From: Leidyana gryllorum EB-2025a
Lineage: Eukaryota; Protista; Apicomplexa
DNA length: 64,000 nt
Assembly: GCA_048772705.1 (NCBI GenBank)
Contig: JBLWGC010000104.1
Coordinates: 744,001 to 808,000, forward strand
Direction: 5' to 3'
Under the pieces are notes generated by a model, which worked only from the letters and a program-made list of their open reading frames with translations, did not search any database and was not told the origin of the DNA. Shown here in pieces: positions 1 through 64,000 of this stretch (positions are counted from its first letter, which is position 1; every line of letters starts with the position of its first letter). A program made the position numbers and the translations under genes.

Positions 1-309
1 CCATTCTTCACCACCGAAACCGACGAGAATCGGAGGCCAAGATCAAAAGCCGCAATCGTCTTACCCATAATCGTCTTACCCATAGTGCATGCCGATTAAT
101 GTGTAATGTGGACCTCATCCAGATGCTTACTTTCCACACTCCTTCGCTCTGGATCCAATCCCTCCCTCTTCGCTCTACTGAGCCGCTGCTCTCCACTCAC
201 ACACGCCAAAGGGACATTAGTGTCTCGGTGCCACACGAACAACCGGTCAGGAGAAGGGTTACACAGATCAGATCACAGCAAATGATAAATGTGTGTGTCA
301 AAACACCGC

Positions 310-1098
310 TCAAAGGCTGCTGTCTTTGTGGGCAATCCAGGCTTCAAACAAGAATCCACGGAACCAATCGTAATAACGGGTGAATCCAGCATCTCTGAGC
401 CTCTTCTCGTGGGTGATGATAGTGTCAGGTAGGAGCACCCCTTCCAAAGCCCGTTCTTTCAGCGCTATCTCCTCCTCCGAGTATCCATTGAGTGCCTTGA
501 AGTTGTGATAGAGTTCGCGCAAATACGCCTGATCAGTCTCGTTCTCGGCTTTGCACTTCTCAGCCAGGATCAGTATGCCGCCAGGAAGCAGAACATCGTA
601 TATGTGCGCGATCAAGGCGTCGCGACTTGAGGGGTCCAGGAACTGCAGAGTGAACGTACACAATACCATGTGACAGGGCTTCAGCCGCATCTTGGTGATG
701 TCTCCGAGTATCACCTCGGTCTCGGCGTTGGTAACTTGGGCCTGCAAATACTTGGTGGCTGCTTGAACCATCGGTTCAGACGAGTCGATGGCAACGATCT
801 GAGACCCCGCATTAATGGGGAGGCCTTTGCTGGCGGCGATGGCGGCGTGTCCCCAAGCAGCTCCCAAATCATATATCAGCAGCTTCTCCTCGGGTTGGAC
901 TTGGAGGGTGCGGGTAATGGCAGTAATTCCGTCCAAGAGCAGTTCGTAGCCCGGAATCGAGCGCCTGATCATGTCATCAAAAACCTCGGAGACTGTAGCC
1001 CCAAACTCGAATGGGAAGGGGGGCTCAACGCCCTTGAAGACCTCATCTTTCTGTCGGAGGGGGAGAGAACCTGCGTCAGATGCGAGAGGTTTAGTCAT
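310..1098 (-). CDS. cmoA: CmoA-like (carboxy-S-adenosyl-L-methionine synthase family) class I SAM-binding protein, intronless
   Basis: Motifs FEFGATVSEVFDDMIRRSIPGY, YDLG, FTLQFL, LLPGGILILAEK, FKALNGYSEEEI and RLRDAGF match the bacterial CmoA pattern along the full length. Confidence 0.88.
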   Translation of the reverse strand: MTKPLASDAGSLPLRQKDEVFKGVEPPFPFEFGATVSEVFDDMIRRSIPGYELLLDGITAITRTLQVQPEEKLLIYDLGAAWGHAAIAASKGLPINAGSQIVAIDSSEPMVQAATKYLQAQVTNAETEVILGDITKMRLKPCHMVLCTFTLQFLDPSSRDALIAHIYDVLLPGGILILAEKCKAENETDQAYLRELYHNFKALNGYSEEEIALKERALEGVLLPDTIITHEKRLRDAGFTRYYDWFRGFLFEAWIAHKDSSL

Positions 1099-1135
1099 GA
1101 GGAATCTTTTCTACTCTGCCCAGTCGCGGTCGCCC

Positions 1136-1859
1136 TCAATTGGCGTGTTGAAGCCCGTCGAATGATTTACAGGGTTTGACTGGCTGGAGGTTGAGGAAAA
1201 AATACGGAGTCTCCAATCGGAAATGGCTCAACATGAGATAACAAGACACATAACTACAGAAAAATAGCCTCAAATACAGCTTAAGCATAAGCATTAGCGA
1301 GTATGTCATAAAGAAACATACTCGTGATGGGGTCTCCGGTGCCACACGTCACACAGAGTACGCCCAAGAGTTCGCTCAGATGAGACTGTATCATCTATTT
1401 GGGTTGCTATTTGCATGTCGTCGGCCGACAGCGGTTGGGAGAGTGTTCTCGTATCATTCAATTTCAGACACACTTTCCCTTCAAAGCCCAGTAGAGATAC
1501 AATCATGATGAGATGGAGTTCCAGCACGGGATCTGTTCCGAAGGGCCAGCGAAATACAGCTAATCCCTCCTCCTCATGTAGTCAGGCAGTTAATGCGCTC
1601 GTCAATAGGAGACTTCAATGACATCTTCGTCTAGTCCGATAACAGGATAGGCATGACACGTTTGCAGCAGTGATATCTCGAGGTCGGACGGACGACCCCA
1701 AGGCCCGTATTTGTGCCCTGCGGACTCATTCACATGATCTTCCACCTGGAGTCGCACCAGGTTGGCAACAGCTTCCACCTCCCTAAAATACTGAGGGAGT
1801 GACCTCGTTTGGGAGCTTTCCAGACATGATTCCTTAGTACGAACGGGGGAGCACGCCAT
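1136..1859 (-). CDS. Hypothetical spliced protein (about 3 exons)
   Basis: ORFs 1602-1859, 1306-1527 and 1136-1345 can be joined by GT-AG introns (e.g. GTATGT...CTGTAG). No recognisable motif. Confidence 0.4.
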
Positions 1860-1985
1860 CAGAATTTGTAGCGATCAAATCTAAAGTCTAACGCAGAGAT
1901 TGGGGTTTTCAAGATTCAGATTCTTTTGGGTTAAAGACGTGTCAGGTGTGTCTTGCGCCATCTGATCTTCACATTGCCTAACTAA

Positions 1986-3800
1986 CTATCGATCTAAACG
2001 TGTAACATAGGGTGAGTCGCCGAGACTTCGCCCTTTGGTCTCACGAACAAAGAAGACCATCACCCCCACCGACAGCAGGGATAGTGCTAAAAGCAAAAGC
2101 GAGTATGTTGTGGCCAACCAAGTGTGTCAAACTGGGAGTGGGGACTGGGCCAGATGGAGGGGGATAGCAGTTGGGTGGAGGCCCGTGAGAGCCGCAAATG
2201 TGTGGCCAATGTGTGCGGTCCACCTACCCGTGAATACGACAAAGTTGGTTCGCAAACGGAGGTACCGAGACGCACACACAATCGCGATAGCGGCCAACCA
2301 ATTACAAGCAACCGCCAGGCTGCTTGAACCGCTTTTAATTTCAAGCGGATACACTTCGAATAGATACACCCATAATATGGGGCCGTAACCAATCGCAAAC
2401 GAAAGAATGAACCCCAACACAGAAGCAGGGCCCGCCCAGGTTGCAAAGATGGTACCAGGGTAGACCCAATAAGCAACAAGGGCAGGCAGCAACGACACTG
2501 TTTGGAAGATGCAGCCCCAGATCAGTAACTTCCGTCGTCCGGTACGCTCAATGAGGAATGCAGCTGGAAAAGTTGCCACAACATTGATGAAGAAAATGAT
2601 GGTGGTGCACACAGCTGCCCATTGTTCAGACAGCCGTGCCTCGCGGAACATATCAGTGCTAGCCGATACAAACACGTTGATACCGCTGAGTTGTTGGAAG
2701 GCAGATAGCACGCATCCCAGAACTATTACATTCCGCAACTCTCGGAAGCGCAAAGCTTTCCGAAGACTCATTCCTGCTCGCTGTGCCACTTGAGAGGTTT
2801 GTACTTCAGTTTGGATCATTGTCAGTTCGATGGTAACGTCATCTTTATCATTAACATGCTGAAGGACCCGCAACGCCTCCAAATCACGTTGTCGGCGGAG
2901 ATACCAGTGAGGTGTCTCAAAGGGGAAGGCATAACCGAGCAGATAGCCGCCAATTGCGACAGGTATCAAAGTAATCAGTACACTGCCGCGCCACCAGAGT
3001 TTCCCGAATAGACTGGGCGTCGTGAACAGATCACTCCTCCACGTAGAGGTGCGATGTTGATCTGGAATGGGATCAAAGAAAGCCAAGGGGAGCCCAATGG
3101 CGGTACCAACCAAGATACCCGTGACAATGAAGATCTGGTGAAAGATGCCGTAGAATCCTCGAACTTTGGGAGGTGTCATTTCGGAGAGGTATGTTGGCAC
3201 CGCCACGCTGGCCACCCCAACCGCATAGCCATCAACTAGGCGTGCCCAAACGAACGACTCCCAAGTGTGGCTCACGACAGTCGTCACAGCACCAAAGAAG
3301 AACAGAGCAAAGGAAATCAGTATAGTTGTCCGCCTTCCAGCGTTGAGCAGTCCGCTGCAAGTCAATGCTCCCAACGTGGCGCCGATGAAGAGGGCCGTGG
3401 TGATCCAGGCTTCGTAATTCAGGGCCTGGGTGCATTCGTGGGGCGTTCTGAGTACCTCTTCTGCCCCGGCACACCAGTTCATTTCCCAGGCGATGTGTCC
3501 GAGGCATGTATTGAGTTGGCTCACACTGAAACCGAACAAGAAAGAACCGATACACGCAGCCAGTACCACCTTGCTGACATTGGGCAGCGGTTGTAGGCGG
3601 GACTTGCGTTCTGGATGTGTCGGGTCCAGAGGAGTGATTTCGTCGGGGTCAATCGCTCTTGGGACATGTAGAGCTTCTTCCTCTTGGAGTATGTCCGCTA
3701 ATACACCGGCTGGATCGGGTCGCGGGTCCGAACCCATTTGTACCAAAGACATAGCAGTGCTATCATCCAAGATTCTACTTTGTGAACTGGAACTTGTCAT
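1986..3800 (-). CDS. MFS sugar porter, apicomplexan HT1/GT1-like hexose transporter
   Basis: Motifs GRR, YLSEMTPPKVRG, FQQLSGIN, IERTGRRKLL, GYGPILWVYLFEVYP. A final exon after a ~137-nt intron gives VRETKG...DSPY and a stop at 1986. Confidence 0.93.
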
Positions 3801-3813
3801 TGGCTAAAAAAGA

Positions 3814-4400
3814 TCACTTTCTAACATCTGAACCGGTGGCACCGTCGTCTTCATCGTCATCCTCCTCCTCATCAGATGCCACAGCAGGTTGTGGTTTTGA
3901 TTTGGACTTTGCGGATTTTGAGGCGCCGTTTGCTGAAGTTCCCATACTCGCTGCCGTCAAAGCATTGATGTCATCCCGAGGAATCATTCCACTTGAAGGG
4001 AAGGTGACGTTCTTGGCTATCTCTTCTAAGTCTTGGTCGGTGCGCATTGCATAGAGAATGTGATTGGGGTTGATACGTTGTTTCTTCAATTCCTTACTGC
4101 GTTCACCGGCCAAGTCCAGTACCTACAGTCTGCTGGATGCGGCAACAGCGATCGTCAACCGCCACTTACCTCTCCGACCAAGTATTCTAATACTGCACTC
4201 AAGTAAATGGCGCCACCCACACCAATTCGTGCGGAATAGCCCATCTCTTTCATTTGACGATGGATTCGTCCAACTGGGAAGAGTAAACCGCATTTTGCGG
4301 CTCGACTCTTCGTTGTTCCCGCAACACCACCTTTACCTAAGCCTTTTAGGGCCTTTCCCTTTCCCAATCCAGTTGATGGCGCGGTGCTAGCTATTGTCAT
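3814..4400 (-). CDS. Divergent histone H2A-family protein (2 exons)
   Basis: SRAAKCGLLFPVGRIHR, AIYLSAVLEYLVGEV|LDLAG, KQRINPNHI, RTDQDL; short GTAAGT...GTAG intron near 4120-4170. Confidence 0.9.
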
Positions 4401-4692
4401 CTGCGACACAAAAAAACACACCAATCAGGCTTGGTAGGAGACACACACATTCGGTTGTTTCGCCGCTCCACCAGACACTAAAAGGGCTTAAGGTGATACC
4501 CACGGTTCAACGTGTACCTTTGGGTTTCGATTATCGGCAGCTAGTAGCTCAGATGTGCTTGTCGGTATTGCATTCAAAGTACTAACGAAACATTGAAAAA
4601 GAACTTGAACTACGGACGAATATCAAAGGACACATCAAATGCCCTGAAACGATCAATTTCAGGGATGATCCATGACTTCGTAACCCAGGCGT

Positions 4693-6012
4693 CTAGTTGT
4701 AAATATCCAGATGAAGTCGGGCGGGGCGATGACGCAGCTTGATGTCAACATCGTGGCAGCATTCCCCTTCACAAGGCGGGCATGGCTCCTCCACGCATGG
4801 CGGAAGGGATGGGCATATGATTTCCATCGTGCTCGATGCGGTTTCGGCCGGAGCAGTGGTCGTAGGTGTGGTCTCAGCCGGAGCAGTGGTCGTAGGTGTG
4901 GTCTCAGCCGGAGCAGTGGTCGTGGGTGTGGTCTCAGGCGGAGCAGTGGTCGTGGGTGTGGTGGCAATGGGGACTTCGGCAGTGGTGGACAACAGGGTGT
5001 CACCATCGAGAGTAACAGTGGGAACGATTGGGTCGATAGTCATGGTCAACGGAGGGAGGAGTGTTGGGACAACAGTGGACCCGGGAACACACTCTATGGC
5101 AGCGACTTCAGAGATGATTTTGTCGAGTTGGAGCCAGAAGTCCAATGACGATCCAGCAAGAGGACGAACAAACTCCTCTGGTTGTCCAATGTAGGAGTTG
5201 AACCATTTCCACGATTCAGACGGCAGGCTGTTCCACCACTCTCCATCGAATATCAAGAAGGAGGCGTACAGTTCACGGGCCTCCAGGGCCTTCTTGACTT
5301 GTGCGGGAGAGGGATAGTACTCAGTTGTGCACTGGCGTTCGGCCTCGGCTTCCTTGAAGATCCCGCTGAAGGTGCTCATACCGTAGCCATTCAGACCATC
5401 TCCTTCAAAGTGAGGAGGAGCGTCTGTGACCACGACAACCAACTTGGCGGCTTCGAGATTATTCCAGCCCACAGTTTGAGACTCACTGAGAGCCACGAGG
5501 GCTCCGAATTGGTTTTCGCTCGGATCTCCACCGCCGAGAGCTTGGAGCTTGTCGTACACCGCCGTCAATTCATCCTTGTCGGCAGTTAGAGGCAGCTCAA
5601 ACTTCTGGCAGTAATCGGTTCGGGGCTCGCCCAGAGACCACACGGGTTTGTCTCTGAAGGAGACTACGGAGAAAGTAGTACCAGGATGAAGTTGAGACAA
5701 CATTTCCACCATCAGGGGCAATTGCACATCTCTCATCTCCGGAAAGTCATCGGCAAAGCTACGAGTAGCGTCTTGCAGGATGACGATTTCGAGAGGGAAG
5801 GTGCAGTCATCGGTGGATCGATGCTTAAAGTAGTTTTCGGGACGACCAATGCGAGTGCTCTGACGAGCGTGCCACGGGTCCATTCCCTCAACAGGTTGTA
5901 CAGATCCGTAGACATCCTCCAGAGACTTGCCTCCGGCAGAAACCGGTTCCATCTGCTCCTTGGAAGCACCCACAAGGGCAAAGACGAGGGCCAAAAGCTG
6001 GAAGCCACGCAT
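4693..6012 (-). CDS. Secreted VWA (integrin-beta I-like) domain protein with mucin-like Thr/Pro stalk
   Basis: Signal peptide; MIDAS-like LQDATRSF; FSVVSFRDKP; GGGDPSEN; VVVVTDAPPH; TTPTTTAPAE repeats; Cys-rich C-terminus. Confidence 0.85.
   Translation of the reverse strand: MRGFQLLALVFALVGASKEQMEPVSAGGKSLEDVYGSVQPVEGMDPWHARQSTRIGRPENYFKHRSTDDCTFPLEIVILQDATRSFADDFPEMRDVQLPLMVEMLSQLHPGTTFSVVSFRDKPVWSLGEPRTDYCQKFELPLTADKDELTAVYDKLQALGGGDPSENQFGALVALSESQTVGWNNLEAAKLVVVVTDAPPHFEGDGLNGYGMSTFSGIFKEAEAERQCTTEYYPSPAQVKKALEARELYASFLIFDGEWWNSLPSESWKWFNSYIGQPEEFVRPLAGSSLDFWLQLDKIISEVAAIECVPGSTVVPTLLPPLTMTIDPIVPTVTLDGDTLLSTTAEVPIATTPTTTAPPETTPTTTAPAETTPTTTAPAETTPTTTAPAETASSTMEIICPSLPPCVEEPCPPCEGECCHDVDIKLRHRPARLHLDIYN
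4847..4962. repeat. 30-bp coding tandem repeat (ETTPTTTAPA), 3-4 copies
   Basis: Unit GCCGGAGCAGTGGTCGTAGGTGTGGTCTCA is repeated with 1-2 substitutions. Confidence 0.9.
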
Positions 6013-7085
6013 TGTTAAGATTGATTCCCGACAAAGAGAAAGAGAGAAGGACAGTAAGAGAAAGGCTGAAAGACAAAGTCTGATTGATCAAGTATTTCTG
6101 ACTCGGTTCGGTCAATATAATGTCCCAGACGCACACTCATCGGCACACAAACCAGTCGTGAATAGATCGGGAGGGGCCGTATTCCCTTTCTGATCACTCG
6201 CCAGATCTCAGGCGGTGCCGAGGGTTGCGCGAGGAGTGAGATCTCGGGCACCTTTGCCTTCGAGGACTAACTGGCTGACACTCGCTCGAGTCGATCGAGA
6301 CTTGACAAGAGTGAACTCCTAAGTAAGTGCACACTATGATTCCAACACGTGACTCTGAACCGCCTCTCGAACACCCATTCAATTTTGTTTAAGTGTTAAC
6401 AAGCTGCCAGTTAGCGTGAAAAGGTACGGAGACATGTGCTCCATAGCCTTTCTGACTGAAGAGGGAGAGGTGTCAAGGTCGGTTGGTGCGGATAGTGTTT
6501 GACCGGGAAGATACGTCGAGAGCTAAATGGGACTCAAAGAAACCTGAGGTAGAAATGTGTCGAAGTTTATGGCCCAGACCACCGACACACAACCGCTTGG
6601 CAATTTCAGCACCCGGCTGCAAATCGGAGCTGGCCACCTTCGAGAGGCCACCTTCGAGAGCAGATTGGTAACTCTCTTTTACGTTGGGACTGGAGCTAAG
6701 TATAAAGCAGTGAACATTTTAGCGAGTGTAAAGCCCAGGGGGCGGATTAGTAGTCCAGGTAAGGGAAGACAGAGCCAGACAGGCAGGACGAGCACAGTAG
6801 AAGGAGACGCGAGAGGATTGGGAGGGAGACTGGAGGTGTACACAAATTCAGAACTATTAAAGACAGTCACCATTTCACAGCAAGTAGAATAATGGAAAAA
6901 ACAACCTCTTGAAGTGCTACACTTTCAGGAGATAGTGGGCGATCTACGATGCGATCACTAAAACTCACATAGAGAACAAATTGCCAGACATGCGGAGATC
7001 GCTCGCACGACCGGATGGAATGAAAGATCGAGCAGACATCCCGATTCACATTTCAAGGTGAGAGCGGATACCACCTTGAGACATT

Positions 7086-8429
7086 CTACGCATTTACCAC
7101 ATCGAAAGCGTCGATGTGAACTTCAACTCCAGCACCCGCCCGGGGGAAATCCTTCATGAGCTCCTTGTGCTTGTTGAGAGAGGTTTCGAGTTCGTCGTCT
7201 CCCAAGTCGTTGACGAAGTAACATTCACCAAGCGGACGCGGTACAGCAGCCCTCAGGAGTCCATCCCGAGTTTGCACGATTGCCTTGGATCCTTTCTTCA
7301 TCAGATCGATAGTGAGGAGTTCGTGGTCCAAAGCAAGTCCCACTTGAGACATGGTGGTGATGATACGCTTCCATTCGTTCTCATCAATGTAGCCACGAGT
7401 GAGAGCCAGAGTGGTGGAGTAGGCCATGTCGATGTTTACAGCGTGGCCGTGACGAAGAGGCACCGCAGGAGTGAGCTCCAGGGTGGGGCTCCAGGTGTGG
7501 CCGAAGGCAATGACTCTGTCGAGCATGATCTCGTGGAGGTTGGGAGACTCAAGTTCGAGCATCTTCTTGATGCCGCGATAGCAGATCTCGTGAGCGGCTT
7601 CCTTAACTTCTTCGTCCGACCCCTCGATTTGGCCGAAACGAGTGGAGATCAATTGAGGACCCCACTTCTCCAGCAGGTCGAAAACACGGCTTTCGCCCAC
7701 AGTAGCGATCTTGATGAGCTCTGCGATACCGTTGCGGATCTGAGCCTCGGGGAGGGTGCGAAGGAAGGTGAAATCGAGAAAGGTCATCAGAGGAGCGTGG
7801 TAGGCTCCCAGGCGGTTCTTGAGCTTCTTATGGTTCACGGCAACCTTAATTGCGATGGAGGCGTCGATCAGACCAATGACCGTGGTCGGGATACGGATGA
7901 AGTTACTGCTTCGCTTATATGCAGCGCAAGCGAAACCGCCAACGTCGCTGATCAAACCACCTCCAACTACCAGAACGGGTTCTTTGCGTAGCAGGCCGAA
8001 TTCGGCCAATTTATCTTCCATCTTCAACATCGTTTCCATGGTCTTGACATTCTCGTTCATTTCCATCGAGTGGAGTTCAAAATCCAATTTGTAGTGAGAG
8101 AAATAGGCTCTCATATCATCGCCGTACAACTTGGCCACGTTCGAGTCCACTATAGCCAGACAGCGGCCCCAAGTCATGTAGTAGTTTGCCAAGTCGGGCT
8201 TGGCAGTGTCGAAGATGTGATCCACAAACTTGAAATCGTAGCGGATGATCTCTCGGGCTTCAACTCGGAAACCGTCTTCAAGAACATTCACAACGCCCTT
8301 CGCGTCAGTGCCATCAATCTTCATACCCGGCTTCTCCATCACGTTGTTGTTCATCATGGTAGAAGACTCTTCCATTACAGTGGAAGGAGTAGCAACTTCA
8401 ACAACTGGAACATAAGTGGTCGACGCCAT
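7086..8429 (-). CDS. mysA: Sedoheptulose-7-phosphate cyclase, demethyl-4-deoxygadusol synthase type (DDGS/MysA), intronless
   Basis: GGGLISDVGGFA, RIPTTVIGLIDAS, KNRLGAYHAP, and the DDGS-diagnostic MLELESPNLHE..LDRVIAFGHTWSP, then HGHAVNIDM and TRDGLLRA. First ATG is at 8429. Confidence 0.92.
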   Translation of the reverse strand: MASTTYVPVVEVATPSTVMEESSTMMNNNVMEKPGMKIDGTDAKGVVNVLEDGFRVEAREIIRYDFKFVDHIFDTAKPDLANYYMTWGRCLAIVDSNVAKLYGDDMRAYFSHYKLDFELHSMEMNENVKTMETMLKMEDKLAEFGLLRKEPVLVVGGGLISDVGGFACAAYKRSSNFIRIPTTVIGLIDASIAIKVAVNHKKLKNRLGAYHAPLMTFLDFTFLRTLPEAQIRNGIAELIKIATVGESRVFDLLEKWGPQLISTRFGQIEGSDEEVKEAAHEICYRGIKKMLELESPNLHEIMLDRVIAFGHTWSPTLELTPAVPLRHGHAVNIDMAYSTTLALTRGYIDENEWKRIITTMSQVGLALDHELLTIDLMKKGSKAIVQTRDGLLRAAVPRPLGECYFVNDLGDDELETSLNKHKELMKDFPRAGAGVEVHIDAFDVVNA

Positions 8430-8729
8430 CTTCCTCAGATCAGGTAGTGGAAAGTAAAACACTTCGAGAAAGAATGAGCAGAGGAAGGCAAGAAGACCAC
8501 GTCAGATCGTCTTTTCAATATCAATACCATGCTATATGCCAATGTCCCACTCCGCACACCTCACCAAACTGGTTCTCTGGCACACAAACCGCGACCAACT
8601 GATCGAGAGTGACCACCCTATTGACGACTGCGGGCCTGTTCGTTGGTGTTCTGCGTATGTGTGTGTGTGTGTTGTTTGTGTGGGTCTGGGCTGAGAGTCG
8701 CACGCTGTGCGTCGATCAAACTGAGGTTT

Positions 8730-11700
8730 TCATAATATGAATACTGTGTTCGCATTGCTCCAGAAAATGCGCCGAGTGGGCCAAAGAAGATCGCCTGTCT
8801 GTGCCACCAAATATAGCTTTGGGTACAGGGCTAAGCCCTCTGCTGCTTCCACCATCAGACCCCCCACTGGCAAACTGCACTTTCCTGTTCGCGAAATGAC
8901 AAACCCATACTCCAGTTTGACACTCCCCCCCGGTATCAGACACATAGTCGACTGCTTGGTACCCGATACGAGCACTGCACTCATATTCGGCTCTCTGTAG
9001 TCTTCGAACGCGGCAAAGTTTGTTTGCCACGCCCCCTTGTCGCCACCTTCCAGGAACAGCTGGTACTTACATTTCTGCCACAACATGGGATCGTTCAACT
9101 CATTTCTAAGAACTCACCACGGCGGACATGGTGTGGTTGGTGATCACCAACACCGCTCTAATGACTTGCGCAACTGAAAATGTTCGAATATTCAAATTCG
9201 GGATCACCGCCTCAGATGGCAACAGTCTCATACTCAATGTGATCGGTTGCTTCTGCAATGGATGCACACTGATCGTCCCGCCGGGAGTGTGATTCCGGGG
9301 TACTGAGGCGAAGAAGTGATCGAGCATTTCGATCAGGGGCCGCCATGGGACTTCCAGCAACACAGAAATTCGAGGCCATAACGGCTCACGATTCACATCT
9401 CGTAGCTGTGGGCACCGCCAAGGTGCTGTGGCCTCCAGGTACAATGCCCATAGTGGGGATGAGCCACCCTCTGGGAGTTGAGGTTGGGGAACGCCCAACT
9501 GTGTGAACAGATTGGATACAAATTCTCGGACAAAGCGTTGCAGTAATCCTCCCAACGAGGGTCTCTCCGCCAGCAGATGTAACCAATGATGGAAGCTCCA
9601 TCTCACCGAATGATCAGTCGAGCTGACCAGGTCGAAGAGATGTTGGGAGGGTTGGTGGCACACAGAGGTCAGATCCAAGACATTCTCTTCCTTCCAGAAT
9701 ACCGCTGCTCTCTCACTTTCTCTCCAAACCGGTACGGGTTGTTGAGGAGCAAAGCGTAAGAACCGGGCACGGAATGGTGTCGGGTCACCTGTGGTAACCA
9801 AACAGCTGCGAGTCAACTTGAGTGGAACTCCTCCCGACTCCACTGATGGATGCAGTGTGAACTCCAACACACTCTCAGGAGCCGCAGAGAAGGTCCACTT
9901 GAAAGGCACGGATACATTCACTCTCCGTGGCGTCGTGGCCGTTCGAGAGAACAATGGTCTCTCGTCTCCGCCATTTTCAAATCGCACCGTCAACTTGGCT
10001 GTGGCCACCACCCCCGCAAAAGAGTGAGGCATGCAATAGCCCAAGAGCTTAACCTCAACTTCACTCGGAGACAGATCGGTCACCAAGCCCAAAATCCGAG
10101 ACGATAGAGTTTCTGACGAGACGGCCTCTTCGAACACGAGAGGCTGACCGTCCAGCGCCATTAAATCTCCGTCTTCTCCTTGACGAGCAAAATAACATCT
10201 GTGCGACGCCTGAGATCCTTTGAGGTCCGAAAGAGTCCCAACATTCGAGATTAAGACCCTCAGGTCACTCAGCGTGTGGTAAATCACACTTCCACCCATC
10301 TCACTTGACTCATTCGTAGCCAGACACCCCTTCCACATGGGAGATCCATCTTTGCTGGTGACCGGGGTTACAGACCCATCCAAGGATACAAAACGCACTG
10401 GGACCAAATGACTGAGCCCTTCCCTCTCGCACTGGACTTCAAGCACGAATTGAGTCCGGGGAAGCCGTTGCGCCGTCCTGCGAAGAGTGGCACTCAACAA
10501 TTGTGCGACAATTGAAACTTACATCACTGGCAGTGCCAGTCGATTGATCCGCATTGTCAAGATGAACGGTAAGCCTTTGGGTGTGAGAGCGTCTATGTGA
10601 GAGGTGCTGACGCAATCCGTGATCCAGTGAAGGCGTAGATCCATCATTGTTGTACGGAAGTCGTTGATGAAGAGACATCGGCGATTGACTTCTGGGACCT
10701 CCGTGGGGACTTCGGGAGTCTTCACCGCCCAGTCCGTGGCTCTACGGAACTCCAAACCCTCGTAGGCCAGCATTTCATTCCGACTTGTCCAGACCCCATA
10801 CTCCACTGCCAATACTTTCTCTGTTAGAACCGGGATGAGACATCGCACACGAGACACCCTTCCATGGCTATGGAACAGCATCATGTGGGTCAGAAGATGC
10901 GGAGTATGGACGAAAGGACTGCTTTTCGGGAGGTCGACTTCGCAACTGGCTCGAATCCAGGGCCACACCTCCGGATTTCGCCGGGGTTTGTGGTAGTGCC
11001 CTCCACTCAGTGGGTCCTCGTCGGACGCCAGTCCGTCGTTGATGGTCAATTGTTGTACCATGAGGCTATGGCCATCGATAGTAAAGCCCAGACACTCCAA
11101 TTTCCCGAACGTCTGAGTGAGGATGCACAACCGGATCCGTCGCTGATGATCTGTCGGCTCCAAGACACAGTACACCGGGAATGGATGGACCTCCAGAGCC
11201 AAGAGAGGCGGCGCTCTTTGTTGTGTCAAAGCTGTCCGATCACTCAGCTGCACCCACAGAGCGGTGAAGCTCTTTTCAAGACCTTCATCCATCACACCCC
11301 GGGACCAATCGCGGCCTTTGCGTCCTGTGTCCATAACCAGCAGAGTGTTAATGATCTTTGTGGCCGTCCACAACGCCATCTCGGGTGGGAAAGGAGCCGA
11401 GAGCAACGATGGACTCAACGACGGCGCGGAATGTCCCACTGCTTCGAGCGCAAATGAGGGATCCGAGCTGAGGAACTGCAGCAGGCGATTGATTTCTGCT
11501 GCTGGGAGATCCTCGACTTTGGATTTGGTCATCATGAAGTGCACTCTCACAGCGGCGTCCAGGAGGCCTTTGAGAGCACTCGGGGAGATCACAGCCATAT
11601 CCAGATTGGGGACGGCTCGAGCATTCTCGGGTATTGCGTCCTCAATGATCTTCGGATGTTCAATGTTAAGTGTGGTTAACATACCCGACAGTGCACGTTT

Positions 11701-14462
11701 CAGAGCGGTCCGCGCAGCCGCTGGACAACTTTTATGCGAAGAGTTTGTTAATCTGCCCGTCTGCTTACCACGACACCAATCTCTCTTGAGGTCTCTGTCC
11801 ACTGATCAATTGGTCCAGCCACTGGTGGTGGTAATAGGAGCTGAATCTTCGGGCATTCTTGGGAGTGTTGGATCCCGCGCCTTTGATCGGTTGGTCCATC
11901 GGGAAATCTCGTAATCTCAGATCGTCGTGACCGAAAACGGGGCAGAAGGGCGGTGTGACGTACGCCACCGACCTCATTGTGGCGGGCATAATGATCGGAG
12001 ATGCGGGAGAGAGTGGTGCGAAGGCTTCACCAGATTGCCCCGAACAGTCATAGACCGACCGGGGGTCCATGGCAGGATCGCTGGAGGTTGTCGTCGCGGG
12101 AGACGGCTCGAGGGCCGTAGTTCGCACCACCTCTAAGCACATGAGACAATAGAGTTTGAAACTGAATGCATAAATGCCAACAGCGTGCAGATGGTTGGCC
12201 ACATCGAGTAGTTGACGCATAACTTTCCCGGGCCGTTGGTTGTTGAGCTGCAGAGCGGTGGGCCAATTTGAGACAATGATGGGAGAGTACCGTACCAAAT
12301 GAAAGTGGATAGACTGTGTGGCCAGACTGATCAGTACACACAAGATGCTGGGCTCAGCCAACTGAGACGGGTAGACGACGAAAGGCAAATGGGTAAAGGC
12401 AAAGTCTTTGGGGACTTGGCGTTTGAGAGTCAATCCCCGCAAGAACATATTGGAGAATCCCACGCCCTGATCTGTGATCGGCAATGGCAGATGTCCCAAA
12501 TAACGTGATGGGATCATTCGACAGTCCTTATTGAAGTCCACTTTGAGGAAAGTGTGCCACAACGGTGCTGCCAACCATTTCCGGATGTGCGACAGATATC
12601 GTTGAGCGCATTCCAGATGATACGCGGGCTCCGACCAGTCTCGGACAAACTTCTCCGGTGAATGGATGGTCATCTGCTTCGCCAGGAGACGGTGCAATAT
12701 CGTCAATGAGTACAAATTGAGAAAGTCCAAGGGAGGGAGATCGTGTGGTGTATTGACGAGTAAACCTGCGGTATTGCGAGATGAGTCACGGAGACGGCAC
12801 TTACTTCGAGTTCGCTTGAACAGAGTGATGATCTCACCGCCATGGATTCCCTCTTGCGCCAGAAGAATACTCCGAACGGTGACGAGAGTGGCCACCTGTG
12901 CCACCAAAGGTTTGTGACCATCCAGAGAGCCCATGACTGACCTACCGCCGCTCGTTCTGCGTGACCTCCCAATGATCCACAACCCCAGACTCCGTGACTC
13001 GAGACGTTTTGGGGGTGAGCAAACTTCCAGACGGGTTGACGACTCAACTGGTGTCCCACATACTCGGCTACAAATAGCGTCAAACGAGTCAGTCGGCCGG
13101 ACCAACGCACCATTGGGCCACGCCGGCGGTAACTGAGGCGGATAGTCCTGCTCCACTATGTCAAAGACAGTCAGGTAGATACTCAATGCTTCCGAGACTC
13201 GCCCTCGTAGCTCATTGCAGAACGCCAGTTTCAACAACCATTTGATCTGTTGGCAAAGCGGGGTGGAGGCGGCGATCGGGTTGGAGAAGCTGAGTGCTTA
13301 CTCTCAGCATCTGAGAAGCCAATAGTGTGACGAGATTCTCTGGAGCTGACTCCAGAGTAGGCGATATTCGCAACATGTAACGAACTAACGTCTCCAGCCA
13401 AGGCAATGGTTGCGACTGCAGTAATGTCGTGAAATTCAAACCGAGCAGAGAGCTCGCGGATGGCAGGAGACTCAAGAGCTTCTGATATCGCCGCTCTTTC
13501 TCTTTCAGGTATTCAGTGGCGTGGCCTCGGGCTGTTTTCTCTAATCTGTAGGACAAATCGGGCAACAGTTATTGGAAGAGAAGGAGACGCAGACGTACAG
13601 CGATAAACGTTTGGGAGTCTCGGTCCCCTCGACGCCCGCGAGGACAAAGAAGGATGTAAAGTCCCCTTTATGCTTCGTCATTAACACATCAAAGCACTCG
13701 AGGCACTTGTAGATACTCTTTCTGGACAGGAGATGGATAAGTCATGGCCTGTGTGGCTTACTTAACGGCTGCATTCTCCGCGTCCGATGCTCCCGATCGC
13801 TCTGTGGTCTCATGAAAGATGATCAACGGCAAGATTTTTGGAGTTGGCTGATAGTAGAATCTGGCAGTGATGAAAGACGGCTGAGAATTGGGTTAGTGGT
13901 TTTCGAGTCCCACTTGTTAAGAGTCGGCTGGCCAGCTGTGGTGGAGGGAGTCGTTGATCTACGGAATCTTTTGGGCAGCCTCGTACGCGCGACATCTTCC
14001 CGGATTCGGGTCATCCACTCCAAGGCATCTTGTTGCAGATTCAACCGTAACTCTTCTGTCGCCGTCTCCTCAGTGAGATCGTCGGTCCGAAGCGCGGTAG
14101 GGTAATTACGCCAGTCGAAAGCGAGAACAATGCATCCTGTTCGGTGCCAACGACATGTAGACAGAACGGATAGATCGGGTGAAAGTGTCACCTGGGTTCT
14201 GTTGTGTGGTTTTATGATACCATTCGACATTTACTATGCCGTTATCGGAGATGGCATCGGGGTTTGAGGGTCTTTGACGTTTAAGCAGTTCTGACAGTGC
14301 ATTGAAGCTGGTGATAACCACCTCTGGTTTTGTGTTTATGTGACGATCCTCAGGTGTGATCTGTGTGTGAGGTTTTATAAATCGTGTGAAGAGGGCGTGG
14401 ACTTCGTCATTAGGGGTTGCGATCGCAATTGGGGGTCCGCTGGAGGGTAAGATCGCTGCCAT
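8730..14462 (-). CDS. TRAPPC11: TRAPP III subunit TRAPPC11 (foie gras) homologue, multi-exon, about 1750 aa
   Basis: Minus-strand ORFs join via GT-AG introns (e.g. near 14135-14190, 13720-13760, 13550-13600, 13245-13300, 11725-11770, 10480-10522, 9075-9117). GIVNVEWYHK..NPG|CIVLAFDW, LEKTARGHATEYLKEKERR and KLAFCNELRGRVSEALSIY parallel TRAPPC11 GILKTGWMNKH..ELDW, RLENAFYEHAQTYY..EIRR and KIAFFSELKQDTQNALKNY. Confidence 0.72.
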
Positions 14463-14512
14463 AGTCTGGAAAAAATGGTCTGTCTTGGATAAAAATTTGT
14501 GGCCAACCCTAA

Positions 14513-15103
14513 ATGGATGAAGGGGCAGATCACATGATATCTAGTGAGACTGTGCCGTCAGACTTGGTCGTCCGCCAACTTGTTCACGCGGCGGCTGCTC
14601 GTATTGAACAATTACTGCTGGCAATGGATGAATTAGATGAGGAGATTAAGACAATATTGACAGGGACCGCCAATCAAGATCAAGATATATTCCGGGAGAT
14701 GACAGTCGACCAATTAGTTCAAGTGGTCCGAAACTCTGGTATAAAGACTCCACTGACCACTACGCGACGAAGAGGGAAGGCTGCTCCAGTCAAACGATCA
14801 GCCAGTACAACCGCGTCGCCGGCCTCGGCTCAAGGAGCAGGGAAGGAAAATACCGCCAACGATCCGAGTAGGATGAAATGCTCACAATGCGGGAATCGCG
14901 ACACGCCTCAATGGCGATATATACATACCGATCGGTATTGTAATGCATGTTATATGCGAGTCAAACGTTGGGTTGAAAGCAAACATTCCGGAGAAAAATT
15001 ACCAAGCAGAAGTCGACAAGGCCTCACTGCCGCTGAGGATGCTGAGCTTCGCATGCGGGCAACTTCCTTCGTCCAAGAAGCTTTCGCTGCAGCTCCTAGC
15101 TGA
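14513..15103 (+). CDS. GATA-type zinc finger protein
   Basis: CSQCGNRDTPQWR.......CNACYMR (C-x2-C-x16-C-x2-C with TPQWR and CNAC). Confidence 0.82.
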   Translation: MDEGADHMISSETVPSDLVVRQLVHAAAARIEQLLLAMDELDEEIKTILTGTANQDQDIFREMTVDQLVQVVRNSGIKTPLTTTRRRGKAAPVKRSASTTASPASAQGAGKENTANDPSRMKCSQCGNRDTPQWRYIHTDRYCNACYMRVKRWVESKHSGEKLPSRSRQGLTAAEDAELRMRATSFVQEAFAAAPS

Positions 15104-16381
15104 TCTACACGTTCTACGCCCGCAACTTCATCATGTGGACTCCTTTCTGTGCCTCTGCTGCATGTTCTGAAATACACGAACGTATCATCATTATACCCAC
15201 TGCCTTCATTGAAACAGTAAGTTGCTGCCAATGATCTATCTCAAACGTCACCAAGAGCACCGTTCGGAACCGTACAATCCCACAAAGAAGCTCCCAAAAA
15301 ATCCCCCCACACAGACAACCAGAAGGTTGCATCTTCGACTCCAAACTTCTTCTCTATATATTCCGCGGTCGCTTCGTCATCGACGGTTAAATCTACCGGA
15401 CGGATTCTCGTCCCTCGATGGCTTTAAACTGGAAAAAGAGGACTTGGTTTCTCACCAGTTTAATTAACCAATAAGCGCGAACACACATTACTCATCATCC
15501 CTCAACTGGGAGGCCCACCTCTTTCTGCTGTTTGAAAGCGGGCATCACCATAAAGCTATACCTCCTGCACTGAGACAAAAGCCACGCGGCTACCCTTCAT
15601 AGTCCCTATCCCCATTGGACAATGGAAGACTTTGTTCACCACAGTCCAAATGTGGACGATCGATTCCCCGTCACTTTTCCCTTACCCCCCATTCGCCCCG
15701 GTGCTCCAATCACGGGTGGTGAATTGACGACCTCTCATCAAAAAGTGGCGACTGTTGCTTCGATATGCTCTGTCAAGGCAACATACCTGACCCAATGTGT
15801 ATTTGCCCCTCAGATAGATGGATTGAGTGATTCAGTGAGTGAGTGATTGAGCGTAGGCTTGTGGACGCACAAACCGTCGATCCGAGGATAGCTGGGACGA
15901 CCTACCAAGTCGCCGCCGTCATGAGTGTGCGCTCTCATCAAAAATGTCCAACGACAATACCCTAACTGGTTCTATTCAGCTAAGTCTCATAATTCAACAA
16001 CTCGTCAACTTTGTTACACATTAGTCCCACGTATACACACTCAACGAGCCCCATAGTTACACAGCCACCCATTGTGTTATGACTGTGTCAAGACATTTGA
16101 GCCGTTCCAAAAAAATACGATAAACTTTTTTCTGCCAAATCTCAGACTCAAACTTCCATCCCAGCCCATCTTTCATGTGTTAATCGTTTGCAGCCAATGT
16201 TTCGAGTGCACTTTTGACATGGGCGTCCCCATACCCGCCCCGCTCTCCTATAGCAGGTCCGGGAAGTTTGACGCCTATAAAGAAGCCCGGTGATTGGCCC
16301 ACGGTGCGATGGTAGCTGCCATAGCGCTCGAATCCTGTGCGACATACTCCACACTCAATCCCTTTGGCATGACGTGTTAGT

Positions 16382-16828
16382 GCACGACCCATTACGGTGT
16401 TGGCAAGAAGAGCCGTCTCCACCGTTTATTTATCGTGCGAGACCGACTGACGATTTTGGCCCACGCTGGGGTCGCTCCAAGTGGCGTCTCCAGCCGAAAG
16501 TTGTCTCACATCCCTCTCCATTCATCTCCTCGTTGTTCGCACGACCCATTACGGTGTTGGCAAGATGAGCCGTCTCCACCGTTTATTTATCGTGCAAGAC
16601 CGACTGACGATTTTGGCCCACGCTGGGGTCGCTCCAAGTGGCGTCTCCAGCCGAAAGTTGTCTCACATCCCTCTCCATTCATCTCCTCGTTGTTCGCACG
16701 ACCCATTACGGTGTTGGCAAGAAGAGCCGTCTCCACCGTTTATTTATCGTGCAAGACCGACTGACGATTTTGGCCCACGCTGGGGTCGCTCCAAGTGGCG
16801 TCTCCAGCCGAAAGTTGTCTCACATCCC
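16382..16828. repeat. 157-bp tandem repeat, about 2.85 copies, non-coding
   Basis: Units start at 16382, 16539 and 16696 (GCACGACCCATTACGGTGTTGG...). Copies differ at only 1-2 positions. Confidence 0.97.
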
Positions 16829-18024
16829 AACAATAAGTCATCTCCCACATCCACAGCAGCGTAGAGCGACATTGCCTCATCAAAGGCATCTCATCTCCTT
16901 CATCGGGCCGGCACTTGCGGGATTTATAAGTCGTTCTCAACAAGTTTACCCTGATACACTCTTAGCTTTGGATGTCTCCTGACAATACCATATACCCATA
17001 GTCTGTCTCTCCCGTTCAGGAGACTGGTCACATACGCGGACCCCCTTGTGGGGTCAGTACTCGAGGTTCGCGGCAAATACTTGCTGGAATTTAGAATGAA
17101 CTTCCGGAGGTTCGGAAGAGTGGGTCTCAAAACTCTTCCCATATCCCGTCCTCACCCTTCTGAGGTCAGGATACGCCGCTGGGGGAGCAGTCGCTGCAGG
17201 TGGCACAAAGCTTTCTCCCCCATCCCTCTGAATCCCCTTTTCCTTTAGACTATGGCGTAACAGTACGGCGCGAGGTGTCAATCCACCCCAGCCATCATCT
17301 ACATGTTGTTGTTGGTGATTACTTTTGACTTCATTTTGTGATGAAGTGTGATGTGGTACCAGAGGGCTGAGAACATCATTTGGCGTAAGGTAACTAATGG
17401 CATTAGTATCGCCTAAGAGAAAAGGGTTTTCAAGATGACAACTGCTGGGAAAGTTATTGAGATCGGCAGACCTAAAGGGAAGACACATCTGAGCGCGGAA
17501 CACTTGGGATCTTGGTAGTCCGGTCGTTCTTGCCCGTTCCCAGGGCAACCTCTTGCCCGACTGCAAAGGATGAATGACTCAACGTCGACTTTGAGTTAAT
17601 CAGGAACAGCGACGAGACGAGAAGGGCCCGGACCCGCATGAGCATTCCACCCACAAGCCGAGGGTGCCCTGAGAAGAAAAGCCTCTAAATGAGAGACAGA
17701 TCTTCCATCTCCAGGGAAGGGCGTCGCGTCGAGCACGAGGAAAGCTTGAGAAGACCCGCAAGTGTTCGGTCGGACTTATGCTGACCGGGCAACTGAAGGC
17801 TTCAGGACTCACAACACCGCCCTCACATGGGTCAATTGTTGGAAGTTCGATTCTAACACAGTCTGCCTCGCCCTGGAGTGGTGCAGTAAAGCAAAGAAAC
17901 GGTCGGAGGCGTGGCGGGCGGGCGAGAAGAGTTGAGCACAGAGGGACGAGGTGGTAATTGGAGTGTTATTGAATGAAGGAGGTTGAAGAATGATTGATTT
18001 AATACTGTTATCCGGCCATGGATA

Positions 18025-19110
18025 CTACAAAGCTTTAACTACGGCTTGATCAAGAGTTGTGTCTGGTTGGCGGTATACATAGTCGAATCTATAGTGACCT
18101 TCTGTATCACAGTCGGCCGCACAGGTGTATATGGCCAATATGCCGAAGGCCAACTCCAAATTAGCATTTTGACCCACGTAATCAGCGAAGACTGATTGCA
18201 CTTGGAACTCAAAGCGTCGATGACTGCCACAATACTCACAGTTGGGCGGGTCACCACCCAACCTGTGATGTTGGGAGAACCACATTGGCTTGTCAGCTCC
18301 ATACCGCACAACGTGATCTATATGGCTTTGGTAGTACTCCAGGTACCGTCCCAGAAAGACATCCTGCTCAGCATCGAGTGCCGTCCCTCCCACTGGTTCG
18401 TCGTTATCATCGTCGTCTTCGTCCTCCGGCGCACCTCCGTCTTCCTCGTCGATTATTTCGCTAATTTGAGGACCACTCTGCATGGCTCGGTTCAAACGAG
18501 CATCAATGTCCTGTTATTAAGGCAATTTGACCGAGTGAAAGGAAACCAAGAGACGTTTACTACTCACCTCATCTCGGTTGGGGGCTTCTGTCTCCTCCGA
18601 GTATATCTCAATGAGTTTCTCTGGAAAGGTGGAGCCACAAGTGTTATGATCTCGGGCGTTTCGGCATCGTAGATGCTCAGAAGCACCCGGGCTCGGCAAC
18701 AAGCACTGCTGGCAGCATTTGCTCTCTATAAGGGGCAATACTTTATCTTCAGCCTCCTCGGTGTGCTCGTCAATGGACTCGGGTAGCCAAGGATTTGCAC
18801 GCGGGAGATGGCAGCGTACTAAGCGGACATCTTTTCCGCAGGTCCAACAGCCGAACAAATATAGCATCCGGTGGAATCGCGGGCCATCTTCGGGCTCAGT
18901 CTCGGGAAAGGGGGCATACAATTGCAGAAAGAACATTAGAGCGTTCCCACATTTTCTGCACTCTAACTGCTCCGCCTCCGGTATACAGTCCGGACTCAAC
19001 CATCCTGGCCGACCACCCAACTTGGAGAGGACCAGTCGGCGGTCAATTGGCTTCAAGGGGACCTCACAGTCCACCTCGAATGGTTCTTCGATCACTCCAA
19101 GAAGGGGCAT
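18025..19110 (-). CDS. PDCD2: PDCD2/PDCD2L (Tsr4) family uS5 chaperone, 2 exons
   Basis: SKLGGRPGWL, CRKCGNALMFFLQLYAP, HRMLYLFGC, VVRYG..PMW, PNCEYCGSHRRFEFQV, FGILAIYTCAADC. Confidence 0.92.
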
Positions 19111-19127
19111 TCCATCCAAAAATTTTC

Positions 19128-21145
19128 TCACTCAGAGTCTGAGCTTGAGAATTCCTTGTCACCTTCACTCGATTCCGAACCTTCAGAGATCACATCGTCG
19201 TCATCTTCTGCAACATTCGAAGGGTCCATCATGGCCTCCACAAGCTGAGCTTGAGGCTTTCGAACCAACGGAGTTCCCATATCACTTGGTAGCATAGGTT
19301 CATCATCACCTGCCACCAGTCCATCCAGCATAGCCGCCTCCAGATCATCCGCCGTGGCTGGAGGAGGAGCAGAGCCGTTTGCCATCCCTTCTCCCGTCTC
19401 ATGCATATACGACATCCCATCGGGGTTCTGGGCTTGCTCCAAGGCCGTCCCCAGTTTTTGATTGATCTCCGCTGCCTGGGCTATATACTTGCTATTGTCA
19501 GTCGATTGGGCCAGGCTCCCATGCTGGACGTACGATTCGCTCACTTGGCAGTAAGAACTGACCGCCGCCACTCCATTCACTCGATATCCCATCAAAGTAT
19601 GGAACAGACTGACGTAGTCTATGCCAGCGTCGATACTCTCTTTGACGCGCTGCATGACTCGTTCATCATTGGGGGTGGTCTTGTCTGTCCTGATACGTTC
19701 CAGAACCCAACCGCCCTCGCGTACTTCGGCCCGTGTGTAGTCGTAGAAAGCAGTCCCGCTCCGGTCTCTCAGAATAGGGCATACATCCGAGGGGAATCCA
19801 GGCAGGTCGGTCACAGGCAACTTACCTACAACGGGGTGGTTGTCTGTGGGGCCGAGTAGATGCTCATTTCCAAAGTCGTCGGAAATGCTCTCCAGAGTCT
19901 GCTTGACAAATCGCGCCCTCTTTCGTCGCCGTACCGCTTCGTCCGCTGTGTCATCGTGTTTCCTCTTCTCGCCCGCCTTCTTTGTCCAGAAATTACACCA
20001 CATTGTTTGAGCGGCTTGACATCTCTCCTTCTCGGACGAGGTTCCCGCTACAACAGGTATAATTGTTCGAGCTTTAGGATCAAAGAAACACTCCCAAATA
20101 CTTCCATCGCAATCGTTGTTCTTCCGCTCGCGGATGATCATCGCCTCCCAGATGGGTCCCTGCTCCAAAGCGATCCAACAGCCACTGTCGGCCCGGAATC
20201 CTCGATGGCCAATGAGCAAATGCGCTGCCACCGGTATCTTCTGTCCTTCAACATCGAATCCATAGAGGAGTTCTGCTGCGAAATCGACCGTGTTGAGTTC
20301 CGGAGGTTTCCACTTCATCAACGCTCTGCAGGTTCCTGGCACATAAGGTAAGGCGACAGGCGTGAAGATGATGCCGTCCGAGAGATGTGGTAACCGTTTG
20401 GCCGCATAGCATCTGATGGCCATAATGTCCCAGATCTCGAAGAAGTCCTTGAGATATATCGGCATATAGTTATTGGTTTGTTTTTCCATCGCGATAGCAG
20501 CCGGGAACTTCTCCACATACGCATGTCTTGGCTCGCATACGCGATGGAGCGCTATTTTCAGTCGCTCCAAAAGATTCAGTTTCCCCACCGTCTCGTCCCT
20601 CTCAACGCAAATCGCATCGTATATGAGGAAGCAGACGCGTTTGTCCCCGTCACCCATTTCATCTTGCACTAATTCGCCATCAAGCAGGGTGACTTGGTGA
20701 CGTTCCACTACTGGGAGGTCGGATTTTACCTCTCCCCCGGACAGCACAGGTTGGGGAATAGGCAAACAGAGGTCAATCACTCGGACTGTATCCAGTGAAC
20801 AAGTAACAATGCATGTCTACCGAGCGCTCACCTGTTTCCTTCCGATCGACGAGGAACACCATACCCGAAGCGGCGAATAAGAGGTAGCGTACTCCATCGG
20901 TTTTCTCACAAGCCACATAGGGAGACTTGCCGAGTTCGGTGATATTGGTGCTTGAAAGGGAGACTGACGATATATGCGTGTTCAATTGAGCTCGAAATTT
21001 GAGGGATACCTGGTTGTGAGCCGGGAAAGGTGGGTCTTTTCCATCCACACAACTCTCTGACACGAATAAGAAGTTGGTCTCTGTGTGATGCCAGAGTTGT
21101 TTCTTCTATGGGTTTCCCTGGGACCGGAAAGTCAGTGTTCATCAT
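19128..21145 (-). CDS. mRNA capping enzyme (RNA guanylyltransferase), spliced
   Basis: FPGSQP, motif I CEKTDGVRY, III LLDGELV, IIIa FLIYDAI, IV SDGIIF, V LMKWKP, VI RIRTDKTTPN. Confidence 0.93.
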
Positions 21146-21195
21146 TTCAAAAATTGGGAACTCTCAACATCCCATACCTATAGGCAACAAGTGTG

Positions 21196-22587
21196 ATGAA
21201 GAGTCTTTTTGCGTGCTGGGTGACCTGGGCTGTGGTTCACGGCAACGAGGCGTGGCGTAGCACATGCCAGCAGCGTGACCAAGCCGGAAAGAGCGGGAAT
21301 TGTTGCTCAACACTCTATAATGAAGGTGACGAGTTAGGTCTTTGTGGTGACTCAGCTTCCAACCCATGCCACGTTGGTATTAGTTCTGCTGTCCCACAGT
21401 GTGGAAAATGCTATATATTGTCTAAAGAAGGTCACAGTATTTACGTTCAGGCCATTGAAACTACCCTGACTGCCGATGAAGCGGTCACAGTTCACTTGAG
21501 TCATGGAATATGGTCCCATCTATGTCCGTATCTTTGCGTCTCAGGAACTTGCGCAGTTACACCAGATCAATGTGACATTATTATCGATGCCGTAGATACA
21601 TGTTATACTAATGATAACACATTGTTTGCGGAATCTGTTCCGTGTGATAGCCTGCCAGCTTCCGCTGAGCACCAAGTCTTCGTCGCTCCCAGTGCTCACC
21701 AGGCAGGGGCTGTACAGGTCTCAAACGGCCCTTGTCTGGATCTCGATTACTCTAACGGTTATCTAAACAATAATCCCACCACTACAACGACCACTACACC
21801 TACTACGACGACCACGACGCCCACAACGACTACAACAACGACGACCACAACAACCACCACACCAACGACGACTACTACGACACCCACAACAACGACCACA
21901 CCAACAACGACTACTACACCGACCACCACTACGACCACACCAACAACGACTACTACACCGACCACCACCACCACAACGAGTACTACTACCACACCAACAA
22001 CGACTACTACACCAACCACCACAACGACCACTACACCAACCACCACAACGACCACTACACCAACCACCACAACGACCACTACTACTACCACACCGACCAC
22101 TACTACTACCACACCGACCACTACTACTACCACACCGACCACTACTACCACACCGACCACTATAACCACCACTACCACTGAACCTACAACGATCTCCACG
22201 TCGCCGCAGCCGCAGTCAGGTTTGCCATCGACCGAGGCGCAAGCTGCCATACCGACTTCATCGGTAATGTCGACAGCCGGGCCTGGAGTCACGAACGGGC
22301 TGTTGAGCTCAGAAGCCACTCGTGGTCGACAGACACAAACGACCATCACTTTGGTACAACTCGATCCTGCCGAAGACGGTAACAAATCGATCTGGGCGAC
22401 GGAGCCCGGGACGATAGAGGGGCGCTGTCAGGTAGCTGTCGGGAACCCCATTCCTGACTGGAACGACGAGTGTCGAGCCTTGTGCACTTTTTACCACTCA
22501 AGCCCTCAGCATTGTCCCGGAGGCTCCCAAAGCGCGGAAGTATTGATAGCTTGCGTACACCGTCTGCATCCCTATTGCGTTGTTTGA
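21196..22587 (+). CDS. Secreted mucin-like protein: Cys-rich N-domain, poly-Thr/Pro tract, small Cys C-domain
   Basis: Signal peptide, CGKCY-containing Cys domain, ~135-aa T/P tract, WNDECRALC...CP...C. Confidence 0.85.
   Translation: MKSLFACWVTWAVVHGNEAWRSTCQQRDQAGKSGNCCSTLYNEGDELGLCGDSASNPCHVGISSAVPQCGKCYILSKEGHSIYVQAIETTLTADEAVTVHLSHGIWSHLCPYLCVSGTCAVTPDQCDIIIDAVDTCYTNDNTLFAESVPCDSLPASAEHQVFVAPSAHQAGAVQVSNGPCLDLDYSNGYLNNNPTTTTTTTPTTTTTTPTTTTTTTTTTTTTPTTTTTTPTTTTTPTTTTTPTTTTTTPTTTTTPTTTTTTSTTTTPTTTTTPTTTTTTTPTTTTTTTPTTTTTTTTTTPTTTTTTPTTTTTTPTTTTTPTTITTTTTEPTTISTSPQPQSGLPSTEAQAAIPTSSVMSTAGPGVTNGLLSSEATRGRQTQTTITLVQLDPAEDGNKSIWATEPGTIEGRCQVAVGNPIPDWNDECRALCTFYHSSPQHCPGGSQSAEVLIACVHRLHPYCVV
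21775..22180. repeat. Low-complexity ACN/CCN repeat encoding a poly-Thr/Pro mucin tract
   Basis: Runs of ACC/ACT/ACA/ACG codons with interspersed CCN. Confidence 0.95.
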
Positions 22588-22599
22588 AATTTTGGCACT

Positions 22600-23745
22600 A
22601 TGGAACCCCACATTCTGTCTGTGCAGAGCCACGTCGCTCGCGACTATGTTGGCAATAGAGCTGGCAGCCTGGCTCTTCAGCTGCTGGGTCGTGAGGTCGA
22701 TGTCATTAACACTGTCAACTTCAGCTCAATGTACGTACATGAAGGCACCATTTTGGATGGTTCGCAATTCAATACCCTTGTGGAGGGCTTACTCAAAGCG
22801 ATCGCCCAGCCCAAGGGGTCTGGTCGTGTGGGCGCAGACGCGGGCAAAGTGGAGTTGAGCAAACACGACCTTCCCATCGTACTTTCAGGTGAGTACACAC
22901 TCTCCGTTTTCAGCACAGATTTTTGGTGCAGGTTACATCGCCAAACCTGAAGTTCTGGACAGTTTGGTGTCTGTGGTTCAGCGCCTCAAAGCGACTCAGT
23001 GTGATTGCTCGCTGATTGACCATTTAAGACGACTGAAGAGTGAAGAGTCGACTGAAAATGCCTTCTTCATCATGGATCCTGTGATGGGCGACAACGGACA
23101 CTTGTATGTTTCCGACGAAATGACAGAGGCTTTCCGCCGTGCAGCTGCTGTCGCCGACGTGATCACTCCCAATGAGTACGAGCTCGAATGGCTGACGCGG
23201 TCTGAACGGAGCCCAACCTCGGATCCCGACCCCTCGCTGGCTGAGATCCTGACCAAAGTGCAAAGCTGCCATGACATGGGACCCTTCATGGTGTTCCTAA
23301 CATCTGTACGCATCAAAGAGTTGCCCAACTCCAAGCTGCTGTCGTTGACCTCCATCAGAAGAGGCGATCAACAGATCACTATCGCTGTTGTTTTTGATCA
23401 GCTCGAGGGCTACTTGGGCGGCTGTGGTGATATTACCTCGGCTTTGTTGGCCGATCGATTGATGGCTTTGGAAGTATCACGTGATCTGGTTCAATATGCC
23501 GATCAACTCAGACAAATTATGGAGAATACCATCAATACACTACAGGTCAGTTCCCACAAACTTGCAGCGAGCAACCGTCTTCTCCTCAGGTCTTGATTGC
23601 TCGCAATCCCCCTGGGGCCCCCTCCGTCCAAGTAGTCAGAAACATGAACTTGCTACGAGACGCTCCCCTAATCTCCGGAATTCGATCAATGGTCACTCTA
23701 AAGAGGGACTGCGTGGGAGAGCTGCAAAGCTTCTTGCGGGCATGA
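22600..23745 (+). CDS. pdxK: Pyridoxal kinase (3 exons)
   Basis: ILSVQSHVARDYVGNRA, VINTVNFS, SG|YI, MDPVMGDNG, ITPNEYELEWL, GCGD. Introns near 22889-22931 and 23546-23589. Confidence 0.93.
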
Positions 23746-23764
23746 GGAGTCCTGAACTAGAGCC

Positions 23765-25210
23765 TCAAGCATCCACCATGTCCGAGGAAGCAGCGGCTGA
23801 CTGTGGAACAGTACTGAAGAGTTCCCGCCGAATTTCTGGTGTTATTCCCGGATGGAAATGCGCCCGCATCACTTTCTTCAAGGTGTCACGCTGTGCGTCA
23901 TTCAGATCAGCTGTTCGGATACACGCAAGATGTCGATATGTGTGTGTCTGAATAGGTGTGTCTTACCTTTCCATCTCTGGACGAACGTCAGGAGACACTG
24001 ATGCCAGAGTACACTGGGAGGCTCAGACTCTTCTTCGGACTGCTCTTCTGTCAACGAACTCCCAAAGTATTCAACGAGGATTTGTATGACCTAATTTGTT
24101 GTGAATGTTGGAAGATCAAAGATGAGGCTTACCGATAGCGGCAAATTATGTTTCTTGTTGATCAATCTGATCATTGCGTAATTGATGACATTGCTGCGCG
24201 GCTTGTGCTTGGCGCACATGACGAGTGCTGCACCGCAAGTGTCCGCTGGCATGGACACTTTGGACAGAACTGAACAGATTATCACCGCTTCTCTATAGGT
24301 ACAGTCCTCATCGAAAATAACTGGAAAGAAAATCCCTTTGAACCAAGAGGCTGGCTTGAATGTCGATTGTTTCAAAGCCTCGAAGACGTGAACATTGAGA
24401 CGTTTCTTGGCATCAATATGTTTCCGGGCGGCGGGCAAGACCACACATTGAAGGTAGTTCCTCACTCGGTCATGTTGTTCCGGCAGTGACCGGACCAGCA
24501 TTTTCGTTGCGGCCGCGAGAGCGTGTGGCGACCACTTTTCCGGCTTGGTGAGATTCAGCACTTCCATGGGATTGCTCAATCCCGGTATAACATTCAAAGC
24601 AGCGGGAAGCTTCCCACTGCGATACCGCTCCATGAACTTGGCCACCTTGGCATAAGTATCGAGGACGAGGGGCGTCATCATGGCTTTCTCTGCCACCTCA
24701 GCCGCCTGGATATTCCTACGCTCCATCTGTTGTTCATGGGAATGTGTGACGAGGAGGTGGTGAATGATCTCTGCTTACCGCCTGCATGATGTAATCTCCC
24801 AAGTCTCGGTACCGGGTGCCGGTGTGCTCAGGTCCGTTGTCAAATTGTTTCATCAGTTCCCGGCCAAAGTTGTCCTCGCCAGCGATCATTGGATCCTCTT
24901 CGTCGTCCTCGCTTTCGCTGGAGGAAGAGTAGGCGGGGCCACCATTGAGCACCGGGAAGTCTTCGTCGGAATCAGCGTCTTGAGCGAGAGCAGCCAATTG
25001 TCGGACGTCGCTCTGAGTCAAATGCGTCTGCTCCTCGTCATCCTCGTTACCCGAGTCTTCATCAACTTTAGCCTTCTTCCGTTTCTGTTGTACTTGAGTA
25101 TCTTCGTTGAGGTGGGCCAGGAGAGACTTTGCGTGTCTGACTGTGCCCTTAGGCGGAGCCGTGGGTGAGACTTCTGGGGCCTTACGGCGGGCTTTAGTGA
25201 CCTTTGGCAT
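23765..25210 (-). CDS. BYSL: Bystin/Enp1 40S biogenesis factor, spliced
   Basis: YRSGKLPAALNVIP, TKPEKWSPHA, KRLNVHVFEALK..FKPASWFKGI, CTYREAVII, VLWHQCLLTFVQR, HPGITTEIRREL. Confidence 0.92.
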
Positions 25211-25239
25211 CCAAAAAAAAACCGCGTTTTTGGCCACGA

Positions 25240-26893
25240 TCAAGTAAGAGCATGGGTAGGTGATCCGAAGACGGTAGTTGCTGGCGTTGAGATCGGTGGC
25301 CTCATACCCTTAGTCTCGCCAACGAAGAGACCAGCGCCACTCGACGTGCTGCTCGGTGTAACATCACTCTCTTCAGTGTCTGCCATTGTCAACCCACAGC
25401 AACCAACCTCCCGGAGGAGACGTGGCTGGAAGCGAGGTATATTAAACGGGAACAAATTCAAATGAGCAGTCATCCCGATGAATAAGAGTAGAGACCCCGC
25501 AATGTACCACCAACTGAATACGTTCCAGTCAAGAGCCATTTCGCAAATCCAAATCAGAGGAGGTCGCAGCGCCATGAAGAGACTGATCGATTTCGGATGA
25601 GAAGGGACGCCTCTTTTCCTGTCTCCCCCAGCTTACCCTCGTAGCAAAGCAGTGCTCCATTTGGTCACCACAACGCCAGATGCGTTGTGAAAAGCACTGC
25701 AGAGGGCACTGAGACCCAAAGCGAGCTGCAGCCGGCCAGATTGGCTTATCTGATAGAATCCTGAGGACAGGTTCTCAATATTAGTAAAGTGCAAAATTGG
25801 AAGGATAATTAGACATAAGACCAACCCCGCAGCGCCCTCGATCGCCACTGCCAGGACAGAATGCATTTTGCCTAAATGATATGATAATGCCGACATATTG
25901 CGATACAGCCGATACCTCGTTGGAAAAGTTTCTCCTCCCAGATCTGCTGCAACGAGTGCGCAGCTGTAGAGAGGAGGGCCAGAAAGATGCCCAGCCAGTG
26001 CAACGAGGGGTCAACAGAGGTCGCTTGTTCAGGTCTGGCCAGGGCTGGAATGCTCGTACTCAACAGAGCGAGAGTAACGATTCCACAGCCCAACCATTGA
26101 TGCACCCTCAATGGGCGGCGTAGAATTAGGATCTGGAGTAGTGCGTTCGAGATAACGTGAAAATTGTGCAGCATCTGCAAGATAATGTAGTGTGATATGT
26201 GTTACGAATGAGAATCAGAATGTGCGAAGGAGACACGGGTGTGTGGTGAATTAATATTGGATACGTACGGAACATCTAGCGGGAATCCACGCATTGGTTG
26301 CCAAAGCTCACCTGGACAGTTGAGGCGTATGTAATGATCGTAGCCAAGTTACACAGAGTGCATTCGATCAAGTCCAGTGGAGCGGGGGTGGTCCACCACC
26401 ACCAGGGACACCGAGGATCCAGACTCATGAAGTCTGATGCCCCTCCCAAATCGACAATCTCATAATTAGCTGACCGAGCACACGACATCATAGGCTAAGT
26501 GACATTGATTAATTGGAAGGGGACATGCAGGCAGGCAAGTAGCGCAATACAGTTTCACAAAATGGGGGAAGGGGAGTAACGTGTACGCATACATTCAGAG
26601 GCAGATTGTGGGGGTTCCGGAACCTTGGTGTTGTAGCCGTCGTGTTTACGAGCTTTGAACAACTTGTGAACCAGATATACACAGATGCAAGCGCTTTCCC
26701 CAACGAACATCAGCGTCGTCTGTAGGAATGGTTGATTAAAGTATGCCGATTCGTGTGGTGTGCCAGATGAAGTAGGAAGGTGTTGTCGATTTTGCCACTT
26801 TGTAATGAGCGCAAGAGCGGCGCCAGCGACCAGGCTGAGCGCCGCCATGAGCGCGAGGCCCACAGTCAGGGGATGTTGTGGTGGTTGTGGCAT
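25240..26893 (-). CDS. DMT-superfamily transporter (SLC35F6 / nucleotide-sugar transporter-like), spliced
   Basis: FNQPFLQTTLMFVGE, YASTVQ|ML, LRRPLRVHQWLG, QQIWEEKLF, IEGAAG, HNASGVVVTK, RPPLIW; multiple TM segments. Confidence 0.8.
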
Positions 26894-26947
26894 CTGTTGT
26901 GTCCAAAAGTATATAGAGGGCAAGGCCGAAAAATGACTAGTCGGTCT

Positions 26948-30143
<3,196 letters not shown>

Positions 30144-30232
30144 ACAGCCCTTTTTTCCTTTCCCAATTTTGGTAGAACCAACTCATCATCTATCGGATAG
30201 AACAAAATACAATTGCTGATTAATATATAAAA

Positions 30233-32146
30233 ATGACTTCGCCCTCAGCTGCCCCAAAGGCCAAACTCATCAACGAGGAACGTGAACAACGCATTAGACA
30301 ACGAGTGGAGGAGAGTAGGAGGAAACTGGCCGAGGGCCGACAAAGAGAAGCTTGGCGTCAATATATTCTTGACTGCTATGTCATACGTCATCTGATACTC
30401 TTCTTTCAGATCGTAAGCCAAACTCCTCTCTCTCATTGGGAATTCATCCGGTGCTGTGTGGCAGTTACAACTATTCTGGGCCTCGATTCGGGAATCTATC
30501 TGGAATCCAGGGAGAAGACGAGCCCCTCCGGGCAACCCTCCGCGTCGGTGAGGAGCCAAAGAGTTCGATATGGGACCAACGGCCTTTTGCTCAGCTTTGA
30601 TCAGTCGGGGGGTGGTGTTGACTTTGGGTTTGGGGGCTGCAAAAGCTGTAGACGTTAAAAAAATCCCGGCTTCCGGCATGATTGATGCCACCACTACGAA
30701 AACGCGTTCTCAAAGAGGAGGAGTACGAGGAACACCTAGAGTCTATCATCAATCGTGACTTCTTCCCTGATGTCAAGCGGTAAGTCTCGTCAACCACTGC
30801 ATTCGCGAATTAAGACCCACAGCTTACGGAGAGCTCTGAGGCAGGACAACGCCCCGGATAATGTGTCGGAGGCCCGGTCGGCCTCCAGCCGCCCAGTCCC
30901 GACAACCGCCTTGAGCGACATCGGCGAGCAGCCGTCTACCCCTCTGAGTGTAATTGAAGACGGCGGTGACCACCGCTCCGATGATTTGACCGATAGGGGA
31001 GGCACAGTCATTAGTGAGGATGAAGACGGGTTCCCCAAACCTTCGATCAAGAACCTGCGTCTGGACGAGTTCCAAGCCATACACGTTACAGAAGACGACT
31101 TGAGTTTCGAGCGTCTTCTGTTCAGAGAGAAGAAACAGCGAGCAGCTCGACGGGCGTGGATGGAAGCCGAGAGCGACCGCCACAATAAGGCCTTGGAGAA
31201 CGCTCTCCAATCCCTCGAGCGTCTGGAGAACGTGGATCAGAGTGGAATGCTGATAAATGGCCAAGCGATGCGGCAACTGGAGACTGAGGCTCACAGAGGT
31301 CAACTTATGACCCGTCACGTGGCTCAAAACGCGCTAGTGTTTGCACCTGGCGGCCCGGTTGATGCCTTTGGACGTCCACGTCCTCTCGCCCTATCGAACA
31401 ATGATTCACCGTCGATTTTAGCTCTGATGGATGATGGAACTTTGACTGGTGCTGAAGGCACACTGGCCGATCAGCAATGTCCTGGGGCACTGGTGATCAG
31501 AAGTTCGTACAACAAAGATTCTCAACGGGCGGAAATTGTCCCTCATAACACCCGATTTACAGTGTCACAACAAGAATTGCACGCTGCCCAAGCCCTCGCG
31601 GACAAAGACGACTTGATTGGAGAGAGGGCCGTCGAGAGGGCCCGTCTGGACCGGAAACGACGAGCTGGTGATGAGGCCGTTGAACTCGGAAGATTTGATA
31701 ATACCGCTTTGTCTGGTATGGAACGCACGCCTGTGGAAGAGATTGATTTTGCAATTGATCGTGGTGGAGCCAACGAAAGTAATTCGCCGTCTCCGGAGCT
31801 TAGAGGGGGACCTTCTGTCTCGAACAATAGAGTGGAAGAGGATTACTTCACGGGTCCCTCGGAATCCTCTCGTGATCAGATTGCTGACTCACTGAGAGCA
31901 ACTAGTCTATCGAAGAATCGGGAGAAACGGAGGACAGCATTGGCTCTGAAAGAAGAGCTTAAGAACATTGCGGCCTCTGTGGCTTACAACAAAGCCCCCA
32001 CGGCCGCGTCTCGGAGTTCACTGGGTGGAGCCCCACCAACGGCGACACCATTGGTGGGCAATTCTATATTTGCTCCCCGAACTGCCACTGCTCAAAATTC
32101 GACTTTAACCCCGTTGGCCAAAGCGCTGATGGGCACGCGGAGATGA
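30233..32146 (+). CDS. ESS2: Splicing factor ESS2/DGCR14 (Es2 family), spliced
   Basis: LKEEEYEEHLESIINRDFFPD, LRLDEFQAIHVTEDDLSFERL, NALVFAP, IVPHNTRF, LTPLAKAL. Confidence 0.82.
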
Positions 32147-32204
32147 CAAATGTGAATTGTATGTGTCTATGATGCAGCAGACACCCACTACGTGAGGTCA
32201 TCTC

Positions 32205-33418
32205 ATGAACTCCAGGTGGCTATTCCTAGTTGTCTTTATCAACGCTCAACAACAAGACAAGGACACGGATACCACCAAGTATCTGACAGTGTCCGAGGCT
32301 CCATCTGGCTTGAAGATCATATCTGAGCACGAAGGGTATTTAAGTTGCCCCCAAGTGAGTGTGGAAGAGACTTTCTGCTTCTCCACAACTGAAATAATCA
32401 TAGGGCTATTCGTATATTGATGGAGTTTGCCGCCGCAATATGAGGGAGGCCCCAACACCTACGTGCCCTGCAGGCCACGAAGTCATTGGTATGATTGCTA
32501 TCTGTAGATTCAACGAATAAAGGCATTGCCGCCTCATCTTCAAAACAGATAGTGAATGTACTGCGGTGTCGAAACCTAAAGAATACTGCCCTCCTGATTA
32601 CGCCAAACTCAGCAATGGCTTGTGCGAACGGACTGTGTCGCTCCCCTGCCAAAACGTGTGTCCACCAGATGCGGTCGGGTTAGTGGAGGGGATGTGTGCG
32701 GTCAACCGACCAGCATCGCTGGGCTACGTGTGCAATGAGGGACAGTTAGACCCGAGCACAACGGCTTGTGTCACCGAGATTGTCAGTAATCCGACCCTTA
32801 CGTGTCCAGATCCGGCAGCAGTTGTAGAGGTAGGTAGCCGCCAGCCAGTCGGTCAGCACTGATAATGGTGGATTTCAGAACGGTTCCTGTGTCAAGATAG
32901 AGAGAACGAATGCTTGCGAGTCAGACGACTCCAGTTCCAAGAACAGCAATGGTCTCCGCTCGTGTGTGAAGATGCGGTCATTCCAGCCGCGTGTTACGTG
33001 CCCCTTTGGTGCCCGATATGATGCCGCCCGAGGAGAATGCATCCAAAAGAAAGAGACGGAACCGGCCAAGGTGTGTCGGACAGCGTTGGTGGACGGCAAA
33101 TGCACAGACATCACCTATCTCCCGCCAAAACAGTTCTGCGATGTCGACTTTGAACGGAAGATCATTTTCGGGATGTGTGGGTGTTTCAGGACTGACTCGA
33201 TGGCCACAAGTTTGGTTTGTGAGGCGGGTTCGTCTCTGAACGAGAAGAATGATCTGTGCATTAGACGTTCGAAAATCAATTTACGGTGTGCACCCGGTTA
33301 TACTCGGAGAGGCAATATCTGTGAACGAAGAATGGAGGCAGTGGCCACCAAAGTGTTCAATGTGACGGTTTCATGTGAGATTCAACCGGGAGAAAGCGTC
33401 TGCTCATTCTTACATTGA
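32205..33418 (+). CDS. Secreted Cys-repeat protein, oocyst-wall-protein-like, spliced
   Basis: Signal peptide; periodic CP.GY/F......C repeats (YCPPDYAKLSNGLC, CPFGARYDAARGEC, CAPGYTRRGNIC). Confidence 0.72.
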
Positions 33419-33434
33419 GCATGCGTATGCACCA

Positions 33435-34835
33435 ATGCCTTCCAAATCTGAATCTCTGCACGGTGGAGGCTTGGGCATCGTTGACCCATTGCCAATCGAG
33501 ATAAGGAAAGTAGTCTTCCTCGACCTGGATGACACATTGATCCCGACCTATTGGATGCGTGAGCAGTTGCTCAGACGCCGAGTAACTCGCCCACCTCTCA
33601 CATACGCTCACATTTTTGAGAATCTCACTCGAGATGCCGCAAGTACTACCACAACTCGGATCGCCAAGGCTCTCTCGGCTGCCGCCAGCTTCCCTCTGAG
33701 ACTACAGAGCCTCCCATCGCGGTTGGGGGCACAAGTTCGATTGCCCGGACTGGGTGTGACCGATCTCCGTCCGTATTTGGAAATCCGCAGTATGTTAGAT
33801 GAAGCGAGCGGAGGAGAGTTCGAGAAGTACGTGGTGTCGTTCCTGCGTACTGTCCAGTCATACTGCGATAAAGCTATCATTGTCACCAACGCTCGAAGTC
33901 ATGGATGGCTCAAACTGGTTGAGTGCCTCTTTCCCGACATGTCGGCAGCTCTGGCCGCTGCTGACATTCAAGTGCTCAAGACAACACCAGAAGAAGGAAA
34001 CCGGAGTGAACCCAGTCTTGCCACGAATCCTACCGCTTATTTTGAGGTAAGCACAGGTCGTAACTTGAAGAGAGATTGATTGTTGCCATTGTCTCCAGTA
34101 TTGGATGACTGCAAAACATCGGGAATTCCAACGGGTTCTGGAAGCAGAAGAGGCGAATGGTGACGGTCGACCGATGTGTTTCGAGTTAGTGTGCATCGGC
34201 GACAATGAGTTTGAACAGATCGCCTTTCAAAAGGTGGCGGATGAGACCCCCAGTAAGTCGCCCCCTCCCATCTGCTACATTGGTATTCTCGTGGCTCAGG
34301 CGTAGCTGTAGCCAGAATGGTGCGATGCTCCCAAGGCCTGCCTCCCTCGCGGTTTGCTGAGCAGCTGAAGGCCATGGAGGCCACCATTAAGGGGTGGGAT
34401 GGACTGTCGGTCAGTCTGGAGATGGGTAGCCGATTGTGGGGGGATGAAATTCGTGACGAAACCCTTCGAAACGCCAGTCGCTCGCTGTCATCGCCATGGC
34501 GACTGGCGGGGTGGGCACGACGTCTCGGCACGCCAGAGAGCGAAGTCTTGAAAGTCACAAACTCGGTGACTCTGCAAACTTGGCAGCCTCGGAGTTTCCG
34601 GGAATGGCTTAAAGCCAAGATAAAGGCGCCAGAGGGGGGTCGACGGCGGTCGTGGACCACAGTGGCTCCGAGGAGAAGATGGTTTTGGGGGAAAAGAAAG
34701 GAGGAGCTGGTTGATGAGGGTCTGAGGAGATGCTCAACCGGTAAGGGACATGATGTGCGGTGTGTGGAGACGTTGATGACAGATGGGGATTTGAGTCAAC
34801 CCGCCTCAGACGTTAAGATTGAGACACCAGTTTAG
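33435..34835 (+). CDS. HAD-superfamily hydrolase-like protein, spliced
   Basis: Motif I FLDLDDTLIPT, motif II IIVTNA, motif III AKHREF, motif IV CIGDNEFE. Confidence 0.8.
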
Positions 34836-34862
34836 TAGTTAGTTTTTGGCGACGCTCGAAGG

Positions 34863-35557
34863 ATGAGGGTGTTTGCTCTGCTGAGTCTCACGACACTTTT
34901 GGCTGAAGGGATACTCTTTGACGCTCGCGTCCGAGCCGGTGTAACAAAGTGTTACAGTGAGGAGATTGGCGAGAATGCACTCTTCGTTGCCGAGGTGTTA
35001 CCGAGAGAAACGAAAGAGGGTGTCCAGGTGAGCGGCGACCAACACTGACCATTTTGTTGGCGAACACAAATCACCGTCCAGGTACTTGTATCTATGCGAA
35101 CACCACGTGAATACTACTACAATGATACCAGTACTTCACTCATGAAGACTGCCTTTACAACTCCGCGGAAGGGCCACGTAGATGTGTGCCTGCGTAATTT
35201 AAGCCGCAAGGAGACGGCAATGGTGAACATCCGACTGCTCCATGGGGCGCTGGCTAAGGACTTTAGCCAGATCGCAAAGAAGGAGCACCTCGATCCAGTC
35301 GTAAAAGCGCTGCAGGATGTCGAATGTAAGGATTGGTCTTGAGGGGGTCATTGGTTGTGTGTTCAGTGCGCATTAAAGACTACCGTGCGAAGCAGACATT
35401 CTTGGTCGGACGGGAACCTGCCGCTCGTGCGATGGTGGACTCGACGCACAAGCGAGTGGTAATACTGGCTGGAGTAAACGTGGGGGCGGTGATTCTGTGC
35501 AATGTAGTGACTGTTCTTTTCCTACGCTCCTTCTTCCGCGCCAAGAAGATCATCTGA
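34863..35557 (+). CDS. p24/emp24/GOLD family cargo receptor (p24delta/Erv25-like)
   Basis: Signal peptide, KCYSEEI, AFTT...DVC, KDFSQIAKKEHL, TM segment and FFRAKKII dilysine tail. Confidence 0.92.
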
Positions 35558-35579
35558 GCAAAAAAAAGTATGTAGAATA

Positions 35580-37903
35580 ATGGATACTTTTCCTGAAGGC
35601 GGAGGAGGAGAAGCGGAGGATATCACATCCGTCTGTGTTAGGCGACTATGGCCATATGGTGACGAGGCGCTCGTTGGCGATTATCAATGGCAGTCGGCTT
35701 TGATTTGTGTCGCGGGCTCCACAGGAACAATCGATGTGGATAGGGTGGATGGCACCCAATATAAATATCCCTTAGAGAGCTATAAACGATTCCGCTGTCC
35801 CCAGAAAGCGCCCATCCTCATACGAAAGGGTCAGAAGCCTAAACAGCCTGTGGATGCATCGTCCCGGGAACATGCGTCTCTCCACATACAGTTCGACGAT
35901 AACGAGAAAACGATCATTCTCCAAACCAAGTTGAGGGAGGAAGCCGCTGTCCAACCCTTACTCAAGGGAATCCAGGACGTTAAGAAGCGGGAAGTGCCAG
36001 AATGGGGGTTTCAACTGTCTGAGCACCCGGAATTGAATTTGTATCTCCTCTTTCAAAGTATTGAGGAGCGCGACGCCTTTGTCAGAAAGCTGAAACACGC
36101 CAAAGCCCGGTGGCTGCATAATCTGAAAGCTGAGGAAGAGGCTGAGGATGTCCGAACGAAACGTAAAGTCGTGGAACAATATAAAGCTCTGTTGGAGAAG
36201 ATTCAGGAGGAGCATCGAAAACGATTACAGACGGCCGCCCACGCACAGAGCGGACAGCTCAACGCTGCTCGAGAGAATGCTCTCGAGTGTGACGTTGGCC
36301 TTCGGCTATTGTACGAGGTGAGACTTTTTGTTTGTCGGAGACACACGCACTCTTTGCCTCATGGATGTTATAGGATCTGGTCTTGAATCGAAAAGTCTTG
36401 ACACCCGATGAATTCTGGCGTAGACATATGGAGTCTTTGGCCGGGACAATCCCGTTACCACAGCCGTCAGAGGAGTTCTTCTTCCCGCCCTCGTCTCACG
36501 GAGTTTATGTAAAGCGAGCCGCCGATCAGGTGTCGGCCTTGCTGGTAGAATCCAAATTGGTTCAAACAAAATATGACGAGTTGGTGAACGGAGGGAAGCT
36601 GACCGAGGAGGAGTTTTGGAGTCGACTCTTTCAGAGCCGATTCTACGCCACATTGGTGGGTAGCCCGGGTACGGTCACGATGGCCAAACACGAGCCGTAT
36701 TTCGACGATGCGAAGGTTGAAGATCCCATCGATGACCAATTGAAGAGTGTGATGGACCCTCGGACATCTGTCAATACATTGATGCCTGCGACGAGTAGTT
36801 TGGCCGGTGAAGATCACTTACAGAAACCCGGCTTTGGAACCAAAGGGGTTACTGACTTGGTGACTCCCACCACCGCCAGTGACCACTTGGCTGCTGCTAA
36901 GAGACATCCATTGACTCTGATGGAGAGATTCAATCGACACGCTTCTCGCGCTTTGCAGAATCGACACGACTATACTGTCTTTTACTCTGGAGGCTCATTC
37001 GGCGACGACACTGTCGACCCGGTGGTCGATCTCGCGACCCAAGTGCCTTCTTCTAAGGAGACGTTGGGACTATTGGCGGCATTGGTGACCCTCGAGTCGA
37101 GTCTGGACCGTCGTCCGGATGTCTCAAAGACGAACATTTTGGACACTCTGTACCAACAGAAGCAGCAGCAGGTGGCGGAGGCCGTTGGAATGCAAGATTT
37201 GAAGGCGGAGAATCGGTCGAAAGGCCTGGTCGAGGACGCAAAGAATGACAAACGGTACGGCAAACGGCTCATAGCTATGCCAGTCGAGCCGTTTGTGTTC
37301 CACGAGTACGGCAAGATGATGACTGAAGGGATCAAGACGTACAAACCGGACATCAACGTGAGTACACCATCGTTATCTCGGATCACATTTTCGGGTTTCC
37401 GTTCAGCCAATGTCCAACGAACTGACCGCAACTGTCGCCTTTGTCAAATGCACTTCAGCACTCAGAGGGTCTTCTGAGATAGGCAACGAGAAACTAAGTG
37501 AGTGTCGGGGTCTTCCTGCTCCAATCATTCATTCCGTCCCTCCATTTGTCCAGTTCGAGAGGCCACCAGTTTGAAGTCATTGGTTCAGCTCTTCGACAGC
37601 GTGGCCGATCTCCAAAACAAAGTCAAAGAGATATTGTATCACGCCTACAATCCCCCACCGGAAGGTCGCTCAATTGAGAGTCGGAAGAAGTTGCGGAAAG
37701 CGTTGGAGGATTTGAAGGGAGAGCTCCAGGGATTAAAGCGTCTGGAGGTAAGCGGTTTCCAATATCTCCATTGAATGCGTCTGCAGATCGACACTACTGG
37801 GCATCGGAAGCTCACAGGTATCATCAACACGAGGACTCTGACGCAACCAATTGTGAATGCGATGGATGCGGCCCTGGCATTGCCGGAATTGAGGAATATC
37901 TGA
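35580..37903 (+). CDS. TFIIH p62/Tfb1 (GTF2H1) BSD-domain protein, spliced
   Basis: PH-like N-terminal region, two BSD motifs (LTPDEFWRRH; LTEEEFWSRLFQSRFY), MERFNRHASRAL. Confidence 0.75.
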
Positions 37904-37914
37904 GCTGTGGGATA

Positions 37915-39440
37915 TCAAGAACGATTTTTTGCATCGCCTTCGAATCCGACTTCTGTCAAATATGTCATCTTCTCCTTCATCCGTCTCGCTTGCGCTTGTT
38001 TGCCTTGGTACTCGGCCATCTCTTCAGAGTCAGCTGCCACCATATTGAGGTCGCCTTCCTCATATTGAGCTTTGGTGCGGACCAAAATGGCGTACAGCGT
38101 CAAAGTGTTATTGAATCGATCCAAGTCTTGTTCGAGGAGCGTTCTGATATACCGTTCGCCTTCATCGAGTCTGTGGTGAGGAGAAGGTTATCACATCCTT
38201 TGCTCAAAGAGTAAAACTCACGAGTGTCCAGATACCACAGAGGGCTCGCGGAACCTCATGTGTTCGCAGGTCACGGGGAGTAACCGGCCCTTCACTTTAA
38301 TGTCGTTGGATCCGGCCATAGCCTCGGGGTGGAGTGATTTGAGATCAATGGATCCCGGGTCCAGTATGAGGACCAGTTTCTCTTGACCCATTGGCACCAT
38401 AGCCATTGCGATCGCGGTACTGCCGCGCAATAATAGGAGCATCACTGGGCCTGCGAAATGGTTGTTTCGTCGGTTTGAGGAGAAGCATCTCGTCTCAACT
38501 TACCCACTGTGGCTTCCCGGCAGAGCTGCTGCCAATCGCCCACGATGTCATCGAATACTTTGATTGGGAGGGCCCGAAGGACTTCCAGGCCCTGCAGCTC
38601 TTTGAGGTTTTCTAAGAATCGTTTGAAACTGGCTGGGGCTCTGTATCTCCAGTCATCTGGGAAGTGACGATCGCCAATTTCGACCAAATCACTGACGATA
38701 AGATCGCGACTGAAAGTAACGAGAATGTCCTGAGTGAGACGTCCACCAGTGATGACTGTCCTTTCGCACCATCTAATGCAACAAACCAATTTCGTTAAAC
38801 CTGACACTGATAACACCGGGACCAACACGCATTCTATCAGAGCCTGTTGTATGTCGTCGTCCTGCACGTCGGACAGTAGGGGTAGCAGCAGACTGATGAG
38901 TTCACTGCTCGCGGGTACGGGACGGAATGGGTTGGTGACGGCTAACTTCTTGGCAGTCTGGCGTTGAGGGGGGGGAGCTCCTCCTCCCTCGAGACTGCCG
39001 AGCCGCTCAGCCTGGCGGTGAGCGGTCTTTGCTTTGGTGGCCTCTGTGACCTCTACACTCGCTGAGGCATTTCCTCCCCGTCGAAAGTCCTCCCAGAGTG
39101 CACCAGGGAGATTCACATGTCCACGTAGCGCAAGTAATCTAACTTTGTCATGTAGATTCGCCAAGATTTCGGCCGCTAAACACTCTTTGGGATGTACGAT
39201 GGCCAACTCGTTGAGTTTGTCAGCCTCTATGTCGGCCGAGTACTGAGGCTGCTCCGCGGGCCGAGCTCCTCCTTTGGCTCCCGATAGACCGCCGCCGAAA
39301 CAACAGCTGAAATAGTCCTCCAGAGCACCAAACCAACTGCCCTCTTTCAATGTCACAGCTTCGGTCTCTTCGGGTAATTGAGGCATCGTCATTTGACGAT
39401 CCGCCTCGCTCTCTTGACTGGAATCATTGTCCTGCAACAT
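37915..39440 (-). CDS. Hypothetical spliced protein
   Basis: A 332-aa ORF plus downstream minus-strand ORFs, probably exons of the same gene. No recognised motif. Confidence 0.5.
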
Positions 39441-39464
39441 TGTTCGTGCAAAGTGGACGCGTGC

Positions 39465-40456
39465 ATGTCGAAAAAATTCGATAGTCCCAGAATGGCTGGC
39501 GAACCAGTGGCACTCGACATGAGTCTAGGTGAGGTGCCACAGTGTGTGCGATGCAACACCGACCATTCTCTGTGTCTGTTCAGATGACGTGATAGCGCGT
39601 GGACGAAAATCAAAACGTGCGTTGCCTTCCGGCCGGATTTAGTTCTCTACGTCTTACGGCATTGCAGCTGCCCCTCCTAGGGTCGCCAAGAAAGTTCAGA
39701 AGGTGAGTGTGTGTCGTCTACCTCCTCTCCAATTAACACGGTTCCCTCCACGCAGGATCGACAGGGCAGACGTTTTCGGCCTAATGAAGATGCATCGTTC
39801 CAACAACGACGTCCTTTCGTGAGTGAGCGAGCGTGTGTGAACGAATATTCGAGGCCGCGCTGCACAGTTGCGAGAGAATAATCGCACTCCTTGGGATGTC
39901 AATCACCCCGCGAGTAATACGCGAAGATCGCGAATTCCCGGTGAGTCGCTCTTTCGGTCACCAATATCCAAACCCTTTCGTTCTCAGTCGAAGAACGCTT
40001 ACTGAGAGTCAGCGGGTTGGAGTTCTCTGTCCTACAAGAGGATCTTATGGTATGTCTCCGGGCAACAAATTACTATTGAACCCGCGACAAATGTCTCTTT
40101 CTCTCTCTCTTATAGGAACTCTTCAGTGCTGTCGGGCCAGTTCAGAAATGCTGGATAGACTACGATCGCACTGATAGGTCGCTGGTAAGCAGCCGTCTGT
40201 CCCAACGTAGTGTTGGCACGCATGTTGTGTTGTGTTCGAATATATTTCAAACGAGAGTCTTCTTCGGTTTGGTACAACAAACAACTCTTTTTGTCAGGGA
40301 ACTGGTGGTGTGATATTTGAGTCTCCTGACGACGCTCATAGGGCCCGTCAGCTGTTCGATGGCCGCAGCATCGATGGAGGGATAATCTCGATCCAATTCG
40401 AGGGAGGAGCGACCTCGCCCACGGCTGGTGGAGTTAGACGGGTGCGAACAAGGTAG
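39465..40456 (+). CDS. ALY/REF (THOC4/Yra1) mRNA export adaptor, multi-exon
   Basis: REF-N motif LDMSL|DDVI; RRM ELFSAVGPV....DYDRTDRSL|GTGGVIF....A...FDGRSIDG. Confidence 0.85.
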
Positions 40457-40587
40457 CGAGTAGTGGAGCGGCTTTTCCGAGAATGTGAGAAAACTTGTGT
40501 GGCTGCGAACTAACTAATCTAATTGTTAGACAAGTAGTAACTCTGTCAAACTCGGTGTCAACCTTCTGGAACACATACATCTTGAAT

Positions 40588-41718
40588 ATGATGTCTACTA
40601 TGGGGAACTTCAATATGATTGGGACCAGCCAATGGTCTGCCAAAGGAGTGGAGGCACTATTGGAAGTCAGGGAACAACGAGGGGGATTGTTGGAACAGAT
40701 CAAACGGGTCGAGGAACGATTTCGGTCAGACGCAAACTTGCGCGAGGAAGCGACGAAACGCGCGGTACTGATTTCCAAGTCGGAAATAGTTCTGGTCCAA
40801 GCTGTCTACTGTGCGATCGCATATCTCCGTACCAACGATGAGCGTTTTCGTCTCCCCTTCAGTCAACTTCGCACAGCCATGCCACACACATACACTGACC
40901 TCCTGACCCAGGTGCAATCACTCGCGGACGCCATCATGAAAGAACGTTCTCGTAGACCTCAAGCGCACACGGGAACCACTGAAGACGCACAACTGACTCA
41001 ACTTTTCAAGGAAGTCGTCAACATTCTCGAAACTGACGATATGATGCTGGGAAACATCAAAAACCGCCGGAGATTGGAATTGGAAATCATCACAGGGCAG
41101 ATCCAAAGCCGCGTGGTGAAACTGAAAGAACGCGGGTTGGCTAAGGGATTGGTGGAGTCTGCCACAAACTGCACTACTGTACCCACTGTCCCTGCTGTGG
41201 AACCGCCTATCGTGGAACAGTTCGCCAACTATGAATTCGCCGGAGGCCCCAACTCACTCCAAACCCTCATGAATATCCTCATGCGGGCTGCCGATTTGTG
41301 CCGTCGGCGACTTCAACTCTGGTTAGAAATCCACGCTATGGAGATCATCACAGCCCGATCCTACCATTGGCTTCTGCGCTCCAGCACCTCTCTCATCACG
41401 CGAATCAAACAGCAAATACAACAATGTCAACAGGACCACCGAGATCTATCCGCCTTCCTCGAGAAAAACGCCCGCTCACCCATTCCTCCTGAGCAGATCA
41501 AACCCGCTGACATTGTAGCGCTACTCCGCCCCGCGTCTCTCACAGTCTTTGACGTCCGATTGGAACAAAAGGAATACGACGATACACTCCTAGAAGCACA
41601 GGTCGCCCAGACCAGATTGAGCAAATTCATCAAGGACTCCATACATGATTATGACCATTTTGCCATAGGCAAACTCGGCGAAACCCTCGTGGAACTCTTC
41701 AAAGAAACCTGCCGTTGA
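40588..41718 (+). CDS. Hypothetical helical protein
   Basis: Long uninterrupted ORF with helical/coiled-coil character. No recognised motif. Confidence 0.6.
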   Translation: MMSTMGNFNMIGTSQWSAKGVEALLEVREQRGGLLEQIKRVEERFRSDANLREEATKRAVLISKSEIVLVQAVYCAIAYLRTNDERFRLPFSQLRTAMPHTYTDLLTQVQSLADAIMKERSRRPQAHTGTTEDAQLTQLFKEVVNILETDDMMLGNIKNRRRLELEIITGQIQSRVVKLKERGLAKGLVESATNCTTVPTVPAVEPPIVEQFANYEFAGGPNSLQTLMNILMRAADLCRRRLQLWLEIHAMEIITARSYHWLLRSSTSLITRIKQQIQQCQQDHRDLSAFLEKNARSPIPPEQIKPADIVALLRPASLTVFDVRLEQKEYDDTLLEAQVAQTRLSKFIKDSIHDYDHFAIGKLGETLVELFKETCR

Positions 41719-41909
41719 ATAATATCCGAATAAATCCAATAAAGATCATTGGACGCGTTGGTAAAGAGGCAAGTAGACACAAATACGTTGTAGGTAACAA
41801 CAATCTGACGCAACAAAATAGGATAAACATTAGGAACACGTTGAGCGGGTCTCGAGAGATAGATTCGAGATTGACGCTAAACAACGTGAAACGCCAGACT
41901 AGCGTTCGT

Positions 41910-42044
41910 CAGGCACGAGGCCCCCAGAAATTGCGATACGCAGAGGTGCGTAACGACGGGAAGTGGCTCGTCAGTTTTCAATGTAGCAACTAATTCGTCA
42001 TCCGCTGAGCGTCATTGACAGAACTAATGCCCCTGAGCAAGGAT
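41910..42044 (-). ncRNA. U4: U4 spliceosomal snRNA
   Basis: Minus strand reads AUCCUUGCUCAGGGGCA (U4/U6 stem II), a 5' stem-loop with kink-turn-type CAAUGA...GAUG, UUGCUACAUUGAAAACU (stem I region), Sm site AAUUUCUGG and a terminal hairpin. Confidence 0.92.
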
Positions 42045-42199
42045 AAAAAAGAAAGAAAAAAAAACTGGGGGGTACCCCAGTTTTTTCCGTGTCCCACGAC
42101 TGTCCCATACGTGTCCCACGGCAGGGAAAACCTGTTACGTCCCACCGGGATCGAGACGTGTCCGATCGGCTTGCGTTCAAGTGTGTGTGTTGCAGCTTT

Positions 42200-43074
42200 C
42201 TAAGATTTACTTAAGAGTCTGGACTCAGTAGCTCTGCTCTCGGCTTCGGCCTCCTTGAAAATGTAATCAATAGCTTTGCCGGGAGGCAGATCTGCGGGAT
42301 TGTAGAAAATCCGAACGGGAAGGTGATCGTCAATACAGCAGCCGTGATTGGGGCCTTTGCCCTCCTCAGGGGGAGGCGGAATAATAAAGTCCCGCCACAC
42401 CTGGCAGTTGAGCTGCGAGACGCGACATTGGCACAGCAGTTGCTAAAGAGATTACTCACTCTTTGTGCAAATTCCATCAATCCGTTGTGATCTGTTCTCG
42501 GCAAGTTTCTAAGAACTCGTGGGTCAATACCCATTCTTTCGGCGGCTTCTGACTCATATTCGTGTCCGTTTTTGACCCCATAGATTATGTCCAGAGCCGG
42601 AGTTGGTACGAACCCAGATACGCAACCTGTCAATGGCTCGAAGAGTAGATAGGTGGTTTTGTGAGGGTTGCGTGCACACATCTGAGCAACCAAGTGCGGC
42701 AATCCGTGAAAGGCTTTGAGATCACTGAGTCTGATCTCACGGAGTTCCTGTTGTCGCTCCTTATTGAGTTCCATTTCCATGGCTTGTTGAACTTCGGGCG
42801 GGAAGAGGGACTTGGACCAATGTTCATCGACCGTTATGGTCCTCAAGGGCTTCAGGGGGCCCTGCAGGAAGTCCATGTGGTGCCCTGCATCTTCCACTTG
42901 GCCATTCTGCGGATGCATTGGTTCTTGGCTGACCTCGTTCGGCACCGCAGAATCACCTGCACCACCCGGCTCTTCCAGTCGAACACTTTCATCCTTCTCG
43001 CGGACACTCTTCTTGGAAGGCCTCACGGCTCTCTCAGGCTTTGGTATAGCAGCCGGCATGTTAGCTGTTGGCAT
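42200..43074 (-). CDS. Hypothetical protein (probably 2 exons; start uncertain)
   Basis: Long ORF plus a frame-shifted C-terminal ORF (VWRDFIIPPP...) consistent with a GTGAGT...CCAG intron near 42402-42460. Confidence 0.55.
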
Positions 43075-43430
43075 TAACGTGCATGCAACCAAGCCACTTT
43101 TCGGTTGGATGAAGGGAGGAGATTCCATCCCCGAACTGGAAGATGGTGGGGCTGCATCTCTGAGGGAAGAGCTCTTGGGGGTCGTAGTGGGCTTCGCCAC
43201 GGTTCAATCAGTGCTGTTGTTGTGTTGATTAACTGCTGTTATTCTATTAAGTTGCTAAGTCGTTTGGTAGGACAGGGGAAAAGGTAGTGCTGGTTAGAGA
43301 GTCAGGGGGTGAGGAGTAGCTCTGTATGTTGCTTCACACCCATCCACCATTGCACCCCCTTTCACCCCGAGTCATTACATAATTTGCGTTTTTTTCTTTC
43401 CGCCTTGCGCCCAGTGGGTGCCTGACCAGC

Positions 43431-44582
43431 ATGGGCTTTCCTTGTGTCTTGGTGATTGACGAGCCCATCATTGACCTGATCAAAGAGGTCGACGACGACT
43501 TTCTGAAGGCATATGGGGTGCAAGATGGCGAGATAACTCGTTATAATCCAGATGTGCACAGCGATTTGTATGAGGTGCTCAAGTCCGCCGATTCAACAGT
43601 TGTGCTCCCGGGAGGGAATGCTCAGAATACTGCCCGAGTGTGTCAGGCTCTGAGTCCGTACGATGGGCGAACCGGTTTCATGGGGGCCATCGGGATGGAT
43701 ATATACGGAACGATGATGACCAAAGAGGCTGAGGCATGCGGAATGGTATGTGACTACACATCGATTGTGAACGAGATGACGTCTCGTTGTGCGGTGTTGG
43801 TAAACAAGCGAACACGGGAACGCACAATGGTGACGGACTTGGGCGCATCGAACCATTTGAGAGAAGAGCATCTGGATATGGAGAGGATCGAGGCTGCGAA
43901 GGTGATCTTTTGCGGAGGGTTTATGGCTTTCTCTCAGGCCGAGATGGTGACCAAATTGGCTAAATCCGTTGCCGAGCGAGCGGAGCAGGTCTGGTCGACA
44001 TCTTTGGGAGCTCCCTTTGTGGTATCGATGTGTTCCAAGGTGCTGGGTGAATGGCTGCAATTAGCAAATATGGTAGTTGGGAATGAGTCAGAGTGGAAGG
44101 CCTACGGACAAGATCAAGGATGGGCCAAGGAGATGAGTGTTCAGGAAATCATCAAGCGAGTATGTGATGACACGCCTTGGAGGTGTGGGATGCATAAGTC
44201 TAGAATCGTAATTGCGACCCAGGGCCCTAAGCCTACTCTGGTCGCCTATCGCTCTAACGCCAAAGCCTTGACAACGCTTCAAGAGTATCTTGTCAAAGAG
44301 GTCCCAGCTGAAGAAATTGTTGATACAAACGGATGCGGTGACGGCTTTGCAGGAGGATTCCTATATGCATGGTCAAGAGGAGCTACTTTGGCCAAGTGCG
44401 TTCGAGTTGGCCAAGTGTGTGGACGCGAAGTGCTGAGAAACAACGGTGCGGTCTTTGACCTAGCGGAGTACAGTAAGAAGCTGAATCTCGAAATTGACGA
44501 GTGGTTAGTCGATGACTCCACTTTAGCCCAAACTACCACTGGAGCATCGTCTACATCTGAGACAGAATCGGACCTTCATTGA
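43431..44582 (+). CDS. Adenosine kinase paralogue 1 (PfkB family)
   Basis: PGGNAQNTAR, FMGAIG.D.YG, RTMVTDLGAS, GNESE, ATQG, IVDTNGCGDGFAGGFL. Confidence 0.9.
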   Translation: MGFPCVLVIDEPIIDLIKEVDDDFLKAYGVQDGEITRYNPDVHSDLYEVLKSADSTVVLPGGNAQNTARVCQALSPYDGRTGFMGAIGMDIYGTMMTKEAEACGMVCDYTSIVNEMTSRCAVLVNKRTRERTMVTDLGASNHLREEHLDMERIEAAKVIFCGGFMAFSQAEMVTKLAKSVAERAEQVWSTSLGAPFVVSMCSKVLGEWLQLANMVVGNESEWKAYGQDQGWAKEMSVQEIIKRVCDDTPWRCGMHKSRIVIATQGPKPTLVAYRSNAKALTTLQEYLVKEVPAEEIVDTNGCGDGFAGGFLYAWSRGATLAKCVRVGQVCGREVLRNNGAVFDLAEYSKKLNLEIDEWLVDDSTLAQTTTGASSTSETESDLH

Positions 44583-44648
44583 ATCCAATGTGTCAATCAA
44601 TAGCTTAGAATATTTCTTTCGCGTTAAGAAATAAATTCCACCATCAGC

Positions 44649-45752
44649 ATGGGTGTCTGCACCAGTTCTGCGGCTCCTGTCATCCTCGGATGCGGTAATC
44701 CGCTTCTCGACATCCAGGTTGAGTCGGAGAAAGCCACAATCGCCAAGTACAACCTGCACAATGGCGAGGCGGTCCTTTACGACCCGGCCAGGCAGACGAC
44801 CATCTACGAGGATTGCCGTCAAGACCCCAATGTTGTGTACATCCCCGGCGGAGGCACCCAAAACAGTATGAGAGTCGCGGCTGCCTTGTGCACCGTCCCC
44901 GGGTACGTTGGCTACCTCGGCTGCGTCGGCAACGACGAGGAAGCTAAGATCATGGGTGATGCCGCTACCAAGGCTGGGGTCAAGGTTGTCTACCAAGTCC
45001 ATCCCACTGAGAAAACCGGACTCTGCGCTTGCCTCATCGAAAAGGAGTCTCGTGACAGAGTTATGTGCACTCGTCTGGGAGCTGCTTGCTGTTTCGATCC
45101 GGCTCATCTGCACAAGAACTGGCACATGGTCGAGCAGGCTCGTGTCCTCTACAGTGCTGGATTTTTTGTCTCTTCCTCGGCAGAGTCTATGCTCAAGATA
45201 GCCAAGTTCTGTGCCCCCCGCGAAGACAAATTCTGGGCCTGCGGACTGAATGCCGAATTCATTCCGGTGGTGTACAAGGATCAGGTCCTTCAGTGGCTCA
45301 AGTACGCCAATTTGTTCGTCGCCAATGAACTGGAGTGGCCAGCCATGGCTAAGGCCTTCAACTGGGAAGAAGGCTTGGATCAGCGTCAAATGTTGCTCAA
45401 AGTCTGTGAGGCTCCGGAATGGGAGTGCCACCCCTCGAAACCTCGCATCGTGGTTGCCACCCAAGGTGCCAACCCAACTCTGGTGGCTTATCGGATGAAA
45501 GCATCGGATGCTGTTCGCGTGGAAGAATTTCCCGTAGCACCAATTGCCAAGGAGTTGATTGTGGACTCAAATGGTTGTGGAGACTCTTTTGTCGGCGGGT
45601 TTTTGTACGGATGGAGCAAGGGGTTCCGGTTGGAGAAATGTGTGGAACTCGGTCATTTGTGTGCCCGTCAACTCCTCCAAGGCCAAGGAAACCAATTCGA
45701 TCTCAGTGCCATTCGCGACCAGTTGGTCGCCCAGGGCGAGGAAAGTATTTGA
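44649..45752 (+). CDS. Adenosine kinase paralogue 2 (PfkB family)
   Basis: GNPLLDI, PGGGTQNSMR, YLGCVGND, TGLCAC, ANELE, ATQG, IVDSNGCGDSFVGGFL. Confidence 0.93.
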   Translation: MGVCTSSAAPVILGCGNPLLDIQVESEKATIAKYNLHNGEAVLYDPARQTTIYEDCRQDPNVVYIPGGGTQNSMRVAAALCTVPGYVGYLGCVGNDEEAKIMGDAATKAGVKVVYQVHPTEKTGLCACLIEKESRDRVMCTRLGAACCFDPAHLHKNWHMVEQARVLYSAGFFVSSSAESMLKIAKFCAPREDKFWACGLNAEFIPVVYKDQVLQWLKYANLFVANELEWPAMAKAFNWEEGLDQRQMLLKVCEAPEWECHPSKPRIVVATQGANPTLVAYRMKASDAVRVEEFPVAPIAKELIVDSNGCGDSFVGGFLYGWSKGFRLEKCVELGHLCARQLLQGQGNQFDLSAIRDQLVAQGEESI

Positions 45753-45917
45753 GTTTTATTTAGTGCAAATCCTCCTAGTTACCTCTGAGCTAAGCTGAAA
45801 ACGACGGAGACAAAGCAGAGTTGCAGTCGCAAAAAAATCGATTTCGGAATTTATTTCCATTCTAAATCCAAAACAAACTAACCAATCGACCACAACACTT
45901 CTTTATCCCGACCAACA

Positions 45918-48459
45918 ATGGCTACTACATTCGCCTTCAATGCTGACATTCAGCAGTTGATGAGTTTGATCATCAATACCTTCTACAGCAACAAGGACAT
46001 TTATCTGCGTGAGCTTATCTCCAACGCTTCCGATGCCATCGATAAGGCTCGCTACCGCGCCCTTACCGAACCCGACTTTGTCAAGGACGAGCCTTCTTAC
46101 ACCATCAAGCTCATCCCCAACAAGGACGCATCTACTCTTACCATTGCCGACACTGGTATTGGTATGACCAAGAACGAGTTGATCAACAACCTCGGTACTA
46201 TCGCCCGCTCTGGCACCAAGGCCTTCATGGAGGCTCTCGAGAGCTCCACTGGCGACGTCAGCATGATCGGTCAATTCGGTGTCGGTTTCTACTCGGCTTA
46301 CCTCGTCGCTGACAAGGTCACTGTTGTCACCAAGCACCCCGAAGATGAGCAATACATCTGGGAATCCGCTGCTGGTGGCTCCTTCACTGTGGCCCCCTGG
46401 ACTGAGGAGTCTGGCTACCCCAAGATCAACCGCGGTACTCACATCGTTTTGCACATGAAGGAGGACCAGGCCGAATATCTTGAGGAGCGCAAGATCCGCG
46501 ACCTCGTCAAGAAGCACTCCGAGTTCATCAACTTCAACATTGAGCTCGCCTGCAAGAAGACTAAGACTGAGGAAGTCCCTCTTGAGGGTGAGGAACTCGA
46601 GGCTGCTCTGAAGAAGGAAGCCGAGGAAAAGGAGAACAAGAAGACTGAAGGCGAAGAGGAAGAAAAGAAAGACGAAGACAAGAAGGACGACGAGGAGGAG
46701 AAGAAGGACGAGGAGGAAGAGAAAAAGGAGGACAAACCCAAGACTAAGAAGGTCACCACCGACTACGTCGAATATGAGACCCTCAACAAGAACAAACCCA
46801 TCTGGATGCGCAAACCTGAAGAGGTTACCGAGGAAGAGTACGGCAACTTCTACAAGAGCATCAGCAATGATTGGGAAAGCCACCTCGCTGTCAAGCACTT
46901 CAGCGTGGAGGGCCAACTTGAGTTCAAGGCCGTTCTCTTCGTCCCCAAACGTGCTCCCTTCGACCTCTTCGAGACTCGCAAGAAGCGCAGCAACGTCAAA
47001 CTCTATGTTCGTCGTGTCTTTATCACCGACGATTGCGAGGACCTCATCCCCGAGTGGCTCGGCTTCATCAAGGGTGTCGTCGACTCCGAGGACCTCCCTC
47101 TCAACATCTCTCGTGAGACCCTCCAACAGAACAAGATCCTCAAGGTCATCCGTAAGAACCTTGTCAAGAAGTGTCTTGAGCTGTTCGCCGAGCTCACCGA
47201 GAAGAAGGAAGACTTCCTCAAGTTCCATGAGCAGTTCGGCAAGAACCTCAAGCTCGGTGTCCACGAGGACAGCACCAACCGCGAGAAGGTAAATACAAAC
47301 AATCCGGCCTGATGAGTGAGACGGCACTCAAGCGAAAGATCACTGTTCATTAATCGCAATGATCTTGGGTAATACAGTGCTAAAATGAGGGAGTATGGAA
47401 AGAGCCTCATATGAGCCCGAGTTCTTCGGGCTCCGGGGAACACTGCCATACAACCGGTGCGGTCCTTAAGGCGTCCATGAGAGGTTGGGAGTTGCACCCG
47501 CAACAGCCCAACCCGGAGGTCAGTGTGCCTCTGGACCTCATGGAATCTGAGTCATAACCGTTCCACATCTCACTTCATCGCTACGTTTGTGTGACTGCTA
47601 CTGTACACTGAGCCCTTCGTCACACTTGTTGCCCTTTCAGATCGCTGATCTCCTGCGCTTCCACACCTCCAAGTCCGGTGATGAAGTTGTTTCACTCCGC
47701 GAGTACTGTGACCGCATGAAGGAAGGCCAGAAGGTCATCTACTACATCACTGGCGAATCCAAGGCCGCCGTCGCCAACTCGCCCTTCTTGGAGGGACTCA
47801 AGAAGCGCGGTCTTGAGGTTGTATACATGACCGACCCCATTGATGAGTATGTCGTCCAGCAACTCCGCGAGTTCGACGGAAAGAAACTCCAGTGCTGCAC
47901 CAAGGAGGGTCTCGAGCTTGCTGACTCCGAGGAGGAGAAGAAGAAGATGGAGGAGCTCAAGGCCTCCTATGAGCCTCTCTGCAAGTTGATGAAGGAAGTA
48001 CTCCACGACAAGGTCGAGAAGGTCCAACTCGGCGAGCGCGTCAGCGACTCTCCTTGTGTCCTCGTGACATCTGAGTTTGGCTGGTCCGCCAACATGGAAC
48101 GTATCATGAAGGCCCAAGCTCTTCGTGACAACAGCATGACTTCCTACATGGTTTCTAAGAAGACTATGGAGATCAATCCTCAGCACCCCATCATGCAGGA
48201 GTTGAAGAAGAAATCCGAGACTGACAAGTCCGACAAGACTGTCAAGGATCTCATCTGGCTCCTCTTCGACACTGCTCTGCTCACCTCTGGTTTCTCGCTC
48301 GACGAACCCACCAGCTTCAGCAGCCGTATCCATCGTATGATCAAGTTGGGTCTCAGCATCGATGAAGACCCCGCTGATCTCGAGGGTGAGGACTTACCTC
48401 CTCTGGAGGAGGCTGAGGGAGCAGCTGAGGAAGTTTCCAAGATGGAAGAGGTCGACTAA
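45918..48459 (+). CDS. HSP90: Cytosolic HSP90 (exons 45918-47288 and 47641-48459)
   Basis: [66 protein letters not shown]-terminal MEEVD; GT at 47289, AG at 47640. Confidence 0.99.
47306..47553 (+). ncRNA. Candidate intron-encoded structured RNA (large box C/D-like) in the HSP90 intron
   Basis: TGATGA at 47310 and CTGA at 47547 are closed by GGC/GTC, with multiple internal helices (see findings). Confidence 0.55.
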
Positions 48460-48600
48460 GCGATATCAAAGTTTAGTAGTTTTGTTCCTCATTCTGTTAT
48501 AGCCATCAACATACTTCCGGGAATCTGCGAAAAAATACAAACGAAACGAGACACCTTCACGATCGAACACGTGTTTGTGCTCGCACGATCACACAGTTCG

Positions 48601-50478
48601 ATGTCCGCTCTACGGAGCATTCTCCTGTACAATGAAATCTACGCCTCGCAATTCCTCCAATTCTTCGATGTTTCCGAATTGGGCACACTGTCACAAATCA
48701 ATACCTGTGTGCGCAGCTTCATAAGTGACAAATTGGTCCTCCCCACAGTCAATTTGCACAATTTGGAAACCCACTCCAGTCTGCCCTCCACGGCTCATTG
48801 GCATATCAAACTTCTCACCCGATTGGTATCATCAGCCGAGCGCGTCATTGCTATTTGCGGCCCGTGTACCTCTCATGAACTTTTCAAACTCATCTGTACA
48901 TTCATGTGCTGCAACAGCGCTTCACTGAAGTATCTGTGGCTCGAATGCGATATCGACAATCGAGAACCGACTCACTTCACGGGCGCGTTTCCTAATTTGA
49001 AGGTTCTGTATCTCGGATGGAACAGTCGAACCGAAGTGTTCAGAGATGTCTATATACCGTCCTCGTGCTCAATCGCAATGAGGTGCTTCTGTACCTCTCA
49101 GAATGATTATCCCAGCTCAATGATAGTGCCTTTCACTCGTTTCCTACCCGCCTCTACCAGCTTGCCCGTTCACCAGAAAATGCTGCCCCCCATTCCCACA
49201 ACTTTGTACAATGCAATGGGATGGTCGACCTTGACCAACTGTTTGGGGCTTGCCGTGCGGGCTCTCCTATCCGGCGACCTCAGCAAGTTCAATCCGGACA
49301 TGATGATGTGCGAAACCGCTTATTTGTTACCAGCAAGATGGAGTGATGTTGTGGACATGGTAGCTCCAGTATTCCCAGATTGCAATGTCGCCCTCATGCG
49401 AAGCGGTATCGCGGAGTTACCCCAGTCGTCGCAGATCTTCCACCGTTGGCGACCACTTGGCTGGACCAGCCAAAGAGTATCCAGGTTGCGGCCGTTGATA
49501 CTGGCACTATGGAGAATCTTCGAAGCCGTCGTTCCTCTACATTTCCGCTGGAATGCTCGAAGAGGATCTACTGGCGCGCAGTGTTGGACGAGAGAGATGA
49601 TGCCTGAACTCGTGTCGCTCAGTACGGGACGAAAGCAGGATTTGCCGCGCAGCATAGTTCATCTCCAAACATTCCTGTCAGCACCACCCCTTCTTCACAG
49701 TGACCAGCTGAGACTTACCTATGTGATTGGGCTGTTGGAGACCTGGCAGGATTATCGGGATTCGCTCACCGAACCTCCAAAGGCTTACGACTGGGGTAGG
49801 GACGACATAGTGGCTGTGCTTTCAGTCCGTCACTCACCGTATTCATTTGGGGAGGCTTGTGCAGATGATTTGCTCCAGTTCTTCAGAATCCAACTTGTGA
49901 TATTCGACTACCCCTACATCTCCGAGTTGCGACATATCTATTCTCTGGCCTATCAGCTTCAACACGAACGACAGTATACAATTCGCATCGTATATCGGGG
50001 CTCACTGCACTATTGGAACCCTCTGGTGCGACGAGCGCTGTTGGGGATGGCCCGTGGAGACTACGATGCCGACACACTCACACTATTGTGCAACACCACA
50101 GAGTGGTATCCCAGGCCAATGCAGTATCAATCAAGTGTTTTGTCCCAACTTCAGCAGCGATTACATCACAAATTCAAGGAAGAATATCGCGCCTTGGTAC
50201 CTCCCTGTTTTTACAGAGACTGGGCAGAGTTCAGCTGGAGACAGACGAATCAACAACAGACCCTCCAGAATGAATGCAAAAGAGCAATATCGCTAGCTAA
50301 GGTCTTCTCTGAAAGTGAAGAGGAGAGAGAGAACGAACTGAAAAAAGATCAACTAGATTTGGTACCCTTATTCCGCCCTTTGCACGACCGAAGCTTGCTG
50401 CAGATCCGACTACCTCCGTTTATACCATTCGTTAGAAACTTACTCGGCACCGAACAACATTTGAAAAAAGAAACATAA
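48601..50478 (+). CDS. Hypothetical protein with possible N-terminal F-box-like motif
   Basis: 625-aa intronless ORF. FLQFFDVSELGTLSQINTCVRSFI resembles an F-box; LKYLWL and FPNLKVLYL resemble LRR segments. Confidence 0.65.
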   Translation: MSALRSILLYNEIYASQFLQFFDVSELGTLSQINTCVRSFISDKLVLPTVNLHNLETHSSLPSTAHWHIKLLTRLVSSAERVIAICGPCTSHELFKLICTFMCCNSASLKYLWLECDIDNREPTHFTGAFPNLKVLYLGWNSRTEVFRDVYIPSSCSIAMRCFCTSQNDYPSSMIVPFTRFLPASTSLPVHQKMLPPIPTTLYNAMGWSTLTNCLGLAVRALLSGDLSKFNPDMMMCETAYLLPARWSDVVDMVAPVFPDCNVALMRSGIAELPQSSQIFHRWRPLGWTSQRVSRLRPLILALWRIFEAVVPLHFRWNARRGSTGAQCWTREMMPELVSLSTGRKQDLPRSIVHLQTFLSAPPLLHSDQLRLTYVIGLLETWQDYRDSLTEPPKAYDWGRDDIVAVLSVRHSPYSFGEACADDLLQFFRIQLVIFDYPYISELRHIYSLAYQLQHERQYTIRIVYRGSLHYWNPLVRRALLGMARGDYDADTLTLLCNTTEWYPRPMQYQSSVLSQLQQRLHHKFKEEYRALVPPCFYRDWAEFSWRQTNQQQTLQNECKRAISLAKVFSESEEERENELKKDQLDLVPLFRPLHDRSLLQIRLPPFIPFVRNLLGTEQHLKKET

Positions 50479-50527
50479 CATCTCTTCTCATCTGAGCAAC
50501 CCAGCAATTCGATAATGCACTTCAACT

Positions 50528-53104
50528 TCACGCCAGAAGGAAAGTGAGCACCCCAGCAAGTCCGAGCCCAGCAATAGATGCGAGGGCTCCATCCTTGTTG
50601 AGACTAATTGTGGACGTAAGTCCATGGGGCAATGGGTTCCTGTCAAATACCTCAGACATGAGGGTGGTCTCGATCGAGCATCCCTTTGACGAGCAGCCAT
50701 GAACGCTCAAATCAACAGCCAAAGGTTCCTGAGCGCTGAGGGTCTCCTGCTCTGGAACGACATGACTGTATGTGTTATTGCCCTCCACAGCCCACACGAT
50801 GCGGAAAGGTCCTTGGATGGGGGTCGTCGCAGTGGTAGTGTAATTGAGCTTGAGGTGGAGATGGTCATTATGGCTGTGGCTGCTGCTGCGCAGACGGACA
50901 TCGCTGCGACGGTCGTCAGTCACACTGAAGGCGCTCTCGACCGTTGCAGGGACCAAAAGTCCTTTATTGGCTGCAGCCATCTTCCTGTTGTAATCGATGA
51001 CGTATACGTTGTCGGCTGTGGCAATGGTGCGCTGATCAGTTCCCTTAAGGAAATCGACGAACTGGTCACCGCCTCCTGCGAGGAAATTGTTGGTAACGAT
51101 GGTGTACACCCCGGTGGGAGTGATTGGGTCAAAGTCGTCACTGGTGGCATTGTAGACTGCCATGGAATCGGCGATGATCCTTTGATTAAGGGGTTCGGTC
51201 TCATTGTATTGATATCGGAGGCCGCTGGTCTGCAGGTGGAACATACGACTGCGAGCAACTCCCTTATCATCCATCCATTGATGCTCCAAGATACTCTTGA
51301 GATCAGCTCCGGTCAGCTTCATGATAGCGAGTTCGTTGCCGAATGGCAGAGTATCGTAGACGTGACGAACAGTGATGCCATCAGCCTCGGTAGGGACCCA
51401 CGCTTTGCGAATACCACCATCGTTGGTAAGAGACATTTGGACATTGGTTTCGGCAGGAGTGGCAGCGATCATAGCATCAGCAATGTGACGGCCAAGGATG
51501 CTCTCGGTACCCCGGGGTTGAGGCCAGGTAACGGTGGATTTTGATGTCTCCACGTTGCCCAGCTCGTTGCCTTGATCAACGGCCTCGATGATGACTTTGT
51601 TCACTTCCACGAGAAGTTCAGGTAATTGGTTGATCTCGATCTGGGTCAGCTCTCTGTCATATCCCTCTTGACCCCGCATCCAGACCTTGCGATCGTAGTC
51701 GTAGTAAATTCCTTGACGAACACTAGCAACGTCTACTTGAGAAGGGTTCACAACCAGGTTATGAGTTTGACTGTCAATCAGCAGCTCAAAGGTGGCCAGA
51801 TTCACGCCGAAGGCACCAGTCTGAATAACTGGGGGCAAGTTCGGGTTGATAGTACTTCCCATGTTCCAGTTGTACAGGTTGTGAGTGTGACCAGAAGCCA
51901 ACACGTCTACATACTTCGCTTCCGAGTTCAACTCGCGAAGGAAGCTGGCAAACTCACCCTCCGACTGCTCCTTGATGAAGTTGTCAACGTTAGCATACGT
52001 ATCGAGACCACCTTGGTGGAACAAACAAATAACAATATCACATCCCTCATCCTCCTTCAGGATTTTAGCATACTTATTGGCAGCTGGGGCGGCAGGGGTG
52101 AACTCCAGGGGTGCAACACCTTCAGCAAGAACGACGCTGGCGAGTGATTCGAGTGTCACTCCGACGAAACCGATTTTGTATGTTCTCTCACCCCTCTTGA
52201 TGGTGGTAATGTGGGTAGCATCCATAAAAACTTCTCCGACTTCCTTACCATCCTCTACCTTCTGCTTCCACAGGATATTCGCTCCGAGCTGAGCGAACCT
52301 GAATTCCTCAGTCCCAGCCTTCAGAATGTCCTTGTAACCCTTGTCAAACTCGTGATTCCCCAGAGCCTGAGCTTGAGTACCCCACATGCGAGTAATGGTC
52401 TTGGTGGGGAGATCGTCGTTGATTGCAGACTCATAAAGACTTCCACCAATAGAGTCACCAGCACCCACAACGATCAGATCACGTTCGACCAGATCGGAGT
52501 TTAGATCATTCAAGCGGATGGTCATACTCAACGCCCCACTGAATTGATTCGCATTCGCGTTCGTCCCATTTTGCGACACGATGTACCCGTGGAAATCGTT
52601 GTACGCTGCCACCCTAATGACATCAACCACGGTCTGCACCGGGATCACAGATGTCAATTCGAAAACGGGAGCTCCTTCTTGTGCGCCCACCACCCTGTAG
52701 GGGTATGAGCCACTCTCCACACTGCCATCAATGGACAAAGTCAACTTAAAGGCGTTGCCATCCGTAATTTCTGCCTCTTGTACTCGAACGCCTTCAGGAA
52801 GATCCTCAATTGTCAAATCATAGTCGTTCAGGGCTCCAATCAGCTGGTATACAACACCTTGAACTTCGTACAAACTCCCCGGTTCCGCTCGCTTCAATGT
52901 CGTTGAACTTGCTTCACTTTCCAACACAACATAGGGAGCTGGAGCAACCGGTGGCTCTGCGATCTCAACGCGAGCCCGCGACGGAGTTACAAACAATGAG
53001 TCGCGAAACGCTTGTTCCACCGGTGTTAGACCATCCCGCTGCGGGTCGGGACTGCCAACCACACACCCCACAGCGTATAATACTGAAAGTGGAGAAAAAC
53101 GCAT
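50528..53104 (-). CDS. Secreted, probably GPI-anchored 5'-nucleotidase (calcineurin-like metallophosphoesterase plus C-domain), intronless
   Basis: Signal peptide; NDFHG, GAGD, LGNHEFDKG, LFHQG, SGHTH; C-domain NDGGIR, LPFGN, TNNFLAGGGD; hydrophobic C-terminus. Confidence 0.93.
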   Translation of the reverse strand: MRFSPLSVLYAVGCVVGSPDPQRDGLTPVEQAFRDSLFVTPSRARVEIAEPPVAPAPYVVLESEASSTTLKRAEPGSLYEVQGVVYQLIGALNDYDLTIEDLPEGVRVQEAEITDGNAFKLTLSIDGSVESGSYPYRVVGAQEGAPVFELTSVIPVQTVVDVIRVAAYNDFHGYIVSQNGTNANANQFSGALSMTIRLNDLNSDLVERDLIVVGAGDSIGGSLYESAINDDLPTKTITRMWGTQAQALGNHEFDKGYKDILKAGTEEFRFAQLGANILWKQKVEDGKEVGEVFMDATHITTIKRGERTYKIGFVGVTLESLASVVLAEGVAPLEFTPAAPAANKYAKILKEDEGCDIVICLFHQGGLDTYANVDNFIKEQSEGEFASFLRELNSEAKYVDVLASGHTHNLYNWNMGSTINPNLPPVIQTGAFGVNLATFELLIDSQTHNLVVNPSQVDVASVRQGIYYDYDRKVWMRGQEGYDRELTQIEINQLPELLVEVNKVIIEAVDQGNELGNVETSKSTVTWPQPRGTESILGRHIADAMIAATPAETNVQMSLTNDGGIRKAWVPTEADGITVRHVYDTLPFGNELAIMKLTGADLKSILEHQWMDDKGVARSRMFHLQTSGLRYQYNETEPLNQRIIADSMAVYNATSDDFDPITPTGVYTIVTNNFLAGGGDQFVDFLKGTDQRTIATADNVYVIDYNRKMAAANKGLLVPATVESAFSVTDDRRSDVRLRSSSHSHNDHLHLKLNYTTTATTPIQGPFRIVWAVEGNNTYSHVVPEQETLSAQEPLAVDLSVHGCSSKGCSIETTLMSEVFDRNPLPHGLTSTISLNKDGALASIAGLGLAGVLTFLLA

Positions 53105-53263
53105 CCAGATTCAACACAAAAGCAAAAAAAAAAACCAAAATGCGACACGCGAACAGTGTCATTACGCACACGACGGCGTGACACTTTCATGATCTCCAAA
53201 AGTGGACTTACACAATGTGTTGAATCAGAAGAGGAGAGAAAAGAAAAGAATGCCTCAATCAGA

Positions 53264-55741
53264 TCACTTAAGCTTCTTGGAATGCTTCACTACCGGCACA
53301 TGCTGGATAGGCTGGATAAGATCCGTCTGATGATGCACGTGTTGTATGATATGTTGATGCTTCGGTTGAACAGGAGTCGGCACAGGTTGAGGTACACCAT
53401 ATGGGACCCTGATGGCGGGAGGTGGGGGGACAGGTGCTTGCTGCGGCAATATGATGGCCGGCTGTGGTACCACCACTGGCTGTTGAATGACTGTTAACTG
53501 GGGCGCTGGCAGTATGGGTGGCGCTGCCATCAAAGGGGGTGGAGTTGGCTCGGGCTTGAGGTCTGCAGGAGGAGGCACCGGGGAACTCAAGTCTTTGAGG
53601 TCTTCCTCAGGTGGATTGCTCTGTAATGGTAAAGCATCCTCGTCAAACTCGTAGTCCACCTTCATTGTGTAGCACTCCCCTACTAACTTATCGAACTGCA
53701 TTCCCATAGGGCATTGTGGCATCAAGTCCGTAAACCGTTTCCGTATGCACATCTCGGATGGTTGATGGTGAATGAAACCTTCCGGGCACAGAAGGACGGG
53801 CGGTTGTTGTATCTCTTGGAGACAAATGTTGAAAGATAGGATGAAGTGTTCTGGGCAGATGGGTCGCTTAGGAGTGACCTCGTACTTCACACATCCTGAA
53901 GGTTCTTCTTTGTATGTGGCGGGGCACACGAAGGACGCAGGTTCAATCAATGTTCCCTGGCAGAAAGGCCCGAGGGGTCCAATCTCCAACTCCATCCCAC
54001 TGACATTGCAGGAAAATTCAGGATCAGAAACCTCTTCGCCTTTGCACACCACAACACCAGTCGGGTGATCTTTATATAGAGCGGTCGTAGGGGGACATGT
54101 GAATGTAGCTTCCAACTTCTCCATACGTTGACAAGTGCCATCAAAACCCAAGTCGAATCCTGCAGGACACTTCATGAGAGCCGCTGCTCTTTCCACCAGC
54201 ATACAAGTTCCATCTGCCATCAAGTTTGATCCGGCCGGGCAAATGATCTCTGGAAGTGTCACTTCTTTCCGGGTGCACGCGCCGTGCAGGAGCTCTGTGT
54301 CTATCGGGCACATGAGCGCAGCATTGGTTTTGGTCTGCTTCTTGCACCGTCCCTCATGTAGCTCGTAAGCTGGGGGACACGCTAGTAACCCCGGGGTGGA
54401 GGTGTAGGACCAACAGTGGCCCTTCTCCTCGTCATATGACATCCCACCGGGGCACCTCATCTGCGGAGGGAGATGAGTATGGTGACCTTTCTTCTTATCT
54501 TTCACAGCTCCATGCTTCGGCAGACACATCTTGGAGGGTAAGTCGAAAAGATGCGACGAGGGACAAATCCATTCCACAGAGGCTTCGAGCCAGTGCTCAC
54601 AAGTCAGATGTACCGGATTCGGTATTGTTCCCTTCTCGCAGCGCAGTTCAGGTAATGGTCCCATCTCAACGTGAGTGCACAAGCCGTCTTGAGTCAGTTC
54701 CCCAATCTCGCAAGTGGCTGATGGGGATTGATTAATTTCCCTCTTGCACTGCGACTCGATCAATGCGAAGTTCATAGGGCAAATGCGATCGGCATTCAGA
54801 ACTGTTCGTTTCTCACAACTCCCAGTGACCGTGAGGGCATGGAGCGGGCTTGGACACACTGGAGTACCTTCCGCAATGAGCTCTCGAAAACAGTGTATTC
54901 CGTTATCTGCGAGGAAGAAGTCTGTGGGGCAGCTTGCCAAGGGGGCAACCACGACAGGTTCCCTGCAGTGTCCATCCAATAAAGTGCCCTCCACACACGA
55001 GGCCACCGCCGGAGACTCCACAGGTTTCTTGCACCCATGTACTGTTCCTTGATATCCCATTGGACACCTCATCTCCTTAGGTGCCAAGACTTCTCTGACA
55101 CATTCAGCCGTGTTCTCCCACGGAACAAAGCCTTCATCACAAATAGCGTCTGCTGGTTGAGTGTCTATAGCATTACACATTCCGGCGTCGTACTTCCAAC
55201 CTTCCGCACATCCTATCTCCACTTCGACTTGATCTATGCGCACACAATTCCCTGCTTCCTGTATGAAGTCGCGTGGGCAAACCCAATCTGGCTCCGCTCG
55301 CTCGATATATTGATGGCGTTTGTACTTCGGCTGAGCAATGCCAACAGGGGGTCTTGGCTCTCTGGGGCGTGTTGGGGGCGTAGTTAGATCCGCTTGCTGT
55401 TCGATAGGATAGGGGTAGGGAACCGGGAAGGGGTCTGGAATATATTCGGGCTCCACCAATAAATCGAAAAGCGGAGGTCGAGGGCCAATGGGGGGTGGTA
55501 TCACACCACCCTTCTTCTTCTTGTACTTACCACCGCCTCCTCCAAAACCTTCGGCTGATCCCAATACCCCAGTCTGCGGAGGTAGACTGAGAGCAAACGC
55601 TGGGTAGTCAACCCATTGTGGTCCTGTGTTGGCGGGGAACCGAGGACCTCCAATCAACGAACGATGTAGGGCATTATCTAGCTTGACTTCTTCACTTGTC
55701 GTAAGGTGGAGTAGAGAAAGGATCCAGAAATGCTGCAGCAT
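53264..55741 (-). CDS. Oocyst wall protein-like Cys-repeat protein (COWP/TgOWP-like), intronless
   Basis: Signal peptide, more than 15 repeats of CP.G[FY]......C spaced about 10-13 aa, Pro-rich flanks, His/Lys patches. Confidence 0.85.
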   Translation of the reverse strand: MLQHFWILSLLHLTTSEEVKLDNALHRSLIGGPRFPANTGPQWVDYPAFALSLPPQTGVLGSAEGFGGGGGKYKKKKGGVIPPPIGPRPPLFDLLVEPEYIPDPFPVPYPYPIEQQADLTTPPTRPREPRPPVGIAQPKYKRHQYIERAEPDWVCPRDFIQEAGNCVRIDQVEVEIGCAEGWKYDAGMCNAIDTQPADAICDEGFVPWENTAECVREVLAPKEMRCPMGYQGTVHGCKKPVESPAVASCVEGTLLDGHCREPVVVAPLASCPTDFFLADNGIHCFRELIAEGTPVCPSPLHALTVTGSCEKRTVLNADRICPMNFALIESQCKREINQSPSATCEIGELTQDGLCTHVEMGPLPELRCEKGTIPNPVHLTCEHWLEASVEWICPSSHLFDLPSKMCLPKHGAVKDKKKGHHTHLPPQMRCPGGMSYDEEKGHCWSYTSTPGLLACPPAYELHEGRCKKQTKTNAALMCPIDTELLHGACTRKEVTLPEIICPAGSNLMADGTCMLVERAAALMKCPAGFDLGFDGTCQRMEKLEATFTCPPTTALYKDHPTGVVVCKGEEVSDPEFSCNVSGMELEIGPLGPFCQGTLIEPASFVCPATYKEEPSGCVKYEVTPKRPICPEHFILSFNICLQEIQQPPVLLCPEGFIHHQPSEMCIRKRFTDLMPQCPMGMQFDKLVGECYTMKVDYEFDEDALPLQSNPPEEDLKDLSSPVPPPADLKPEPTPPPLMAAPPILPAPQLTVIQQPVVVPQPAIILPQQAPVPPPPAIRVPYGVPQPVPTPVQPKHQHIIQHVHHQTDLIQPIQHVPVVKHSKKLK

Positions 55742-55859
55742 CGCATAAGCACAAAGATGTCTCGCAGCACACGTGTGCTATTCCAGCAGAAGGCCTATGT
55801 CAGCCACATCAGCAGGCTCGTGTCTGCGAAAGTGACAAGAGGTGACAGTCTCGTGACCT

Positions 55860-56499
55860 ACCTAGTTCGTGGCGGTTTGGGCTGAGACCAGTTCCTTGCA
55901 ATTTGGTGGGTCGTGACCTCATATTTATATCCCTGGCGTGTTTGTTCCTCCTGGACTTGTTGGGCTGGAAGGAGGTGGCTTATATACTGAAGCGAATCCG
56001 CTTACTGGCAAATTGATGGAAGATAATGCCACCCGCCACAGCCACATTCAAGGAGGCGGTCGCCCCAGTGTATTGGCGTATGTACACGAACCGGTCACAG
56101 GCTTCAATCTGTTTGTCTGACAATCCAGTGCCTTCGTTCCCGAGCATGAAGGCGATCGGTTTCCGAGTAAAGTCCGCTTGCACTACATCCTCTGCTCCTT
56201 CTATTATCTCGACTCCGCAAATTTCGATCCCTTTGGTATTGAGGAATGCTCGAAGATCCTTCAACGTGTCCCAGTAATGGAAGTTTACATGATGAACGGT
56301 TCCCTGGTTAACGGCTGGCGTCTAGCACTGGAAACAACTGCGATACCTGATTGCCGAAAGTACGAAGCTTCTGGGATCCGACGACAAAGATGTCGATGAT
56401 CCCCATCGCAGCTGCTGATCTGATCAGCGTGCCGAAGTTCGCTCTTTTACCCACGTTACAAAGGATGAGAGACCCTTTCGGGGCAGCTTCATGTGACAT
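55860..56499 (-). CDS. SpoU/TrmH-family SPOUT RNA 2'-O-methyltransferase, spliced (3' end approximate)
   Basis: NVGKRANFGTLIRSAAAMG, ICGVEI, FMLGNEGTGL, ASLNVAVAGGI. Confidence 0.9.
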
Positions 56500-56558
56500 T
56501 GTGGCAAATTTTTTGACCGCATGCGCGAAAGCCACGCGCTTGACACCATTGGAAAGAA

Positions 56559-58545
56559 ATGGCCAGAGAGGCTTCAGAGAGGGTGATGCCCGATTTGGAT
56601 GAGGCTAGACGAGATGAAACTATTCGACACTTGCTCGAGGAAGTTCGATCGGAATGGCAGACTTCGGTTGGAACATTTGGGGCTAGAATTGAGCGACCGT
56701 ATGAGGAGCTACATGACGAGCTAGTCAGAGCTGAGACACAACCCCTGTTCGCTGATACGCGGCACGTAGACGTAGAACCATCGTGGGGCGGAACTGGCAG
56801 TGAGCGTCTAGGAACTCCACAAGGCATTCCGACTTTAGCTGCTGTCGGTGTGGCAGACTCGGTACTCCCAGAGCTTCTCACTGGGGATACGCCAGACTTT
56901 CTGCGCGCAAGTCCACCATCGCCTGTAGCTTGGGATGAGAGCTCCTCTAGTGATCTACAAAACCCTTCGCCGGAGGACGAGGTTAGCCCCGATGCGGGTC
57001 GGTTGGGCACGGAGTCAGTGAGTATGGCTCCGCCCCAGTACACGCAGATGACCGAGGAGCAGAACGTGGACGGTCAGTGGGAGGACGGGCAAGAATACGT
57101 CCATCCTGAAGCGTTGAGGGACTTTCTTGATGATTTGCTGAAGGAGGAGTCTGGAAATAGTCGGAATTTGTATGAACCCGTCTTGTCAGAACAGCGACTG
57201 AAGGCTCTACACAAATTGTCAACAGCGACCTCGGCCGGGAGGGCAGCAGAGCGGGGATTCGCGAATCAGGTGACAACAGCACGAATCCGGACGACGACTT
57301 ATATATGGAATCTCGAGAAGTTCTCCTGTCTGCGAGAGCACGCGGCGTTATCGGCCTTACCCTATCTTCAGAACTTTATCGAATCCGATCATTTTGGTGA
57401 CGACGACACTGGTCACTTCTACTTGATGCTGTTCCCGTCCGGCGAAGGAGGGAAAGATAATGCGGGAATGATTGTGAAAGTCGTTTCCAACAACAAACAG
57501 AGTGTGACGGCGCGAGCCTCGTTCGTGCTGTTGACACCAAACGGACAAGAGTGTGAGTTGTGTACAGCGAGCTCCTAATAGATAGATCCAATTCTCAGTG
57601 GAGTGGAGCAGGCGCGGTTTCGAGGAGTTTAAGTGGTTTCAAACCTCATTATATTACAACGCACTGGTATTATTCAAGAGTGGGTGATTTCGTCCTTATC
57701 GATCTATATATGTGTTTTGGTCCATATCACAGATTCGGAAATGAGTCGACTGGCATCTTACCTCGAGCCCCATGATACATTGAGGCTCAAGTGCACATTA
57801 GCAGTGTGTACAGAAGTGCGAGATCGTCGGGGGAACGACGGCTTTGTCTCCTTCGACTCTATCGCGCAAACGTGTCTACCTTCAACACTGACGTCCCTCA
57901 GTCGGCAAATGTGGACTGAGAATTCCAAACTACTGGATGTCTGTGTGTCTGGACAAGACGATCGAAACTTCAAGGCTTCTTCTTTCGTGCTGGCTGCCAG
58001 GTCCGGAACGTTCAGACGCATGTTCAATAGTCCCATGGTCGAGGGAGGTAGCAGAGCGGACGGGAAGGCCAGACACGTACGGATTTCCGATATCTCCTCC
58101 TCGCTGCTGGAAGAGTTCTTGTGCTTCTTGCACACCGATTCCTGTGCCACCTTGGAAAAGCGGAAACCAGCTCTTTCACAACTTGTCGATCTCCTATGTT
58201 TGGCCGATCGATATGAAGTTGAGGTAATGAACGGGGTCTCACTGACCGTCACTCTACACCATGCAGGGATTGCGACTGCACGTCACGGAAGCTTTGACAG
58301 GTCGGATAAATGCCGACACAGTCCTTCAACTTTATGGACTGGCACGAAGTCTCCATCAACACGAGCTGCAGACTGCGTGTGAGTGCACCAGGAGACCGTT
58401 AGATGTATATCAATCAATCTTAGGCCTGAAATATGCTCTCAATAGTTCTAAAACAAGACAACTAGTTGGTGAAGCGGTTATGGATGCACTTCCTTGGATA
58501 GGTCCGAGGCACAAGCCACCCGCCCCAGGATGGGCTCCAGAATGA
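56559..58545 (+). CDS. MATH-BTB (SPOP-like) Cullin-3 adaptor, spliced
   Basis: MATH: YIWNLEKFS, FYLMLFPSG, YLEPHDTLRLKC. BTB: FKASSFVLAARSGTFRRMF, ISDIS..LLEEFLCFLHTD, LLCLADRYEV. Confidence 0.88.
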
Positions 58546-59744
58546 TCGACACCATCTGAGTGAGAAAGAAGAACGGAGCATAGTGCTGCCGATGCTGAGA
58601 TTGTGGGGTTTACCTTTGGGTTGAGGGAATTTCCAATCAGTGACCATTGTTGCCTAAAAGTCAAAAGGTCAGGGAAACTGAATTGGTCCTCTTCGACCGG
58701 GAACCCCATCATATTAGCAATCTCGAGGGGGTGAAAGCGACGAAGCACCTTAGCTAAGGGAGTCATCTGGTGTGGGTCACCGGCACACCGCTCGTGTCTC
58801 CAGGGCGGCTGAGTTTGCAAAAGAGACCCAGTGCCGTTGAAGAATCGTCCATAACCCTTGGTGAAGCACATTGTGTACGGACGGATGTTCGAGTCTGGAG
58901 GCTCTTCGGATATCGTTTGAACATTGAAGTCATCGGCCAGTCTGGTTTCGCAGATATCCGTAGCCAATATCGAGGGCTTTTTGAGTTCTGTGTCTCTGAC
59001 GAAGAGTTCTGCGATATCTTTGTGATCCTCGGGCAGAAGGAAGGACTTGATGCCACGACAGATTGTATGGGGGACGGGAAGCATAGTGGGGAGCTCGAGT
59101 CGAGCTGCAGCCGAGTCGTTTCGAACTGCAACGACATAAAAGCGCGTACGACTGTTTGGGAATCCATAGTGGAGACAATTCCAGAGACCAGCAGCTTGGA
59201 GGGTGTAGCCTCGACGGAGAAGCTGTGGTCGCATGGATTTCCAACTGGTGGAGTCCTGGAAAGGGGGAACGTTCTCGAGTATAAGGACCTGAGGGAGACA
59301 TTCGTCCTCAATGTCCCGTATTATTCCAATCAAATGAGCCAAAGCATCGGCACGCCGGTCTTGGGCATCCCGTTGGTGCCCTTGAACGGTGTAGGGTTGA
59401 CATGGTGGGGACATTGCCCAGATGTCGAAGACATTTGATCTAAACCACTCCAGAGTCAAAGATGTTATATCCCGATTGAAGCAAGCAAACTTTGCATTTG
59501 AGGTTGCCTTGAGGGCATTGTGAGCATATGTTTTGATGGCATCAGGCGATATTTCGACTGCCAAATGGTGAAATTTGAGCTGCAAACTGATGAGGCGCGA
59601 TTGAATTCAGTAGTGCGATCGCACTCAAGCTCACTAATGATCTAAGGCATAGCGGAAGCCACCAACTCCGGCAAAAAGCTCCAACACGCGAGGCTCAGAA
59701 GCTGTGCTCTGCAGAAAGTCTTCCACTTGGCTCACTTGGTGCAT
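58478..59744 (-). CDS. DNMT2: DNMT2/TRDMT1 C5-cytosine (tRNA C38) methyltransferase, spliced
   Basis: RVLELFAGVGGFRYAL, MSPPCQPY, ILENV, PNSRTRFY, CFTKGYG (Dnmt2-specific CFT), RRFHPLEIANMMGFP, LIGNSLN. Confidence 0.93.
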
Positions 59745-59763
59745 AAGTGAAAAATTTGGTGAC

Positions 59764-62700
59764 ATGCCATCGATGTTCCCCAGGTCTACCAGTTCTGTAG
59801 TACGGGTGCAGGCAGGAGCGGGCAGTACGCCATCCCGTCAAACGACTACATTGAATCTGTCAGCTACAGCTAATGGCCTGTTGGGGCCCGCTGTGTGCCG
59901 AGCACTGTGTGCTGAGCGTCATTCGGAGCAGAAGAAGAAAGCTGCGAAAGAGATCGAAGACGTGATCAGATTTGTACACGAAAGGGATGTGGGCGTGGCT
60001 CGCGAGGTGCGTTGTTGTGATTGAGAAATGCACTCCTTGGCAACGAGCAGAAAACCAGCGGGATCATCAACGTTCTCACTCACGAGTTTCTCCAGCACCC
60101 TCAAAGAGAAGTGCGCGTTGGTGGCTTGATCGGTCTGTTGGGTGTAGCCCAGGGACTAAAAGTAAGGAGACACACTGAGTTTAGTAAAGCGGTCTATCGG
60201 ATGTATCACACAGGATAACTGCAAATATTACTTGGCCCAAATAGTCATTCCCATTGTCAAACTGTTCAATGCCATTGTGGACCCTCACACACGGTACTAT
60301 TCCGCCGAGGTGAGCTTGAATGAGAGTGGACTTGGCGGGAAATATGGACCAATCAGTGTCTTTTCAATCTATGTTTGTTGGCGCCTATGGATACCGTGGT
60401 CTTCCTGGACGATTTGGTGGATGTCGTCTTTCGAGTGGGTACCAACACAAAGGATCGACCCCTAGTCCACAATGAGCTCGTAGTTATGGAAGGAAACTGG
60501 CACCGATTGTCTGCAGCGCGCCGCCGAGGGCCTCGATCCGGCACTACGCAAGATGACAACTGATCAGTGAGTTCGTAAGCAGTACAGGAAACTTAACAGC
60601 CCATCAGCGCTGCCTCCACCCAACTGGCCTCCGTTGCTCTGTGCATTGTGGATGAGACCACTCGGAAGAGTACGGCAGCTCCTCTCCATGTGCTCCCGTG
60701 GGCCGAAGTCTTGCTGAGCAAAGTCGAAGGTAATATTGCTTTTTGTGGACAATGTACTCTCTCCCTTACCAGCCGCCCGTGACCCAGTAGAGGTTCATCT
60801 GGGAAGACTTATGACCTCGTTGCTGAGCCTCAGTAGCTACCGACTTCAACCGTAAGCTACACTGACCCTCAACCTTCGCCCGTATCACTTTATGCAATAG
60901 CCAAGCATCAGAGAGACTTGAACTCATCCTGGAGAGATGTGCTGCCCTGGTGCGCAAAGCCCCTGAAGCCGCGAGTAAGATTGGCGATGATACGTCTATC
61001 AATCTCGACCACCGCTCAGATACCCTCATCGAATTGGAAGCCCGAATCGAAACTCTGATCCAAGATCGATCGACCGCACCATATGATCTCATCGTGACCC
61101 CTTTGTTCGCCTTGGCGGGGATCACGGGGGGCCGGAAACGTGCCCTCGAATTGAATACAATTCACTTGGCTCGCGACTGCGATCAGAAGTTTGTGACTGA
61201 ACATGCGGACTTTTTCGTCGAAGTCACTCTATCACTGCTGGCCTCAGGATGTCGTGAGTTTCTACCAATGTCAGTCCTATCATCGTTGCAACACCAAACA
61301 GCTCTCGTTGAGGTGCTACACACCTTCGAAAAGGACGTCGAAACCGTGCTGCTAGCGTCCAACCACAGCAACATGTCCCAGATACTCCAGCGTGTTGCCG
61401 AGTCCGTGAGCGAAGTTCTGAAGACGTTGGACGTTGCCAAGGTAACAAAGGAATGCTACCACTCTCAAATTATGTGCAAAATACAGTCCAATGGAGCTGT
61501 AGTAGCTTCTATAGCCCTGAGGTGGATATCCACCATCTCAAACCATAGGTGGGGACGCCTAAAATCCTTCGCTTGCTGCATCCATCTCTCTCAGTTCCTA
61601 CCACGAAATACCGACTGAGTGTTTCCGTGCTGCCGTGGAGCTCATCTCCTGCGATTGGCCACAGATTCGAACGCTAGCTACCAAGTGTGTTGTACAGTTG
61701 TGTGCTGATGGTGAGTTCAGTTCCACCGACAAAGCGCTTGGACCACTCTATCCTCAGCAACGGCAAGGGATACGGTACTCAAGAGCACCGTGCAGAAGTT
61801 AGCAACAGTTACGTCGATTGCCCAGGCCCAAGCATATTTGGATCTCCTGCATGACCTAGCTGCCAAGTCAGGAGACCGCTTGTGGCTTATCGAGGTGAAC
61901 GAGGGGATTAAGGCTCTACCGAGCTGCACCTTCGAGGCAGCTGTGGCCAAATCCTTTGTCTGCTGGTTGCTGTTGTACAGATTGTTAACGGGGTCGGACC
62001 GTTTCACATCAGAAGACATAAGAAAGGTGGACTCATTGAGCGAGGTACCTCTGGCTCGGATGCTTGCCCTCATTGCTGTGAGTAAAATCACCCCTCCTAT
62101 CTGGTTGATCTGTGTTTCGCTCAAAATGTAGACTGATCGCACTAGGGTCCCAAGCTTGCGGTTGTATCCTGACTTCGCGGAGGCCAGATCGACAAACCCC
62201 AGCTGGCTCACCTTGGAGCTCGAACTTTTTGTATTGACTTTGGAACTCTCAAGATTTGCCGCCTTCCGCTTGTCCGACGAATGCAACGCTTTGTACTCCG
62301 GTGAGCCATCAACACCTCGCCACACCTCATCTCACTCCAGAACTTCGAGCCTTACTCCCCATTGATTCATCCGAGAGGGTCACCAAGATATTGAAAGTGC
62401 GGTTGAGCCTGGCATCCAAATCTGATGTTCTTTCCGGGGTTCTTGAAGTACCGCCTTCTCCCGAAAGTCCCTTGGTGATGTCCTCAGATTCATGCGAAGG
62501 TACGCAACCCATATAAATGATCAGTATCTACGAGTGGGTGCAGCCGATATCTTTGGAGCATATCTATCTATTCTGGCCCCCCTGATGGGAGCCGGATCCA
62601 CCACCCTACTGCGATCACACTCTGGGGCAGCCAATCCTCGCATCACAACCGCTGAGAATTGGCCTACCCGCCTCATTCCGACCACATCCGATACAGAGCG

Positions 62701-62995
62701 CGTTTCATGGAACGCAACCCCTATCAGAGATGACCAACCTACAGCAGAAGTGATCTGCCAAGATCAAGAGGTCCAATCCCCTGTGCATATGCCGTCACTG
62801 GGGCAAAAGAGCCGCAGCGGGCAGGACGATTTGACTGGGCAAGTCCCCCCCTCAGCGGATCTAGATGCACCCGTTTCTCAAGGGGACCGACCCAGCGGGG
62901 GTGAACGCATGAAAGATCGCAATGTCGAAGCTGAGGACTCGAAATTGCCATCTGCGGCCGCAACCCGACCTAATTCGGCTGTTTCGAGGCAATGA
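59764..62995 (+). CDS. VAC14: VAC14 HEAT-repeat scaffold (PIKfyve complex), multi-exon
   Basis: KKKAAKEIE, RVGGLIGL, YLAQIVIPI, RYYSAE|CLFN, and C-terminal LYRLL and LLP..S...ILKVRL match the VAC14 N- and C-terminal patterns. Confidence 0.75.
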
Positions 62996-63053
62996 GGACC
63001 CTCAAAATCCTTTGTTTCAAATGGAAAAGTTCAGAAAGGGGGATGATGGTCCT

Positions 63054-63125
63054 GGGCACGTAGCTCAGGGGTAGAGCAGCTGACTGCAGATCAGCAGGTC
63101 TGCGGTTCAATTCCGCACGTGCCCT
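63054..63125 (+). tRNA. tRNA-Cys (GCA)
   Basis: Full cloverleaf: GGGCACG/CGTGCCC acceptor, GCTC/GAGC D-arm, GCTGA-CTGCAGA-TCAGC anticodon arm, TGCGG-TTCAATT-CCGCA T-arm. Confidence 0.98.
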
Positions 63126-63128
63126 CGC

Positions 63129-63135
63129 TTTTTTT
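63129..63135 (+). terminator. RNA polymerase III oligo-T terminator
   Basis: T7 run starting 4 nt after the tRNA 3' end. Confidence 0.8.
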
Positions 63136-63480
63136 CCGCACAACCTCGCGGCCAATGGGCCAATAGGCCTCTTTATGGACACCAAAGACCAAAACCAGCC
63201 TCGCCAAAGGCGTTGCATGACCAGCTTGCGGTTTCCAACTTGCTCGGTTTCGTGGGAGGGGGAACGGTGTAGCACACACACGAGCACACACAACCGGTGT
63301 TGGGCCGCATACAGTTTAGTGATCTAGACCTGCCTCAACAAGCTCTTTATGGAACTGTGGGATATGTCTTGGGTCAATGTTGCAGCACACAGCTTTTGGG
63401 ACAGATCGTCCGGAGGTGTCAAAGATCGTAACAGCATATTCACTCACTCATCAACTCGCATTCTAGTTTAATCTAAGAAA

Positions 63481-64000
63481 ATGCGCGTTTCAACTCACTT
63501 GATCACTTTGGCAATGCTCTCTATGGCCCCGGCCACCAATGCGGAAGGACACGACGGTGTTGCCGAGTTCTTCCAAGGTTTAAAGGTTGGCCGTGATGCT
63601 ACTGAGTATAGACGTAACCCGTCGGCATTGAACGAAGTTCGTGAGCATCCCCATCATCAGCATACTCAAGATCACATCCTGTACAATCCGGAATCGGACC
63701 TACACATTATCACCCGTGGGAGCTTGCTGCGCCGTCTCGGTGACATCGAGAACCGTATTCTTGAAGCTGAATCAACCGTTGCTGTTGACGCTCAGGAATC
63801 TACCGTTTCTACTGACGCTGAGATCTCCTCTACACACGTGGTCGTACCAGCCCCCGAGACCACCCAGCCTGCTGTTGAGCCGTCTTCGGCAACAGACGCT
63901 CCCGTGGTTACACCAGAGGTTTCTCAACAAGAAAGTGCCGAGACCCCCATCACTACCACCGCCACCACCACGACACCTGCAACTCACTCCAGCCCAACGG
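63481..64000 (+). CDS. Secreted protein with Thr/Pro/Glu-rich region, truncated by the window end
   Basis: Open frame from ATG 63481 (MRVSTHLITLAMLSMAPATNA signal-like) to the window end. It is absent from the ORF track because there is no stop. Confidence 0.75.
   Translation, partial: MRVSTHLITLAMLSMAPATNAEGHDGVAEFFQGLKVGRDATEYRRNPSALNEVREHPHHQHTQDHILYNPESDLHIITRGSLLRRLGDIENRILEAESTVAVDAQESTVSTDAEISSTHVVVPAPETTQPAVEPSSATDAPVVTPEVSQQESAETPITTTATTTTPATHSSPT

Follow-up and report, generated by a model that had tools for sequence, protein, structure and literature searches.

The 64-kb window analysed in this study (positions 744001-808000 of contig C104, in a 15.5 Mb assembly of 237 contigs) probably encodes a functional DDGS, a MysA-type sedoheptulose-7-phosphate cyclase, acting as the first enzyme of a complete, dispersed, fungal-type three-gene pathway for mycosporine synthesis in a gregarine-like apicomplexan. 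We show that the three core mycosporine genes are present in one and the same alveolate genome: DDGS on C104, an O-methyltransferase on C216, and a MysC-like ATP-grasp ligase on C51 (Table 1). In cyanobacteria, fungi and dinoflagellates the mys genes lie side by side or are fused; here they do neither, each of the three lying on a different contig. The initial annotation of the window had presented the gene as a stand-alone DDGS that may belong to a dispersed or truncated pathway. Beyond the window, the partners found genome-wide leave both 'stand-alone' and 'truncated' unsupported, and make the dispersed pathway the favoured option. The initial annotation had also considered that the gene would be an ordinary one if it were vertically shared with chromerids and accompanied by a set of partners elsewhere in the genome; the latter half of this is what we found on C216 and C51.

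Table 1. Position of DDGS, of its diagnostic sites, of its downstream neighbour and of the two putative partner genes (positions without a contig name are those of the window).
Feature	Position	Strand	Remarks
DDGS (MysA-type sedoheptulose-7-phosphate cyclase), CDS	7086..8429	minus	Single uninterrupted exon, 447 aa plus stop
DDGS active-site stretch, aa 290-315 (MLELESPNLHE..LDRVIAFGHTWSP)	7485..7562	minus	Contains E294, A308 and the metal ligand H311
T387 codon (VQTRDG)	7269..7271	minus	Third DDGS-type position, His in ValA (alignment)
Integrin-beta-like VWA protein, downstream neighbour of DDGS	4693..6012	minus	Pfam PF00362; synteny marker, outside the pathway
COMT-type, metal-dependent O-methyltransferase, intron-less	C216:167678-168472	plus	PF01596 (Methyltransf_3), 8.9e-13
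MysC-like ATP-grasp ligase	C51: exon 1 11924-12460, exon 2 10981-11871	minus	Two exons, 475 aa in total

Partner enzymes encoded elsewhere in the genome

The O-methyltransferase on C216 is the sole match to Methyltransf_3 in the genome. It shares 46% identity (E 2e-52) with the O-methyltransferase domain of an 816-aa fusion gene that adjoins the DDGS gene AN6403 in Aspergillus nidulans, and whose product combines an N-terminal O-methyltransferase domain with a MysC-like C-terminal half; through this arrangement the COMT-like subtype is connected with mycosporine synthesis. Every named sequence among its 120 best database hits comes from Ascomycota (~40-47% identity), and homologues adjoin DDGS in four of the five fungal loci inspected, including those of Cryomyces minteri, Verticillium nonalfalfae and Oculimacula yallundae. 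In Septoria linicola, which provides the best hit, no DDGS was found within 8 kb of the homologue, indicating that members of this COMT-type subfamily can exist away from DDGS; the C216 enzyme could therefore act on another catechol or enediol substrate. Its identity to cyanobacterial MysB is just 24%. On these comparisons, the C216 gene is best assigned as a mycosporine O-methyltransferase of the fungal cluster type (COMT-like), to the exclusion of cyanobacterial MysB.

The second partner, on C51, is split by an intron of 52 nt with GT-AG borders, in phase 0. Its two exons were searched one by one, never as a joined protein, and each matches the MysC of Myxosarcina, a query taken from a mysA-B-C cluster (E 2.7e-37 and 3.1e-20). 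The exons also match NCBIfam model PRK06849 (3e-43, 148.3 bits, and 6e-26, 91.3 bits), scores that were obtained separately and that each stay below the model cut-off of 406 bits. In a search of 5.8 billion proteins, the best hits of exon 2 were a cyanobacterial protein (P0241) from a mysA-B-D-C cluster and a fungal one (P0242) from a DDGS/O-methyltransferase/ATP-grasp cluster. The predicted protein has a hydrophobic N-terminus, as is common to cyanobacterial and fungal MysC, and is divergent in sequence (31-38% identity). It can be assigned by homology as a MysC-like ligase, and the genes nearest to it in the database are MysC members of mys clusters. In the genome search for MysB and MysC that had been proposed together with the initial annotation, the MysC-like ligase was found, and the place of MysB would be taken by the fungal COMT-type enzyme.

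The predicted steps follow the characterised pathway (Balskus and Walsh, 2010, as reviewed in PMC10666671). DDGS would cyclise sedoheptulose 7-phosphate, a pentose-phosphate intermediate, into desmethyl-4-deoxygadusol, which the C216 enzyme would methylate to 4-deoxygadusol; the C51 ligase would phosphorylate the C3 enol and add an amine or amino compound at C3, giving a mono-substituted mycosporine. The end product may be 4-deoxygadusol itself or a mono-substituted oxo-mycosporine with an absorption at ~310 nm. Formation of di-substituted MAAs is not anticipated, since a genome search for MysD (D-Ala-D-Ala-ligase type), carried out with Dala_Dala_lig_C only, returned no match. We also looked for a reductase like that of the Oculimacula cluster; the 14 NAD_binding_4 matches lie mostly in giant PKS/FAS-like or acyl-reductase frames, and none of them is linked. 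From these genes we infer the enzymatic activity, the product, and UV or oxidative protection of environmental stages; a protectant of shed cysts would be a plausible role.

As the genes are unlinked, their functioning together is deduced from homology and from fungal gene neighbourhoods, and a different reading has to be weighed. DDGS might work alone or with other partners, and its product, desmethyl-4-deoxygadusol or a different C7-cyclitol, would serve as antioxidant or signal, with the C216 gene coding for an ordinary catechol O-methyltransferase (acting on host catechols, for example) and the C51 ligase using an unrelated substrate. The scattering over three contigs, the Septoria homologue with no DDGS beside it, and the fact that mammalian COMT also matches the C216 protein (E 1e-45) would all fit. 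However, this protein is the product of the only Methyltransf_3 gene of the genome and is closer to the O-methyltransferases of fungal clusters (214 bits) than to solved COMTs (159 bits), the best hits of the ATP-grasp protein fall inside mys clusters, and it is hard to accept as a coincidence that a parasite genome of 15.5 Mb should hold precisely the trio that makes up the fungal cluster. We consequently regard such an independent use of the three proteins as unlikely, and retain the three-gene pathway.

Neighbourhood of DDGS in the window

Concerning the window, the initial annotation had noted the lack of a MysB or MysC partner and of any fusion, and both statements hold. When the 64 kb were searched by tblastn for cyanobacterial MysB, MysC and MysD and for the O-methyltransferase and MysC of the parasite itself, a single chance match (E 0.92) came up. 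Two genes of the window were considered as candidates and rejected. The first is a CmoA-like methyltransferase (310-1098), considered as a substitute for MysB, which clearly belongs to the CmoA family (TIGR00740, 187.5 bits; PDB entries 1IM8 and 4GEK, ~1e-45) and has no match to any DDGS-linked O-methyltransferase. The second is an MFS sugar transporter (2127-3800), a possible cluster member for which tblastn gave no match at E<=1e-5 in six loci, among which are the transporter-bearing DDGS loci of Verticillium and Planoprotostelium.

Conservation of the gene in related species

The DDGS coding sequence is part of an open reading frame that extends from 7086 to 8462, and the ATG at 8429 gives the protein of 447 aa. 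This choice of start is supported by an orthologue (P0001, contig L001, run ERR10900105) that opens identically (MASTTYVPVVEV...TPSTVMEES), and that shares 83% amino acid and 74% DNA identity with the DDGS of the window. An exact database look-up of the DDGS protein returned no record.

Between the two orthologues dN is 0.109 and synonymous sites are saturated, so that no dN/dS ratio can be given; this combination of low dN with saturated synonymous sites indicates strong purifying selection on DDGS. The orthologue on L001 is followed by a 70% nucleotide match to positions 5498-5982 of the window, within the VWA gene, showing that the locus is syntenic in the two species. A public run (X1, presumed RNA, word share 0.04) contributed only contigs of two further relatives, with ~90% and 83% nucleotide identity to DDGS. 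The protein searches, with their thin coverage, gave no orthologue of the O-methyltransferase or of MysC from these relatives, a result of no weight either way.

These data speak against the possibility that the pathway is a relic, with genes still present in an organism that has ceased to make the sunscreen. Every frame is intact, catalytic residues are invariant, and the divergence between the two species is of the kind just described, so that we judge a relic very unlikely and keep to a functional pathway.

Distinction of DDGS from EEVS and dehydroquinate synthase

DDGS enzymes are NAD+- and metal-dependent, and have a dehydroquinate-synthase fold. The protein is a two-domain representative of this fold, with matches to PF01761 (DHQ_synthase; 3.8e-31, aa 122-232) and PF24621 (DHQS_C; 4.8e-16, aa 234-371). 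It contains no fused domain, and starts with a low-complexity N-terminal extension of 48 aa.

Pfam and NCBIfam offer only DHQS-type names for it, a protein atlas makes the same family assignment, and many of its database relatives are annotated as '3-dehydroquinate synthase' or 'EEVS', all of which could be taken to mean that the gene codes for a DHQS or an EEVS instead of a DDGS. Yet its score against the NCBIfam aroB model (TIGR01357) is 188 bits, far under the cut-off of 305, and the equivalog level is therefore missed. When all solved structures were searched, the top match was the DDGS of Anabaena (5TPR; 508 bits, E 1.4e-151, aa 49-438), ahead of the EEVS ValA (262 bits, 9.6e-77) and of dehydroquinate synthases (<=137 bits, 5e-39 or weaker).

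In the corresponding alignments, the query and the Anabaena enzyme carry E294, A308 and T387, whereas ValA has L, D and H at these sites, which we take to be the positions separating DDGS from EEVS in Kean et al. (2014) and Osborn et al. (2017). The existence of such fingerprint sites is stated in PMC4426668. The three residues are invariant in 121/121 DDGS-type sequences (the query and its 120 best database relatives), and so are the metal ligands E237, H311 and H327 in the same set.

Moreover, genome-wide searches of the 15.5 Mb assembly found neither a second DHQS homologue nor an EPSP synthase, from which it follows that the protein cannot serve the shikimate pathway. A DHQS or EEVS activity is thus hardly credible. 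The order of the scores, the E/A/T residues and the invariant metal ligands together lead us to classify the protein, on the strength of its sequence, as a DDGS-type sedoheptulose-7-phosphate cyclase that is neither a DHQS nor an EEVS. The initial annotation had reached the same assignment from two motifs, and the scores and residues given above agree with it; both motifs are present in the protein, MLELESPNLHE at aa 290-300 and LDRVIAFGHTWSP at aa 303-315.

The DDGS of Anabaena variabilis (Ava_3858, MysA) aligns with the parasite protein end to end over aa 49-438, and the metal ligands and fingerprint that they have in common lead us to expect an identical reaction. It lacks the N-terminal extension, and, unlike its gene, that of the parasite is not part of an operon-like mysA-B-C-D/E cluster and falls outside the cyanobacterial clade in our tree. 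EEVS of the ValA type belongs to the same superfamily as the parasite DDGS and uses the same substrate, sedoheptulose 7-phosphate, but is set apart from it by half the score and by L/D/H in place of E/A/T. EEVS-type enzymes also have a sunscreen as an end use in vertebrates (PMC4426668).

Origin of the pathway and comparison with fungi and other protists

We inferred a maximum likelihood tree (LG+C20+F+G4 PMSF, 1000 ultrafast bootstraps) from the query and 62 of its 120 best hits, namely selected non-fungal or unnamed hits plus ten named Ascomycota, the remaining fungal near-duplicates being left out; it has no outgroup and is unrooted. Cyanobacteria form one clade (100/100), and a branch supported at 100/98 divides them and Basidiobolus from all other eukaryotes of the tree. 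A long stem (0.76) leads to the parasite pair, whose sister group (93/90) unites Ascomycota with an unnamed eukaryotic clade. Names of apicomplexans, chromerids or dinoflagellates are absent from the 120 best hits, both for DDGS and for the O-methyltransferase. The initial annotation had proposed a possible acquisition from fungi or bacteria: the eukaryotic, fungus-side placement is compatible with this, and the tree singles out no donor.

Ascomycete mycosporine clusters (AN6403 of A. nidulans, and those of Cryomyces, Verticillium and Oculimacula) comprise the identical three protein types, and the O-methyltransferase of the parasite is of their COMT-like subtype (36-47% identity), as opposed to the cyanobacterial MysB subtype (24%). 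In the tree, the fungal side is the sister of the parasite DDGS, which has only 56-62% identity to fungal proteins. Furthermore, the ascomycete genes are adjacent or fused, whereas those of the parasite are unfused and on three contigs, with a MysC that has acquired its 52-nt intron.

The DDGS of Planoprotostelium fungivorum (PROFUN_08424), which is likewise from a protist, is 61% identical to that of the parasite and lies within the same broad eukaryotic group of the tree. It adjoins an O-methyltransferase of the MysB type (cyanobacterial-like, 31% identical to Myxosarcina MysB), and the C216 enzyme has no match in the Planoprotostelium DDGS locus.

The fungal type of the O-methyltransferase, the placement of DDGS on the fungal side and the set of three genes all point to a fungus-like source. 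We tentatively propose that a gregarine ancestor may have taken the whole fungal-type set (DDGS, COMT-type O-methyltransferase and ATP-grasp ligase) from a fungus-like eukaryote, and that the cluster would then have been scattered and kept under selection, allowing the parasites to produce a mycosporine of their own as a sunscreen or antioxidant in exposed oocysts or gametocysts. An ancient eukaryotic gene set that was lost elsewhere would explain the pattern equally well.

Mycosporines and MAAs occur in cyanobacteria, fungi, algae and dinoflagellates, and in cnidarians and a few other animals. Full-text literature searches found neither a mycosporine pathway nor DDGS reported from Apicomplexa, gregarines included, and the present pathway appears to be the first in this parasite group. 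If the set was indeed transferred and serves to make a sunscreen of the parasite's own, it would represent the first endogenous sunscreen pathway in Apicomplexa. What is new is the host lineage, the fact that genes elsewhere clustered or fused are here entirely unlinked, and the fungal O-methyltransferase subtype outside fungi; each enzyme is a canonical member of a known family, and new biochemistry is not implied.

The presence of the full gene set in a small parasite genome offers a testable chemical basis for a possible UV or oxidative resistance of shed stages. It also probably adds a case of metabolic cluster transfer from eukaryote to eukaryote, followed by unlinking. Finally, it calls for caution, as calls of a 'missing partner' made from a single window are unreliable in eukaryotes.

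Host genome and codon use

The host genome is that of an alveolate of apicomplexan type, as indicated by the alveolin repeat family (16 matches) and by AP2 domains (four over the cut-off), in line with the apicomplexan-like host suspected in the initial annotation. Alveolin genes are present on both partner contigs, C216 (3.4 kb from the O-methyltransferase) and C51, showing that the O-methyltransferase and the MysC-like gene are part of the alveolate genome; an AP2 match on C51 falls below its cut-off. The window itself encodes HSP90, a long-form SAHH, a GATA factor, H2A, a TRAPPC11-type protein and the sugar transporter, among others, with an even GC content.

Contamination of the assembly with DNA of a fungus or another eukaryote as the source of the gene, which the fungal, amoebozoan or rotifer nature of the nearest named relatives of DDGS and the O-methyltransferase (and the lack of apicomplexan ones) might suggest, is the least probable explanation of all, given that DDGS lies 744-808 kb into C104 amid these genes of even GC, that the partner contigs bear the alveolin genes and AP2 matches just described, that DDGS has no closer fungal counterpart than the identities given above, and that its synteny with the VWA gene is kept in a relative.

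The GC3 of DDGS is 0.636, as compared to 0.643 for both SAHH and the CmoA-like gene, 0.731 for HSP90, and 0.43-0.59 for most other open reading frames of the window. Of the similarity in codon use to HSP90 and SAHH that had been pointed out in the initial annotation, the part concerning SAHH stands, and HSP90 is higher. The codon use of DDGS looks native and perhaps that of a well-expressed gene, which we take as a weak hint of high expression.

Genomic context of the DDGS and O-methyltransferase genes

The sedoheptulose-7-phosphate cyclase gene (DDGS) is followed on its strand by an integrin-beta-like VWA gene, and this order is conserved on the contig of the related organism (L001), where a VWA match lies at positions 2655-3139. 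Further along, and in the same orientation, a gene for an MFS sugar transporter is flanked by the VWA gene and a CmoA-like gene. This transporter gave no tblastn matches in any of the loci searched, including the transporter-bearing DDGS loci of Verticillium and Planoprotostelium. Concerning the proposed pathway partner, a COMT-type O-methyltransferase (O-MT) encoded on contig C216, the nearby alveolin-repeat gene provides a useful marker that places this contig in the alveolate genome.

Features discussed in the text (G000, Leidyana gryllorum assembly; L017, Oculimacula yallundae locus)
Feature	Location	Strand	Remarks
CmoA (carboxy-SAM synthase) homologue	window 310-1098	-	bacterial-type
MFS sugar transporter, 557 aa	window 2127-3800	-	Sugar_tr, 1.9e-66
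Integrin-beta-like VWA protein	window 4693-6012	-	Thr/Pro-rich repeat stalk; directly downstream of DDGS
SAHH open frame, 595 aa	window 28356-30143	+	
HSP90 open frame, 464 aa	window 45918-47312	+	Pfam HSP90 positions 1-253 of 518
Alveolin-repeat gene	G000:C216:171886-172161	+	3.4 kb downstream of O-MT
Terminal-reductase domain (NAD_binding_4)	G000:C2:74228-74980		within 9878-aa open frame
Terminal-reductase domain (NAD_binding_4)	G000:C51:307306-307752		within 7281-aa open frame
DDGS, 482 aa	L017:1619-3208	-	49% identical to the DDGS of the window

Fungal loci

The DDGS gene of Oculimacula yallundae has no Pfam hit in its record, and its identification completes a cluster composed of an NRPS-like reductase, DDGS, an O-MT and an ATP-grasp ligase. 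In Septoria linicola (L018; CP099427.1, 830045-846957), a kinesin gene, a gap and a COMT-type O-MT gene follow each other as in Cryomyces. However, whereas in Cryomyces DDGS occupies the space between kinesin and O-MT, in Septoria linicola we found no DDGS similarity in the corresponding 2.5 kb gap. This suggests that Septoria linicola lost DDGS and retained the O-MT.

Other genes

The CmoA homologue narrowly misses the TIGR00740 cut-off (187.5 against 193.3 bits) and matches the solved structures PDB 1IM8/4GEK with E ~1e-45. The usual co-substrate of CmoA is prephenate, whose supply is not obvious here, since we found no EPSP synthase in the genome. The giant frames containing the two reductase domains presumably represent type I FAS/PKS-like megasynthases.

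The HSP90 frame ends within the middle domain, and the remainder must lie beyond an intron or a frameshift. SAHH is of the long form (plant/Plasmodium-type); its enzyme match begins only at aa 119-124, indicating either an N-terminal extension of ~120 aa or a true start further in.

Follow-up and report, generated by a model that had tools for sequence, protein, structure and literature searches.

The window analyzed is a 64,000 nt stretch, one strand, of the Leidyana gryllorum EB-2025a genome (GCA_048772705.1 JBLWGC010000104.1:744001-808000), and positions given without another locus refer to it. The window carries a gene for cytosolic HSP90 whose predicted product ends in MEEVD*. Exon translations place exon 1 at 45918–47288 and exon 2 at 47641–48459. 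The exons were translated and searched one by one, no joined coding sequence being part of the search, and the closest HSP90 matches are those of Gregarina sp. (78%), Protomagalhaensia (77%) and G. niphandrodes (74%).

The two exons are separated by a phase 0 intron (GT..AG ends), and its length of 352 nt is that given in the earlier note on this DNA. Exon translations bear this out, as do contigs of three public runs from close relatives (exon identity ~94–97%) that skip exactly these 352 bases. Because of this exact skip the intron is taken to be real and spliced as drawn. The public runs are available as assembled contigs and depth inside the intron is zero; with data of this kind, zero depth is uninformative on a small stable RNA. 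The gregarine genome, of 15.5 Mb, has only one copy of the intron sequence.

The plus strand of the intron has a minimum free energy of −122.6 kcal/mol compared to −104.6 ± 5.8 kcal/mol for shuffled sequences (z = −3.1), and the minus strand has z = −2.2 against its shuffles. The intron is thus more stable than shuffled sequence, a comparison that the same note had proposed. The helices it had listed are all found, i.e. TGAG/CTCA, AGATCA/TGATCT, CAGTG/CACTG, ATGAGG/CCTCAT, GAGCCCGA/TCGGGCTC and TCCATGAG/CTCATGGA, together with the two apical hairpins. One more hairpin, in the 3′ portion of the intron, appears in the minimum free energy structure.

The features of the intron, with their predicted roles, are as follows:

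47289–47640, + strand, HSP90 intron and putative snoRNA host (GT..AG, phase 0, 352 nt; from exon translations and spliced contigs)
47311–47321, + strand, 5′ arm of a long-range stem; contains TGATGA and pairs with 47568–47579 just past the ACA
47336–47366, + strand, upstream hairpin HP1, outside the H/ACA core (AAGAUCA/UGAUCUU, 17-nt loop)
47375–47445, + strand, 5′ hairpin of the predicted H/ACA RNA; lower stem CAGUG/CACUG, inner helices AUGAGG/CCUCAU and GAGCCCGA/UCGGGCUC
47448–47453, + strand, H box AUACAA, a perfect fit to ANANNA; set off from the hairpin on either side by 2 nt
47456–47564, + strand, 3′ hairpin; folds in this way alone and with the pockets held open
47456–47463 / 47557–47564, + strand, lower stem of the 3′ hairpin (GGUGCGGU/ACCGUUCC)
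47464–47469, + strand, 5′ guide element CCUUAA; pairs with LSU rRNA UUAAGG, 3′ of the target U-C
47470–47481 / 47537–47548, + strand, upper stem of the 3′ hairpin
47482–47536, + strand, Y-shaped top of the 3′ hairpin; three-way junction that bears two apical hairpins
47549–47556, + strand, 3′ guide element GAGUCAUA; pairs with LSU UAUGACUC, 5′ of the target U; overlaps the D box proposed previously
47565–47567, + strand, ACA box, directly after the lower stem; kept in seven species

The intron very probably encodes a box H/ACA snoRNA on the HSP90 sense strand, which would guide the modification of U2146 of the large subunit (LSU) rRNA. We infer from the sequence a stable RNA, its ends and the modification. 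The H/ACA core is at about 47375–47570, roughly 196 nt, and the mature 3′ end is predicted to be near position 47570. The layout is hairpin-hinge-hairpin-tail, with hairpins at 47375–47445 and 47456–47564 and a 10-nt hinge between them. When 47375–47570 is folded with pockets and boxes forced to be unpaired, the same hairpin-hinge-hairpin-tail results at −74 kcal/mol. The lower stem of the 3′ hairpin has one U-U mismatch. The 5′ hairpin is atypical in that its loop is broken by an extra helix, and scans of the organism's own LSU, 5.8S and SSU rRNA gave no target for its internal loop. It may have a structural role only.

The pocket of the 3′ hairpin pairs with the LSU rRNA of the same genome at 5′-UAUGACUC-[UC]-UUAAGG-3′. 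There are 8 + 6 Watson-Crick base pairs and no G-U, and exactly two target nucleotides, U then C, are unpaired at the top of the pocket. An H/ACA guide has just this geometry. In the 3′ guide element, pairing begins 16 nt before the ACA (the class range tested was 14–16 nt), and this is so in all seven species that carry the element (see below).

Three copies of the target string were found in this genome, where the rRNAs were located by short sequence patterns; the LSU rRNA is at L013:1810–5038 and the SSU rRNA was taken from L021. The target uridine is U2146 of the LSU rRNA. In a comparison over LSU, 5.8S and the full SSU rRNA the U2146 site scores 14 and the runner-up 9.5, and none of 300 shuffled pockets reached a score of 14. 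An H/ACA target scan without constraints gives many chance matches; only LSU U2146 recurs between species. The window pocket also allows a slipped register of 6 + 8 bp with one G-U that would present U2144, the equivalent of position 2264 in yeast numbering. This register is peculiar to the window pocket and is not kept in the other species.

In yeast 25S rRNA, Ψ2258, Ψ2260, Ψ2264 and Ψ2266 are found in the helix-69 region, and each of them is shared with human. The E. coli counterparts of Ψ2258 and Ψ2260 are positions 1915 and 1917, and the guide for Ψ2266 is snR84. The LSU rRNA of this genome reads AAC-U-A-U-G-A-C-U-C-U-C-UUAAGG around the target. With U-A-U set as 2258–2260, the uridines at +6 and +8 become 2264 and 2266. 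It is the +8 uridine that is left open in the pocket, and modification there would yield the equivalent of Ψ2266. By this numbering U2146 is the predicted equivalent of yeast 25S U2266, at the 3′ side of helix 69.

An intron at exactly the same HSP90 codon (between …REK and I…) is present in every relative compared. The lengths are:

G. niphandrodes HSP90 intron, 348 nt
P. gaboni HSP90 intron, 771 nt
P. berghei HSP90 intron, 998 nt
P. relictum HSP90 intron, 586 nt
Hammondia HSP90 intron, 865 nt
Besnoitia HSP90 intron, 766 nt
Neospora HSP90 intron, 944 nt
Vitrella HSP90 intron, 116 nt

The sequence GAGUCA is invariant in seven species, i.e. that of the window, P. gaboni, P. berghei, P. relictum, Hammondia, Besnoitia and Neospora. 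Folded alone, all seven take up one layout, in which an internal loop separates the lower stem from the upper stem, a three-way junction above them bears two apical hairpins, and the ACA directly follows the lower stem. The Plasmodium pocket has ACCUUAG or ACCUUGG with UGAGUCAU, the coccidian pocket has CCUUAG with GAGUCA, and both pick the same U as the window pocket. The stems are wholly swapped between clades, i.e. GGUGCGGU/ACCGUUCC in the window, UCGCUU/AAGCGA in Plasmodium and CGCGGC/GCCGCG in Hammondia, while the loop strands are fixed. A check by alignment across apicomplexans for covariation had been suggested beforehand, and its outcome is that the stems covary between clades and the guide strands stay constant. 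Judged from these sequences, Haemosporida and Coccidia have an orthologue of the element in the same HSP90 intron. Since this is so, the pairing of snoRNA and host gene would predate the split of the main apicomplexan lineages.

Covariance models point in the same direction. Model R1 was built from three coccidian 3′ domains only (alignment A3). With default filters R1 shows no match beyond the coccidia. With filters off, window positions 47458–47570 are aligned end to end with a score of 24.7 bits (E = 6e-7 when 521 nt are searched and 9.7e-5 when 83 kb are, the E-values of the model being rough), and this is the top non-self match of R1 across the entire window. R1 also matches P. berghei 2427–2564 with E = 0.05. 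A five-sequence alignment based on the model (A5) has 94% of its cells paired and both sides changed in 29 of 44 pairs, although A5 is fitted to the structure of the model, which favors pairing. None of 500 shuffles matches the pairing in A5, and when the partners are slid about 42% of the cells are paired. A MAFFT alignment of five 3′ domains had placed the 5′ sides wrongly and was replaced by A5. A second model, R2, gives E = 0.016 for P. gaboni and E = 0.39 for P. relictum, and in the gregarine genome its sole match is the HSP90 intron.

The earlier note had read the same sequence as an RNA bounded by C and D boxes, and a large non-canonical box C/D RNA from TGATGA (47310) to CTGA (47547) that binds Snu13 and fibrillarin must be weighed. 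Both motifs are read in the sequence where they had been placed, a 3-bp GGC/GUC closure can be drawn between them, and the CTGA is located 90 nt from the 3′ splice site by measurement, where ~90 nt had been given. The closing stem is only 3 bp long and includes one G-U, however, where 4 bp or more are required, and the first motif reads CUGAUGA, with a C where RUGAUGA has a purine. TGATGA is part of the flanking stem outside of the H/ACA core and has no counterpart in the orthologues. The supposed D box forms the first letters of the 3′ guide element CUGAGUCAU (47547–47555) of the pseudouridylation pocket, and CUGA is thus fully explained within a conserved guide that is complementary to rRNA. 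In the six other species the corresponding letters are UUGA (Plasmodium) or AUGA (coccidia), which is why CUGA is not taken as a conserved box. Beside either box there is no antisense element of at least 10 nt without several G-U pairs, the best having 9–10 bp with 2–4 G-U, in a scan that covered LSU, 5.8S and the 3′ third of SSU rRNA. There is also no match to an Rfam C/D family. A version of this reading with a K-turn was dropped, as the length of the supposed bulge varies among Plasmodium species and the boxes are unconserved. A box C/D RNA is thus extremely improbable here. The RNA had also been judged far larger than a guide snoRNA, but for its family the size is not unusual, as the 3′ domain of 115 nt in the window is shorter than those of coccidia and Plasmodium (132–192 nt). 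What stands of the unclassified intron-encoded RNA that had been proposed is a structured, conserved non-coding RNA, absent from Rfam and located in a highly expressed gene; its class and its boundaries have changed.

The H/ACA guide of the window differs from its orthologues at the 5′ side. In coccidia and Plasmodium there is one more 5′ hairpin, of canonical form. Its lower stem is CCAAGA/UCUUGG or CCAAAU/AUUUGG, its pocket is UUNAAUU/CCAGACG, and the H box comes next. In the case of the CCAAGA/UCUUGG lower stem, the sequence after it is GGGAAAUCA. The window has no CCAGACG pocket, and its H box is placed after a different hairpin. The coccidian/Plasmodium 5′ hairpin has a weak SSU candidate target, UGUCUGG[UU]AAUU, with 7 + 4 bp, which is tied with other sites. 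The motif GACGGC is found in an apical hairpin of the 3′ domain in Plasmodium and coccidia, and in the window it is located 5′ of everything; CCAGACG of the coccidian/Plasmodium 5′ hairpin is a different guide from this motif. A shared 8-mer, AGACGGCA, was considered as a homologous motif and dropped, as its placements differ.

The HSP90 intron of G. niphandrodes, the nearest sequenced relative, has no such pocket and no covariance-model match, and plain alignment of the window intron with it shows no meaningful identity. At L002:4457–4561 it displays a well-folded H/ACA-like hairpin followed by ACAUCA (z = −3.8), and therefore may host a guide with another target; the same target scans gave no rRNA target for any hairpin of this intron. 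The 116-nt Vitrella intron has no such element.

These differences could suggest that the window holds a decaying relic of an ancestral snoRNA which is functionless in this gregarine, as perhaps in G. niphandrodes, where the pocket is lost from the intron. The lack of a recognizable target for the 5′ hairpin of the window and of the CCAGACG pocket would agree with such decay. A relic is nevertheless quite unlikely. The window pocket is the best of the seven species, with 14 Watson-Crick base pairs and no G-U. Neither the H box nor the ACA box nor either stem is damaged, the spacing is still 16 nt, and the element is the only one of its kind in the genome, while the target site is conserved.

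Outside of the core, the stem formed by 47311–47321 and 47568–47579 has 11 bp and one bulge (−14.6 kcal/mol) and brackets the H/ACA RNA. It could help to fold or to splice this unusually long intron. The upstream hairpin HP1, followed by GGGUAAUACA, resembles the lower stem and hinge of the coccidian/Plasmodium 5′ hairpin and may, with low confidence, be a remnant of it.

The bracketing stem raises the alternative of a structured intron without a stable product, which would serve as a splicing aid by bringing the 5′ splice site near the branch point in a genome accustomed to short introns, or as a temperature switch of HSP90. The energy of this stem, the additional hairpin in the 3′ portion of the intron, the z of −3.1 for the whole fold and the fact that no assembled contig covers the intron are all in agreement with it. 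This explanation leaves aside, however, why two short single-stranded segments, the ACA spacing and complementarity to one rRNA site are fixed from gregarines to Plasmodium while the stems change. The temperature-sensitive splicing element suggested in the earlier note finds no support; the conserved parts are explained by rRNA complementarity. There is only a slight chance that the intron acts without a stable product, and the flanking stem may well aid splicing alongside the snoRNA, not in its place.

The mode of action of the proposed H/ACA snoRNA can be outlined from the known working of H/ACA RNPs. The spliced intron would be debranched and then trimmed to the part that is shielded by Cbf5/dyskerin, Nop10, Gar1 and Nhp2. 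LSU 5′-UAUGACUC-[UC]-UUAAGG-3′ would pair with the internal loop of the 3′ hairpin, and this pairing would present U2146 to Cbf5, which would turn it into pseudouridine. The genome has genes for Gar1 and Nop10 and for a protein with the DKCLD domain of Cbf5/dyskerin.

A search of 47200–47720 against Rfam 15, including U3, U14, snR30/U17, RNase P/MRP, the Plasmodium RUFs and SNORA families, shows no relevant match at gathering thresholds or at E <= 10, in line with the previous remark that no known-family signature was seen. Rfam likewise shows nothing relevant in the Plasmodium or G. niphandrodes loci; the Plasmodium intron does match mir-297 and families of that sort, but these matches are due to TA repeats and were discarded. 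A literature search found no paper on a snoRNA in an apicomplexan HSP90 intron. Neither a publication nor an Rfam entry was found for the Plasmodium/coccidian element, although the Plasmodium copy may be in the survey of Chakrabarti et al. 2007. The family, absent from Rfam and from the literature searched, is new, as is its Y-shaped 3′ domain. Also new is that the guide has been kept in a single HSP90 intron in gregarines, coccidia and haemosporidians alike.

With such a guide, the thin catalogue of apicomplexan snoRNAs would gain an H/ACA RNA for the conserved helix-69 pseudouridine, and the outsized intron of a compact gregarine genome would be explained as a snoRNA host. It would also indicate that a snoRNA can keep the same intron of the same host gene over the deepest splits within Apicomplexa. 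Its conserved position should make the guide easy to locate whenever a new apicomplexan genome appears. For Toxoplasma or Plasmodium it permits a test of the role of one helix-69 pseudouridine and of its tie to HSP90 expression. A broader proposal, which is speculative and on present evidence unlikely, is that the apicomplexan-wide linkage co-produces the helix-69 guide with the heat-shock response, and that the RNAs form an H/ACA subtype specific to this lineage, marked by a Y-shaped 3′ domain and, in its ancestral state, by three hairpins. If this were true, a ribosome modification at an intersubunit bridge would rise on induction of HSP90, e.g. with a change in host temperature.

A partial likeness is offered by vertebrate U14, a box C/D snoRNA in introns of hsc70, an Hsp70-family gene. 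Here also the host of an intronic snoRNA is a chaperone gene with high expression, but there is no homology between the two. The RNA of the window is of a standard class with a standard job at a well-known site. Yeast snR84 and the human guide for the equivalent 28S site are of the same class and have the same predicted target nucleotide in the helix-69 region. There is no detectable sequence-family relationship to these guides, in that no Rfam family matches at E <= 10, and the likeness to snR84 may reflect shared descent or shared function only. Unlike snR84, the window RNA is hosted in an HSP90 intron and has a three-way junction with two hairpins atop its 3′ hairpin. Also close are the elements of Plasmodium, Hammondia, Neospora and Besnoitia, which have the same host intron, pocket, ACA spacing and Y-shaped 3′ domain as the window. 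The Plasmodium and coccidian RNAs differ from it in having the additional canonical 5′ hairpin, with the CCAGACG/UUNAAUU pocket followed by the H box.

The predicted box H/ACA snoRNA in the HSP90 intron of L. gryllorum is flanked on both sides by a long-range stem, in which window positions 47311–47321 pair with 47568–47579, and the 3′ part of the intron has a 7-bp hairpin at about 47589–47625. The stem and the hairpin combined would shorten the effective splice-site distance in this long intron. The window also has other RNA genes, detected by Rfam matches at gathering level:

41907–42044, (−) strand, U4 spliceosomal snRNA gene (62.6 bits)
63054–63125, (+) strand, tRNA gene

One rDNA copy of the L. 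gryllorum genome (L013, G000:C157:3500-13400) has full LSU and 5.8S sequences, and of its SSU the 3′ third alone matches, in three pieces (model positions 1221–1823). A 5S rRNA gene adjoins this copy, which is also flanked by about a dozen tRNA genes. Contig C73 (L021) carries a complete SSU-5.8S-LSU unit.

The G. niphandrodes HSP90 intron (L002:4354-4701) is at the same position as the window intron and is of almost equal length, i.e. 348 nt. It displays an H/ACA-like hairpin at L002:4457-4555 (z = −3.8) with ACAUCA after it; a Y-shaped hairpin comes next, upstream of an ACA. The U2146 pocket, the guide loop of the L. gryllorum 3′ hairpin, is absent from this intron, and the rRNA target search found no target for its hairpins.

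The HSP90 intron of the chromerid Vitrella (L009:2488-2603) shares the codon position, is only 116 nt long and has no snoRNA-like element. Thus the intron position either predates the snoRNA or is independent of it.

The P. gaboni HSP90 intron has long (TA)n and TATG repeats (L004:2896-3100 and 3530-3600). Matches to mir-297, mir-1277 and mir-3149 in this intron are sub-threshold and spurious, and are due to these repeats.

In the following HSP90 introns the shared 3′ domain is preceded by a 5′ hairpin of canonical form that is conserved and has an H box after it:

L008:2668-3532, L014, L015, L004, L006 and L007, coccidian and Plasmodium loci, conserved canonical 5′ hairpin

Its stem is CCAAGA/UCUUGG or CCAAAU/AUUUGG and its pocket is UUNAAUU/CCAGACG, for which SSU UGUCUGG[UU]AAUU is a weak candidate target. 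The coccidian and Plasmodium RNAs thus have three hairpins, since a small extra hairpin separates the 5′ hairpin from the 3′ domain that they share with the L. gryllorum intron.
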